Positions 1 through 64,000 of a stretch of DNA of 64,000 nucleotides are shown piece after piece. The notes under the pieces were generated by a model. The model ran no database searches, was not told the origin of the DNA, and saw only the letters and a program-made list of their open reading frames with translations. The stretch lies in contig OZ024744.1 of NCBI GenBank assembly GCA_964016885.1, positions 42,284,001 through 42,348,000 of the forward strand, in the 5' to 3' direction. This stretch comes from Eledone cirrhosa. Lineage: Eukaryota. Made by a program: the position numbers and the translations under genes. The number at the start of each line of letters is the position of its first letter. Positions within the stretch are counted from its first letter, which is position 1.

Positions 1-2160
1 CTACGGTGCATGCTTTCTTCTCCCTGACCCATATAATAATATCTGGTCTGCTATGCCTGCATTTTATTGGGGATTTTACTGGAACATTTCCACCAGTACT
101 CTTTCATATTATGTACATGGATGTCTTCCACATTGCTGTAGCTTTTAATGTGTTTATTATCGGGGCTATCCTTTTTACGAACTGCATTGTACAATGTTTT
201 GGCAACTACATCATGCCTCATAGGTAGATAGTACCGCGATGACATCTTTGTACAGCTGCTAATGACATGGGTGATATCCTCGATGTTAGTTCTGCAGAGT
301 CTGCATTTGTTATCACATCTAGGTGTTTTGCCTGCATCCCTATTTTTTTTGTGAATCAGGTATTTCGTGCTAATCTCCTGTTCCTGGATTGCAAAAGCGT
401 ATCCTTGAAAGTGGGGGCCAATATAGGGAATATCTCTCGAGGAGTCCCTTCCCAACTCTCATGATCTTATCTGTTTCATGCAGATAGACTTGCTCGAGAA
501 ACGGGCTCCTACGCTTCGAGGTTCGTAGATATTGTCGGAGAGATATGATGCGACATTCAAATGTTGTCTGGATTGATGTTAGGCCTCTGCCTCCCTGCTT
601 GCGGTCTATGTCACTGCTGATGTGGAAGTTTCCTGTGTTGTTTAGTATTTTTCGAGTTCCAACATCAACTGCTCGGATTTCGTCCAATTGAGTATTCCAA
701 ACGTTGGTGTTAGGACAGGCACAGCAAACACATTGTGAGCTACTGTTTTGTTTTACGCAGAGAGTTCTGACGACCAGATCTTTCTTAATTGGGTGTAGTA
801 TTCCATGGTTAGGCGTTCTTTATTACAGATACCATTATAGGGGTATCTTCTCATCTATCCCCAGGTATCTGTAGCAGTCCTCATCAGATATCGGTGAAAC
901 AGTTAGGCCATTGATGACAATGTTGCTAGATTGGGTTGTTGTTTTTCCCCGCTTTACAGTCATATATGAGCATTTACCTTGGCTAAACTCCATTCCTATA
1001 TCCTTTGAGAACGTTGTAACCAGGTCAAGATTTTTCTTCATCCCATCCATGTTCTTGGCGTAGAGTTTCAGATCGTCCACAAAGAAATTATCGGTTAGGT
1101 TCGTATTTCTGTCCTCCTGTGAGCCAATGATGTATCCCTCACATTTCTTGAGCAGAAAGGATAAGGGGTTTAATGACAAGATGAATAATATCACAGAGAG
1201 ACTGTCTCCCTGAAATATACTTCTGCGATATTTTATTTTATCAGTGAAAATAGAGTCCTCCCTCTCTGTCTTTAACCTTAAGATAGTAGCCCAAGAAGAG
1301 GACAGCTTCTCTATGGCTCTGATAATAATGTCTGGGACTTTAACAAGTTGGAGGGCCTCTATCATCTAAGAGTAGGGAACAGAATAGAAAGCTTTCCTGT
1401 ATTCTAGCTAGACTGTAGCCATATTCCTCCTAAGATGTCGCACCTCCGACATTGCAGTTTTGTTGATTAGGAGTTGTTCAGCACATCCCCAAACCCCTTT
1501 CTTTCCAGTTGCTTGTTCATCTATGATGATGTTATTATTTTCAGTGATCTTGAGGAATAGGTTCAGGCAGGCTGTATACATCTTATACATCAGGTTCTGG
1601 CATGCAACGGGTCGGTAGTTTTTTGCCAAGTGGGTGTCTATGTTCTTGGGGACCAGTAATGTTTGTGCTAATGTCAACCATTCTGGTATAAGTGTACTTC
1701 CCTTAAGAACTTGTTGGTAGAGGTCAGTAAGACACCTCCAGTTGTTTGTACCAGTAGCCGACAATCATGTCTCTTCCTAGTGTTTTCTCATCTTGGAGTT
1801 TTCCTATCACTGTCTGAAGGGTACCCTCACTTATTTCGTATGTTTTTGTTGTAGTGTAGGAGCAATAGTTCTTTTGGATTTCTCTTAGCCACACTGCATC
1901 TTAGTTGAAATTCTTCTTTTCACCCCATATTTTGTTCGAAAAGGAATCTATATCTTTCTGGGATGGGGCCTCAGTGACACTTATTATTTTGTTCTTCATA
2001 TCTCTATAGACTGATGTTTGGTTTCGTCTGAATCTTTTATAGAGCACTTTTCTCTCATCCACCTTCTTCAGGTATCGGCGTTTTTCGCTAACAGCTCTCA
2101 ATTCTTGTTTGAGGGTGATCAGCTTATATTGAAGAGTTCTGGTTCTACTGTTATTACTAA
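1..2160 (-). mobile_element. R4/Dong-like RLE non-LTR retrotransposon, family A, degraded; runs off the window start
   Basis: Frameshifted ORFs with RT motifs NYRPVAC, FQGDSLS, FFVDDLKLY and the Zn knuckle CRLC...HVISSC...RHD. Homologous to 55890-58080 and 58250-60527. Confidence 0.9.
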
Positions 2161-2254
2161 ATACCCCCAAATTCTTCATTATTTTCAAAATTATTTGAAA
2201 ATCATAGGAAGTGTCCCTTATTAGAAATATATTAAGGAAAAGGTTATTAGAGAC

Positions 2255-2292
<38 letters not shown>

Positions 2293-2957
2293 ACCAAGTG
2301 ATTTTTTTATTTTATAAAGAAAAGAAAAAAATCGCCAGCATTCTTCTTTCTTTTCCTATTTTTTGTTTGTTCGTTTTTTTCCCATTTGTTCGTCTTTACT
2401 CTTTCATATGCCAGTATATGTGTATAAGAATCTTGCCATGTCTCAACGACTGTAAATATTATGTTGCACAGAACTACTAGCTAAATGTGACATTGTCTTT
2501 ATATATAAAATACGACATACAAGAACAATTAAAACAAAGATATCAAGAGATAATAAAAATCTCATCGACCTTGTAAATCTTATATATTATGTAGTGTCAG
2601 ACTTCTTTGGTAATGATGTATTTCATTGAAGCTTTGCTCCCTGTATGTAATAACAGATTCAACTCTAAGCATAGTGTGTCAGTTGAAGACAGAACATTTA
2701 TCATTGGTTTAAACAAAAGAAAACAAAGAGATCTGTAAAAACAGTAGTAATTGTAGCTGCAAGAAAACTCATCTGTCTTTATTATCTTTGTCTGCTATAA
2801 AGTTTTTCTGTTTATCTTTCATCCTTTCTTTCGTTCTGTCTTTCATTTGTTGTTGTTGTTATTGTTATTATTATTTATTCTTTTATCCCAAATTTTATTG
2901 GAACTCCTGGATTCTTGCAGAATTAGCTATCTTGCAATTGTTATTATTATTATAACT

Positions 2958-3145
2958 AGGGCAGTAGTGGAGTGGCAGTAGAGTTATGACACTTTATGTT
3001 CTGAGTTCAAATCCAGCCGAGGTTAGCTTTGCTTTTCATCTTTACGGGGTCGATAAAATAATATACCAGTCATGCACTGGAGTTGATTTAATCAACATGC
3101 CCTGCCCCCAAAATTGCTGGCCTTGTACCTAAAGTAGAAACAATT
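2958..3145 (+). mobile_element. tRNA-derived SINE with Nin/Deu-like central domain
   Basis: B-box GAGTTCAAATCC, core TTTCATCTTTACGGGGTCGATAAAAT..ACCAG, tail GGCCTTGT..AAAGTAGAAACAATT; many copies in window. Confidence 0.8.
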
Positions 3146-3210
3146 ATTATTATTTATAATACTTTTTCGCCCCTTGTGGCCAATAAATGAAATCATTATT
3201 TATAATACTT

Positions 3211-3399
3211 GGCGCTGGATTGGCAGTATTGGTAGAGGGTCGGACACCATGCTTTAACGCATAGAGTTACGGCCCTTGCCATTCTGAGTTCAAATCCCGC
3301 CGAGGTTAACTTTGCCTTTCATCCTTACGGCGTCGATAAAATAAAGTACCAGTAATACACTGGGTTATTGCTGGCCTTGTGCCTAACGTAGAAACAATT
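3211..3399 (+). mobile_element. tRNA-derived SINE (Nin/Deu-like domain), full length
   Basis: A/B boxes, same core, flanked by TSD ATTATTTATAATACTT. Confidence 0.85.
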
Positions 3400-3419
3400 A
3401 TTTATAATACTTTTGTTCT

Positions 3420-4042
3420 GGCAGATGTTATACCAACCCTATACCAAAAGAGAGAACCATAGCCATTGGCCAAAGGTCCTTTGGATCATTCCTTCTCCGT
3501 CAACTTTCTAACACCCTTCTTAGAATCCTTAGCGTTCCTAGCAAGTCTGTTTTCTGCAACAATCCTGTCCTGATGGTAATTCCTAGCTTCTCAAGCCATA
3601 CATCCAACCTTCTACTAACTGTATATAGTGTAACGACCACGTGACTGATTATCTACAGTTTCCTGATTTCTCTCTTCAGCTCCTGGTATTTCTCATCTTT
3701 CTCACTTTCCTTCTCTTTCAACCTGTGGTCCCACGATGAAGCAATATCCACAATACATAGCTTGTTATTCTTCTTTTCTATGACAACAATGTCAGGCTTT
3801 CTAGCCACAATAAAATGGTCGCTCTAGAAGGTCATGTCGCACAAGATCTTGTACTGTTCAATTTCAGCCACCCTCTCTGGTTGGTGTTTATACCATTTCT
3901 TACTTCTGCTCATGTCATACAATCTGGAAATGTTGTCATGCCTTATCTTGTACTTTTTCTGAGCAAGTATCTTATACTCACTAATACTGTGGTTTATTGT
4001 TTCACCTTTCTCACCGCATAGCCTACAAAGTGGGGCATTCAC
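3420..4042 (-). mobile_element. R4/Dong-like LINE 3' fragment, family D (Zn knuckle + RLE endonuclease)
   Basis: CRLCGEKGETINH...RHD...ILCD followed by KPDIVVI-type motif; bordered by (TTA)n. Confidence 0.8.
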
Positions 4043-4077
<35 letters not shown>

Positions 4078-4078
<1 letters not shown>

Positions 4079-4682
4079 AGTTGCATTTATCTTGCTTTAT
4101 GTTCATACGAGTTATCACAAAGCCACAACCAGTGACCTCAAGAGACAACAAGGTCCGGCATGTTCAAGAAAGAACATACATACTCACACATGCATCTTTA
4201 GTGTTTAGACTTGTGATGTACTTATATTGACAGAATCTTCGTTAGTATATGGGCAGTTCCCATTAGTACTATCTTTTGTATTTCTCCTATACGCGGGTTT
4301 CCTGGGATTTGCGATAAGTAATCATTAGACCCCTTAGGTATCATTTCCAGAGCGCCTACAACCACTGGTATTGTTTTAGTTCTCAATTTCCACATTTTTC
4401 CAATTTCTATCTCCAGGTCCTTATACTTGCTCAATTTGTCAAATGTTTTTATAGATACATTCTTGTCTATTGGAACAGACATATCAATTAGCAGGCATAC
4501 CCAATTTTTAAAGTCCTTCAATATTATATCAGGTCTATTTGCATCTATTTTTCGGTCTGTTTGGATGCTAAAGTTCCACAAGATTGAGATGTGATCTTTT
4601 TCAAATATGGGAGGTTGTTGATGCTCCCACGAATTCTTTTGATGGGGCAGGTCAAAATGCTTACACATTATCCAATGTATGT
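4078..4682 (-). mobile_element. R4/Dong-like LINE 3' end, family C
   Basis: ORF 4222-4710 with RPDIILKD...IDMSVP...KLSKYKDL (RLE); near-identical to the 3' ends of 9876-11475 and 17868-20380. Confidence 0.9.
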
Positions 4683-4719
4683 TTATTATTATTATTATTA
4701 TTATTTGCATTTATCTTGC

Positions 4720-7682
<2,963 letters not shown>

Positions 7683-7719
7683 TTATTATTATTATTATTA
7701 TTATTGTTGTTATTGTTAT

Positions 7720-9804
7720 TCCTTGAATCTCAGTCATTGATGTTGGTTAACTGGAAAGTCCGTTGGATTGAATATCAAGCCACTACCTGCAGCCTCAGAT
7801 ATTCAGGACGTATCGGAGGGTTCTTACTGTTCCAAGCAAGCATGCCTTTTGAAGCGTTCCAAAAAGCGTGAAGGGGCCGATTTTCTTTAACCATCCCTGG
7901 AAACTTTTGGAGATAGTCCCCAGTGCGCCTATGACAATCGGGATCACTTTGACTTCATGGCAGTTCCAAATCCTTTTCACCTCCCACTTTAGGTCCTGGT
8001 ATCGGTTAATTTTCTCCCTCTCCTTCTCTTGCACTCTCGTGTCGAATGGGCAGGCCACATCCACAATCAGGCACGATCTTTTTTCTTTGTCCACAACCAC
8101 CAGGTCAGGTCTATTGTGTTCCAGTTTTTTGTCCGTCTGTATCCTAAAGTCCCACAGCACCTTCACCTGATTGTTCTCCATCACCGCCTCTGGCCTATGC
8201 TCATACCATTTCTCAGAATGTGGTAGATTGTTTACTTTGCACAGGTGCCAGTGGATCACCCTGCCCATCACATCGTGTCTCCAGCCCTTATAGTGGGTCT
8301 GGGCTAGGTGTTTACACTCGGACACAATGTGAGCCACAGTCTCCTCTCTCTCTTCACAGATCCTGCACAGTGGGCTGGCCTCCTCCTTGTAGATATGGTG
8401 CTTCAACCACTTCGTTTTGAGGGCCTGCTCCTGCGCAGCCATTAGCATTCCTTCTGTAGCCTTTTTGAGGTCTCCTCTTCTCAACCAGTTCCATGTCTGT
8501 GGATCTCTAAATTCAGTTTTCTCAAAGAAGGTACTATGAAGGGGTTTTCCCTTAAGGCTGCTCTTCCTCCTTGATGTTATTTCCTCCCTGGACATCCCCT
8601 GGCCTACTGTCCCCTCCTTCAGTACAGCTCTGAGCATTGGCTCCTTACTATAGGTCACGTATTTGTATAGGTTGTTTTTCTCCATCTGAACACAGTCCTC
8701 TATGCTGATAAGACCTCTTCCACCCTCAGATCTCCTTAGGTAGAGTCTATCGACATCACTCCTCTTGTGGAACATGTTGTAGATAGTCAATAGCTTCCTA
8801 GTCTTCCTATCCATTTCTTTCTGTTCAGCAACATTCCATCTCAGAATTCCCGCACTGTACCTAATAATAGACACAGCTCGGGAATTTACTGCGCTTATGG
8901 CATTTCTGCTGTTCAGATGTGACTTCAATACGCTCCTTACTCTCCGAATGTATTCAGTTCTTAACAATTCCTTCATTTTTTTGTTCTTTATGCCATCAGC
9001 CTCCAGAACGCCCAAATACTTGTATCCTTCCTCAGAGTCAATTTCCTTTATCATCTCACCTGTTGGTATCTGGATCCCGTTACTTCTGCTCAACCTACCC
9101 CTCTTCATCACAATGACTCCACATTTACCAATACCAAACTGCATACATATATCACTGCTGAAAATACGGACAGTGTCAACAAGCACATCCAACTCCTTCT
9201 CACTTTTCCCGAAGAGCTTAAGATCGTCCATGAAGAGGAGGTGATTGATGGTAAGCTCTCCCCTTCCCAACTTGTATCCTGCTCTCACTTTTCGCAGCAT
9301 AATGGTCAAGGGCATCAGGGCAAGGACAAACAACAGAGGGGACAGGCTATCTCCCTGGAAGATACCTCTCTTGATCTTCACGCTTCCCAAGGATACTCCA
9401 GTTGATGTCAACTCTGTCTCCCAGGACCCCATACCCCTGCCTAGCAACTGTCTGATGTTATCTGCCACCTTGAAGATCTCCAGGCTTTTGGTGATCCAGG
9501 AATGAGGCACCATGTCAAATGCCTTTCTGTAGTCTATCCATCCCATGGCAAGATCAGTGTGTCTCCTCCTGCAATTCCCCATTACCATCTTATCAATAAG
9601 CAACTGGTCCTTTGTACCACATGACTTCTTTCGGCATCCTTTCTGTTCGTCCGGTAACAAGTTGTTTGTGTGGAGGTGATGGTAGATTTCCTCAGACACA
9701 ATGCTCGTCAACAGTTTCCACATTACGGGCAGACATGTGATAGGTCTATAGTTGGTAGCATCATTACCCTTGATTCGGTCTTTCATTATCAGAACTGTAG
9801 TACC
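7720..9804 (-). mobile_element. R4/Dong-like RLE LINE, family B, 5'-truncated young copy
   Basis: Highly similar to 4835-7682; flanked by TTA repeats. Confidence 0.95.
7795..9786 (-). CDS. Uninterrupted 663-aa C-terminal part of a LINE protein: RT + CCHC knuckle + restriction-like endonuclease
   Basis: [57 protein letters not shown]-terminus missing, so not a complete gene. Confidence 0.85.
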
Positions 9805-9875
<71 letters not shown>

Positions 9876-9877
<2 letters not shown>

Positions 9878-11475
9878 AGTTGCATTTATCTTGCTTTATG
9901 TTCATACGAGTTATCACCAAGTCATAACCAGTGACCCCACGACACAACAAGGTCCGCCATGTTCAAGAAAGAACATACATACACACACATGCATCTTTAG
10001 GTGTTTAGACTTGTGATGTACTTATATTGACAGAATCTTCCTTAGTATATGGGCAGTTCCCATTAGTACTATCTTTTGTACTTCCCCTATACGCGGGTTT
10101 CCTGGGATTTGCGATAAGTAATCATTAGAATCCTTAGATATCATTCCTAGGGCGCCTACAACCACTGGTATTGTTTTAGTTCTCAATTTCCACATTTTTC
10201 AAATTTCTATCTCCAGGTCCTTATACTTGCTCAATTTTTCAAATGTTTTTATAGGTACATTCTTGTCTATTGGAACGGACATATCAATTAGCAGGCATAC
10301 CCTGTTTTTAAAGTCCTTCAGTATTATATCAGGTCTATTTGCATCTATTTTTTGGTCTGTTTGGATGCTAAAGTTCCACAAGATTGAGATGTGATCTTTT
10401 TCAAATATGGGAGGTGGTTGATGCTCCCACCAATTCTTTTGATGGGGCAGGTCAAAATGCTTACACATTATCCAATATTGCAGCTCTGTCGTGCCTGTTT
10501 AGATATTCGGTTGGAGCTATAGGACTGCACATTGAAATTATATGATCAATGGTCTCTGGTTGTTTTTTACATACATGGCATAATGGGTTGCATCCATTTT
10601 TTCATTATGTTGGGTTGGTAATTTCTTGTGCTGATATAATCAGTCCTTCAGTCTCCGATTTCAGTCCAGAGGATGCCAACCACTGATGGGTTAAAGTTTT
10701 GTCAACATCAGGATTGTTAGCTCGTTCTGTGTATTTTCAATACAGAGGCTTTTCTTGCCATTTCTTAGCCAATTTCTGTAGCAGTTCTTTCTTTGCAGTT
10801 ACTTTTACCTGCTTTGCTTTTTCTGTGTTTTTCATTTCAGCAGTAAAGAGAACTACTGAAATTTGTAGTCCATTACTGTATCTTTGTGCATCTTTTGTAA
10901 TGGAGTATGATCTTTTGATGCTTTTGTGTTTCAAAATGAGTTTGGTCATCCAATCATGTGATTCCCTTAGATATGTAGATAATCCAATTGGTGCAGTTTT
11001 CAACGCAATGTTTAACTGGATTAACCCATGTCCCCCTTCTTTCCTAGGGAGATATATTCTATCTGTGCTTGACCAGTTGATGACATTGTAACTGTAGGTT
11101 ACTACTGGTATGGCAAGCGTGTTTATGGCATCGATCCTATTCCTTGCATTCAATTCTGTTCTTAAGATTGCTCTTACTCTGCGGTAACCTTCCTTCCTTA
11201 TCATTTCCCTCATTGTCGAGTGCTTGTTTCCGTCTCCTTCACAAACACCTAGATATTTGTAAGTTTCCTCTTGATCAAGATCTCTTATCACATTTCCCCG
11301 ATCAAGATTAATGTCTGAACTTCTCAGCAGCTTTCCTTTGGTGAACGTTGCTTTGGCGCATTTATCTAGTCGAAACTCCATTTTAATGTCATCACTGAAC
11401 TGCTCCACAGTGGATAATATCCCTTGCAATTGTTCATAATGTTTTGCAAATAGTTTCAGGTCATGCATGTAGAAC
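9876..11475 (-). mobile_element. R4/Dong-like LINE, family C, 5'-truncated
   Basis: ORFs 10737-11468 and 10199-10468 homologous to 18488-20293 and 18190-18459. Confidence 0.9.
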
Positions 11476-11489
11476 TTATTATTATTATT

Positions 11490-11600
11490 TACGATCTGAG
11501 TTCAAATCCCGCCGAGGTTAACTTTGCCTTTCATCCTTACAGGGTCGATAAAAATAAAGGACCAGTAATTGCTGGCCTTGTGCCAAAAGTAGAAACAATT
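11490..11600 (+). mobile_element. 5'-truncated Nin/Deu-like SINE
   Basis: Same B-box, core and tail as 3211-3399. Confidence 0.8.
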
Positions 11601-11619
11601 ATTATTATTATTATTATTG

Positions 11620-12112
11620 TTCTTTGAGTCTCAGTCATTGATGTTAGTTAACTGGAAAGTTTGTTGATATGAATATCAAGCCACTACCTGCAGCCTCAGA
11701 TATTCAGGACGTATCGGAGGGTTCTTGCTGTTCCCAACAACCATGCCTTTTGAAGTGTTCCAATAAGTGGGGCTGGACTAATCTTCTTTAACCATCCTTG
11801 GAAACTCTTTGAGATAGTACCTAGTGCGCCTATGACAATCGGGACCACTTTGACCTCATGTCAGTTCCAAATCCTTTTTACCTCCCACTTCAAGTCCTGG
11901 TATCGGTTAATTTCTCCCTCTCCTTTTCTTGCACTCTCGTGTCAAATGGGCAGGCTACATCCACAATCAGGCACGATATGTTTTCCTCGCCGAAAACCCC
12001 TAGGTCAGCCCTATTGTGTTCTAATTTCTCGTCCCTCTGTATCTTAAAATCCCATAGCACCTTCACTTGATCGTTTTCTATCACCGACTCTGGCTTATGC
12101 TCATACCACTTT
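11620..12112 (-). mobile_element. R4/Dong-like LINE family B 3' fragment
   Basis: RLE remnant LWDFKIQ..HNRAD..DVACPFD and the same 3' UTR as 4835. Confidence 0.9.
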
Positions 12113-12140
12113 ATTTTTATTATTATTACTGTTATCAATG

Positions 12141-12245
12141 TTTTTCCTTTTCCTTCCGTATTGTTTCCGTTATATGCCAAGTATCTTCTTAACACCTAGG
12201 GCAAATAAACTCACTGTATACATTGGTAAGCCAAGTTAATACACC
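12141..12245 (-). repeat. ~105-bp interspersed repeat, copy 1 of 3
   Basis: Shares ACACCTAGGGCAAATAAA..CATTGGTAAGCCA with 17321-17424 and 17744-17848. Confidence 0.75.
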
Positions 12246-12247
12246 AT

Positions 12248-12587
12248 CATTTCATTCATTTCATTTTACGTCCGCTTTTTCCCTGCTTGCAAGGGTGGGA
12301 CGGGAACTGATTCTGGCTTGATTTTTACAGCTGGATGCCCTTCCTAACACCAACCTTTTTTACAGTGAGTGTTGGGTGCTTTTTTGCCATGGCACTCCAC
12401 GACCACTTTGCAGTGGAACGATATGGACCCCAGTCCCTATCATCTCATTTCTACAGCTGAGTAAACTGGAGCAATGTGAAATAAAGTGTCTTGCTCAAGG
12501 AAACAACACAACTCCCGGTCTGAGAATTGAACTCACAACCTTTCGATTGCAAGGCCAATGCTCTAACCACTAAGCCATGTGCCTCCA
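12248..12587 (-). mobile_element. tRNA-derived SINE (Meta/V-like domain, RTE-type 3' tail)
   Basis: Reverse complement of 27180-27520: GGCTTAGTGGTT A-box, GAGTTCAATTC B-box, CCTTGAGCAAGACAC core, GGAAGGGCATCCAGC tail. Confidence 0.85.
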
Positions 12588-12599
12588 TATTGATTATAA

Positions 12600-13445
12600 T
12601 TTACAGCTTCAAAAGCATTCTATAGGGTCGACCATCGGTACCTAGAGGCTGTTCTCAAGGTACCTGGCTTTGGACCCATCTTTAGAAGCTGGATTGTTGC
12701 AATACTCAGCGGCATCTGCTTGGTGGTCAAAGTTAATGGCCACCTCTCGGACCATTTCAAATTTCCGATCAGTCCGTCATGAGTGCCCTTTCTTCTCCCT
12801 TCTGTACATATTGTCTCTCCAGCCTTTACTGTGGAAGCTGGAGCTGTTACAGGGCATCCCACTGAAACCAGGATTCGGAAAGGCTGTGTCGGCTTATGCA
12901 GACGGCATCACTGTGATGGTGTTGAACACCTCAGAAATCCAGGTGGTCAGTACCTTATTGGAGGAATATGAAAGGTTGACGGGAGCAAAACTTAACCCAG
13001 AAAAGTCAGTGGGCTTGCAACTCGGCACCTGTAGAGGCAAGTCCATGCCGTCCAACAGCGTCGTTGGGTGCTGGATTGATGGACCAGTAAAGTTGATCAG
13101 GGTTTGGTTCAGACCAGACCTCCAGGTGGATAACATTTGGGACAAGGTGGTGGTTAGGGTAGCCAGTCTCACCCAGAAATAGACCGCGAGGAAGCTATCA
13201 CTGAAAGGTCGGGCGGAGGTAGCGAACGCATACATCGCATCCATCATCTACTACCGCCTGACCGTCGTGCCTTTCCCCCATCCATGCCTTGCCAATTTGG
13301 AATGGCTCCTCTTCAACTTCTTGTGGAGGGGACAGGTTCTGTTGATGAGGCAGTCCACCTGCTGCCATCAATCTCCATGTGGAGGGCTGAGGCTGCGGCA
13401 TCTCCACATATTCTGCCTAAACAGTGAACAGGTGGTGGGTCGCCA
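12600..13445 (+). mobile_element. Tx1/L1-clade LINE RT fragment
   Basis: SVRHECPFFSLLYILSLQPLL, AYADGITV, GAKLNPEKS, KLSLKGRAEVANAYIASIIYYRL. Confidence 0.8.
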
Positions 13446-13899
13446 TTAGTCAACTGGGGGCATGCTGGCGATACCATGCCTCCAACAATTGACTAAAAAA
13501 TGAACAATTTCCGACAGCTCCAAAAGCCATACTCATCTAAAATACATCATAAACAATAAAATTAACTAAGTGTACCTTTAAAACGAGATAGGTCTAATAT
13601 TCCCAGCCAAACCCGAAAACTCTGAGGGTGCTACCAACATCCGAGTTAACTATAAAACAAATAATTTCATACGATTTTGAATTTCAGATTAATTCAAAAC
13701 ATCAAAAGCCATAGGAAAAACGAGGTGGGTATAATTATAAAAATATACCAAACCTTTTATGTTAAAGTATTCATATTTGAGTTAACACTCACCATTTGTC
13801 AGACGGGCTCGTCTCTTTGACTGTGCTGCAGTATTGGGTCAGGAGACCGAGACTGGGTGACTGGCATCTGGAATGTTGCCAGGCCCTCTACTTGCCAGT

Positions 13900-15110
13900 C
13901 ATGATACCACTTCCAAATCAGCTCTACATGTCAATCCTGTTCATGAAAATAATGAACAGAGAGGGAAAAGTCTTCACCCTTGGCTGAGTCTGAATCCCCA
14001 TTGAATGGTTTCAAGTTAGCATCATTTATTTGAACACAAATACTCAGGCATTCATATAGAGACATCAGGGCAGCAAGAAACTGACCATCGATACCTAACT
14101 CCTGCAAAACTTTCAACAGCAGATCCCAAGGAACATGGTCATATGCCTATTCGAGGTCTACAAAACAAGAATATACATCTTGGAAATACACCCACAATTT
14201 CTCGAAGACCTGCCGCTGCATTAATAATTGGTCGGCTGTGCTGCATCCAGTATGAAAACTGCACTGTTCATCAGCTTGCTTACACTTGATAATATCCCTG
14301 CATGTCTTTGCCAGGCACTTAGCATAAACTTTACCAGGGAGACTTATCAAAATGATCCCTCTGTAATTGAAACAATCTCTCTTGTCTCCCTTTTCGAAAA
14401 TTGGGATTATCACTCCCGATTGTCCTTGCTTAGGTGCCTTCCCTGAGATTCACAAGTAAGCCAGAGAATACTTTCTTTATTTAGGGTTTATAACATCTTG
14501 GGTTGGATTTCATCTTTCCCAGCAGCCTTGTCATATTTGAGCTCTTTAACTGCTCTTGTGACCTCTGCCTCTGAGATGTACCTCGTGTATATCAGAAGAT
14601 GCTGTTGTGATTGGGTTCAGGAGATCAGAAAATCATTTTCTCTGAAGAGAGGAGAATCCCAGATGTATTCCTGATGCAGGTATTGAGGAGGACTTCTTAT
14701 CATGGAGTCAGTAGATGGTCTGCCAAATTACTTTATTTGCTTATCTGAAGTCAGATTACAGATTAACCCAAAAGTCCTCCCATGTTTTAACTTTGGATAC
14801 CTTTACTATTTCTGATGGGGTTCTTCATGCCTGCTTGTACTGCAATTGCAAGAACAAAGACTTATTTACAAGTCAAGCTAGCTTTGAAGGCCTCCTTCTT
14901 TGCTCGGATAACATCTTTGACTTCTTGATTGAACCAAGGGGTCCTCTTTCCATCTTGCACTGCACCAAGCCTATTTCACCCGCAGCATTTAACAGCTGAA
15001 ACAGAAACTGCTGAGCTGAACAATCTCCACTCTGTCTCAATGTCCTCAGTTTGCTCAGGGAGTTCTCTAAATCAAAGCATAGTAACACTAATGAGGAAAT
15101 ATCAGAAACA
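13900..15110 (-). mobile_element. RTE-clade (Rex3/Expander-like) LINE fragment
   Basis: IIPIFEKGDKRDCFNYRGIILISLPGKVYAK, EQCSF, CFVDLE. Confidence 0.8.
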
Positions 15111-15149
15111 GGATGTTATAAATAATTTCCAGCCCATAATTTCTACTAA

Positions 15150-17090
15150 ATGCAGAATTTAGGATTTTGGCCAAGTTGCTTGCAATGCTTGTTGTCAAGA
15201 GTCTGCACGATTCCGACCTGGTCCATATATGACAGCCTCCACCTCATGCAATACATCAAACTGTGAATTGGAAGTAAACCTTGCTTTTGATCAATTTGAA
15301 TCAATTGAAAGCATTGAATAGGGTCAACCATCGATACCTGGATGCTGTCCTCAAAGCAGCTGACTTCAGTCCTGTCTTCAGAGGCTGGATCACTGAAATA
15401 CACAGTGACATCTGCTCTGTGGTAGGAGTAAATGGCTATCAGAGTTGTTTCAGATTACATACTCGGTCTGGTAAGGATGCCTGTTTTCCTCCCTTCTGTA
15501 TGTACTGACACTGGAGTTGCTGCTGTGGAAGCACGAGTTATTGTAGAGCAACCCACTGAAACCAGGACATGGCGTCGAACACCTTGGGAATCAAGGTGGC
15601 CAGAAACTTCAGGTATATGAAGCATTGACAGGAGCAAATATCCTCCCAGACAAGTCGGCAGGTTTGCAATACCAAGATAAGTTTGCAATACCAAGATACC
15701 AAGAGAGGCAAATCCATGCCATTCAACAGCATTGTCGGATTCTGGATGGACAGACTGGTGAAGTTGGTTGGGGTCTAGTTTGGGCCAGACATCCAACTTG
15801 GATGTCTGGCCCAAACTAGATGATCCAAGTGGATTATAACTGTGATGAGTTAACAAGCCGAGTGGCCACTCTCACCCAGAAATGGACTAAGAGGAAGTTA
15901 TCACTGAAACGTTAGGTGGAAGTGGCAAAAACATACATCACATCCATCATCTATTACCACCTGACCGTTGTGCCTTGCGCCATTCACACCTTGTCAAATT
16001 GGAGCCCCTACTCTTTAACTTTTTGCGAGAGGGACAGGTTCCTTTGGCGAGTTGCTCCATCTGCTTCCAGCATCTGCTACATAGAGGGCTGGGCATGCAA
16101 TGAGTGATGATGTGCAAACACACACTGAAGCTATGGCATCTTCAGATATTACTAAACGGTGTACAGGTGGGGTTGCTGTTTAATAGAGAAGTCTTTCTTC
16201 AACTCGTTTTTCTTTTTTTTACTGAGCTGCAGTCATGGGTCAAGTGAAGACTGAGACTTAGTGCCTGGTATCTGGAATGTTGGGCAATGTGGTTAGTGGA
16301 AAGTCCACTCTAATGTTCTATGGAGGATTATTGGTGAGAAGTGCAACAACATTCTCAGAGAGGTTCTGATCATGTACAAAATCAAACTGACCAGTCTATA
16401 CTGGAACACTTTTGAGCCAGGTACCATGGACAACTTCCAGAAATCCCTGGCTTGGCAATGCTACCAGAGAGTACTGCCAGTTTGAGACAGACTGTAAAGG
16501 CATGGAAGTGCTATCAGACAGATCTGTCCAACGTGCATGCAAAGCGATGAAACCATTATGCATGTACTCATCCAGTGTCCATGAACAACTGACTAGTTAA
16601 GTTATGTTAAACAGCTATTATCACATGTGGGATGGATCCATCACAAAGATCACCCCCGCTGCCTTCTTATGGCCAGGAAGGGCAGGCACTTTTCTTCTGC
16701 CTAGTGGCTGTAGCAAAAGAGGTTATATGGTGGATGAAAATGAAAGGACTGAAAACTCTTTTATCTTGAGCCAATCTCTCATCAACTTTTTCAAGTTTCA
16801 GGTGGAAAGGAAAGTGAAGTTGGATAGGGAAGTGCTTCTCCCACCCCACTCCAGTACATTTGTTAAAAGCTGGGTTTGACCTATGCGCCTAGAGATTTTC
16901 AATAGAAGACAGTCACCTCCCAATGGTGTTCTTGGAGATTAGGGTGGTTTAGGATCCATAGGATCTCTAAGGTACACCTGGGGAATTTTCATTATAATTT
17001 TATTGTTTATTTTTATCTGTTTTATTTGTACTCCCTGTCTTTCGAATTGTACTACATGTTTCAGCCCTTGTGGACAATAAAGAAGGAATT
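15150..17090 (+). mobile_element. Tx1/L1-clade LINE, degraded, including 3' end
   Basis: Homology to 12600-13445; 3' tail CCCTTGTGGACAATAAAG also present as a stub near 3170. Confidence 0.75.
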
Positions 17091-17320
17091 ATTATTACTG
17101 TTATTTGTATTTTTTTCCTTTGATTTCACTTTATATGCAATGACTATTGAGTATCAACGAAATACTTAGAGCAGTCATCGTTAATTTTGAGAGTTTGTGA
17201 TTTTTTTTTTTCATTTATTGTTCCATCCTGACATTCACTTAACAAGTCACATCACACAAGTTAATAGGTAATACAAACAAATTATTAATATTATTATTAT
17301 TTTATTATTATCATTTTTAT

Positions 17321-17424
17321 ATTCTTTCATTATTGTTTCTGAGATATATACTGAGTGTCTTCCTAACACCTAGGGCAAATAAATTCATATTGTGCATTGG
17401 TAAGCCAGTTAATACAGCACATTG
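17321..17424 (-). repeat. ~105-bp interspersed repeat, copy 2
   Basis: Near-identical to 17744-17848. Confidence 0.8.
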
Positions 17425-17519
17425 ATTATAATAAAAAAAAAAATAAAAAAAACAGTATATATATATATACACATGTATATATGCATATGTAAATACAAGG
17501 AGAGATAGCAATCTTAGAG

Positions 17520-17710
17520 AGATACAAGTTTCAGCATACAGTCGTTAGTTGTTTCAAGGTATTTGGCCAGTCCAATGATGATGGTCTTCTAAACAAGTTC
17601 AAACTGGTTCAGGCCACGGCCTCCTTGAGTTCTAGGAAGGTAAAGACGATCCACATCTGCTTTTGGGTGGTGCATTACAGGTCAGTAGCTTACGGACTTT
17701 GGTGTCGATT
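17520..17710 (-). mobile_element. Internal R4-like RT-thumb fragment
   Basis: Minus strand encodes HPKADVDRLYLPRTQGGRGL. Confidence 0.7.
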
Positions 17711-17743
17711 CTTTTTATTTTATTATTATTATTACTATTTTTA

Positions 17744-17848
17744 TTTTCTTTCATTATTGTTTCTGAGATATATGCCGAGTGTCTTCCTGACACCTAGGGC
17801 AAATAAATTCACAGTGTGCATTGGTAAGCCAGTTAATACAGCACATTG
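17744..17848 (-). repeat. ~105-bp interspersed repeat, copy 3
   Basis: Flanked by TTA repeats. Confidence 0.8.
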
Positions 17849-17867
17849 ATTATTATTATTATTATTA

Positions 17868-20380
17868 TAGTTGCATTTATCTTGCTTTATGTTCATACGA
17901 GTTATCACCAAGTCACAACCAGTGACCTCAAGAGACAACAAGGTCCGCCATGTTCAAGAAAGAACATACACACGCACACATTCATCTTTAGGTGTTTAGA
18001 CTTGTGATGTACTTATATTGACAGAATCTTCGTTAGTATATGGGCAGTTCCCATTAGTACTATCTTTTGTATTTCTCCTATACGCGGGTTTCCTGGGATT
18101 TGCGATAAGTAATCATTAGACCCCTTAGGTATCATTCCTAGAGCGCCTACAACCACTGGAATTGTTTTAGTTCTCAATTTCCACATTTTTCAAATTTCTA
18201 TCTCCAGGTCCTTATACTTGCTCAATTTTTCAAATGTTTTTATAGATACATTCTTGTCTATTTGAATGGACATATCACTTAGCAGGCATACCCTCTTTTT
18301 AAAGTCCTTCAGTATTATATCAGGTCTAGTTGCATCTATTTTTCGGTCTGTTTGGATGCTAAAGTTCCACAAGATTGAGATGTGATCTTTTTCAAGTATG
18401 GGAGGTGGTTGATGCTCCCACCAATTCTTTTGATGGGGCAGGTCAAAATGCTTACACATTATCCAATGTATGTATTGTGCAGCTCTGTCATGCCTGTTTA
18501 GCTATTCGGTTGGAGCTATAAGGAGTGCACATTGAAATTATATGATCAATAGTCTCTGGTTGTTTTTTACATACACGGCATAATGGGTTGCATCCATTTT
18601 TTATTATGTTGGCTTGGTAATTTTTTGTTGGCAGACACTGATCTTGTGCTGATATAATCAGTCCTTCAGTCTCCGATTTCAGTCCAGAGGATGCCAACCA
18701 CTGATGGGTTAAAGTTTTGTCAACATCAGGATTATTAGCTCTTTCTGCGTATTTTCCATACAGAGGCTTTTCTTGCCATTTCTTAGCCAGTTTCTGTAGC
18801 AGTTCTTTCTTTGCAGTTACTTTTACCTGCTTTGCTTTTTCTGTGTTTTTCATTTCAGCAGTAAATGGGACTTCTGAAATTTGTAGTCCATTACTGTATC
18901 TTTGTGCATCTTTTGTAATGGAGTATGATCTTTTGATGCTTTCGTGTTTCAAAACGAGTTTGATCATCCAATCATGTGATTCCCTTAGATATGTAGATAA
19001 TCCAATTGTTGAAGTTTTCAACGCAATATCTAACTGGATTAACCCACGTCCTCCTTCTTTCCTAGGGAGATATATTCTATCTGTATCTGCCTTAGGGTGA
19101 TGCATTCTGTGCATTGTTAAGAATTTTCTAATTTTTGTATCGAGTCTACGGATCTCTGTGCTTGACCAGTTGATGACATTGTAACTGTAGGTTACTACTG
19201 GTATGGCAAGCGTGTTTATGGCATCAATCCTATTCCTTGCATTCAATTCCGTTCTTAAGATTGCTCTTACTCTGCGGTAACATTCCTTCCTTATCCTTTC
19301 CCTCATTGTCGAGCGGTTGATTCCGTCTCTTTCACAAACACCTAGATATTTGTAAGTTTCCTCTTGATCAAGTTCTCTTATCACATTCCGCCGATCAAGA
19401 TTAATGTCTGAACTTTTCAGCAGCTTTCCTCTGGTGAACGTTGCTTCGACGCATTTATCTAGTTTAAACTCCATTTTAATGTCATCACTGAACTGCTCCA
19501 CAGTGGATAATAGCCCTTGTTCATAATTTTTTGCAAATAGTTTCAGGTCATCCATGTAGAACAAGTGATTAATGGTTTTGTCATAGACTTTATATCCATG
19601 TTTTGTTTCATTGAGCATTTTACTTAATGGTATAAATGCGATGCAGAATAAAAGCGGTGATAAAGAGTTACCCTGAAAAATTCCACAATTAATATTAACT
19701 TCTCCAGCTTCCAGTGATTCCTTTTCATTATTCAAAAGGAGTGTCGTTTTCCCTGTCTTTATACTGAATGACAAGAACCTCCTGACAACGGGAGATATTT
19801 TGAAAATCTTTAAACATTTTTCAATCCAACTGTGTGGCAAACTATCAAATGCTTTTTTATAATCTATGCAAGCAATTGATAGATTTGTGTGTCTATTATG
19901 ACAATCTTCCAGTATCATTTTGTTAACCAAAAGCTGATCCTTACAGCCATATGAGCCTCGTTTACACCATTTCTGCTCATTGGGAAATAGGTCATTTGTT
20001 ATCAGGTGGTCATATGTATATTCAGTTAGGACTGATGTTAAAATGTTATACATTGTGGTCAAGCAAGTTATCGGTCTGTAATTTTTGGGATTGTTTGTCT
20101 CATCATTCTTCGGAAGCAGGAATGTAATGCCGTTAACTAGCCATGATGGTATATTTTCTGGCTCCTTAACTATTTCATTGTAAAGTTGGGCTAACAGCTC
20201 ATGAGACTCTGTGAAGGCAAAAATTTGGTATTTTGTCTTTTCCTGGGGATTTCCATTTGTTGGTTTTTCTAAGAGCCAAACGCAACTGTTCAACTATTAT
20301 ATTTTCCCATATTTGTTCCTCAAGGTGAGCTGTATCTTTCATTTGTCTGTCTATCCATGGGGCATGTATATTATGAACTT
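17868..20380 (-). mobile_element. R4/Dong-like RLE LINE, family C, longest copy
   Basis: 601-aa ORF 18488-20293 (NYRPITC, DYKKAFD, FQGNSLSP, FYMDD, CRVC) plus RLE ORF 18190-18459. Confidence 0.95.
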
Positions 20381-20615
<235 letters not shown>

Positions 20616-21571
20616 TTTAATGGCACCAGACTTCTAGTCTGAAAGGAAGAAATCTAATTGTTATAGAACTTTTCAATCGTGAGAAACCTCCTGATGCTTT
20701 GTTCAGTTTTAGCACGAAGAGTCTTGACTTTTTCTAATACAACTTCTTCAGATGCAAGACTTCATAAAAGTGCCAAAATTTTTCCAACAGTACTAAACAA
20801 AGGCATTGTTAATGTGGATTGTTATTGTTTTTGTTGGTGTTTTTGTTAGATTTTGTTTAGTAGATTGGGAGAGATGGGAGATTCTGTTTCATTTCTATGG
20901 CTCAAGATTTCTTCAATTCAAAATTTCTTTTCATGGATCAATGCCATACAGCGTTTCGGAAATAAAAGTACTCTCACACCACCTATCTCTCGATCGAAGT
21001 ACTATAATGTATATTCAAAAGAAATGGAAAAATCATCCAATATAAAGATCTGGAAAAAGAGATAACCAGTGTGGAGCATTGAAAACAAAAAGGCAGAAAA
21101 AAATTCCTTTAATAGTAGTTGACTTGGGAGTTACTGAAATGAAACAGCCAAATACACACACACACACGTGCACGTACACACACCCACACACACGTTGCGC
21201 AGACGCACACATACACACACACGGGCCTACGCACACACACACACATACACACACATATATATGGTTGGTGTTAGGAAAGGCATCCAGCGGTAAAAATCCC
21301 AGCCAAATTTACAGTTCCATCTGAGCAAGGTACAGCAAGGTACAGCCAATCTGGCCAAATATGTCTCATGACATGGACAACCTGTCTAACCCATGCAAGC
21401 ATAGAAAATGGAATTAAATGGTGATGATGATGATGATGATGATGATGTTCATGGTGATATATATATATATATCATATTTAAAATGGTGGAGAGAACGATG
21501 AAGATTTATGAATACATGTATATTTAATGGCTGATTAGCTTACCTGCTTTTTATTCTGTATATATATATAT

Positions 21572-22079
21572 ATGAAAAACAAGGGGAAGAAGAATACTGC
21601 ATGGTTGCACATGGATTACATATTATATAATTAGTCCCTCATCAGTGATTTTGCCAACCATCATTGGTATTTCATCGCATTAAAAATCATATAACTCAGG
21701 TTGGTTGGAAGCAATAACTAAAATAAGCTATTGGGACAAGTGAAACGCGTAAAGCGAGTGAGACAAGTAAACAACAGAAGGAAAAGCAAACCGAAGGTTG
21801 GAAAACATCAAGCCACATGGTAGTTATCCGATCAGCATAAACTGGGTGAATTTCATGAGCGGTCAGAGAAGCAGACCGTACGACGTGAGTGCGGTGTGAG
21901 AAAGAAGGAACCCCACTAGTAGCGAACGGGAGGAAGTGAGAAGGGGAGAAACAGAGAGTGAGTGAGTGGAAGAGGTCAGTCGAGAGAAAAAGTGTAACTG
22001 ACAGAGAGGGTGAAAGAAGGTAAGAGAAACAGAGAGAACGGTGGAGCAGTAAGAGAGAAAGAGAGAAACAGATAATCGC

Positions 22080-22080
<1 letters not shown>
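21572..22080 (-). mobile_element. TA-flanked non-coding element with structured 3' motif (putative PLE pseudo-LTR), X1
   Basis: Pyrimidine-rich body; hairpin + pseudoknot + CTGATGAGG motif shared with 25660-26275; (TA)n on both sides. Confidence 0.45.
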
Positions 22081-22136
<56 letters not shown>

Positions 22137-22148
22137 CATATACATATG

Positions 22149-22911
22149 AATTCAGCGAGAATCGCATTTCGGCGGATAGAAAAAGCGAGTTTTGCTGGAA
22201 AGCGCTCCATAGTTAAAAAACCAGAGCTAAACAATATGTTAAAACGCCATACAAATTGAAAAAGTAGTCAAGAAGGCATTAACCACCTAAGCCAAAAAAT
22301 ATATCAAGCTAAACAGGTCAAACAAAATAAATAATAAAAAAGACCTGGACCCATTGGAATCGATGGTAAAATCCAAATGCAGAGTTTCTATGACACCTAA
22401 ATCAATAATACTGTCTGCTTAAAAATATAAGTTTTGGTATAATGATCAAACAAGGAATATCACGTTATCAACAGGTATTTTGTGAATGACGTAGAGCTTT
22501 GTAAAAGCACATGTGTAACTCACAAGGGGAAAATCCCCAAATTTTGGCAAATGAATTCAGTATGTGTAAATCATGCAAAATATTGCATAAATAGCACAAA
22601 TCGAATAAGCACTCAACCGAGTAGTTTTTAAAATAAACTTATGCAATTAAGCTGTCAATAGAATTATTAACAGGTTAATTGTAAGACTCGGGAGATTAAT
22701 ACAAATATAAATTCAGCGAGAATCGCATTTCGGCGGGTAGAAAAAGCAAAACGAACCGCAAAAGCAGAGTTATGTTGGCAAGCGCTCAATAGTTAAAAAA
22801 AACAGTGCTAAACAATATGTTAAAACGCCATACAAACTGAAAAAGTGGTCAAGAAGGCATTAACCACCTAAGCCAAAAAACAAATCAAGCTAAACAGGTC
22901 AAACAAAATAA
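22149..22911. repeat. ~180-200 bp direct repeats (22149-22330, 22710-22911) around a ~380 bp spacer
   Basis: Both start AATTCAGCGAGAATCGCATTTCGGCGG and end AAACAGGTCAAACAAAATAA. Confidence 0.85.
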
Positions 22912-24709
22912 TATATATATATGTAGTATGTATATGTATGCCTGTATGTTTGTGTGTGCGTGTAGTCAAGAAGGTGTGTATGTATATATATTATGTATTT
23001 GTATCTGAATATATGTATGTATGTATGATGACCCCTTAGTCTTTGTCAAGGCAGAATTCTAGGAGAAGGAAAACGCTGATATAACACCTGCAACCCTGAT
23101 GGTATCCAATGATGTTGACTTGTTCTTCTTTTTGGTAAATATCATCTTGGTTAAGAGAGTGGGACTGGTTTTGTGCAGTGCCTTTGCTCACTATAAAAGC
23201 TTCACGGCACAGGCATTGCTTTATATCTGGAGATCTCTCTGCACTTGTTATCACAGGGTAAAATGGGCCCAGCACCATGTGTCAGTAATTGTCACAAGTG
23301 TAGTGTTTGTACCAGAGTTTTCAAGTCGCTGGTTGGACTAAAAAGTCACACTCGTTCAGCGCATTTGTAGGGGTTCTCCTACATGGATATAAAGTAGTGG
23401 CCGTACTCGAAAACGAGTTGGCAGCCACCATGTATATATAGACGCAATATATGTGTCATTAGGATGAGAGATGAATGAATCGAGAGTGTTTTAGTAGAGG
23501 TATCATGTGCACAGCCCCTTATGAAGAACAGAGGTCACTGTAGTGGTTGATTAGTGGCAGAGAGAGGTGGGAGAGAAGAGATGCTCATTGGTAAACCAGA
23601 GACAGAAGTGCATTAGTGGAGGACTTCATGTTAATCATCAAGTGATCTTTCTTTGGATATTTATCTAAGATGTGTGTGTGTGTGTTTAGGAGTAATACTC
23701 CATTGTGGGTTTATAGGTTTCCCTGGGACTTTGTAGGGAGTTAAATGTTGCTGGGGACTGAAATATTTTGTCACCATCAAGAGGAATAATATTGAGATTT
23801 ACTGTCTGCTAATGTTAAGAATGTATACATTACTTTATATTTACTATTGTATTTTCACGGTAAAGGCTTTATCTAATATAATATCGAATCTAGGGGATTT
23901 TGATGTTATTTATTTTGAGAACAATACCTTAACATCAGTATGAGTCGCTGGTTACAGCCAGTTTAAATGCTAAAGGGTTAACTTGGGAGAGTCCCAGTGA
24001 AGGTGAGGTCTAGCATTTGAAGAAATCATGAAGCAATCATTATAGTTGAATGCTGTTTATATTTATCTAGGATTCAGTGCAATAATGTTTTTTTTTATAT
24101 GTTCAGTGATTGTGTCTTTTTGTTAAAGAAGACTCCGGCAATCCCATTGGAGGATATTTTTGCTGTCTTTATTCTTGGAGTCAGTTCAGATTTAATGTGA
24201 TCTTCCTTAGTCACATATGGCTGACATTTGTATATAAAAGGTTAAAGAGGAATGAATTTTTTGTTGCAAGTCTTTGTTGTATAAGAGAAAAAGTATGAGA
24301 GACAAAATCTGAATCATAGAGCACACCAGATGTTATAGAATGAAAGAGAACTCTGTCACAATATATTGCAATAATGTGATCTGACAGGAAACAACTGACA
24401 AATCATCACCATTTAATGTCTATTTTCTATCGTTGCATGGGTTAGAGGGGCTGTCATGTTATAAGGCCAAACAGGTTAGGTGACCACTTCTCGCTCATAT
24501 GATTCATTTTATGGCTTGGTTTTTTATGGCTTGGTTTTCTATAACTGGATGCCCCTTCCTTGCACCACACCAACCATATTATGTGTACTGGGAGGTTTTT
24601 TCCTGAAACCATAATGACCACTTTACTGGCTATATTTTGTTGTAGCACCAGTATGACCACCATACAGGGTGCTCTCTGAAACAATTGCATATATATATAT
24701 ATCATCATC

Positions 24710-25640
24710 ATCATCACCGTTTTACATCTGTTCTTCCATGCTATCATGGGTTAGACGGCTTGTCCTGTTGTGGGCAGTGTCCAGTCGGCTGACCTTGTCT
24801 TGCTCATACTGGAACTGATTCTGGCTTGATTTCTACAGCTGGATTTCTACCAACCTCGTTTACAGTGAGTGCTGGGTGCTTTTTTACCGTGGCGCCTACA
24901 CGACTACTTTGCAGTGGTCATATTGTCTATATGTTTCAGCTTCGGCTTTTACCCATGGGAAGTCGGGTCTTCTGTATTACTTCTATATATCCCTCAGTTC
25001 ATTTACGCTGCCGTTTGTATATATTATTATTACACATCCATTGGAGCGTGCAGGCTTCATTCCTTTCCAATCTTCACAAGTCCTCTGCACACAATGCCCA
25101 GGTCTCACTACCATGTAACATTGCTGTTCGTATACAAACATCATGCAATCTGCCTTTCATTTTAAGGGGAACCTTTTGTAGCTAACATCAGTAGTAGCTC
25201 TCTTCTTTCTCCATACCGTGCTTACTCTGGCTACTGTACTTTCAGAACATCTTCCTCCACTGCTGATTTCATCACCCAGGTAACAGAAAGTGTCTACTAT
25301 TTCTATAGAACCATCTGGTCATTTGAAGGAGCTCGTATCCTGTGAACACTTGCTATTCGCTGCACCTGAGCATAGGCCACAAATTTAACCTAGACTCTTT
25401 GATAGCCTGTCTATGACCCCGCTACATCTTACATGTACCCATAGCTTGCAATTGAGACATAGAATGGAATTACTACCTATTCATTTCCTACTTACTAAGC
25501 ATCAATGAAGTACATGGTACTTTTACTGGCACAAATCCAAACTATATTTCATCAAGGTTAATTAGGTCCCTAATCAACTGTGCGATAATTCTTTCTGTGA
25601 CCTTCATGACCTGGTCAACCAACTTAATGCCTCCATAGCT
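24710..25640 (-). mobile_element. RTE LINE fragment plus SINE/RTE-type tail
   Basis: Reverse complement resembles 52.4-53.5 kb (MLHGSETWALCAED); GGCGCC..AAAAAGCACCCAGCACTCAC tail. Confidence 0.75.
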
Positions 25641-25659
25641 TTCTCTCTCTATATATATA

Positions 25660-26275
25660 CTTATATGGAGAATAGAAATGGTTGTGTAGTTGCTATTTAA
25701 GGTAACTTAAAATGCAGTGGGAATACGAAGAAAGCAAGAAGGGAATGGGGGAGTTTTCCTCATCAGTTGTCTACTGGGGGTCTCGGATATTTCTACACTT
25801 TAAAGACAATATCTCGCCCCAGTGCGTCAATAACTGGATAAGTTATTGAGAAAACAGAGGATGGAGGGAAGGAAAGCAAAAGGGAAGAAAAGAGAAAACA
25901 GTAACAAAACAGCAAAAGACAACAACAAACCGAGCAATGTGCGAGCAGCTATAGGTAGGAGATCCAAGACCTCTCGATAAGAGAACCTAAGTTCGAGACT
26001 GAGTGGTCGAGAGGAACAAGACACGTCTGATGGCCGCAGTTGTAAGTGAGAGGGGTACTGCTAAACAGTCAGGCGAGGGGGTGAAAGTGAGAGGGAGAAA
26101 GTGGGGGTAAGAGTAGATAGGGAGATTTAGGGTTAATAAATACAAAGACCAAAGAGGACTCAATAAGGATTGTATATATATATATAAAACCATAGAGAAA
26201 ATATTTATTATTAGCACAGATTAAAATTTCAGATGATCCTGCTTAGGGTGAAAGTAGATGATTTTGCTTAAACTT
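25660..26275 (-). mobile_element. TA-adjacent non-coding element with structured 3' motif (putative PLE pseudo-LTR), X2
   Basis: Same hairpin/pseudoknot/CTGATGAGG layout as X1; 26148-26229 is the reverse complement of 29822-29906. Confidence 0.45.
26225..26275 (+). ncRNA. Hammerhead-like motif with variant core CAGAUGA
   Basis: AATTT-CAGATGA-TCC..GGG-T-GAAA-GTAGA..TTTGC-TT-AAACT; homologous copy at 29776-29826. Confidence 0.4.
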
Positions 26276-26295
26276 GTTGTAATCCATACTAATAA

Positions 26296-26485
26296 TTGTT
26301 TCTACTTTTGGCACAAGGCCAGCAACTACCCAGTGTATTACTGGTACTTTATTTTATCGACCCCGTAAGGATGAAAGGCAAAGTTAACCTTGGCGGGACT
26401 TGAACTCAGAATGGCAAGGGCAGTAACTCTATGCGCCAAAGCATGGCGTCTGACCCTCCACCGATACTGCCAACCCCCCGCCTTT
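26296..26485 (-). mobile_element. Nin/Deu-like SINE
   Basis: Reverse complement of the 3211 family; TSD GTAATCCATACTAATAAT. Confidence 0.85.
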
Positions 26486-27179
26486 AGTAATCCATACTAA
26501 TAATGTGTGTGTGTGTGTAGCAATATCCATAGGTGTGAGAAAAGAAAAAGGAAAAAATGCTCAGTTGGGAAGAGACCAGAAATATTAAACTATTTATTCA
26601 TGTCCATATACAGAACAAAAATGCTACCCAAGGTTTCAAGACCCAATATTCACCATATCTCCAGAATTCAAGACTTTATGATAAACTCATATAAGTGGTC
26701 TGAAGATCACAATTTTGATCCCTCTTGATTTTTGGAAGTGTGATCGATATTGGGCATTGAAATTTGGGCAGCATTCTAGTTCTGTGTATATATATATATA
26801 GTGCTCATTTTGATGGCTCTTCTGCAGGACAAAACTGCATTCTTTATATTTGTCTCAGAGACAGCTGATCCATCATCCACTGTCCCTCCCTGTGGCTCTA
26901 AGCCAGCAGAGTCATAATAACCAGACTGCTCCTTGCCAGTGTAGTTAGGGGCTCTAAACCTAGTGTTGTTAGATAGACTATCAAAGAAAGTATGATAAGA
27001 AACCAGGTGGACCATAATGCACCAGAGTACTCGATACTTAGGGTAATAGTAGGTAATAGGAAAGGAGTCAGGACCTAGACGCATGAGCTCTTAGTTCCGA
27101 TCTAGCTGTTGAAGCAACCCGAGCTCAGCTGTCAGGGTCCTGATTCTTTTCCTATATATATATATATATACATATATAT

Positions 27180-27520
27180 GGAGGCACATAGCTTAGTGGT
27201 TAAAGCATTGTCCTTGCAATTGAAAGGTTGTGAGTTCAATTCTCAGACCGGGTGATGTGTTGTTTCCTTGAGCAAGACACTTTATTTCACATTGCTCCAG
27301 TTTACTCGGCTGTAGAAATGATATGATAGGGACTGGGGTCCATATCACTCCCCTGCAAAGTGGTCGTGGAGGTGCCACGGCAAAAAAGCACCCAGCACTC
27401 ACTGTAAATGAGGTTGGTGTTAGGAAGGGCATCCAGCTGTAGAAATCAAGCCAGAATCAGTTCTCGTCCCACACTTGCAAGCAGGGAAAAGCAGACATAA
27501 AATTAGGATGATGATGATGA
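27180..27520 (+). mobile_element. tRNA-derived SINE with RTE-type tail ending in (GAT)n
   Basis: A/B boxes, CCTTGAGCAAGACAC core, tail CTTGCAAGCAGGGAAAAGC matching the RTE 3' end near 38230. Confidence 0.85.
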
Positions 27521-27639
27521 TGATATATATTGTAAACAAACTGAATATTAATAATATTATATTATATATATATGGGTTAAATAATTATCTTATTCAAGTG
27601 GCGCCAGTAAGGTATTGTCAGCCATTAAAAAGAAATATG

Positions 27640-29335
27640 GAGAGTCTATCTAACAGCACTAGGGTTAGAGCCCCTAACTACACTGTCAAGGAGCAGTCTG
27701 GTTGTTATCACTCTGCTGGCTTAGAGCCACAGGGAGGGCCAGTGGATGATGGATCAGCTGCCTCTGAGACAAATATAAAGAATGCAGTTTTGTCCTGCAG
27801 AAGAGCCATCAAAATGGGCACTTTGAATGTGAGGACTATTCGGACGCTGGAGAAGAGGGAGGAGTTGGGTCATCTGTTCGAGGAGAGTGGTATACAGATA
27901 CTTGCGATCCAAGAACACAGGATCCTACATGATGAGCCTGAGGAGTGTGATGATTAGGAAGAGGAGCCAGCTCATCACCACATCGGCAGTGAGGAACATG
28001 ACCAATGCTGCAGTGGGATGAGTGGGTTTTGTTTTCAACACAAAAACCAGTTTATTGGTGAGGGAAATAATACCTGTCTCCCTGCGAGTGTTGAGGGTGA
28101 CCTTCAATGGAAACCCAAGACTGACAGTCATCTCAGCCTATAGTCCAACCGAGGGAGACAGTGATGTAAGTGCGGAAGAGTTCCATGAGGAGGTGTGTAG
28201 AGCTATCAACACCACACAAGCTCACAACATCCTGCTTTTTCTGGGGGACTTCAATGCACATCTGAGTAAGGAGAGCAGTGAAGATCCTTGCTGGTACTTC
28301 CATAACACCAACCGAAATGGAAGACTACTGAGAGACACCCTGTTGGAGGTGAACTTGATGGCAACCAACCTAAGGTTTAGGAAGAATCCGAAGAAGATGT
28401 GGACCTACATCTTATATATGCACATGTTCAAGTCCCAGATTGATTTCATTCTGGTGAGGAAAAAGTGGCGGAATAGTGTTCTGAACACAGAACTATACAA
28501 CTATTTCAGTACACTGGGCAGTGACCACCAGCTTGTTATGAGTGAGGTTCGTGTGAGCTTAAAGAGCAAGGCTCAGTCCCGGAGAGCAATCTATGACTGG
28601 GGAGCTTTCAAGGAGGATGATGAGCTACAGGAGAGGTTCACAGTGGAAGTAAGGAACAGGTTCAGTGCTCTGTGTGGAGAAGCAGAGGAGAGAGAGATTG
28701 AAGGGACTGAGCAGAGTGTGACGAGGAGGTACAGGTACTTCATCAATGCAGTGCCGGAAGCAAGTGAGACCCTGGTGCCAAGGAGAAAGAACAAAAGAAA
28801 GCACATCAGCTCTGCAGACCCAAAAGTGTGAGCAGCCAGAGAACACCTGAAAGCTGCCAAGGACCAATTCTATGCTGATCCTACGGAGGAGAGGAAGGAG
28901 AATGTGGAGGTGATGAGGGAAGAACTCTGTACCGCTTACACTGAGGCCAGAGAGGAGGCACTGATAGAGAAGATCAGAAGTGTGGAGAGAGCGGTTGGCA
29001 GGTCTGGATGTAAGGAGAGCTGGATGATCATCAACGAGATCACAGAGAGGAAGAGAAGGTGTTCGAGTCAGATCCAGAGAACAGGGCCCGAGGATAGGAA
29101 GGCGAAATGGCTAGACCATTTTAGGACCCTACTAGGAGAGCCGCCCTCCACAGCCCAGAACACTGGGGAGATCAGGCGGCTGTTTAAAGAACTGGATATT
29201 GAGACAGAGCCCTTTACCAGAGAGGAGCTTCAGAGAGCCAAGAAGAAGATCAAGGAGGGAAAGGCTCATGGAGAAGATGGAGTGGCATCAGGGGCGATGA
29301 AGAGGTGTGATTTTGATGATATCATCCTGGAGTTC
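27640..29335 (+). mobile_element. RTE-clade LINE 5' part with AP endonuclease, disrupted
   Basis: GTLNVRT, ILAIQEHR, ISAYSPT, LGDFNAH, SQIDFILVR, SDH; then GKAHGEDG pre-RT motif. Confidence 0.85.
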
Positions 29336-29410
29336 TGTTACCAGGCACTGTTACCAGGCACTGTTACCAGGCACTGTTACCAGGCACTGTTACCAGGCAC
29401 TGTTACCAGG
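29335..29410 (+). repeat. 13-bp tandem repeat (CTGTTACCAGGCA) x~5.8
   Basis: Direct reading; joins the RTE to a SINE 3' half (29411-29550). Confidence 0.9.
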
Positions 29411-29553
29411 TGCCACGCAAAAAAGCACCCAGTACTCACTGTAAATGAGGTTGGTGTTAGGAAGGGCATCCAGCTGCAGAAATCAAGCCAGAATCAGTTC
29501 CCGTCCCACCCTTGCAAGCAGGGAAAAAGCGGACGTAAAATGAAATGATGATG

Positions 29554-29590
<37 letters not shown>

Positions 29591-29775
29591 ATAAATGTGG
29601 TTTTGTCTTTGCGTGTAATTGTTTTTCACTGCTCCAAATAATGACGTATTATATTCGTTTTTCCCCGTTCTTTGCCAGGGAAGGTTTCCACGAACCTAAG
29701 TATCGCCTTCCTGTCTTCCTCCGGTTGCAACGTTTTTTGAAATATTCACTTCTGCGTTCACAGATTGACTCTGTT

Positions 29776-29826
29776 AGTTTCAGAAGATCCCGTTAAGGGT
29801 GAAAGCAGCGATTCTTTGCTTAAATT
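29776..29826 (+). ncRNA. Hammerhead-like motif with variant core CAGAAGA
   Basis: AGTTT-CAGAAGA-TCCC..GGG-T-GAAA-GCAG..TTGC-TT-AAATT. Confidence 0.4.
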
Positions 29827-30417
29827 TTAATCTGTTATTTCAATAAATATTTGCTCTACGGTTCTTATATATTTGATATATATTTATCCTTATAGAGCCC
29901 TCTTTGTATTTTAGTCTTCGAATTTATTATTATTACTATATATATATATATATTGTAAACAAACCGAATATTAATAATATTATGATATTATTATGTTATC
30001 ATATAATATAATTATTATTCACTCACGAATACATTAGGTATCTACCATGTTAAGAATGAAAGCAGATTTTGTTGTTTTAATTTTCTGCAAAGCCAGCTGT
30101 AAAATCGCTAGGTATGCAAATGGGGCTAACTTACTGATGTATACATTTGAGGATACTATACATTCTTAGCTGTTCCAGCAGGAAGCAGAATGAGCAGAAT
30201 ACACAATCTTGACAAGGAGCAAAACACTCCGAAACAATTGTCAATTGTCAATTGTTTTCTCTCAGCTACTGCTGGAACAAAAAGATGATGTTGTTCATCT
30301 ATCTTGTGGTATTTTATGAGGTTGTTTACTTGTAAACAAACTGAATATTAATAATATTATGATATTATTATATTATATTATTATCATTCACTCAGCAATA
30401 CATATATATATATATAA

Positions 30418-31160
30418 TATTATAATAGAATATAAAAGACAAACGAACACAGATATATACATATATGTGTTCAAATCGCAAGGGACCAGATTCGCTAAGG
30501 TGGAAAGAATGCTAATTATAGACAATAGGGTTTGCTTGTCTCAATTTAAGAAAAAAATCAAGAAAATAAATACAAACCGGAATTGTGGTAACTACCAATC
30601 ACCCAGACAACTTCTTGTTGTTTCGCAATGTTAATTAGGAATAGAATTACCAATTCAAGCTCATCAGTGGGTGATGAATTAGTATCCTAGACACTTCTAA
30701 GTATATTAAGAAACTGAATAGTGTGCTATATATAAACATTTTAGCGCACATGGCATTCTAGTGCGTCTCACAAACTTACACCACTAAAAATAGCAACCAG
30801 GTTTATTCGACATTTGAAATAGCTCAACAAATTAACGGAGTCGAATATATCAAAGGTATATAACTCTATTCCCAATTAACATTGCGAAACAACAACAAGT
30901 TGTCTGGGTGATTAGTAGTTACCACAATTCCGGTTTGTATTTATTTTCTTGATTTTTTCTTAAATTGAGACAAGCAGCAAACCCAATTGTCTATAGTTAC
31001 TATTCTTTTCACCTTAGCGAATCTGGTCCCTTACAATTTGAACACATATATGTATCTGTGTTTGTTTTTCTTTCATATTCTATTATAATATACGGCTCGG
31101 AAATATCTCTTTCTTAGAGCTATTTTATTGTAAGAGACTATTTTGAGTTCCTAACTCAAT
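30418..31160 (+). mobile_element. Fold-back element E1 (inverted arms 30418-30649 / 30861-31090, hammerhead, 3' pseudoknot tail)
   Basis: Arms are reverse complements by eye; tail GGCTCGGAAAT..GAGC shared with E2 and E3. Confidence 0.8.
30598..30675 (-). ncRNA. Type I hammerhead ribozyme
   Basis: Minus strand: ATCACCCA-CTGATGA-GC..GC-GAAA-CAAC-AAGAA-GTTG-TC-TGGGTGAT; 8-bp stem I, 4-bp stem III, GUC site. Confidence 0.85.
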
Positions 31161-31235
31161 ATATACCTTTGATATATATATTCCAAACCCATGCTAGCGT
31201 GGAAGATGGACGTTAAACGATGATGATGATGATGA

Positions 31236-31333
<98 letters not shown>

Positions 31334-31530
31334 ATTATATATATCTGTGTGTGTGTGTGTGTGTGTATGTATATTTATATCTGATACATATATCTGTGTG
31401 TGTGTATATATATATATTTATATCTGATATATATATGTGTGTGTGTGTATATATATATTTATATCTGATATGTATCTGCGTGTATGTGTGTGTGTATGTG
31501 TGTATATATACATATATATATATATATATA

Positions 31531-31690
31531 CGAGGTGTGATAGAAAAGTTCCAGGACTGATGTTACAAAAGATCTATTTCAAACCCAAACTTTACACTAA
31601 GAGTTTTCTCCTTCAAAGTAATCCCCCTGGAGTATGTAACTGTAATCTTAGCTCTCTTCAGCGATCAAACTGTTTTCTTCATAATTTTAT
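31531..31690 (+). mobile_element. Probable Tc1/mariner terminal fragment
   Basis: TA-CGAGGTGTGATAGAAAAGTTCC resembles mariner TIRs; partner TIR not found. Confidence 0.4.
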
Positions 31691-31696
31691 ATAGTT

Positions 31697-33055
31697 TTGA
31701 TACTAGCCCCTACTGCATGTGCGACCCTAAAGGGCCGCATATTCAAGTTCAACGAGAAGATTTACACCCAAAATAAGGGAACAGTCATTGGCGTCAGCAT
31801 AGCTGGTGATGTTGCCAACCTTTTCATGGTATGGTGGGAAAGGAGACTTAAAGATCTCCTTAATGGGAGCTCCATAGACCTCATCATGTACTCTCGTTAC
31901 GTAGACGATATCAATATAGTTATAAGAACATCCTCACTAGAGAACACTGACAAGTTTGATTTAGAACGTAGCACAATGGAAAGTATCCAGCAGATAGCTA
32001 ATTCCATACACCAGAGTATAACTGTAACTATCGACTTCCCTTCTAAACACCCTAACAATAGACTACCTGTATTAGACACGGAACTCTGGATTAACACTAT
32101 AGACGAGAGAGCCCAAATTCTCCACTCACACTATGCTAAATCCATGGCCTCCAAATACCTGATACTCAAAAACTCAGCAATGTCCAGTAGTGCTAAGTTT
32201 AATATTCTGATCGCAGATTTTGTACGAGTGATGAAGAATATGTCCCGCATGTGCGACCCAACAGAAATGGAAAGACACATCCAACACTTCATCAACCGCA
32301 TGCAGTTCTCTGGCTACAACCAAAGAGACAGAGTCAGAGTATACGAAGGAGCCATGGAGAAGTATAAGACCCTCATAGAACTGGACATGAAAGGAATTTG
32401 CCCATTATACAGGAGCAAATCATGGAATAGCTTAGATAGGGCTAGACATAAGATAGGGAAAGCCACCTCATGGTACGACAACCAGAGATACCAGAGTGTC
32501 ATGTTTGTGGACGCTACCCTTGGAGGAAAATTAGCTAACCAGTGTAGAAAGGCCCTGAGAAAGACCCACTTAAAGATTAAGGTGGTAGAAAAGCCAGGAA
32601 CCACCATAAAATCCTCGATCAGCAAAACCTACCCTTTTAAGAAAACCCACTGTACTAATAGGAAATGTATCATATGTAAGGTAAACCCCCGGATAAACTG
32701 TAAAACTAGAAACGTAGTCTATAGCATAAGATGTACAGAGGGTACTTGCATAAACATGACAACAACATACATAGGCGATACAGCTCGTAGCATAGGTGAA
32801 AGGATAGACCAACACTGGGGGGAACTAAAAGGACGAAAAAACGGGTCAGTATTATACGAACATGCCAGACAACAACACGACGGTAACATAGACAACATAG
32901 AAATTAGAATAATATCTAAAAATAGAAATGACCCAGCAGATAGGCAAATCAGAGATGCCAGTGAAATAGAACTTAGAAGGCCAAGACTAAACAGAAAGAA
33001 TGAATGGAATAACAACAACACCCAAACAAACAACACTGACCTAAGAGAAGTATAA
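31697..33055 (+). CDS. 5'-truncated Penelope-like element ORF: RT + Cys-rich linker + C-terminal GIY-YIG endonuclease
   Basis: FKFNEKIYTQNKG..G, YSRYVDD, LPVLD, CTNRKCIIC..C, VVYSIRC..C..YIGDTAR....R..H, H..H, RQIRDA..I...LN. Confidence 0.9.
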   Translation: MILAPTACATLKGRIFKFNEKIYTQNKGTVIGVSIAGDVANLFMVWWERRLKDLLNGSSIDLIMYSRYVDDINIVIRTSSLENTDKFDLERSTMESIQQIANSIHQSITVTIDFPSKHPNNRLPVLDTELWINTIDERAQILHSHYAKSMASKYLILKNSAMSSSAKFNILIADFVRVMKNMSRMCDPTEMERHIQHFINRMQFSGYNQRDRVRVYEGAMEKYKTLIELDMKGICPLYRSKSWNSLDRARHKIGKATSWYDNQRYQSVMFVDATLGGKLANQCRKALRKTHLKIKVVEKPGTTIKSSISKTYPFKKTHCTNRKCIICKVNPRINCKTRNVVYSIRCTEGTCINMTTTYIGDTARSIGERIDQHWGELKGRKNGSVLYEHARQQHDGNIDNIEIRIISKNRNDPADRQIRDASEIELRRPRLNRKNEWNNNNTQTNNTDLREV

Positions 33056-33607
33056 ATAAATAAATAAATAGATAAATAAATACATACACATGCACAATAA
33101 CAACAAACACATATAAACACACACTAGTAAAGATAGAATACATTAACCGATACACAGTCACCCAATCACGAACACACATCAAACAAAACACTATACACAC
33201 ACGAAAACTCATGCGCAAAGAAGATAAAATAAAATAAACAAACAAACAAATAAATAAATAAATATATAGACAGACTAAATAAAAATGGCGTAGACATACA
33301 TTGTAACGGGAGGAGACAATAGCACCACTGACGATGTTGCAGATGTGCAACGAAAGTACTTTGATAAACTATATATATGTGTTTGTGTCTATATTGTATC
33401 TGTAGTATGTTTGACCGTCGGTCAGTCAATGGCAACATTGAGGACCGAGTAAGTTAGATTACCGATATGAAAGACACAGAAGCGAAAACCAACCAAACAG
33501 TGAGTGTGTTCTGTTATTAATTCTGGCAAAATTACACAAATATTACCCTCCCCAAGTATAATAATATTTGTTTCGACACACAATTTCATATAGAAAACCT
33601 CGCAAAA

Positions 33608-33610
<3 letters not shown>
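31720..33610 (+). mobile_element. Penelope-like retroelement (ORF + 3' pseudo-LTR) ending in (TA)n
   Basis: ORF above, minimal hammerhead at 33325, tail shared with 45750-45880. Confidence 0.85.
33325..33363 (+). ncRNA. Minimal type I hammerhead ribozyme (PLE type)
   Basis: CCA-CTGACGA-T-GTTGCA-GATG-TGCAAC-GAAA-GTAC-TT-TG with palindromic AAAGTACTTT. Confidence 0.7.
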
Positions 33611-33704
<94 letters not shown>

Positions 33705-34499
33705 GATATTAACAAATGGAAACTATATTTATAAAACCATATTTATTTCATTATACATATTTCAAGGACACCAAGTTAAATTATGGTGTGCTTTCATCAG
33801 ATAAAATATAATATAGAGCAGTTTTATAAATAAATATTGACATACCCTTAAAGAATGCAACCATTACTGTTGGAAGCTCCCAACAATTTAAATACAATTT
33901 TTATATTACTAAAACACTGCGATTTCTTGCTTGCTTGTCTTTAATATAATAGAGCCAAAAGGGTGCATAATGTTGAAAATACTTTGAAAGGAAGTTGACC
34001 CTGAAATGGGAATACAAATGGTATAAAACAAGTTTCACGTAAATCGGAGCACAGGTTCCCAAGATATGGGGTTTTTCCGGGTACCTTCTTAAATAGAGAG
34101 AGAGAAGGATAGAGAGAAAGAAATAGTGGTTGTGAGAGAGTAGACTGAAAGAAAGAAACAGAGAGAGAGATGGTGATGTTATTGTGTACATAGATATATA
34201 TATATGTGTGAGTATATATATGTGTGTGTATGTGTGTGTGTCTATGACCAGTGTATATAGATCACAGACACCGACATATATATATACACACACACATACA
34301 TATATATATGTATACAGACACACATACGTATATATATGGGCCTCTCAGTTTCATTTCACATTATATACATGTCTGTGTATATTTTAATTATTTAAAAATT
34401 ATTCTTAAGTCAATATGATTTTTAAAAAATGTGAGGGCACCTGTAAGAATAGTGAGGCCACCTGTGAGACATGGGACGGGATGGGACTTTGCCCAGTAG

Positions 34500-35321
34500 A
34501 CATCCCTCCTCTTTCTCCTCCTGCTGACGTCAAGTCCCCCAAAGCATTTGGGATGCCATCCAGTGCAGCCTGACCTCAGACAGGCTCACGCACCAGCTCG
34601 ACCAGCACCGTCTTGCCTGTTTTCATGCGGCCTCCAAACCCCACAGTGGTGTCTCGCTGCATGCCTTGCCCTCCTTCTCCACTGGCATGTAGCTGGATAA
34701 CAATAGCCTGCGCATCAGCATTTCCTTGAGGCTTGGCCTCTGGCTCTGCAAGCCACACCAACGTCGCTGTGGATCCACCGTGGCCTCATTCGGCCTCCAT
34801 CCGCTTTCCTGTCGCCACAGTGCCGGCCACCTTCCATGCCATGCTCCCCTCAATGAGGTCATAAAGCATGACTTGGATGCTGCAGGCTTTGCTTCCCAGC
34901 TCGAGTCGGTGGGGCTGGACCAAGGGATCGGCAAAAGGCCAGACGGCATGACCATCTTCCTGTTCTGCAGTGGCAAACCCCTCGTCTGGGATGCCACTTA
35001 CAGCGACACTTTCTCCAGCCACAACCTGGTGCAGTCTGCGACAAACCCAGGTTCTGCTGTACGTCGGCTAAAGAGGCCAAAGTCCCCAAATACCGGTCGC
35101 ACTCTAACAGGTTTGCGGTCATACCCTTGGCAGTGGAGACTTCTGGTGTCCTTGGCCCTAGGGCTACCTCCCTGCTCACCACCATAGGCGCTGAGCTGGC
35201 TAACCACAGGTGTGAGCCTCGTGAGTTGGAATGGCTCTTCCAGTGCGTCTCCCTGACCATCCTCCAGAGAAACGCCTTCTGCATTCTGTCCACCGGGGTT
35301 GTGGGGAAGCCATCCATATGA
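34500..35321 (+). mobile_element. CRE-clade non-LTR retrotransposon 3' fragment (RLE endonuclease)
   Basis: HPLSC..H..LNEVIK, GKRPDGMT..LVWDAT..DT, AVETSGVLG, FQCVSLTILQRNA; locally GC-rich. Confidence 0.8.
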
Positions 35322-36426
35322 TTACTTAACCCTTTTGGAAACTTTTTGTGTGATTGACTATGCCTTCTCCCACCTTATTCTTTTCACATTATTCAACCCT
35401 TGCCACTGCAAGCAGTATTTCTACAACATAGCTTAACAACAAACATATTTAGGGATTTATTCATTGATCGCAGTATATTTAATCTAAATATACAAAATTG
35501 TATAATATAAATATACAAAATTGTATAAAATTGTTATTCTTTAAGGTTTAGTAATGCACCCCATGGAGCTGTGTGTCCTACCTAGTTGATCTTAATGGTA
35601 GTATCTGCCACACAGCTAATTATGCTAACAATTTGTGTGTGTTTTTGTTGTTTTATTTTGTTTTTTATGGAGGTTTTTAGGGGGGAGGGCTGTGTTTTGT
35701 TGTTTTCGGTAGTTTTTCAACATTATTTTTCCAAACAACGTTAACAAATAGCCACTAATTTAACTAAATTTATTTGTCATTTACTCCCCACAGACAAAAT
35801 GGCAAAAGCATTATGAAACAAAGAACAGCCAGTGATATCTACATTAACAGCCATTCCACACCACAGGGCTCCAAAAATATAACAAAGATTCATTAAACCT
35901 TTCATTACCATATTTTTAATGAAAGACACAAGCTGTGATTTTCAAATAAATTTGAAAACAATCAAGACTTTGAAGGGATCTTGTAAAATAGCTAACTTTC
36001 CCATTTCTTAACTGGTGTTTGGAGCACAACTTCACAAAAATTCTTATATAAAATTATCATTGAAGGGTTTTTTTTGTTGTTGTTGTTGTTTTATACAAAT
36101 GTAAACACTTTAAAACAAACAATTTTGTATCATAGAACCAGAAGTGATTTCAGGTAGTGTTGAATCAAGTGAGTTAAAATAGGCAAACAACAGAATTGAT
36201 GATCATCTCTCTCCATCCTGGCCCAGTACTGCAAAAAGAGATGAAATATATCAATGATTAAACAGAGACCTCATTTGGGGCAATAAGATTCAACAACAAA
36301 TTCAAACAAACCCACTCAGTTGATGTAAAATGAGACTCTCAGAGGCTTGGAAATAATTATGTGATGAATGTAAGGTTTTTTATTCCATAACTTCTGTTGA
36401 TATATGATATGTTTCAAAGAACAAAG

Positions 36427-36545
36427 AATTTCAAACAACAATTTCAAACAACAATTTCAAACAAAGAATTTCAAACAACAATTTCAAACAACAATTTCAA
36501 ACAAATAATTTCAAACAACAATTTCAAACAACAATTTCAAACAAC
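36427..36545. repeat. 13-bp minisatellite (AATTTCAAACAAC)n, left part
   Basis: Direct reading; continues at 38273-38368. Confidence 0.9.
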
Positions 36546-38272
36546 AGGGACCAGCTATTGAGATTGACGAATATAGGGTCCAAGAGGTGATTAAGGAAAG
36601 GAAAAATGGTAAGGCTGCTGGACCATCGGGAATAATTGCTGAAATGCTGAAGGCATCAGGGGACGTAGGCACTAAACTGGTTGTATGCATCATCAATCAA
36701 AATATATGGTGGTGTTATACCCAAATACTGGTGCAGCAGTATTCTCATAAATTGCTACAAAGGTAAAGGGGATGCACTGGAGAGGAGCAATTATAGGGGT
36801 ATAAAACTGATGGATCAGATTATGAAAGTGGCAGAAAGGATATTAGCACAACTAATTAGAGAAAGGGTCAAACTAGATAAGATGCAGTTTGGTTTTGTGC
36901 CTGAGAAGAGTACAACAGATGCCCTCTTCTTGGTGAGACAATTGCAAGAGAGGTTCTTAGAGAAAAATAAGCCACTATACTTAGCCTTTGTTGACCTAGA
37001 GAAGGCCTTTGATAGGGTACCCCAATCTGTCATCTGGTGGTCCCTAAAGAAACTAGGTGTTGAGGAATGGCTTGTGAGGACAGTGCAAACTATGTACAGA
37101 GGTACTGTCAGTAAAGTCAGGGTAGGAATGGAGTTTAGTGAGAAATTCCAGATACAAGTAGGAGTACATCAAGGTTCAGCCCTCAGCCTGCTCTTGTTCA
37201 TTATAGTCCTCCAAGCCATAACAGAGGAGTTTAAGACTGGCTGTCCATGGGAACTTCTCTATGCTGACGATCTGGTTCTTATAGCAGAATCAGTAGAGGA
37301 GCTAGAGAATAAATTCTGGCTATGGAAACAGCAGTTGGAAGAAAGAAGACTGAGAGTGAACCTAGCTAAAACAAAAGTGTTGATGAGTAGAAAAGAGGAC
37401 AAAACTCTGATTCCGTCAGGGAAATGGCCATGTTCAATATGCAGAAAAGGAACTGGCATAAATTCTATAAAATGCACACAATGCAGATCCTGGGTACACA
37501 AGAGATGTAGCGGGATAGCAGGCAAACTAACAGGTAGGGAGAAATATGTATGCAGTAGATGTACAGGGAAATTAGACAGTAGAAGTCGCATTGATAGACA
37601 CATTTTTCAAATGCAGGAGGGTGCTATAGAAGTGATAGATAGCTTCCGGTACCTAGGAGATCAGATTAGCATGGGAGGAGGGTGTTCCAAGGCCATAGTA
37701 TCTAGAATAAGGACGGGTTGGAAGAAGTTTAGGGAGCTGCTTCCTCTGCTGACGAAGAAGGGTTCCTCCCTGCGTACGAAAGGCCAGTTATATGATGCCT
37801 GTGTGAGGAGCGCGATGCTGCATATTAATGAGACATGGGCAGCAACTGAATGAGACATGGGCAGCAACTGCAGAGGATATGCGATGGCTGGAGAGAAATG
37901 AGGCAAGCATGCTCCATTGGATGTGCAGTGTTAATGTGTGTGAACAACCCAGCATGAATGTGTTGAGAGAGAAACTGTGTCTGAGAGGGATAGAATTTAG
38001 TGTATGGGAGAGGAGACTGAGGTGGTATGGACATGTGATGCACATGGAGGATGACCGATGGGTGAAGAAGTGCCAGGAAATGCCAGTTGAAGGAAGACGT
38101 GGTAGAGGTAGACCACAAAAAACATGGGTAGAGATGGTGAGAACAGACCTCAGATCGCTGAAGCTCACCATGTAGATGACGAATGACCGTGACAATTGGA
38201 GAGATGCTGTGCTGAATAAGACCCATCACACCCTTGCAAGCAGGGAAGAGCGGACGAAAAATGATGATGATG
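36546..38272 (+). mobile_element. RTE LINE (RT with PHD-like finger), 5'-truncated
   Basis: ORF 36681-37853: NYRGIKL, FVDLEKAFD, VHQGSALS, LYADD, CSIC..C..C..WVHKRC..C..C, FRYLG; ends GRGRP and (GAT)n. Confidence 0.92.
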
Positions 38273-38368
38273 AATTTCAAACAACAATTTCAAACAATTT
38301 CAAACAACAATTTCAAACAATTTCAAACAACAATTTCAAACACAGAATTTCAAACAAATTTTAAACAA
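38273..38368. repeat. 13-bp minisatellite, right part
   Basis: Same unit as 36427-36545. Confidence 0.9.
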
Positions 38369-38999
38369 TTCTTGTAGTAATTACGGTATTCTTATAACTT
38401 TTATTATTTCTCTTAAGAATTCCAAGTTTCTCTGGAGAATTTCTATACTTTTTACTTGTTTTTTTATTCAAATATAACAGATTGTTGTTGTTGTTGTTGC
38501 TGTTGTTGTAGTTGTTGTTGCTGCTGCTGCTGGTTTGGTTGTTTTAAATGTGGTTATTATCACCACCATCATCACCATACTTATTATTTTCATCTTCATT
38601 TTCATAATCACAATCATTATCATTATCATCATCATTGTCATCATCATCGTCATCATTATCATCCATATCATCATCAACATCACTACCACTAGGACTACCA
38701 CAACCAACAACACCACCATAACCATCACCTCCACCATCACCATCATCATCATCACCACCACTACTGCCACCAATACAACCATTGTCACCACCATCACTAT
38801 TGTTGGTTAGCGCCCAGGTATTTTTATACCTTGGTCTACATTAACCAATGTAGCCATCCTATTTAAGAGTGTAGGGTGAGGGTTAGGGAGAATTTAACCC
38901 CCATTTCTTCACTCTCATATTTTGGCTTGGTTTCTAGGACTGGATGACCTTGGCAGCTCAGTCATGGGAAACCATGCTTAATGTGTCTGGAGTTATGGC

Positions 39000-39355
39000 T
39001 AGTCTTTGGCATCATCTGCCATAACTGTGCAGAACATGCAGAACAATGCATGAGTGACAGTCCTTGCTGCACTTGGTGCAGATTTATGTAGAGTCCTGTG
39101 TTGTCGGCATGTCTGTGATGTGCTTTTTTTCAGTTCCTCTTTTCTGCTACAAGTTGACCTCTTTTCACATCTGCATGTACAATGCCTTTGTGGACAGTCA
39201 GATGGCAACCCCAGCCTCTCTCTCTCAGCTGGAAGGAGGGATATTACAGACTTTCATGTCTCTCTTGCATGCATCCCTGAAATGGAATGATGGGTGACCC
39301 ACTCACCTAGTGAAGGATGTCTTTTGGGAACTTCCATCCACCGTACATCAAATGT
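39000..39355 (-). mobile_element. Degenerate RTE/Vingi-like LINE 3' fragment
   Basis: Remnants of PKDIL and a C-terminal CTKCSKDCHS zinc-finger-like motif. Confidence 0.45.
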
Positions 39356-39364
39356 GAGGCTCTA

Positions 39365-39590
39365 GTGGAGGTGCATGGCCTAGTGGTAAGAGTGTTGGCC
39401 TTACGGTCATAATGTCATGGGTTCGATTCCTGGGCTGGGTTGCATGTTGTGTTCTTAAGCAAAAATTTCATTTCACATTGCTCCAGTGTACCCTGCAATG
39501 GACTGGCGTCCTATCCATGGAGAAGTCTTGTGTTGTCAGTTCCTTCAAGCCATGAACCCAGGATAAGCACCAGCCTAACAAGCATTAAAC
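39365..39590 (+). mobile_element. tRNA-derived SINE (Meta/V-like)
   Basis: TGGCCTAGTGGT A-box, GGTTCGATTCC B-box, TTCTTAAGCAA..TTTCACATTGCTCCAG core. Confidence 0.7.
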
Positions 39591-39717
39591 AGCTTAAGAC
39601 AGACTTTGGTAAAAAGATTCTTACCCAAGGAGCCATGCAGTGGAATTGAACCAAAGATTCTGTGGTTGCAAAGCAAACTTTTTGACTCCACAGTCAGACC
39701 TGTTTATATAAAATCTA

Positions 39718-40172
39718 TTAACCCTTTAGCATTTAAACCAGCCATATCCAGCCAGCCAGGATTCTCTCACCTCTTTCTGCTCAAACAGCCATAACTGGCC
39801 ACTCATACTAATGTTAAGGTATTATTCTCAAAATAACATCAAAATCTCGTAGATTCAATATTATATGAAATAATTATGAGATAAAATCTTTACCACAAAA
39901 ATACAATAGTATATATAGAATAAATGTTTCTACTATAGGCACAAGGCCAGCAATTACCCCAGTACATTACTGGTACTTTATTTTATCGAACCCATAAAGA
40001 GGAAAGAAAAAGTTAACCTCGGCAGGATTTGAACTCAGGGTATAAAGGGGCATAGAATAATGTAAATACTTGTTTCTACTTTAGGCACAAGGCCAGCAAT
40101 TACCCAGTGCATTACTGGTACTTTATTTTATCGACCCCGTAAGGATGAATAATGTAAATACTAAAGGGTTAA
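39718..40172. mobile_element. piggyBac-type MITE carrying two Nin-like SINE fragments
   Basis: TTAA-CCCTTTAGCATTTA ... TAAATACTAAAGGG-TTAA. Confidence 0.8.
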
Positions 40173-40329
40173 AGAAAGATTTTTCATATACTTTTTGTTC
40201 TTTATGCAATACTGTGATTTAATTTGTTAACTGATTGATCAATCTATACCAGTATAATCTATACATGTTTTCATAAACCACATCAGTTGGTGTTGTTATT
40301 TAGTCACAGGTTGGTGTCAATTGCTGTCA

Positions 40330-40388
40330 CTATCACCATGACCATCATCATCTTCCCCATCATCTTCACCGTCATCATCATCACCACC

Positions 40389-40455
<67 letters not shown>

Positions 40456-40462
40456 CCACCAC

Positions 40463-40509
<47 letters not shown>

Positions 40510-40578
40510 ATATCATCAACATCATCATCATCACTATCATCATTATCATCATGATGATGATCATCATCATCATCAACC

Positions 40579-40615
<37 letters not shown>

Positions 40616-40655
40616 TATAAACATCATCATCATCATCATCATCATCACCACCACC
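40330..40655. repeat. (CAT)n/(CAC)n microsatellite
   Basis: Direct reading. Confidence 0.95.
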
Positions 40656-54230: not shown

Positions 54231-54619
54231 ATATATAATATCGTCTTTTTTTTAACGTATCATGGATTACGTTACTGATTACATTAGACAGTGTAACACA
54301 GACTTCGTACAATTTCTGTGTATATTGTCAATTACGATTGTATTTGATCATATCTAAATGCATATATACTTGCGTATAATATCAATATACACACTACACA
54401 TGCTAGCAGATATATAATATCGCCTTTTTTAATGTATCATGGATTACGTTACTGATTACATAAGAGAGTGTAACAGACTTCGTTCAATTTCTGTGTATAT
54501 TGTCAATTACGATTTTATTTCATGTATCATATCTACATGCATATATACTTGCGTATAATATCAAATTACACACTACACACGCTTGCAGAAAACCACCCGA
54601 AGGGTGGTTTTTCTGCTAG
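54231..54619 (+). mobile_element. Non-autonomous Helitron-like element with a tandemly duplicated ~180-bp body
   Basis: Terminal hairpin GCAGAAAACCACCC-GAA-GGGTGGTTTTTCTGC overlapping CTAG then T; two body copies starting ~54231 and ~54410. Confidence 0.65.
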
Positions 54620-54949
54620 TTAATATAATATAAAGAAATGGAGATATATTTTTAGTTATTTAAAAAAAGGATTTTCTTTAACCATTATGGAGATCATTAA
54701 AAATACTGGGGCAGATCAAAATGAATAGAGAATATTTGAAAGAGGCGATCAACTAAGAGGACATTTGTTGGAAATGTTCTCAAGGCAATGCATAAAGAAA
54801 ACTTATGACGATATAGTAAATGTAGAAAAAGAGTGTTTTATTGTGAAATCCCTTCAGATATTTTAGAACCTTATTTATGTAAAATTTGAAGCTGATGAAA
54901 TTCGTCAGAATAGTGACCCCAAATATAAGATCACCTCCCCATTTTATCA

Positions 54950-55177
54950 TTAACCCTTTAGTGTTCAAACCGGCCAAAACTGGCCAGAATTCTCTACCTC
55001 TTTCTGTTGAAACTGGCTGTAACTGGTCGCTCAAACTGATGTTAAGGTATTGTTCTCAAAATAAATACTTTCAAAATCTCATAGATTCGATATTATGTGA
55101 GATAATTATGCGAGGTAAAGCATTTACCATGAAAATATAATATTATTTAAAGAATAATGTGAATGCTAAAGGGTTAA
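54950..55177. mobile_element. piggyBac-type MITE
   Basis: TTAA-CCCTTTAG...CTAAAGGG-TTAA; internal similarity to 39718-40172 and 63458-63631. Confidence 0.85.
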
Positions 55178-55889
55178 GTTTTTGGTCACATATTCCTCAG
55201 CTTATAATTGAGTATATACGGTAAGGGAGATGAACCTAGCTAAAAAGCCAGTAGCTCAAGCTAACAACTGGCTTGGTCTGTTCCAATCCATCCAACCATT
55301 GCTAGCAGGGAAAACATAATAATGATGATGAGGAGGAGGGGTGAAAGGTGAAGGGGGAGGAGGAGTTTGAACAGAAGGAGGAGGTAGAGGAGTAGGAAGT
55401 TGAGGAGTATGAGGATGAAGAGATGAGGAGGAAGAGGATGAGAAAGAGGAGGGGAGGAGGCGGGGAAGAGGATGATGATGAGGAGGAGGTTGAGGAGGAG
55501 GAAAATGTAACTTAGATGTAAATTCTTCTCTTCTTTTCTTATGTGAATTTGCCCACTAATCCCCCCCCCCCCCCATGATATGGTTGTGGGGACAGTGTCC
55601 CCAGATACACTTTGAAATATGATAAAAGGGCAAGGCATCTGACAGAAATAAATAAATAAATAAATAATAATATAGATTGAGCAAAGCAACTTAAAAAATA
55701 ATCAAATGAAAAAGAAAAATATAAATAAATTGAATGCCTTTTTTTATGTGTGTGAAATAAAAATAACCCAACTTATTACTAACTACTTAGAATAACATTG
55801 AAACAGTAAACCACACAGCATCCAAGTTTATGGAGATGAAAACAATGAAATGAAAATTAGTATCGGTTGACAAAAGAAGTATGTAATAT

Positions 55890-58080
55890 GACAAGAAAGG
55901 GGTCTGGGGATGTGCTGAACAACACCTAATCAACAAAACTGCGATGTCGGAGGTGCGACAACTTAGGAGGAATATGGCTACAGTCTGGCTGGACTACAGG
56001 AAAGCTTTCGATTCAGTTCCCCACTTTTGGATGATAGAGGCCCTTCAACTTGCTAAAGTCCCAGACATTATTGTCAGAGCCATAGAGAAGCTGTCTTCTG
56101 CTTGGGCTACTATCCTAAGGTTAAAGACAGAGAGGGAGGACTCTATTTTCACTGATAAAATGAAATATCGCAGGGAGACAGTCTAAATGTGATATTATTC
56201 ATCTTGTCATTAAACCCCTTGTCTTTTCTGCTCAAGAAATGTGAAGGATACATCATTGGCTCACAGGAGGACAGAAATATGAAACTAACCAATAATTTCT
56301 TTGTGGATGATCTGAAACTATATGCCAAGAACATGGATGAGATGAAGAAAAATATTGACCTGGTTACAACGTTCTCAAAGGATATAGGAATGGAGTTTGA
56401 CCAGGATAAAAGCTCATATATGACTGTAATGCGGGGGAAAACAACAACCCAATCTAGCAACATTGTCATCAATGGCCTAAATGTTTCACCGATATCTGAT
56501 GAGGACTGCTACATATACCTGGGGATAGATGAGAACATATCATATAATGGTATATGTAATAAGGAATGCGTAACCAGGGAATACTACACCCGATTAAGAA
56601 AGATTTGGTCTTCAGAACTCTCTGCGCAAAACAAAACAGTGGCTCACAATGTGTTTGCTGTGCCTGTCCTAACACCAACATTTGGAATACTCAATTGGAC
56701 GATTGACAAAATCCGAGTAGTTGATGTTGGAACTCGAAAAATACTAAACAACACCGGAAACTTCCACATCAACAGTGACATAGACCGCCTTTACTTGAAA
56801 CGTAAGCAGGGAGGCAGAGGCCTAACATCAGTCCAGACAGCATTTGAATGTCGCATCATATCTCTACGACAACATCTACGAACATCGAAGCGTAAGAGCC
56901 CGTCTATTGAGCAAGTATATCTGCATGGAACAGATAAGATCATGAGAGTTGGGAAGGAAATCTTCGAGAGGTATTCCCTGAGTGATAATCAAAAACTCAC
57001 ATCCAAGGAAGTCGCTCAGCAGTATTGCAGTGAACCCTGGATGAAAAACTGCATGCTTATCAGCAAAAAATCATGCATGGATATGTTGCCAGGAAGCCCC
57101 AGAGGGAGAGTAATATAGATAAGGAAAGTAGTCTATCTTGGACCAACAACCACTATATTGGCCCCCACTTTGAAGGATATGCTTTTGCAATCCAAGAATA
57201 GGAAATTAACACAAAATACCTGATTCACAAAAGAGATAGGCATGCAGGCAAAACACCTAAATGTGATAACAAGTGCAAACTCCGCAGAACTAACATCGAA
57301 GATATCATCAATGTCATCAGCAGCTGTCCAAAGATGTCATTGCGGTACTATCTACCTATGAGGCATGATGTAGTGCCCAAAACACTGTACAATGCAATCC
57401 GTAAAAAAGATAGCCCCGATAATAAATACATTAAAAGCTACAGCAATGTGGAAGACTTCATGTACATAATATGAAAGAGTACTGGTGGAATGTTCTAGTA
57501 AAAACCCCAATAAATTGCAGGTATAACAGACCAGATATTATGATATGGGACAGGGAAAAGAAGGCATGCACAGTAGTGGAAATTAGCTGCCCAACAGATG
57601 CCAATATAATATCAAAGATTAGCAAAAAGGAGAATATTTATGCAGAACTGATGAGAAATCTGCAGATACTCTACCCTGATTACACCTTCAGATTTATGCC
57701 TGTGATTATTGCGGCATTGGGGTAGGTTAGTAACTGCCTCAATACAAATCTTGAGAAGCTAGGCTTCACAGGAACAGAAAGAACACAACTAGTTAGGAAA
57801 TTACAAGTACAATCCATTAACGGAACAGTAAAATATGTAAAACATTCCAAAAATTGTGCATCTAATAACTGCATATACACATGTACAGATGCAAAGCATA
57901 TACACATGCACACATACAACTCAAAACATAAACATCCATATCTACACATGCATGCATACATACATATCTACCTAGTTGATGTTGTGTAAATTCCAATGAG
58001 AGAGTCTTGTGTCTATGTTAGAAACTGACTCACTCTCTACTGGGAAAAAATTTGTGAAATTATAAAACCAGAAGAACATA
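55890..58080 (+). mobile_element. R4/Dong-like LINE family A, 3' half with 3' UTR
   Basis: WLDYRKAFDS, FFVDDLKLY, RHD, NRPDIMIWD..VEISCP; ends at (CATA)n. Confidence 0.9.
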
Positions 58081-58249
58081 CATACATACATTTGCAAAAC
58101 ATTCTTATAATTCAAGGGATGACAATTTATTTTCTTTTACAACCTTGCCACCAGAAAGGTGGCCGGTCAAAAATGTACTCGAAATTAAGAGAAAGAGAAA
58201 CATACATATGTATATACATAATTACATACATACATGCATACATACATAA

Positions 58250-60527
58250 TGAAATCTTACATGCTATTGACAAAATAGGGGATGAATATTATGACGAATT
58301 TAAAACCCCACGATTGGCGCAAATCAACACCTGTTTATATGCCTTAGGAATGACAGCGAAGAATTATCTTGGTGATAGGAGAGATATTAACACAATAAAA
58401 CTCCACTAAAAATACCATCATATATAACTAAAATATTTTTTAAAGATTGCTGACCTACAAAAAACTATAGGATATGTGACAAAACTCCTTACATGCAAAC
58501 AAAAACAAAAATAAAATTCACTCCTCACCAACAAAGAGTGAAAAATAAAATAGAAACGATGTTTGGTAACAGTAGAACCAGAACTTTTCAATATAAGCTG
58601 ATCACCCTCAAACAAAAATTGAGAGCTGTCAGTAAGAAACATTGATACCTGAAGAGGGTAGATGAAAGAAAAGTAATTAATAAAAGATTCAGATGAAACC
58701 AAACATCCGTCTATAGAGATATGAAGGGCAAAGTAATAAATGTCACTGAGGCCCCATACCAGAAAGACATAGATTCCTTCTGGAGAAAAATATGAGGTGA
58801 AAAGAAGAATTTCAACCAAGACACAGTGTGGTTAAAAGAAATGCCAAAGAGCTATTGCTCCTACGCAACAACAAAAAACATACGGAATAAATGAGGATTC
58901 ACTTGAGACTGTGATAGGAAAATTCCAGGATAAGAAAACACCAGGAAGAGACATGATTGTCGGCTACTGGTACACGAGACTGATATTCTATTAGATGTAT
59001 CTTATCAACCTCTAACAGCAAGCTCTCAAGATACACATATACCAGAATGGTTGAGATTAGCACAAACAATAATGGTCCCCAAGAACAAAGACACCCACTT
59101 GGCAAAAATTTACAAACATTGTGTGACAGAACCTGATGCATAAGATGTATACAGTCTGCCTGAAACTATTTCTCCAAGATTACTGTGAAAATAATTGTTT
59201 CTACTTTTGGCACAGCAATTACACAGTGCATTACTGGTACTTTATTTTATCGACCCCGTAAGGATGAAAGACAAAGTTAGCCATGCCGGGATTTGAACTC
59301 AGAAGATAAAGGTGTCATAACTCTATGCTGAAAACCATGGTGCCTAACGCTTTACCGATACTGCCAGTGAAAATGATAACATCATCACTGTTGAACAAGC
59401 AGCTGGAAAGAAAGGTATTTGGGGTGTGCTGAACAACTCCTAATCAACTATGATGTCGGAGGTGCGACAACTTAGGAGGAATATGGCTACAGTCTGGCTG
59501 GACTACAGGAAAGCTTTCGATTCCCCACTCTTGGATGATAGAGGCCCTCCAACTTGCTCAGACATTATTATCATACATTATTATCAGGGCCATAGAGAAA
59601 CTATCTTCTTCTTGGGCTACTATCCTAAAGTTAAAAACAAAAAAGGAAAACTCTATTTTCACTAATAAAATAAAATATCACAGGAGTAAATTTCAAGGAG
59701 ACAGTCTCTCTGTGATATTATTTATTCTGTCATTAAACCCCTTGTCCTTTCTGCTCAAGAAATGTACAGTATATAACATTGGTTCACACGAGAACAGAAA
59801 TAGGAACTTAATCTTTATGGATGACCTGAAACTCTATGCCAAAAACATAAACGGGATGAAGAAAAATCTTGACCTGGTTACATCATTCTCAAAAGGATAT
59901 AGGAATGGAGTTTGGCCAAGATAAATTTCATATATAATCGTAAAGTGAGGAAACGACAACCAAAGCTGGCATCATTTTTATCAATGGCCAAATTGTTTCA
60001 CTGATAGCTGATGATGACTGCTACAGGTACCTGGGGATAGATGAGAATATATCCTATAATGGTATTTGTAATAAGGAATGCATAACCAGGGAATGTTACA
60101 CCCGATTAAGAAAAATATGGTTTATCGGAACTAACTGCACAAAATAAAACAGTGGCTCACAATGTGTTTGCTGTGCCTGTCCTAATACCAACGATAGTCA
60201 AAATCTGAGCAAATGTTAAAACACAAAAAATTCTAAACAGCACCAGAAACTCCCACATCAACAGTGATATAGACCGCCTTTACTTGAAACGTAAGCAGGG
60301 AGGCAGAGGCTTAACATCAGCCCTGACAACATCTACAAACCTTGAAGCGTAGGAGCCCGTCTATTGAGCAAGTCTATCTGCATGAGGCAGATAAGATCAT
60401 TAGAGGTGGGAAGGAAATCCTCGAAAGATATTCCCTGCATAATAATCAAAAACTCAGACCTAGGGAAACTGCCAAGCAATACTGCAATGAATCCATGGAT
60501 GCTTATCACCAAAACATCATGCATTGA
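58250..60527 (+). mobile_element. R4/Dong-like LINE family A, degraded, with SINE insertion at 59194-59367 (-)
   Basis: Reverse-complement homology to 1-2160; FQGDSLS, FMDDLKLY. Confidence 0.85.
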
Positions 60528-60811
60528 TATGTTATATATTTTGCTATGTATTCAAACTGAATGGCACTGCATAGAATATACTAGAAGACCTTCTTTCAAC
60601 TAAGCTGTGTAATATCCTGCATCAGCTAGAATACCTTAGTAGTGGTGAAATCTTCATGCTTGCAGTTTCCTTGCAACCAGTTGTTGAATATACTTGATCC
60701 TGAGGTTTTGTTGTTGTTTTCAGTGAAAGTTTTACATATTTCCTGTCTTTTATCCAAACTCAGATAAATCAACTTGTGTTGGTATCATGCAAATATGATA
60801 AATGTGTGTGA

Positions 60812-61026
60812 CAAAAAGCACCCATCCCACACTGTAAAGTGGAGATGTAAAAGACATGGCAAAAAGCACCCAGCCCACACTGTAAAGTGGACATATAAAA
60901 GACATGGCAAAAAGCACCCAGCCCACACTGTAAAGTGGACATATAAAAGACATGGCAAAAAGCACCCAGCCCACACTGTAAAGTGGACATGTAAAAGACA
61001 TGGCAAAAAGCACCCAGCACACACTG
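60812..61026 (+). repeat. 48-bp tandem repeat x~4.5 inside a SINE/RTE tail
   Basis: Unit AAAAAGCACCCAGCCCACACTGTAAAGTGGACATATAAAAGACATGGC. Confidence 0.9.
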
Positions 61027-61263
61027 TCAATGTGGTTGATATTAGGAAGGGCATACAGCCATAGAAAAGCAGCCAATAACACTCCTATATGAATGAGACA
61101 CAGTCACTCGACCCAACTTGCCTCTAAACCCATCTAACCCATGCTAGCGTGGAAGATACACGTTAATCGATGATGAGGATGACGATGATATATAGATATA
61201 TATTAGTTAGGTGTGTAACTACAGTTACAGGCAGTGAGCATATATATACAAGTGAGCATATAT

Positions 61264-62079
61264 ATACAAGTTAATATAAATTAATATATGATAAACACCA
61301 ATATGAACATATAAGCGTTTCTATTGTAAACGACCAAGTTAGCTAGATTGAAACATACTAATTAGATTAATACAGTTTGCCTGTCTCGATTTAAAATAAT
61401 AAATCAATAAAAACAAACCCATATTGGCAATAGCCGTGATTCCTGGACAAATTTAATTTCAAAATCCAAACCTGTTCCGCAGACAAATTTAAATTTCAAA
61501 ACCCAAATAAGTTTCGCAACGATAATTTAACGATAATTTAACGGCTTCTTTTGTTGAGCTAAATTTTAATCCCATATAGAAGGCTGTTATTTCTAGCAGA
61601 ATGAGTATGGGGCTAGCTAGGAGCTGGGAAACCACGTGCGTTAGCATTTGATTACCAGTCCTCCAAAAATATTTCGAGGTGAAACATATTAATTTCTGGA
61701 TACCTGCCGATGACCACAGGAATTGGAATTTTTCACTTTTTTAAATTATCGTTGTGAAACTTATTTGGGTTTTGAAATTTAAATTTGTCTACGGAACAGG
61801 TTTGGATTTTGAAATTTAAATTTGTCCAGGTATCACGGTTATTGCCAATATGGGTTTGTTTTTATTGATTTATTATTTTAAATCGAGACAGGCAAACTGT
61901 ATTAATCTAATTAGTATTTTTCAATCTAGCTAACCTGGTCGTTTACAATACAAACGCTTATATGTTTATATTGGTGTTTATCATATATTAATTTATATTA
62001 ACTTGTATTTCATGGCTCGGAAATGCTTCTTTCTTTGAGCTAATTATTTGTAAAAGACTGTTTCAGTTTATAACTCTAA

Positions 62080-62080
<1 letters not shown>
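61264..62080 (+). mobile_element. Fold-back element E3 (arms 61264-61530 / 61741-62008, degenerate hammerhead, 3' pseudoknot tail)
   Basis: Arms are reverse complements; tail GGCTCGGAAATG..GAGC followed by long (TA)n. Confidence 0.82.
61699..61834 (+). ncRNA. Degenerate type I hammerhead with duplicated stem III
   Basis: GATACCTG-CCGATGA..GAAA..[TTTGG.TTTTGAAATTTAAATTTGTC]x2-CAGGTATC; 8-bp stem I, core U4 changed to C. Confidence 0.65.
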
Positions 62081-62149
<69 letters not shown>

Positions 62150-62499
62150 CGGTGAAGGGTAACTTGGAAAGCAGGGCATGCAGTCAATCGCCATGGTGGA
62201 GAGTAAGGCTGTGGAGCCTTACCCCACCCCCTTCACAAAATTATTTGTCGTCCTCTCCTGCATTTGTAAATGTGATATGAGCTAATTTTAATGTGAGAAA
62301 ATGCATATCTACAAACAGACCACACTTCAGGCTTGATACCACTCTCCATTAGACATGGTGTTTTCCCATTAGTAATAGTCTGGTTACAAGCCTGACATGA
62401 TATCGATTACGTGAGAAATATCAGTAAATGGTAAAACCTTTAAATAATGAAATACTTAGAATTCATCTGTAAATCAGTTCAATTCTTTGTTTCTTTTTC

Positions 62500-62860
62500 G
62501 CAAATTCATCAATAAAATGTATCAGCACCATGCTCAACCTTCAACTTCTTCATGGAAATGAAGACCAAATTGCACAATCTCATATAGTTATTTACTTGCT
62601 TTAATGAAGAAAACGATCTCTAACATGAAGCATATGTGGCAAGTATGGTCAGAATCAGGCATAATAATTGTGTAACTTCTGCCAGATCTTCCTGGATGCT
62701 TGACGCTTGCTTTGCAAAATCTACAGTATAAACTGATTTCAGCTCGCATTTCAATACATCGAAATCCAATATGTTTAAATAGACATCCAAAGATGAAAAC
62801 GCTTCCACCGGAAAAAGCTTTGGCTTCAACAATCCAACAGATCTTAACTCTCCCATTGTT
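62500..62860 (-). mobile_element. hAT transposase C-terminal dimerisation-domain remnant
   Basis: EVTQLLCLILTILATYASC*RSFSSLK resembles the hATC motif (L..P.T.A..ERSFS.LK). Confidence 0.65.
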
Positions 62861-63100
62861 TTAAATCTTCGTGATCAAGTAGGTGTCACAACAAAAAACA
62901 CCCATGACACCCTATAACTGGTTGATATTAGGAAGGCCATCCAGCCGTGAAGCCAAACCAGAATCAGTTCTTTATGAACAAGACACAGTCACCTGATCTG
63001 ACTTATTTCACAATGGGACAACTCAACTAAATCATGCTAGCATAGAAAAATGGACGTTAAATGGTGATGATAATCATGATGATTATATGTATATATTTTT

Positions 63101-63385
63101 CTAGGGTGGGTAAAATTCCCGAGATCCATGGACGAGTTCTCTCCAGTGGTCTCTGTCCCTCATTATCGCTGCCATGTCTTGTGTCTCCAACAGACCAGTG
63201 TCTGTCCTTAGGGCATCAACATACGTTAACCTTAGTCTTCCTCTTCCAGTGTGTCCATGTAGGGGCTCCCACAGGAGCACTGAGTGCAATGTCAACTCTG
63301 GATGTCGGTGAGCATGTCCAGTTAACCTCAATCTCCTCTGTGTCACTTTTCAGCTGACTTTTGGGAGGCTCCCATACAGCTCTGA
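63101..63385 (-). mobile_element. RTE-clade LINE 3' end
   Basis: RRLRLTGHAHRH..LLWEP.HG..GRGR..TYVD..DRDHWR. Confidence 0.8.
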
Positions 63386-63457
63386 GCTTTTCATCCTCAG
63401 TGTATATATATAATCATCAAATATAGACAGAAATATATTATCTCCATCTCAATGGAA

Positions 63458-63631
63458 ATTAACTGGCCATATCCAGCCAGAATTCTCTGACTTCTTTCTG
63501 TTCAAACCAGCCGTAACCAACTGCTCATACTTAAATAACAATATCTCATAGATTAGATATTATGTGAGATAAAGTGTTTACTCTGAAAATACAATAGTAT
63601 ATAAAGAGTAATGTAAATGCTAAAGGGTTAA
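63458..63631. mobile_element. piggyBac-type MITE, left end damaged
   Basis: Right end AATGCTAAAGGG-TTAA and internal homology to 54950-55177. Confidence 0.7.
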
Positions 63632-64000
63632 AGGCTAAAATCAAAATTTTCAGAGCATCATTTACAGAAATATTATACTAAATCTAGCTTAAATTATACC
63701 ATGTTGACATGTGTGTGAACCAAAAAGTAGCAGAAGCTCCCTTATATCACACCCAACTCTCTATTAAAACACAAAAGATGTAGACATTAGTAGCAGTTGG
63801 CTGGCAGGCAGAATTAAATGTCAATTAACAACTCACTAATGATTTAGTTAAAAATGACTAAAATGGTTTGTATTCGTTTTCATCAGATTCTTGTGAATAT
63901 TTTTTATATACTCAAGATTTTAATATGTAATGATACAGTCAATTAAGCTTAAAATAGTGTTATGTATGCATGGTTGTTAATTAATTACATAATAATTGTT

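Follow-up and report, generated by a model that had tools for sequence, protein, structure and literature searches.

What is the compact block of pairing and conserved bases that recurs in two otherwise dissimilar, TA-associated elements of the Eledone cirrhosa genome, and could it be a ribozyme? The initial annotation of the 64-kb stretch of DNA analyzed here (hereafter, the window) described a hairpin, two crossing stems, GAAA and CUGAUGAGG at two sites, denoted X2 and X1. All these elements were found on the minus strand at both sites. The coordinates originally given are right as to place but too narrow: the motif is about 7 nt longer on each side and occupies 25855-25753 in X2 and 21737-21634 in X1. 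X2 consists of the hairpin CAATAACT/AGTTATTG, the stem ACTGGGG...CCCCAGT crossing TTGTCT...AGACAA, with GAAATA between, and CTGATGAGG at 25766-25758 (minus strand); X1 correspondingly shows the hairpin CAATAGCT/AGTTATTG, CCAACCA...TGGTTGG crossing TGATTT...AAATCA, and CTGATGAGG at 21645-21637 (minus strand). The X2 copy lies in a 5'-truncated insertion of its family (25650..26125, minus strand), the 3' end of which runs into a TA/GA microsatellite, and the X1 copy in an insertion of approximately one 531-nt unit (21559..22079, minus strand), flanked by (TA)n on both sides and with the 3' junction at unit position 82. Outside the motif block, the two elements have almost no sequence in common.

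Within the window, the pattern AGTTATTG-N(50-80)-CTGATGAGG matches the X1 and X2 sites only, with 0.02 matches expected from 100 shuffles, none of which contained two or more matches. Pattern searches were also used to locate copies in the genome, and across its 3.0 Gb this same pattern yielded 827 + 819 = 1,646 matches, compared to 1 + 0 for the reversed control. A 22-base pattern retrieved 89 stretches from metagenome contigs; the 80 of these that were screened with model R1 included no relative, the best score being 17.6 bits vs 90-118 bits for genuine copies.

Such pairings could, in principle, be accidental or represent inverted repeats formed at the DNA level during insertion, with no RNA structure involved, given that Penelope-like insertions often leave inverted partial copies; indeed, one fold-back with half a motif is present at locus L095. 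This reading is, however, already contradicted by the pattern counts and by covariation, and we consider it hardly credible: the strand of the motif is fixed relative to the 3' junction, and both sides change in 18-25 of the 36 base pairs of the motif while pairing is kept. These 36 pairs form six helices and were assessed in 24 representatives from more than 12 families. For an initial set of 18 representatives, 92.1% of the cells were paired, compared to 31.9-46.1% when the partners were slid by 1-3 columns; 18 of the 36 pairs changed on both sides (2-8 when slid); and the covariation score was 0.388 (at most 0.125 when slid), a value reached by 0 of 500 shuffles. The full set of 24 gave 91.0% paired cells, 18 pairs changed on both sides and a score of 0.392, and for 104 uncurated matches (93 distinct rows), the values were 90.8%, 25 and 0.371; sliding left no more than 41.5% paired.

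The claim that both crossing stems change in sequence yet stay paired thus extends to further families with other sequences. The second of these stems, denoted stem I, is 96.5% paired in the 24 representatives, with both-side changes in 4 of 6 pairs (UUGUCU/AGACAA, UGAUUU/AAAUCA, UAGUCU/AGACUA, UGGCC/GGCCA), and the first, denoted helix A, occurs as CUGGGG/CCCCAG, CCAACC/GGUUGG, CCAACG/CGUUGG, CUGAUU/AAUCAG, CUAGGC/GCCUAG and CCGACG/UGUCGG. Located inside helix A and connected to it by a kink-turn-like loop is stem III, a helix of 5 bp that is 97.5% paired, with both-side change in 1 of 5 pairs (GAUAU/AUAUC vs GGUAU/AUACC). The hairpin, P1, varies as well (CAACG.../...CCGUUG vs CAAUA.../...UUAUUG), and a sixth helix, alpha/X, which closes the gap before GAAA, is 94.8% paired, with both-side changes in 2 of 4 pairs (ACGC/GCGU, UCGCA/UGCGA, UUGCA/UGCAA, UUCGC/GCGAA).

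The remaining helix, stem II, is formed by the bases after CUGAUGA pairing with the bases before P1, with 4-7 bp per family and three sequence types (GGAAAAC/GUUUUCC, GGGAUAA/UUAUCCC and GGGAC/GUCCC). In fixed alignment columns, stem II is only 69-74% paired because the GG and GGG families are shifted by 1 nt in register, and the contrast between cognate and non-cognate strands is modest (5.8 vs 4.4 bp). A local hairpin, GGA...UCC, directly after CUGAUGA was considered as stem II but rejected in favor of the pairing with the bases before P1, which is longer and covaries; this hairpin may be an alternative conformer. RNAalifold, unprompted, recovered stem II (3 bp), P1, helix A and stem III, and single-sequence minimum free energy (MFE) folds contained stem II in five of five cases and II, P1, A and III together in three of five; the MFE z-scores are weak (-1.0 to -3.0).

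For a long time, three circular permutations were believed to be the only forms of the hammerhead ribozyme. The order of strands deduced from the sequences and their covariation departs from all three. From 5' to 3', it starts with the stem II 5' strand, hairpin P1, strand alpha, the helix A 5' strand and (N)GA; continues with the stem III 5' strand, the last base of which is U16.1, and with H17 (an unpaired A or C), the stem I 5' strand and a 5-nt linker; then come strand X (paired with alpha), G12-A13-A14, the stem III 3' strand starting with A15.1 and a 3-nt bulge plus GA; and the motif is completed by the helix A 3' strand, the stem I 3' strand, CUGAUGA and the stem II 3' strand. It contains the complete hammerhead core (C3 U4 G5 A6 N7 G8 A9, G12 A13 A14, the A15.1-U16.1 pair and an unpaired, non-G H17), and helices I, II and III adjoin the core strands and covary, each core strand touching the same helices as in a normal hammerhead. 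Two things differ from the normal arrangement: GAAA and a stem III strand are placed between the two stem I strands, and a junction of P1 and helix alpha/X stands in for the chain from C11.1 to G12. Immediately 5' of G12, the base can be A, U or C, and its partner does not change with it. The wiring calls for an unproven junction in the normally continuous C11.1-G12 backbone, beside the general base G12, which counts against it.

The columns of C3, U4, G5, U7, G8, A9, G12-A14, A15.1 and U16.1 are invariant in all 24 representatives, and A6 and G10.1 are kept in at least 90% of the rows. The letter at any given core position is retained in 100-104 of the 104 model matches, counts that have to be read with the fact that some loci were recruited with patterns that include GAAAT and CTGATGAGG. 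Position H17 is A in 58 of these matches, C in 41, U in 2, never G, and a gap in 3. Conservation extends to many unpaired positions outside the core, the UUUAA linker and GCG among them, so that it does not by itself single out catalysis.

The complete X2 motif, from the stem II 5' strand to the stem II 3' strand, spans 103 nt (25753..25855, minus strand) and scores 104.6 bits with model R1 over 25750-25857. Its stem II 5' strand (IIb; 25849..25855), GUUUUCU where the family majority has GUUUUCC, pairs with 25759-25753 and is followed by the 8-bp hairpin P1 with a UAUCC loop (25828..25848); by strand alpha, ACGC (25824..25827), which pairs with strand X, GUGU (25798-25795), immediately 5' of GAAA; and by the helix A 5' strand, ACUGGGG (25817..25823), that is, the first crossing stem of the initial annotation, which pairs with 25779-25773. 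The segment 25804..25816 holds J1 (CGA), the stem III 5' strand (GAUAU), H17 and the stem I 5' strand (UUGUCU), which overlap owing to a 2-nt deletion, and cleavage is predicted after A25810. The 3' half comprises G12-A13-A14 with the stem III 3' strand, AUAUC (25786..25793); J2 (CGA-GA-C; 25780..25785), the 3-nt bulge plus GA of the kink-turn-like loop that links stem III to helix A; the helix A 3' strand, CCCCAGU, and, at once after it, the stem I 3' strand, AGACAA (25767..25779); and the core strand CUGAUGA (25766-25760) with the stem II 3' strand GGAAAAC (25759-25753), together 25753..25766.

The X1 motif, of 104 nt (21634..21737, minus strand), scores 99.9 bits over 21629-21742. Hairpin P1 is at 21712..21733, with the stem II 5' strand, GUCC(C), just upstream (21737-21733). 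Within 21684..21704 lie the helix A 5' strand CCAACC (21704-21699), J1 (UGA), the stem III 5' strand GUUAU (majority GGUAU), H17 (A21690) and the stem I 5' strand UGAUUU (21689-21684), with predicted cleavage between 21690 and 21689. The segment 21634..21673 contains GAA (21673-21671), the stem III 3' strand AUACC, J2 (AAU-GA-U), the helix A 3' strand GGUUGG (21659-21654), the stem I 3' strand AAAUCA (21651-21646), CUGAUGA (21645-21639) and the stem II 3' strand GGGAC (21638-21634). Both window copies are slightly damaged: compared to the family majorities, X2 is 2 nt short in an AUAUAU run where cleavage is predicted, and in X1 the linker is altered and stem III bears a G-to-U change.

Taken together, the presence of every nucleotide of the hammerhead core and of six helices that covary, wired in a pseudoknotted, non-circularly permuted order, leads us to predict, with a probability of roughly 60%, a self-cleaving ribozyme that would cut after the unpaired A or C (H17) just 5' of stem I. 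Much of the reading in the initial annotation stands: UA-stem-CUGAUGA does represent the hammerhead order, the UA being U16.1 and H17 and the stem being stem I, and the proposed permuted or non-canonical hammerhead with a candidate site after that UA is supported by the core and the covarying stems. Stems II and III, which the annotation could not build, exist and covary.

The motif does not have the topology of type I, II or III hammerheads, and all Rfam hammerhead models miss it. A canonical hammerhead of any of the three types, attempted by hand, would need GAAA after stem II. No Rfam family reached its gathering score anywhere in the 64-kb window, and a permissive scan of 20500-27000 gave 16 weak matches at E values up to 10, none of them to a hammerhead model, only microsatellite-driven miRNA and weak snoRNA matches. 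The prospect that the motif belongs to an Rfam family already described can thus be set aside. Among other ribozymes, an HDV-like fold (the nested double pseudoknot P1-P4, in which P4 and a catalytic C separate the 3' strands of P1 and P2) was rejected, as the two 3' strands of the motif are only 0-3 nt apart, too close to accommodate P4, and no Rfam match was obtained. We know of no resemblance to pistol, twister or hatchet ribozymes, none of which gave an Rfam match either.

The closest published relatives appear to be type-SGC hammerheads (HRIMA-1 and SGC variants). They represent the one published class in which the permutation is non-circular, which became known in 2023 through metatranscriptome and metagenome data of unknown hosts, the examples being cleaved in vitro (Eckert, Friedrich, Weinberg and Weinberg, PMC10085705). 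As far as the accessible part of that report goes, the motif shares with this class the succession of the cleavage-site block, the GAAA block and the CUGANGA block (in all 24 representatives), the retention of all core nucleotides, a core with at least two pseudoknots, covariation in stems I to III, as well as the continuation of the stem I strand toward the strand 5' of GAAA, through a linker of 5 nt as opposed to about 3 nt in type-SGC. In type-SGC, however, the partner of the strand 5' of GAAA is the one on the 3' side of CUGANGA, and the blocks are uninterrupted, whereas in the motif, strand X pairs with alpha near the 5' end, the strand after CUGAUGA pairs with the extreme 5' end, hairpin P1 lies between, and stem III is extended by the kink-turn-like loop and helix A. 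Inspection revealed no complementarity of X to the bases after CUGAUGA. Because the S-G-C order is kept but one block is split, the motif would represent a new variant. The wiring matches none of the six block orders in the accessible part of Eckert et al. 2023 (PMC10085705), in the text of which the terms 'animal', 'retrozyme' and 'k-turn' are absent. In the literature outside subscription journals, searches brought up neither a hammerhead with a kink-turn nor, for animals or retrozymes, a permuted one.

Kink-turns (k-turns) are present in box C/D RNAs and in the 5' stem-loop of U4 snRNA. The loop between stem III and helix A follows their sequence pattern, with a canonical stem, a 3-nt bulge, putative tandem G-A/A-G pairs and a second helix: like a k-turn, it has a stem ending in a C-G pair, the 3-nt bulge, GA opposite (G/U)A and then a further helix, and, unlike in a standard k-turn, the second pair is of the A-U type in some families. 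The GA of the bulged strand is invariant in all 24 rows, the A of the opposite strand is kept in at least 90%, and the opposite G is G in 91 and U in 13 of the 104 matches. The putative kink-turn could fold helix A back along stem III, so that the far end of helix A might enter stem I and alpha without a linker; the helix lengths would fit such a fold-back, with 9-10 bp for helix A plus the non-canonical pairs and 11 bp for stems III and I.

The same loop could point to a box C/D-like small ribonucleoprotein element in which the kink-turn would bind an SNU13/L7Ae-type protein and CUGAUGA would be box C or box D. X1 gives a weak Rfam match to the C/D snoRNA family snR66 (25.1 bits, E 1.4), and its internal loop, with CUGA opposite AUGAUG, a 3-nt bulge and tandem GA, resembles boxes D' and C'. 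Nevertheless, we consider this possibility very unlikely. The snR66 score is far below the gathering score of 65; there is no terminal stem with C and D boxes and no guide layout; the loop letters differ in X2 and other families (CGAGAC, UACGAC) while the GA pairs stay; and a kink-turn would explain one loop only, not GAAA, H17, P1 or helices I, II and alpha/X. Unlike the kink-turns of box C/D RNAs and U4, this loop is embedded in a ribozyme-like core.

The carriers of the motif are non-coding units of 530-620 nt, often arranged head-to-tail and truncated at the 5' end. Their junction with (TA)n is at a fixed, U-rich CAUAUA site, which the motif precedes by 20-100 nt. Hence the alternative wording of the initial annotation, a conserved retroelement 3' structure, is accurate as a description of place. 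Units of the X1 family form tandems (more than four units at locus L065); 18 of 40 X1 blocks are longer than one 531-nt unit, and 32 of the 40 end at unit position 82 and 2 more at position 79. Other repeats of the genome carry canonical type I hammerheads at the equivalent place, about 50 nt before (TA)n, that have no sequence in common with the motif. Hammerheads of the canonical type I have reportedly been described in Penelope-like elements and in animal non-LTR retrozymes by Cervera and de la Pena (2014, 2020) and by Lunse et al. (2017), and a preprint by Li et al. (2026) reportedly concerns them as well. The resemblance lies in where the putative ribozyme is situated, close to the 3' terminus or the pseudo-LTR of a Penelope-type element (or of a non-coding tandem derivative), and in head-to-tail units, 5' truncation and microsatellite targets. 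The RNA motifs themselves differ: the canonical type I is a nested three-way junction open at stem I that is found by RF00163, whereas the motif is pseudoknotted and missed by Rfam.

These genomic features bear on the main competing explanation, namely, that the fold is real but non-catalytic, a structured 3' module, perhaps, descended from a hammerhead, in which the hammerhead-like letters are kept for binding or folding. Such a module might be bound by the reverse transcriptase of the element or by a host protein, positioning the start of copying or protecting the RNA. This would agree with the invariable location of the motif upstream of the fixed (TA)n junction and with the conservation of unpaired positions outside the core. 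Furthermore, three of nine X2 insertions start right at CUGAUGAGG, as if copying had halted at the foot of a stable fold, and the 5' ends of the 40 X1 blocks, which were chosen to contain the whole motif, do not pile up at the predicted cut (approximately position 488; the nearest end is at 477). The native UAUAUG at the predicted cut site is indistinguishable from a TA target. We nevertheless regard a non-catalytic module as unlikely, though a serious competitor: it would needlessly retain all 13 letters of the catalytic core plus an unpaired, non-G position 17, each beside the correct helix; these letters persist in more than 12 families, the helices of which have turned over completely; and the sister repeats of this genome have a canonical hammerhead at the same place.

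An autonomous partner of the carriers was sought among loci encoding GIY-YIG domains. The motif is present in none of the best 30 of these loci, tblastn of their ORFs against the motif loci returned scattered fragments only, and R1 matches did not exceed 13.2 bits in five long-ORF loci and a 10-kb region. ARAGORN, run for a tRNA-derived SINE head, detected nothing in 20500-27000.

The ribozyme reading, in contrast to that of a passive module, gains from comparison with the Naiads, Penelope-like elements the insertions of which form partial tandems (pseudo-LTRs) (Craig, Yushenova, Rodriguez and Arkhipova 2021, PMC8557442). According to the accessible part of that paper, many Naiads prefer (TA)n, including all five cephalopod families, and they were reported to lack canonical hammerheads, with only 'HHR_core' or 'HHR_half_core' flagged and no permuted fold described. 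The authors state that Naiads proliferate without a canonical hammerhead (PMC8557442), which can be counted in favor of a non-catalytic module. The carriers of the motif share with Naiads the (TA)n target and the tandem insertions; unlike Naiads, the two window elements contain no ORF. Consensus sequences from the part of the supplement of PMC8557442 available to us were read by eye only. So read, the strand order and the helices of the motif can be made out in the 3' regions of nine Naiad consensus sequences (Naiad_Obim, Naiad_Ovul, Naiad_Esco, which is looser, Naiad_Amil, Naiad_Aacu, Naiad_Anas, Naiad-2_Movir and two further ones), with different letters in every helix. The octopus Naiad_Obim and Naiad_Ovul appear to share with X1 the P1 loop and the UGA / AAUGAU loop. 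The core thus seems to be kept in other phyla, which also argues against a non-catalytic module, and differs, by the same reading, solely at N7, the one free core position (CUGAGGA in Naiad-2_Movir; CUGACGA). One jellyfish consensus seems to have the bulge on the opposite strand, the order could not be parsed by eye in the Naiad_Bfor consensus, and two nematode consensus sequences appear to have a C-then-G order instead.

If the motif is indeed a hammerhead, transcripts of the tandem units might, as has been proposed for animal retrozymes, undergo cleavage into unit-length RNAs, which possibly would be circularized; a Naiad-type reverse transcriptase could copy them, with a nicked TA repeat serving as primer. 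Such cutting and copying of tandem transcripts would explain the insertions that are longer than one unit. We see an even chance for the full scenario, which was put together from sequence comparison: an undescribed hammerhead topology, S-G-C with a split block, with a four-way junction at the core gap and a kink-turn joining stem III to stem I, that would be the 'missing' ribozyme of Naiads across animal phyla, making unit-length, possibly circular, templates for reverse transcription into TA microsatellites.

Motifs of this kind are missed by descriptor and Rfam searches, and therefore, censuses of ribozymes in animal genomes are probably incomplete. Should the motif cleave, it would represent a further topology, in which the C11.1-G12 step is occupied by a junction and stem III holds a kink-turn, and one that bears on the question of how distant helix ends are joined, raised in the accessible part of Eckert et al. 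(PMC10085705). Cleavage would also explain the 'half cores' in Naiads that, in the part of the Naiad report covered here, were described without a hammerhead (PMC8557442). Rewired ribozymes would then be abundant in an animal genome, with both the host and the biological role open to study.

At both minus-strand sites, X2 (window 25753-25855) and X1 (window 21634-21737), the arrangement reported in the initial annotation is present, namely, an 8-bp hairpin (P1) and two interleaved stems in the order A5', B5', A3', B3', and reading of the two sequences also bears out GAAAUA between the crossing stems and the terminal CUGAUGAGG. Searching the window with the combined pattern yields these two hits alone, against 0.02 expected from shuffles, and in the entire genome (3.0 Gb), there are 827+819 matches compared to 1+0 for the reversed control. 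The elements that surround X1 and X2 are similar in the motif block only, as judged by forced alignment. No Rfam family reached its gathering score in the window; a permissive scan returned one weak C/D snoRNA match on X1 (25.1 bits, E 1.4), the rest being microsatellite-driven miRNA and other weak snoRNA matches. The (TA)n/(TG)n microsatellites that flank the X1 insertion (22073-22149 and 21192-21260, minus strand) yield such spurious miRNA matches (mir-297, 42.3 bits vs a gathering score of 90). A LINE-like family is also represented in the window by two reverse-transcriptase ORF copies reading …FVDDLKLYAKN… (700-1100, minus strand; 56300-56700, plus strand); CTGATGAGG inside both is a chance occurrence in coding sequence, with no relation to the motif.

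The crossing stems are kept in additional copies: further pattern searches and locus fetches produced more than 12 families with different stem sequences, and from their comparison, the motif is recognizable, at the level of sequence, as a complete hammerhead core. The non-canonical, hammerhead-like core order proposed initially thus stands, with all the core letters in place, and stems II and III, which at that time could not be built, have been found. The U followed by A or C that precedes stem B corresponds to U16.1 and H17, the base 5' of the predicted cut, and stem B itself is stem I; among 104 matches, H17 is A in 58, C in 41, U in 2, and G in 0. The GAAA previously placed in a loop corresponds to G12-A14 plus A15.1. 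Stem III (5 bp) consists of the A15.1-U16.1 pair and the four nucleotides after A15.1 paired with the four before U16.1; it is nested within stem A and differs on both sides between X2 (GAUAU/AUAUC) and X1 (GGUAU/AUACC). The internal loop between stem III and stem A shows a kink-turn pattern, with a 3-nt bulge and GA opposite (G/U)A. Stem II is formed by the bases 3' of CUGAUGA and those directly before the hairpin (GGAAAAC/GUUUUCC, GGGAUAA/UUAUCCC, GGGAC/GUCCC), and the strand directly 5' of GAAA (X) pairs with alpha, which links the hairpin to stem A (alpha/X: ACGC/GCGU, UCGCA/UGCGA, UUGCA/UGCAA, UUCGC/GCGAA). Further families (L274-L285) share the stem III 3' strand ACCAU with the octopus Naiad consensus (pattern matches: 20 vs 0 in the control); in one group of these, helix A is much shorter, and the non-bulged side of the loop reads AA in place of GA. 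A locus of yet another family, L095:2210-2308, is a fold-back of two inverted half-motifs comprising the 3' strands of helix A and stem I, CUGAUGA, and a stem II strand.

Pairing was counted over all six helices (36 pairs). In the MAFFT alignment of 18 representatives, 92.1% of the pair cells are paired, compared to 31.9-46.1% when strands are slid by 1-3 columns, with 18 both-side changes (slid, 2-8) and a covariation score of 0.388 (slid, at most 0.125); with 24 rows, the corresponding values are 91.0%, 31.9-45.7%, 18, and 0.392. The model alignment of 104 uncurated matches (93 distinct), which is biased towards the nested helices of the covariance model, the pseudoknotted stem I and alpha/X being absent from that model, gives 90.8% pairing (slid, at most 41.5%), 25 both-side changes, and a score of 0.371. 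In each of the three alignments, the score was attained by 0 of 500 shuffles. RNAalifold, with no structure supplied, recovers P1, A, III, and 3 bp of stem II. All five single-sequence folds include stem II, three of them together with the other three nested helices, with modest z-scores (-1.0 to -3.0). Stem II is only 69-74% paired in fixed columns because its register is shifted by one position between families in which CUGAUGA is followed by GGG and those in which it is followed by GG; family by family, it comprises 4-7 bp, and cognate strands form 5.8 bp on average vs 4.4 bp for non-cognate ones.

The closest likeness is to type SGC, a non-circular hammerhead that was found in environmental sequences and validated by Eckert et al. 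2023 (PMC10085705), who divide hammerheads into blocks S, G, and C. The S-G-C order is shared; however, the blocks of type SGC are uninterrupted, whereas in the present motif, the strands 5' of GAAA and 3' of CUGAUGA have separate partners, so that the place of the C11.1-G12 step is taken by a putative junction where stem II, P1, alpha/X, and the core meet. Equivalently, the motif can be described as a type SGC with an opening between A9 and 10.1 that a closing helix bridges. Eckert et al. noted that linking stem III, from its far end, to helix ends that lie at a distance poses a geometric puzzle; in the present motif, the kink-turn-like loop lies precisely in this link, and a fold-back there would be compatible with the helix lengths. 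Animals, retrozymes, and k-turns did not come up in a term search of that article, and our search of the openly accessible literature retrieved no kink-turn-bearing hammerhead and no permuted hammerhead in animals or retrozymes. Other, unrelated repeats of this genome carry canonical type I hammerheads, with (TA)n following ~50 nt downstream. At L093-L110, 18 RF00163 matches with a minimal stem III exceed the cut-off, out of 74 scored, and some of these loci carry an inverted partial copy immediately upstream, a known Penelope-like insertion pattern.

X1 and X2 each belong to a high-copy repeat family, with 1,335 (~95% identity) and 2,264 (90-95%) first-look candidates, respectively; a third family, F7, has 1,917. 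F7 copies are 99% identical to one another, and the motif has the same sequence in 25 of 48 instances, which suggests very recent activity. In the F7 family (L141-L170; for example, L142:1521-1633), the unit length is ~616-626 nt, hairpin P1 shows compensatory changes in two pairs as well as an A-C mismatch that is fixed, and the (TA)n junction lies only ~15-20 nt past stem II. The window copies themselves are probably dead members of active families, judging from their lesions: X2 lacks 2 nt of AUAUAU, the run that extends from stem III through H17 to the initial base of stem I, so that stem III, H17, stem I, and the putative kink-turn cannot all form simultaneously, and in X1, the alpha strand is changed and stem III carries a G-to-U substitution. 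Copies of the carrier families share the 3' end and vary at the 5' end. The X1 unit (531 nt) can be arranged head-to-tail, with more than four units at one locus (L065); among 40 blocks, the 3' end is at unit position 82 in 32 and at position 79 in 2, at a U-rich CAUAUA site that runs into (TA)n; 5' ends occur throughout the unit, and 18 blocks exceed one unit. A small palindromic hairpin, UGCA...UGCA, common to X1, F7, and a further family, F8, lies ~25-70 nt past CUGAUGAGG in the X1 unit (window ~21570-21615), where it separates the motif from the 3' junction; the other covarying motif alluded to initially may be this hairpin. In X2, ~100 nt 3' of CUGAUGAGG are repeated upstream of the body as a partial, pseudo-LTR-like extra unit, which starts at CUGAUGAGG in three of nine copies; these three insertions (L003, L005, L008) begin within 2 nt of it, directly after the upstream (TA)n. 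Reverse transcription often halting at the foot of the folded motif could account for such starts. We found no ORF and no tRNA-like head in the carriers; this, together with the tandem units, 5'-variable copies, and the pseudo-LTR-like piece, is characteristic of non-autonomous Penelope-like elements.

Naiads, a clade of Penelope-like elements, are described by Craig et al. 2021 (PMC8557442) as lacking canonical hammerheads, with only 'HHR_core' or 'HHR_half_core' flagged, and in their metadata, all five cephalopod Naiads prefer (TA)n for insertion. In passages of the supplementary consensus file, examined by eye, the whole strand order is readable, with different letters in every helix, in Naiad_Obim and Naiad_Ovul (octopus; P1 loop and UGA / AAUGAU loop identical to X1), more loosely in Naiad_Esco (squid), in Naiad_Amil, Naiad_Aacu, and Naiad_Anas (corals), in Naiad-2_Movir (box jellyfish; core CUGAGGA, bulge on the opposite strand), and in Naiad_Plae and one crustacean consensus, both assigned by file order. 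The same inspection could not parse the order in Naiad_Bfor and found a C-then-G order with a long stem II in two nematode consensuses. In the crab Naiad-Ppla, the cleavage-site block apparently lies ~290 nt from the GAAA and CUGACGA blocks, possibly a discontinuous version of the same fold. The genome of E. cirrhosa yields ~10,600 first-look GIY-YIG candidates; among the GIY-YIG and long-ORF loci examined, no autonomous Naiad with the motif was found.

Most likely, with a probability of roughly 0.6, the motif represents a new hammerhead topology capable of self-cleavage. Arguments against this reading are that it requires a putative junction adjoining G12, that 5' ends are not enriched at the predicted cut among the 40 X1 blocks, a biased sample, and that unpaired bases outside the core are conserved as well. 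The main alternative, which we consider rather unlikely, is a recognition module with the same fold but no catalytic function. If the motif is self-cleaving, transcripts of tandem units would be cut after H17, and a Naiad-type reverse transcriptase would copy the products, either cut or re-ligated, with priming on a nicked TA repeat at the downstream CAUAUA site. Multimeric or circular templates could account for the insertions longer than one unit.

Follow-up and report, generated by a model that had tools for sequence, protein, structure and literature searches.

In the one Penelope-like element (PLE) studied in vitro, the enzyme is a predicted dimer that cleaves both strands and extends them, with initiation at two internal sites between which the tail lies (PMC11167929). 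The layout of a PLE insertion, as given in PMC8557442, is an inverted 5′ copy plus a one-sided tail, and the origin of PLE tandem and inverted structures and of their tails is stated there as an open question. Retrozymes consist of tandem type I hammerhead repeats (PMC7229834), and their mobilization by PLEs has only been proposed (PMC7229834; bioRxiv 10.64898/2026.07.22.740005). Here, we describe three elements, E1, E2, and E3, in a 64,000-nucleotide stretch of Eledone cirrhosa DNA (the window; contig OZ024744.1). Because their families, present in thousands of copies, show the complete signature of PLE insertion yet lack coding capacity, they link both questions.

Like non-LTR retrozymes (Cervera and de la Pena 2020, PMC7229834; Li et al. 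2026, bioRxiv 10.64898/2026.07.22.740005), the E1-E3 families consist of ORF-less, low-GC (31 to 43%) monomers arranged in tandem, with a single type I hammerhead each, occur as dispersed monomers, dimers, and short multimers, and belong to a group with a proposed dependence on PLEs. Their assignment to that class, known here from sequence, follows from a short tandem unit with a type I hammerhead, no coding capacity, and a GC content below 45 to 50%; the 45 E3-family pieces share the tandem unit but none has the canonical core. The families differ from retrozymes in unit length (505 to 550 bp, versus 350 to 390 for mussel monomers and 51 to 972 for the family consensus sequences of Li et al.), in their strict (TA)n flanks, in having several amplified subfamilies with altered catalytic cores, and in that most insertions have a tail on one side only and an inverted copy in head-to-head orientation. 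The word "inverted" occurs 0 times in PMC7229834 and once in bioRxiv 10.64898/2026.07.22.740005. With EN+ PLE insertions, as presented by Arkhipova et al. 2013 (PMC3846280), Craig et al. 2021 (PMC8557442), and Frangieh et al. 2024 (PMC11167929), they share 5′ truncation, partial tandem copies, an inverted 5′ copy, a one-sided tail, two fixed 3′ ends, an AT-rich or microsatellite target, and a hammerhead; in the E1-E3 families, the inverted copy is 5′ truncated, the tail is bounded, and the target is a microsatellite. In contrast to the published 30- to 40-bp tails, tails here are 80 to 86 nt, and the E1-E3 families further differ in having no ORF and a repeated GCTC motif beside both ends. Non-autonomous Chlamys PLEs such as MRC1 are likewise non-coding, pLTR forming, and present as multicopy head-to-tail insertions (PMC8557442); however, their 3′ end resembles an autonomous family and their clade is without canonical hammerheads, whereas the E1-E3 families have a hammerhead and no partner was found in the three PLE groups that we inspected. 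Two labels that an earlier, sequence-only reading had offered as alternatives, non-autonomous ribozyme retroelements and Penelope-type inverted insertion products, hold jointly. The architecture and the class are already published, and we found no description of these particular families in the main texts of the cited papers.

Judged by their sequences, E1, E2, and E3 are separate insertions of one high-copy superfamily of 505- to 550-bp ORF-less hammerhead monomers, and an nhmmer search within the window returned no family member beyond these three. Alignment confirmed the inverted arms of E1 (30417-30649 and 30861-31091; 236 bp, 91% identity, spacer of 211), E2 (46194-46465 and 46659-46932; 274 bp, 95% identity, spacer of 193), and E3 (61264-61530 and 61741-62008; 268 bp, 97% identity, spacer of 210), and the adjacent TA repeats were also borne out. 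The arms had been described as unrelated between elements; instead, those of E1 and E3 are 69% identical across 257 bp (E value of 2e-19), and all three monomers are collinear. Nor is the "spacer" a separate part, as had been supposed: it is part of the inverted copy on the left in E1 and of the right copy in E2 and E3. In E1, this inverted copy (30417-30862, minus strand) is a near-whole monomer without its tail, matches positions 4 to 439 of a natural copy (L043) at 92%, and has its outer end at a position that we call site A. The sense copy (30861-31173, plus strand; monomer positions 208 to 523, 92%) is 5′ truncated, comprises the hammerhead 3′ half, a T-rich body, and the tail, and has its outer end at a second position, site B. 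The E1 tail (31092-31173, plus strand) runs from A to B, begins GGCTCGG..GAGC, and contains predicted stems. In E2, a 5′-truncated inverted copy ending at site A (46194-46465, minus strand) is followed by a sense copy of about one monomer (46466-46987, plus strand; "spacer," right arm, and tail) that stops ~31 nt before its family's site B and has a short form of the tail (46933-46987, plus strand). In E3, the 5′-truncated inverted copy (61264-61530, minus strand) also ends at site A and retains only the hammerhead 3′ half, while the sense copy (61531-62088, plus strand) is one full 550-bp monomer that ends at site B; its tail (62009-62088, plus strand) runs from A to B and is followed by a (TA)34 array.

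The tail reads straight into the following monomer, with unit lengths of 505, 540, and 550 bp and monomer GC contents of 31%, 33%, and 43%. The elements had been called ORF-less, and this stands: the longest stop-free frame in doubled monomers is 49 to 75 amino acids. Upstream of complete monomers lies the tail of another monomer, an inverted piece, or unrelated flank, with no common ORF. Recurrent 5′ ends (E1 position 104 and E2 position 329) were considered as signs of a longer element and rejected, since the flanks upstream of 40/40 single-orientation copies share only other repeats. Two contig runs, of unstated kind, span the stretch and contain the tail-to-start join; they are uninformative on expression.

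The usual hammerhead core is CTGATGA/GAAA. Hammerheads had been placed within the arms, which is true of E2, where complete motifs with the usual core are predicted in both arms (46366-46448, minus strand, and 46676-46758, plus strand). In the other two elements, a complete motif exists only across an arm and the "spacer." That of E1 (30598-30675, minus strand only) is a predicted complete type I hammerhead with an 8-bp stem I, CTGATGA, GCGAAAC, and a GTC cleavage triplet, reaching across the left arm and "spacer." That of E3 (61699-61834, plus strand), across the "spacer" and right arm, is hammerhead-like: its core, CCGATGA, is non-canonical, and its long stem III includes a duplicated segment. 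An Rfam scan reported no hammerhead at an E value of ≤1, and the assignments rest instead on pattern and covariation: stem I has double-sided changes in 4/6 pairs between families. Minimum free energy folds recovered stem I in all four motifs, and the full active fold was not recovered in E1. The canonical core is present in 45/53 E1-family and 52/54 E2-family pieces and in 0/45 E3-family pieces, of which 42 have TTGATGA or CCGATGA and none has CTGATGA. Other subfamilies have CAGAAGA cores. Ribozyme cleavage and circle formation are therefore doubtful in the E3 family and in these subfamilies.

All three families are abundant, with 3180, 3334, and 3575 first-look candidates, and the tail pattern has 784 exact matches versus 0 for a control. 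The insertions that we analyzed are the best-scoring matches of the families rather than a random draw. From 180 loci, removal of 33 rows that repeated one insertion left 147 distinct insertions (one near-identical locus pair being scored as a single insertion), and 2 complex insertions were left out of the insertion statistics, leaving 145. In 47 of these 145, co-oriented sequence extends beyond one unit (longest run, 1432 bp), and the head-to-head layout is present in 105 of the 147 top-scoring distinct insertions. Both outer ends are fixed: sites A (the tail start) and B lie 80 to 86 nt apart, each abuts (TA)n, and a GCTC motif lies 1 to 5 nt 3′ of both in all three families. An asymmetric 3′ tail had been noted, and its start holds up (GGCTCRG..GAGC occurs 3 times in the window versus 0.10 expected by chance), but its length in the families is 80 to 86 nt, not 60 to 70. 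One A end and one B end are paired in 79 of the 105 head-to-head insertions; B ends occur in 100 and A ends in 84, and 36/40 single-orientation copies end at B. A TA run of at least 8 nt adjoins 73/79 A ends and 74/79 B ends, and because (TA)n surrounds both, a target site duplication is unreadable.

By contrast with the outer ends, the inner junctions all differ (105/105). They comprise 50 with a 1- to 5-nt overlap, 8 blunt, 33 with 1 to 14 nt of filler, and 14 others. By eye, inner ends showed no evident enrichment at the monomer boundary or the hammerhead cleavage site, 5′ ends had no excess clearly marking the cleavage site, and E3 inner ends form a weak cluster at 283 to 308. Among the 79 insertions with an A and B end pair (the 26 without one, E2 among them, being excluded), arms range from 8 to 532 bp and spacers from -18 to 852 bp. 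These data bear on the proposal that an arm-spacer-arm-tail unit or a MITE moves whole, its near-constant lengths set as if by a ruler. In geometry, E1, E2, and E3 resemble one another to an unusual degree (equal tightness occurs in only 13 of 73150 random triples), as that proposal would have it; we tentatively ascribe this likeness to their selection by the sequence-only reading. However, the size box of E1-E3 holds 1/77 outside copies and a wider box 6/77, the spacer lies on a different strand in E1 than in E2 and E3, the elements have no terminal inverted repeats, their termini are not complementary, and the variable junctions are the outcome that had itself been named as speaking against a mobile unit. 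We consider this reading refuted in this sample and almost certainly wrong. The fixed property is the two outer ends, not arm or spacer length, and the seemingly strange feature, a fold-back of fixed geometry, does not exist.

Given the observed monomer structure, tandem copies, fixed A and B ends, variable inner ends, and TA flanks, we think it probable that these are independent (TA)n insertions of related ORF-less hammerhead monomers, copied in trans by a PLE RT/endonuclease that primes two cDNAs. The template would be monomer RNA in circular or concatemeric form. A PLE enzyme, possibly dimeric, would bind the pair of GCTC..GAGC hairpins located immediately 3′ of sites A and B and prime one cDNA per target strand at RNA sites 80 to 86 nt apart; both cDNAs would extend toward the 5′ end, halt at random points, and be joined head to head through short stretches of microhomology or a small number of filler bases. 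The "arm" would then be the overlap of the two cDNAs, the "spacer" their difference in length, and the "tail" the A-B interval. In the same elements, the inverted arm could alternatively arise by self-priming (fold-back) on one strand, followed by endonuclease trimming at site A. Fold-back has been proposed for PLEs from palindromic junctions (PMC3846280), and the tail has been attributed to EN-mediated resolution (PMC8557442). Inner ends coincide in 10 of 79 insertions, twice the expectation (4.9; p = 0.02), so some copies may arise in this manner. A fold-back copy cannot exceed its template arm, yet the longer arm is A in 27/79 insertions, E1 among them, and B in 42/79 (equal within 20 bp in 10/79), and fold-back would require later deletions in most copies. 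That either arm can be longer favors priming twice, once on each of the opposite target strands, over a simple fold-back, and we judge the self-priming origin unlikely. A-arm and B-arm lengths are uncorrelated (rho = 0.14, p = 0.22, n = 79). Variants are common to both arms of one insertion at 39 to 61% versus 10 to 17% between insertions, and in only 21/90 pairs is the copy nearest to an arm its partner, which is closer than the median in 75/90; the two arms of E1 are no closer to each other than average. This same-template signal is moderate, and gene conversion between arms could also yield it.

Three autonomous PLE groups were inspected as candidate partners, and none has tail sequence in common with the monomers. 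Those rejected for want of homology to the monomer tail were the window PLE (31685-33052) together with its relatives, the L103 family (25 loci as well as a single tandem stretch), and the L080 family, likewise of 25 loci. The monomers might, on another account, be mere pLTRs of an autonomous PLE whose copies are heavily 5′ truncated. Their layout matches PLE ends (PMC8557442; PMC3846280), they may well have a pLTR as their ancestor (bioRxiv 10.64898/2026.07.22.740005), and 13 loci have PLE ORF fragments at a distance of no more than 1.5 kb. In 11 of the 12 loci read, however, a TA run parts the ORF-bearing element from the monomer; at the other, L080, the ORF element is joined directly to the monomer, the sole such case among 40 scored hits. 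No copy is joined to an ORF in pLTR manner, no RT plus GIY-YIG ORF lies between pLTRs, and the absence of a common ORF upstream of complete monomers also speaks against this account, which we regard as very unlikely.

The trans-copying reading permits a more tentative suggestion, which may prove wrong: that these RNAs of 0.5 kb serve as a pared-down substrate that reveals the manner of PLE integration, in which a duplicated GCTC..GAGC hairpin sets two RT active sites 80 to 86 nt apart on one RNA, so that both target strands are primed. The inverted repeat and the tail would then follow directly, the families would be direct genomic evidence that PLE enzymes move animal retrozymes, and ribozyme cleavage would be dispensable for retrozyme spread. 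Once a partner protein is known, the published in vitro PLE assay could take an E1-E3 monomer as its RNA, a short template whose two candidate start signals are open to mutation. In the tail, two stems show 98.6% pairing and 4 double-changed pairs, in three families only and with the structure drawn from the same alignment. The same layout, with a GCTC motif 3′ of both A and B, is present in further subfamilies.

Inverted-repeat comparison of the window revealed four local inverted repeats of the kind under study, three of which are the fold-back hammerhead elements E1 (~30418-31160), E2 (46194-46995) and E3 (61264-62080), bearing out the positions and sizes given by the sequence-only reading. 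The tail motif common to the three (the tail being the one-sided 3' end) occurs 3 times in the window, against 0.10 by chance. The arms, which had been called unrelated, do align between E1 and E3 (69% over 257 bp), and natural monomers from all three families are collinear over their full length. The placement of the hammerhead within the arm holds for E2, where both arms carry a complete copy; in E1 and E3, however, the complete motif spans arm and spacer, on the minus strand in E1 and on the plus strand in E3 (core CCGATGA). Relative to the monomer, E1 consists of an inverted, nearly full-length copy joined to a truncated sense copy, while E2 and E3 each combine a truncated inverted copy with a complete sense copy. 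The spacer is the portion of the longer copy that is missing from the shorter one. A profile search of the window found no other members of these families.

The fourth inverted repeat (26800-26982 and 27640-27822; 183 bp, 95%, 657 bp apart) overlaps the 5' region of a LINE-type reading frame (27424-29548) that encodes an endonuclease (Exo_endo_phos_2) and an RT, and neither a hammerhead nor the tail motif was found in it. Beside each of E1, E2 and E3 (at 31180-31237, 46995-47052 and 61137-61190, respectively) lies the 3' terminus of a common short repeat (AACCCATGCTAGC..GACGTTAAACGATGATG); this terminus is the probable source of the TA/ATG microsatellite, which would account for the association. 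The best protein match to a neighbouring ORF comes from an octopus, in keeping with a cephalopod genome.

Searching the 3.0-Gb genome with the three arms gave 3180, 3334 and 3575 first-look candidates, which are not copy numbers. We sampled the best 30 loci per arm-plus-tail and the best 30 per tail alone, and these 180 best-match loci collapsed to 147 distinct insertions. The monomers have unit lengths of 505, 540 and 550 bp and a GC content of 31 to 43%, and no ORF was found in those of the E1, E2 and E3 families. Where units stand in tandem, each tail is followed without a gap by a new unit, and 47 of 145 insertions from this sample contain a stretch in one orientation that exceeds a single unit in length. 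These families belong to the non-LTR retrozymes, a known class (PMC7229834; bioRxiv 10.64898/2026.07.22.740005). Their insertion architecture is that known for Penelope-like elements (PLEs), for which non-autonomous, tandem-forming members are also known (PMC8557442). None of the papers returned by literature searches describes the E1-E3 families, inverted retrozyme insertions or the recurrence of one motif at the two start sites.

A search with the tail pattern (784 matches versus 0 for a control pattern) added further subfamilies that are 70 to 85% identical to E1/E3 and have the same layout. Further monomer subfamilies are represented by loci L181-L210, L242 and L237. Core position 4 of the hammerhead differs (T, C or A) among amplified subfamilies, and one E3 relative has the core CTGAGGA. 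The canonical core was found in 0 of 45 E3-family copies and other subfamilies carry CAGAAGA; thus, judging from these sequences, ribozyme cleavage may be weak or dispensable in both. A natural U3-A8 core variant of PLE hammerheads is reported in PMC4209133, whereas the E3 form has U3 but retains G8.

The near-constant arm and spacer lengths of E1 to E3 had suggested a fixed blueprint. Among the 147 best-match insertions (105 head-to-head, 40 single-orientation and 2 complex), all 105 head-to-head inner-end pairs were different. Across the 79 insertions whose ends are standard, arm length ranged from 8 to 532 bp and spacer length from -18 to 852 bp; for the 47 of these selected by tail, the ranges were 8 to 518 bp and -5 to 552 bp. 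Only 1 of 77 copies outside the window matched the E1-E3 dimensions. Together, these results refute a molecular ruler, and the strange fixed geometry of the fold-backs is not real. The mutual likeness of E1 to E3 is equalled by only 13 of 73,150 random triples; we take the resemblance of the window's only three family members as a coincidence singled out by the earlier reading.

Outer ends, by contrast with inner ends, cluster at two positions. Site A immediately precedes the tail and site B marks the tail's 3' limit; the two are 80 nt (E3), 84 nt (E2) or 85 to 86 nt (E1) apart. One A end and one B end were present in 79 of the 105 head-to-head insertions of the best-match sample. TA runs of 8 nt or more adjoin the A end in 73 of these 79 insertions and the B end in 74. 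A GCTC motif lies 1 to 5 nt past A and again past B in all three families; in E1 and E3, both occurrences have the form GGCTC..GAGC and are predicted hairpins. E2 itself, a single case, has an altered B-side motif and ends ~31 nt short of B, facing a further GGCTC. Double-sided changes between families (three families only) occur in two tail stems and in hammerhead stem I. For the study of PLE integration, the fixed ends and shared motif offer a modest but testable starting point.

The copies in E. cirrhosa fit, by analogy, a two-primer version of the scheme described for an anole PLE. In vitro, that protein, a predicted dimer, cuts and extends both target strands, and reverse transcription begins at two internal sites bounding the tail without a need for hammerhead cleavage (PMC11167929). 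Here, one cDNA would start at B and the other at A; each would halt at a random point, and the two would then be joined via a 1- to 5-nt overlap or short filler. Inner junctions of the 105 head-to-head insertions show such overlaps in 50 and short filler in 33. Self-priming, in which one strand folds back and is copied (PMC3846280), may cover a minority of copies, as 10 have coincident inner ends versus 4.9 expected. However, the longer arm can lie on either side (27 versus 42 of 79 insertions) and arm lengths are uncorrelated, so a fold-back copy of one strand would need later deletions. Runs longer than one unit would require a circular or uncleaved concatemeric template. Arms of one insertion have 39 to 61% of variants in common, versus 10 to 17% between different insertions, consistent with one source for both arms. 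However, the copy closest to an arm was its own partner in only 21 of 90 pairs, E1 not among them.

In a search for a PLE partner, tblastn with 40 PLE-related proteins gave matches at 13 of 177 loci. We read 12 of these, and in 11 a TA run parts the ORF-bearing element from the monomer. At L080 (G000:C21:3889000-3890300), an E3-family monomer and the 3' UTR of a truncated PLE on the same strand are fused with no TA run between them, and TA lies on the flanks. This single case is possibly a template switch, which would point to the mobilizing family; the join did not recur among 40 scored hits. No GCTC tail was found in the three autonomous PLE groups inspected. Two of these groups (L237-L261; L067, L073, L088, L196, L202 and L206) have alternative 3' end pairs, ~43 and ~60 nt apart, that run into TA, the same signature as in the monomers. 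The window's own PLE region (31685-33610) has no sequence relationship to E1. Pattern search found no hammerhead in the noncoding part of a very young PLE family (L212-L236 and L262); its 150 scored hits are 98 to 99% identical to one another at the amino acid level, frames of 777 aa are numerous, and the 3' region is long and TG/TA-rich.
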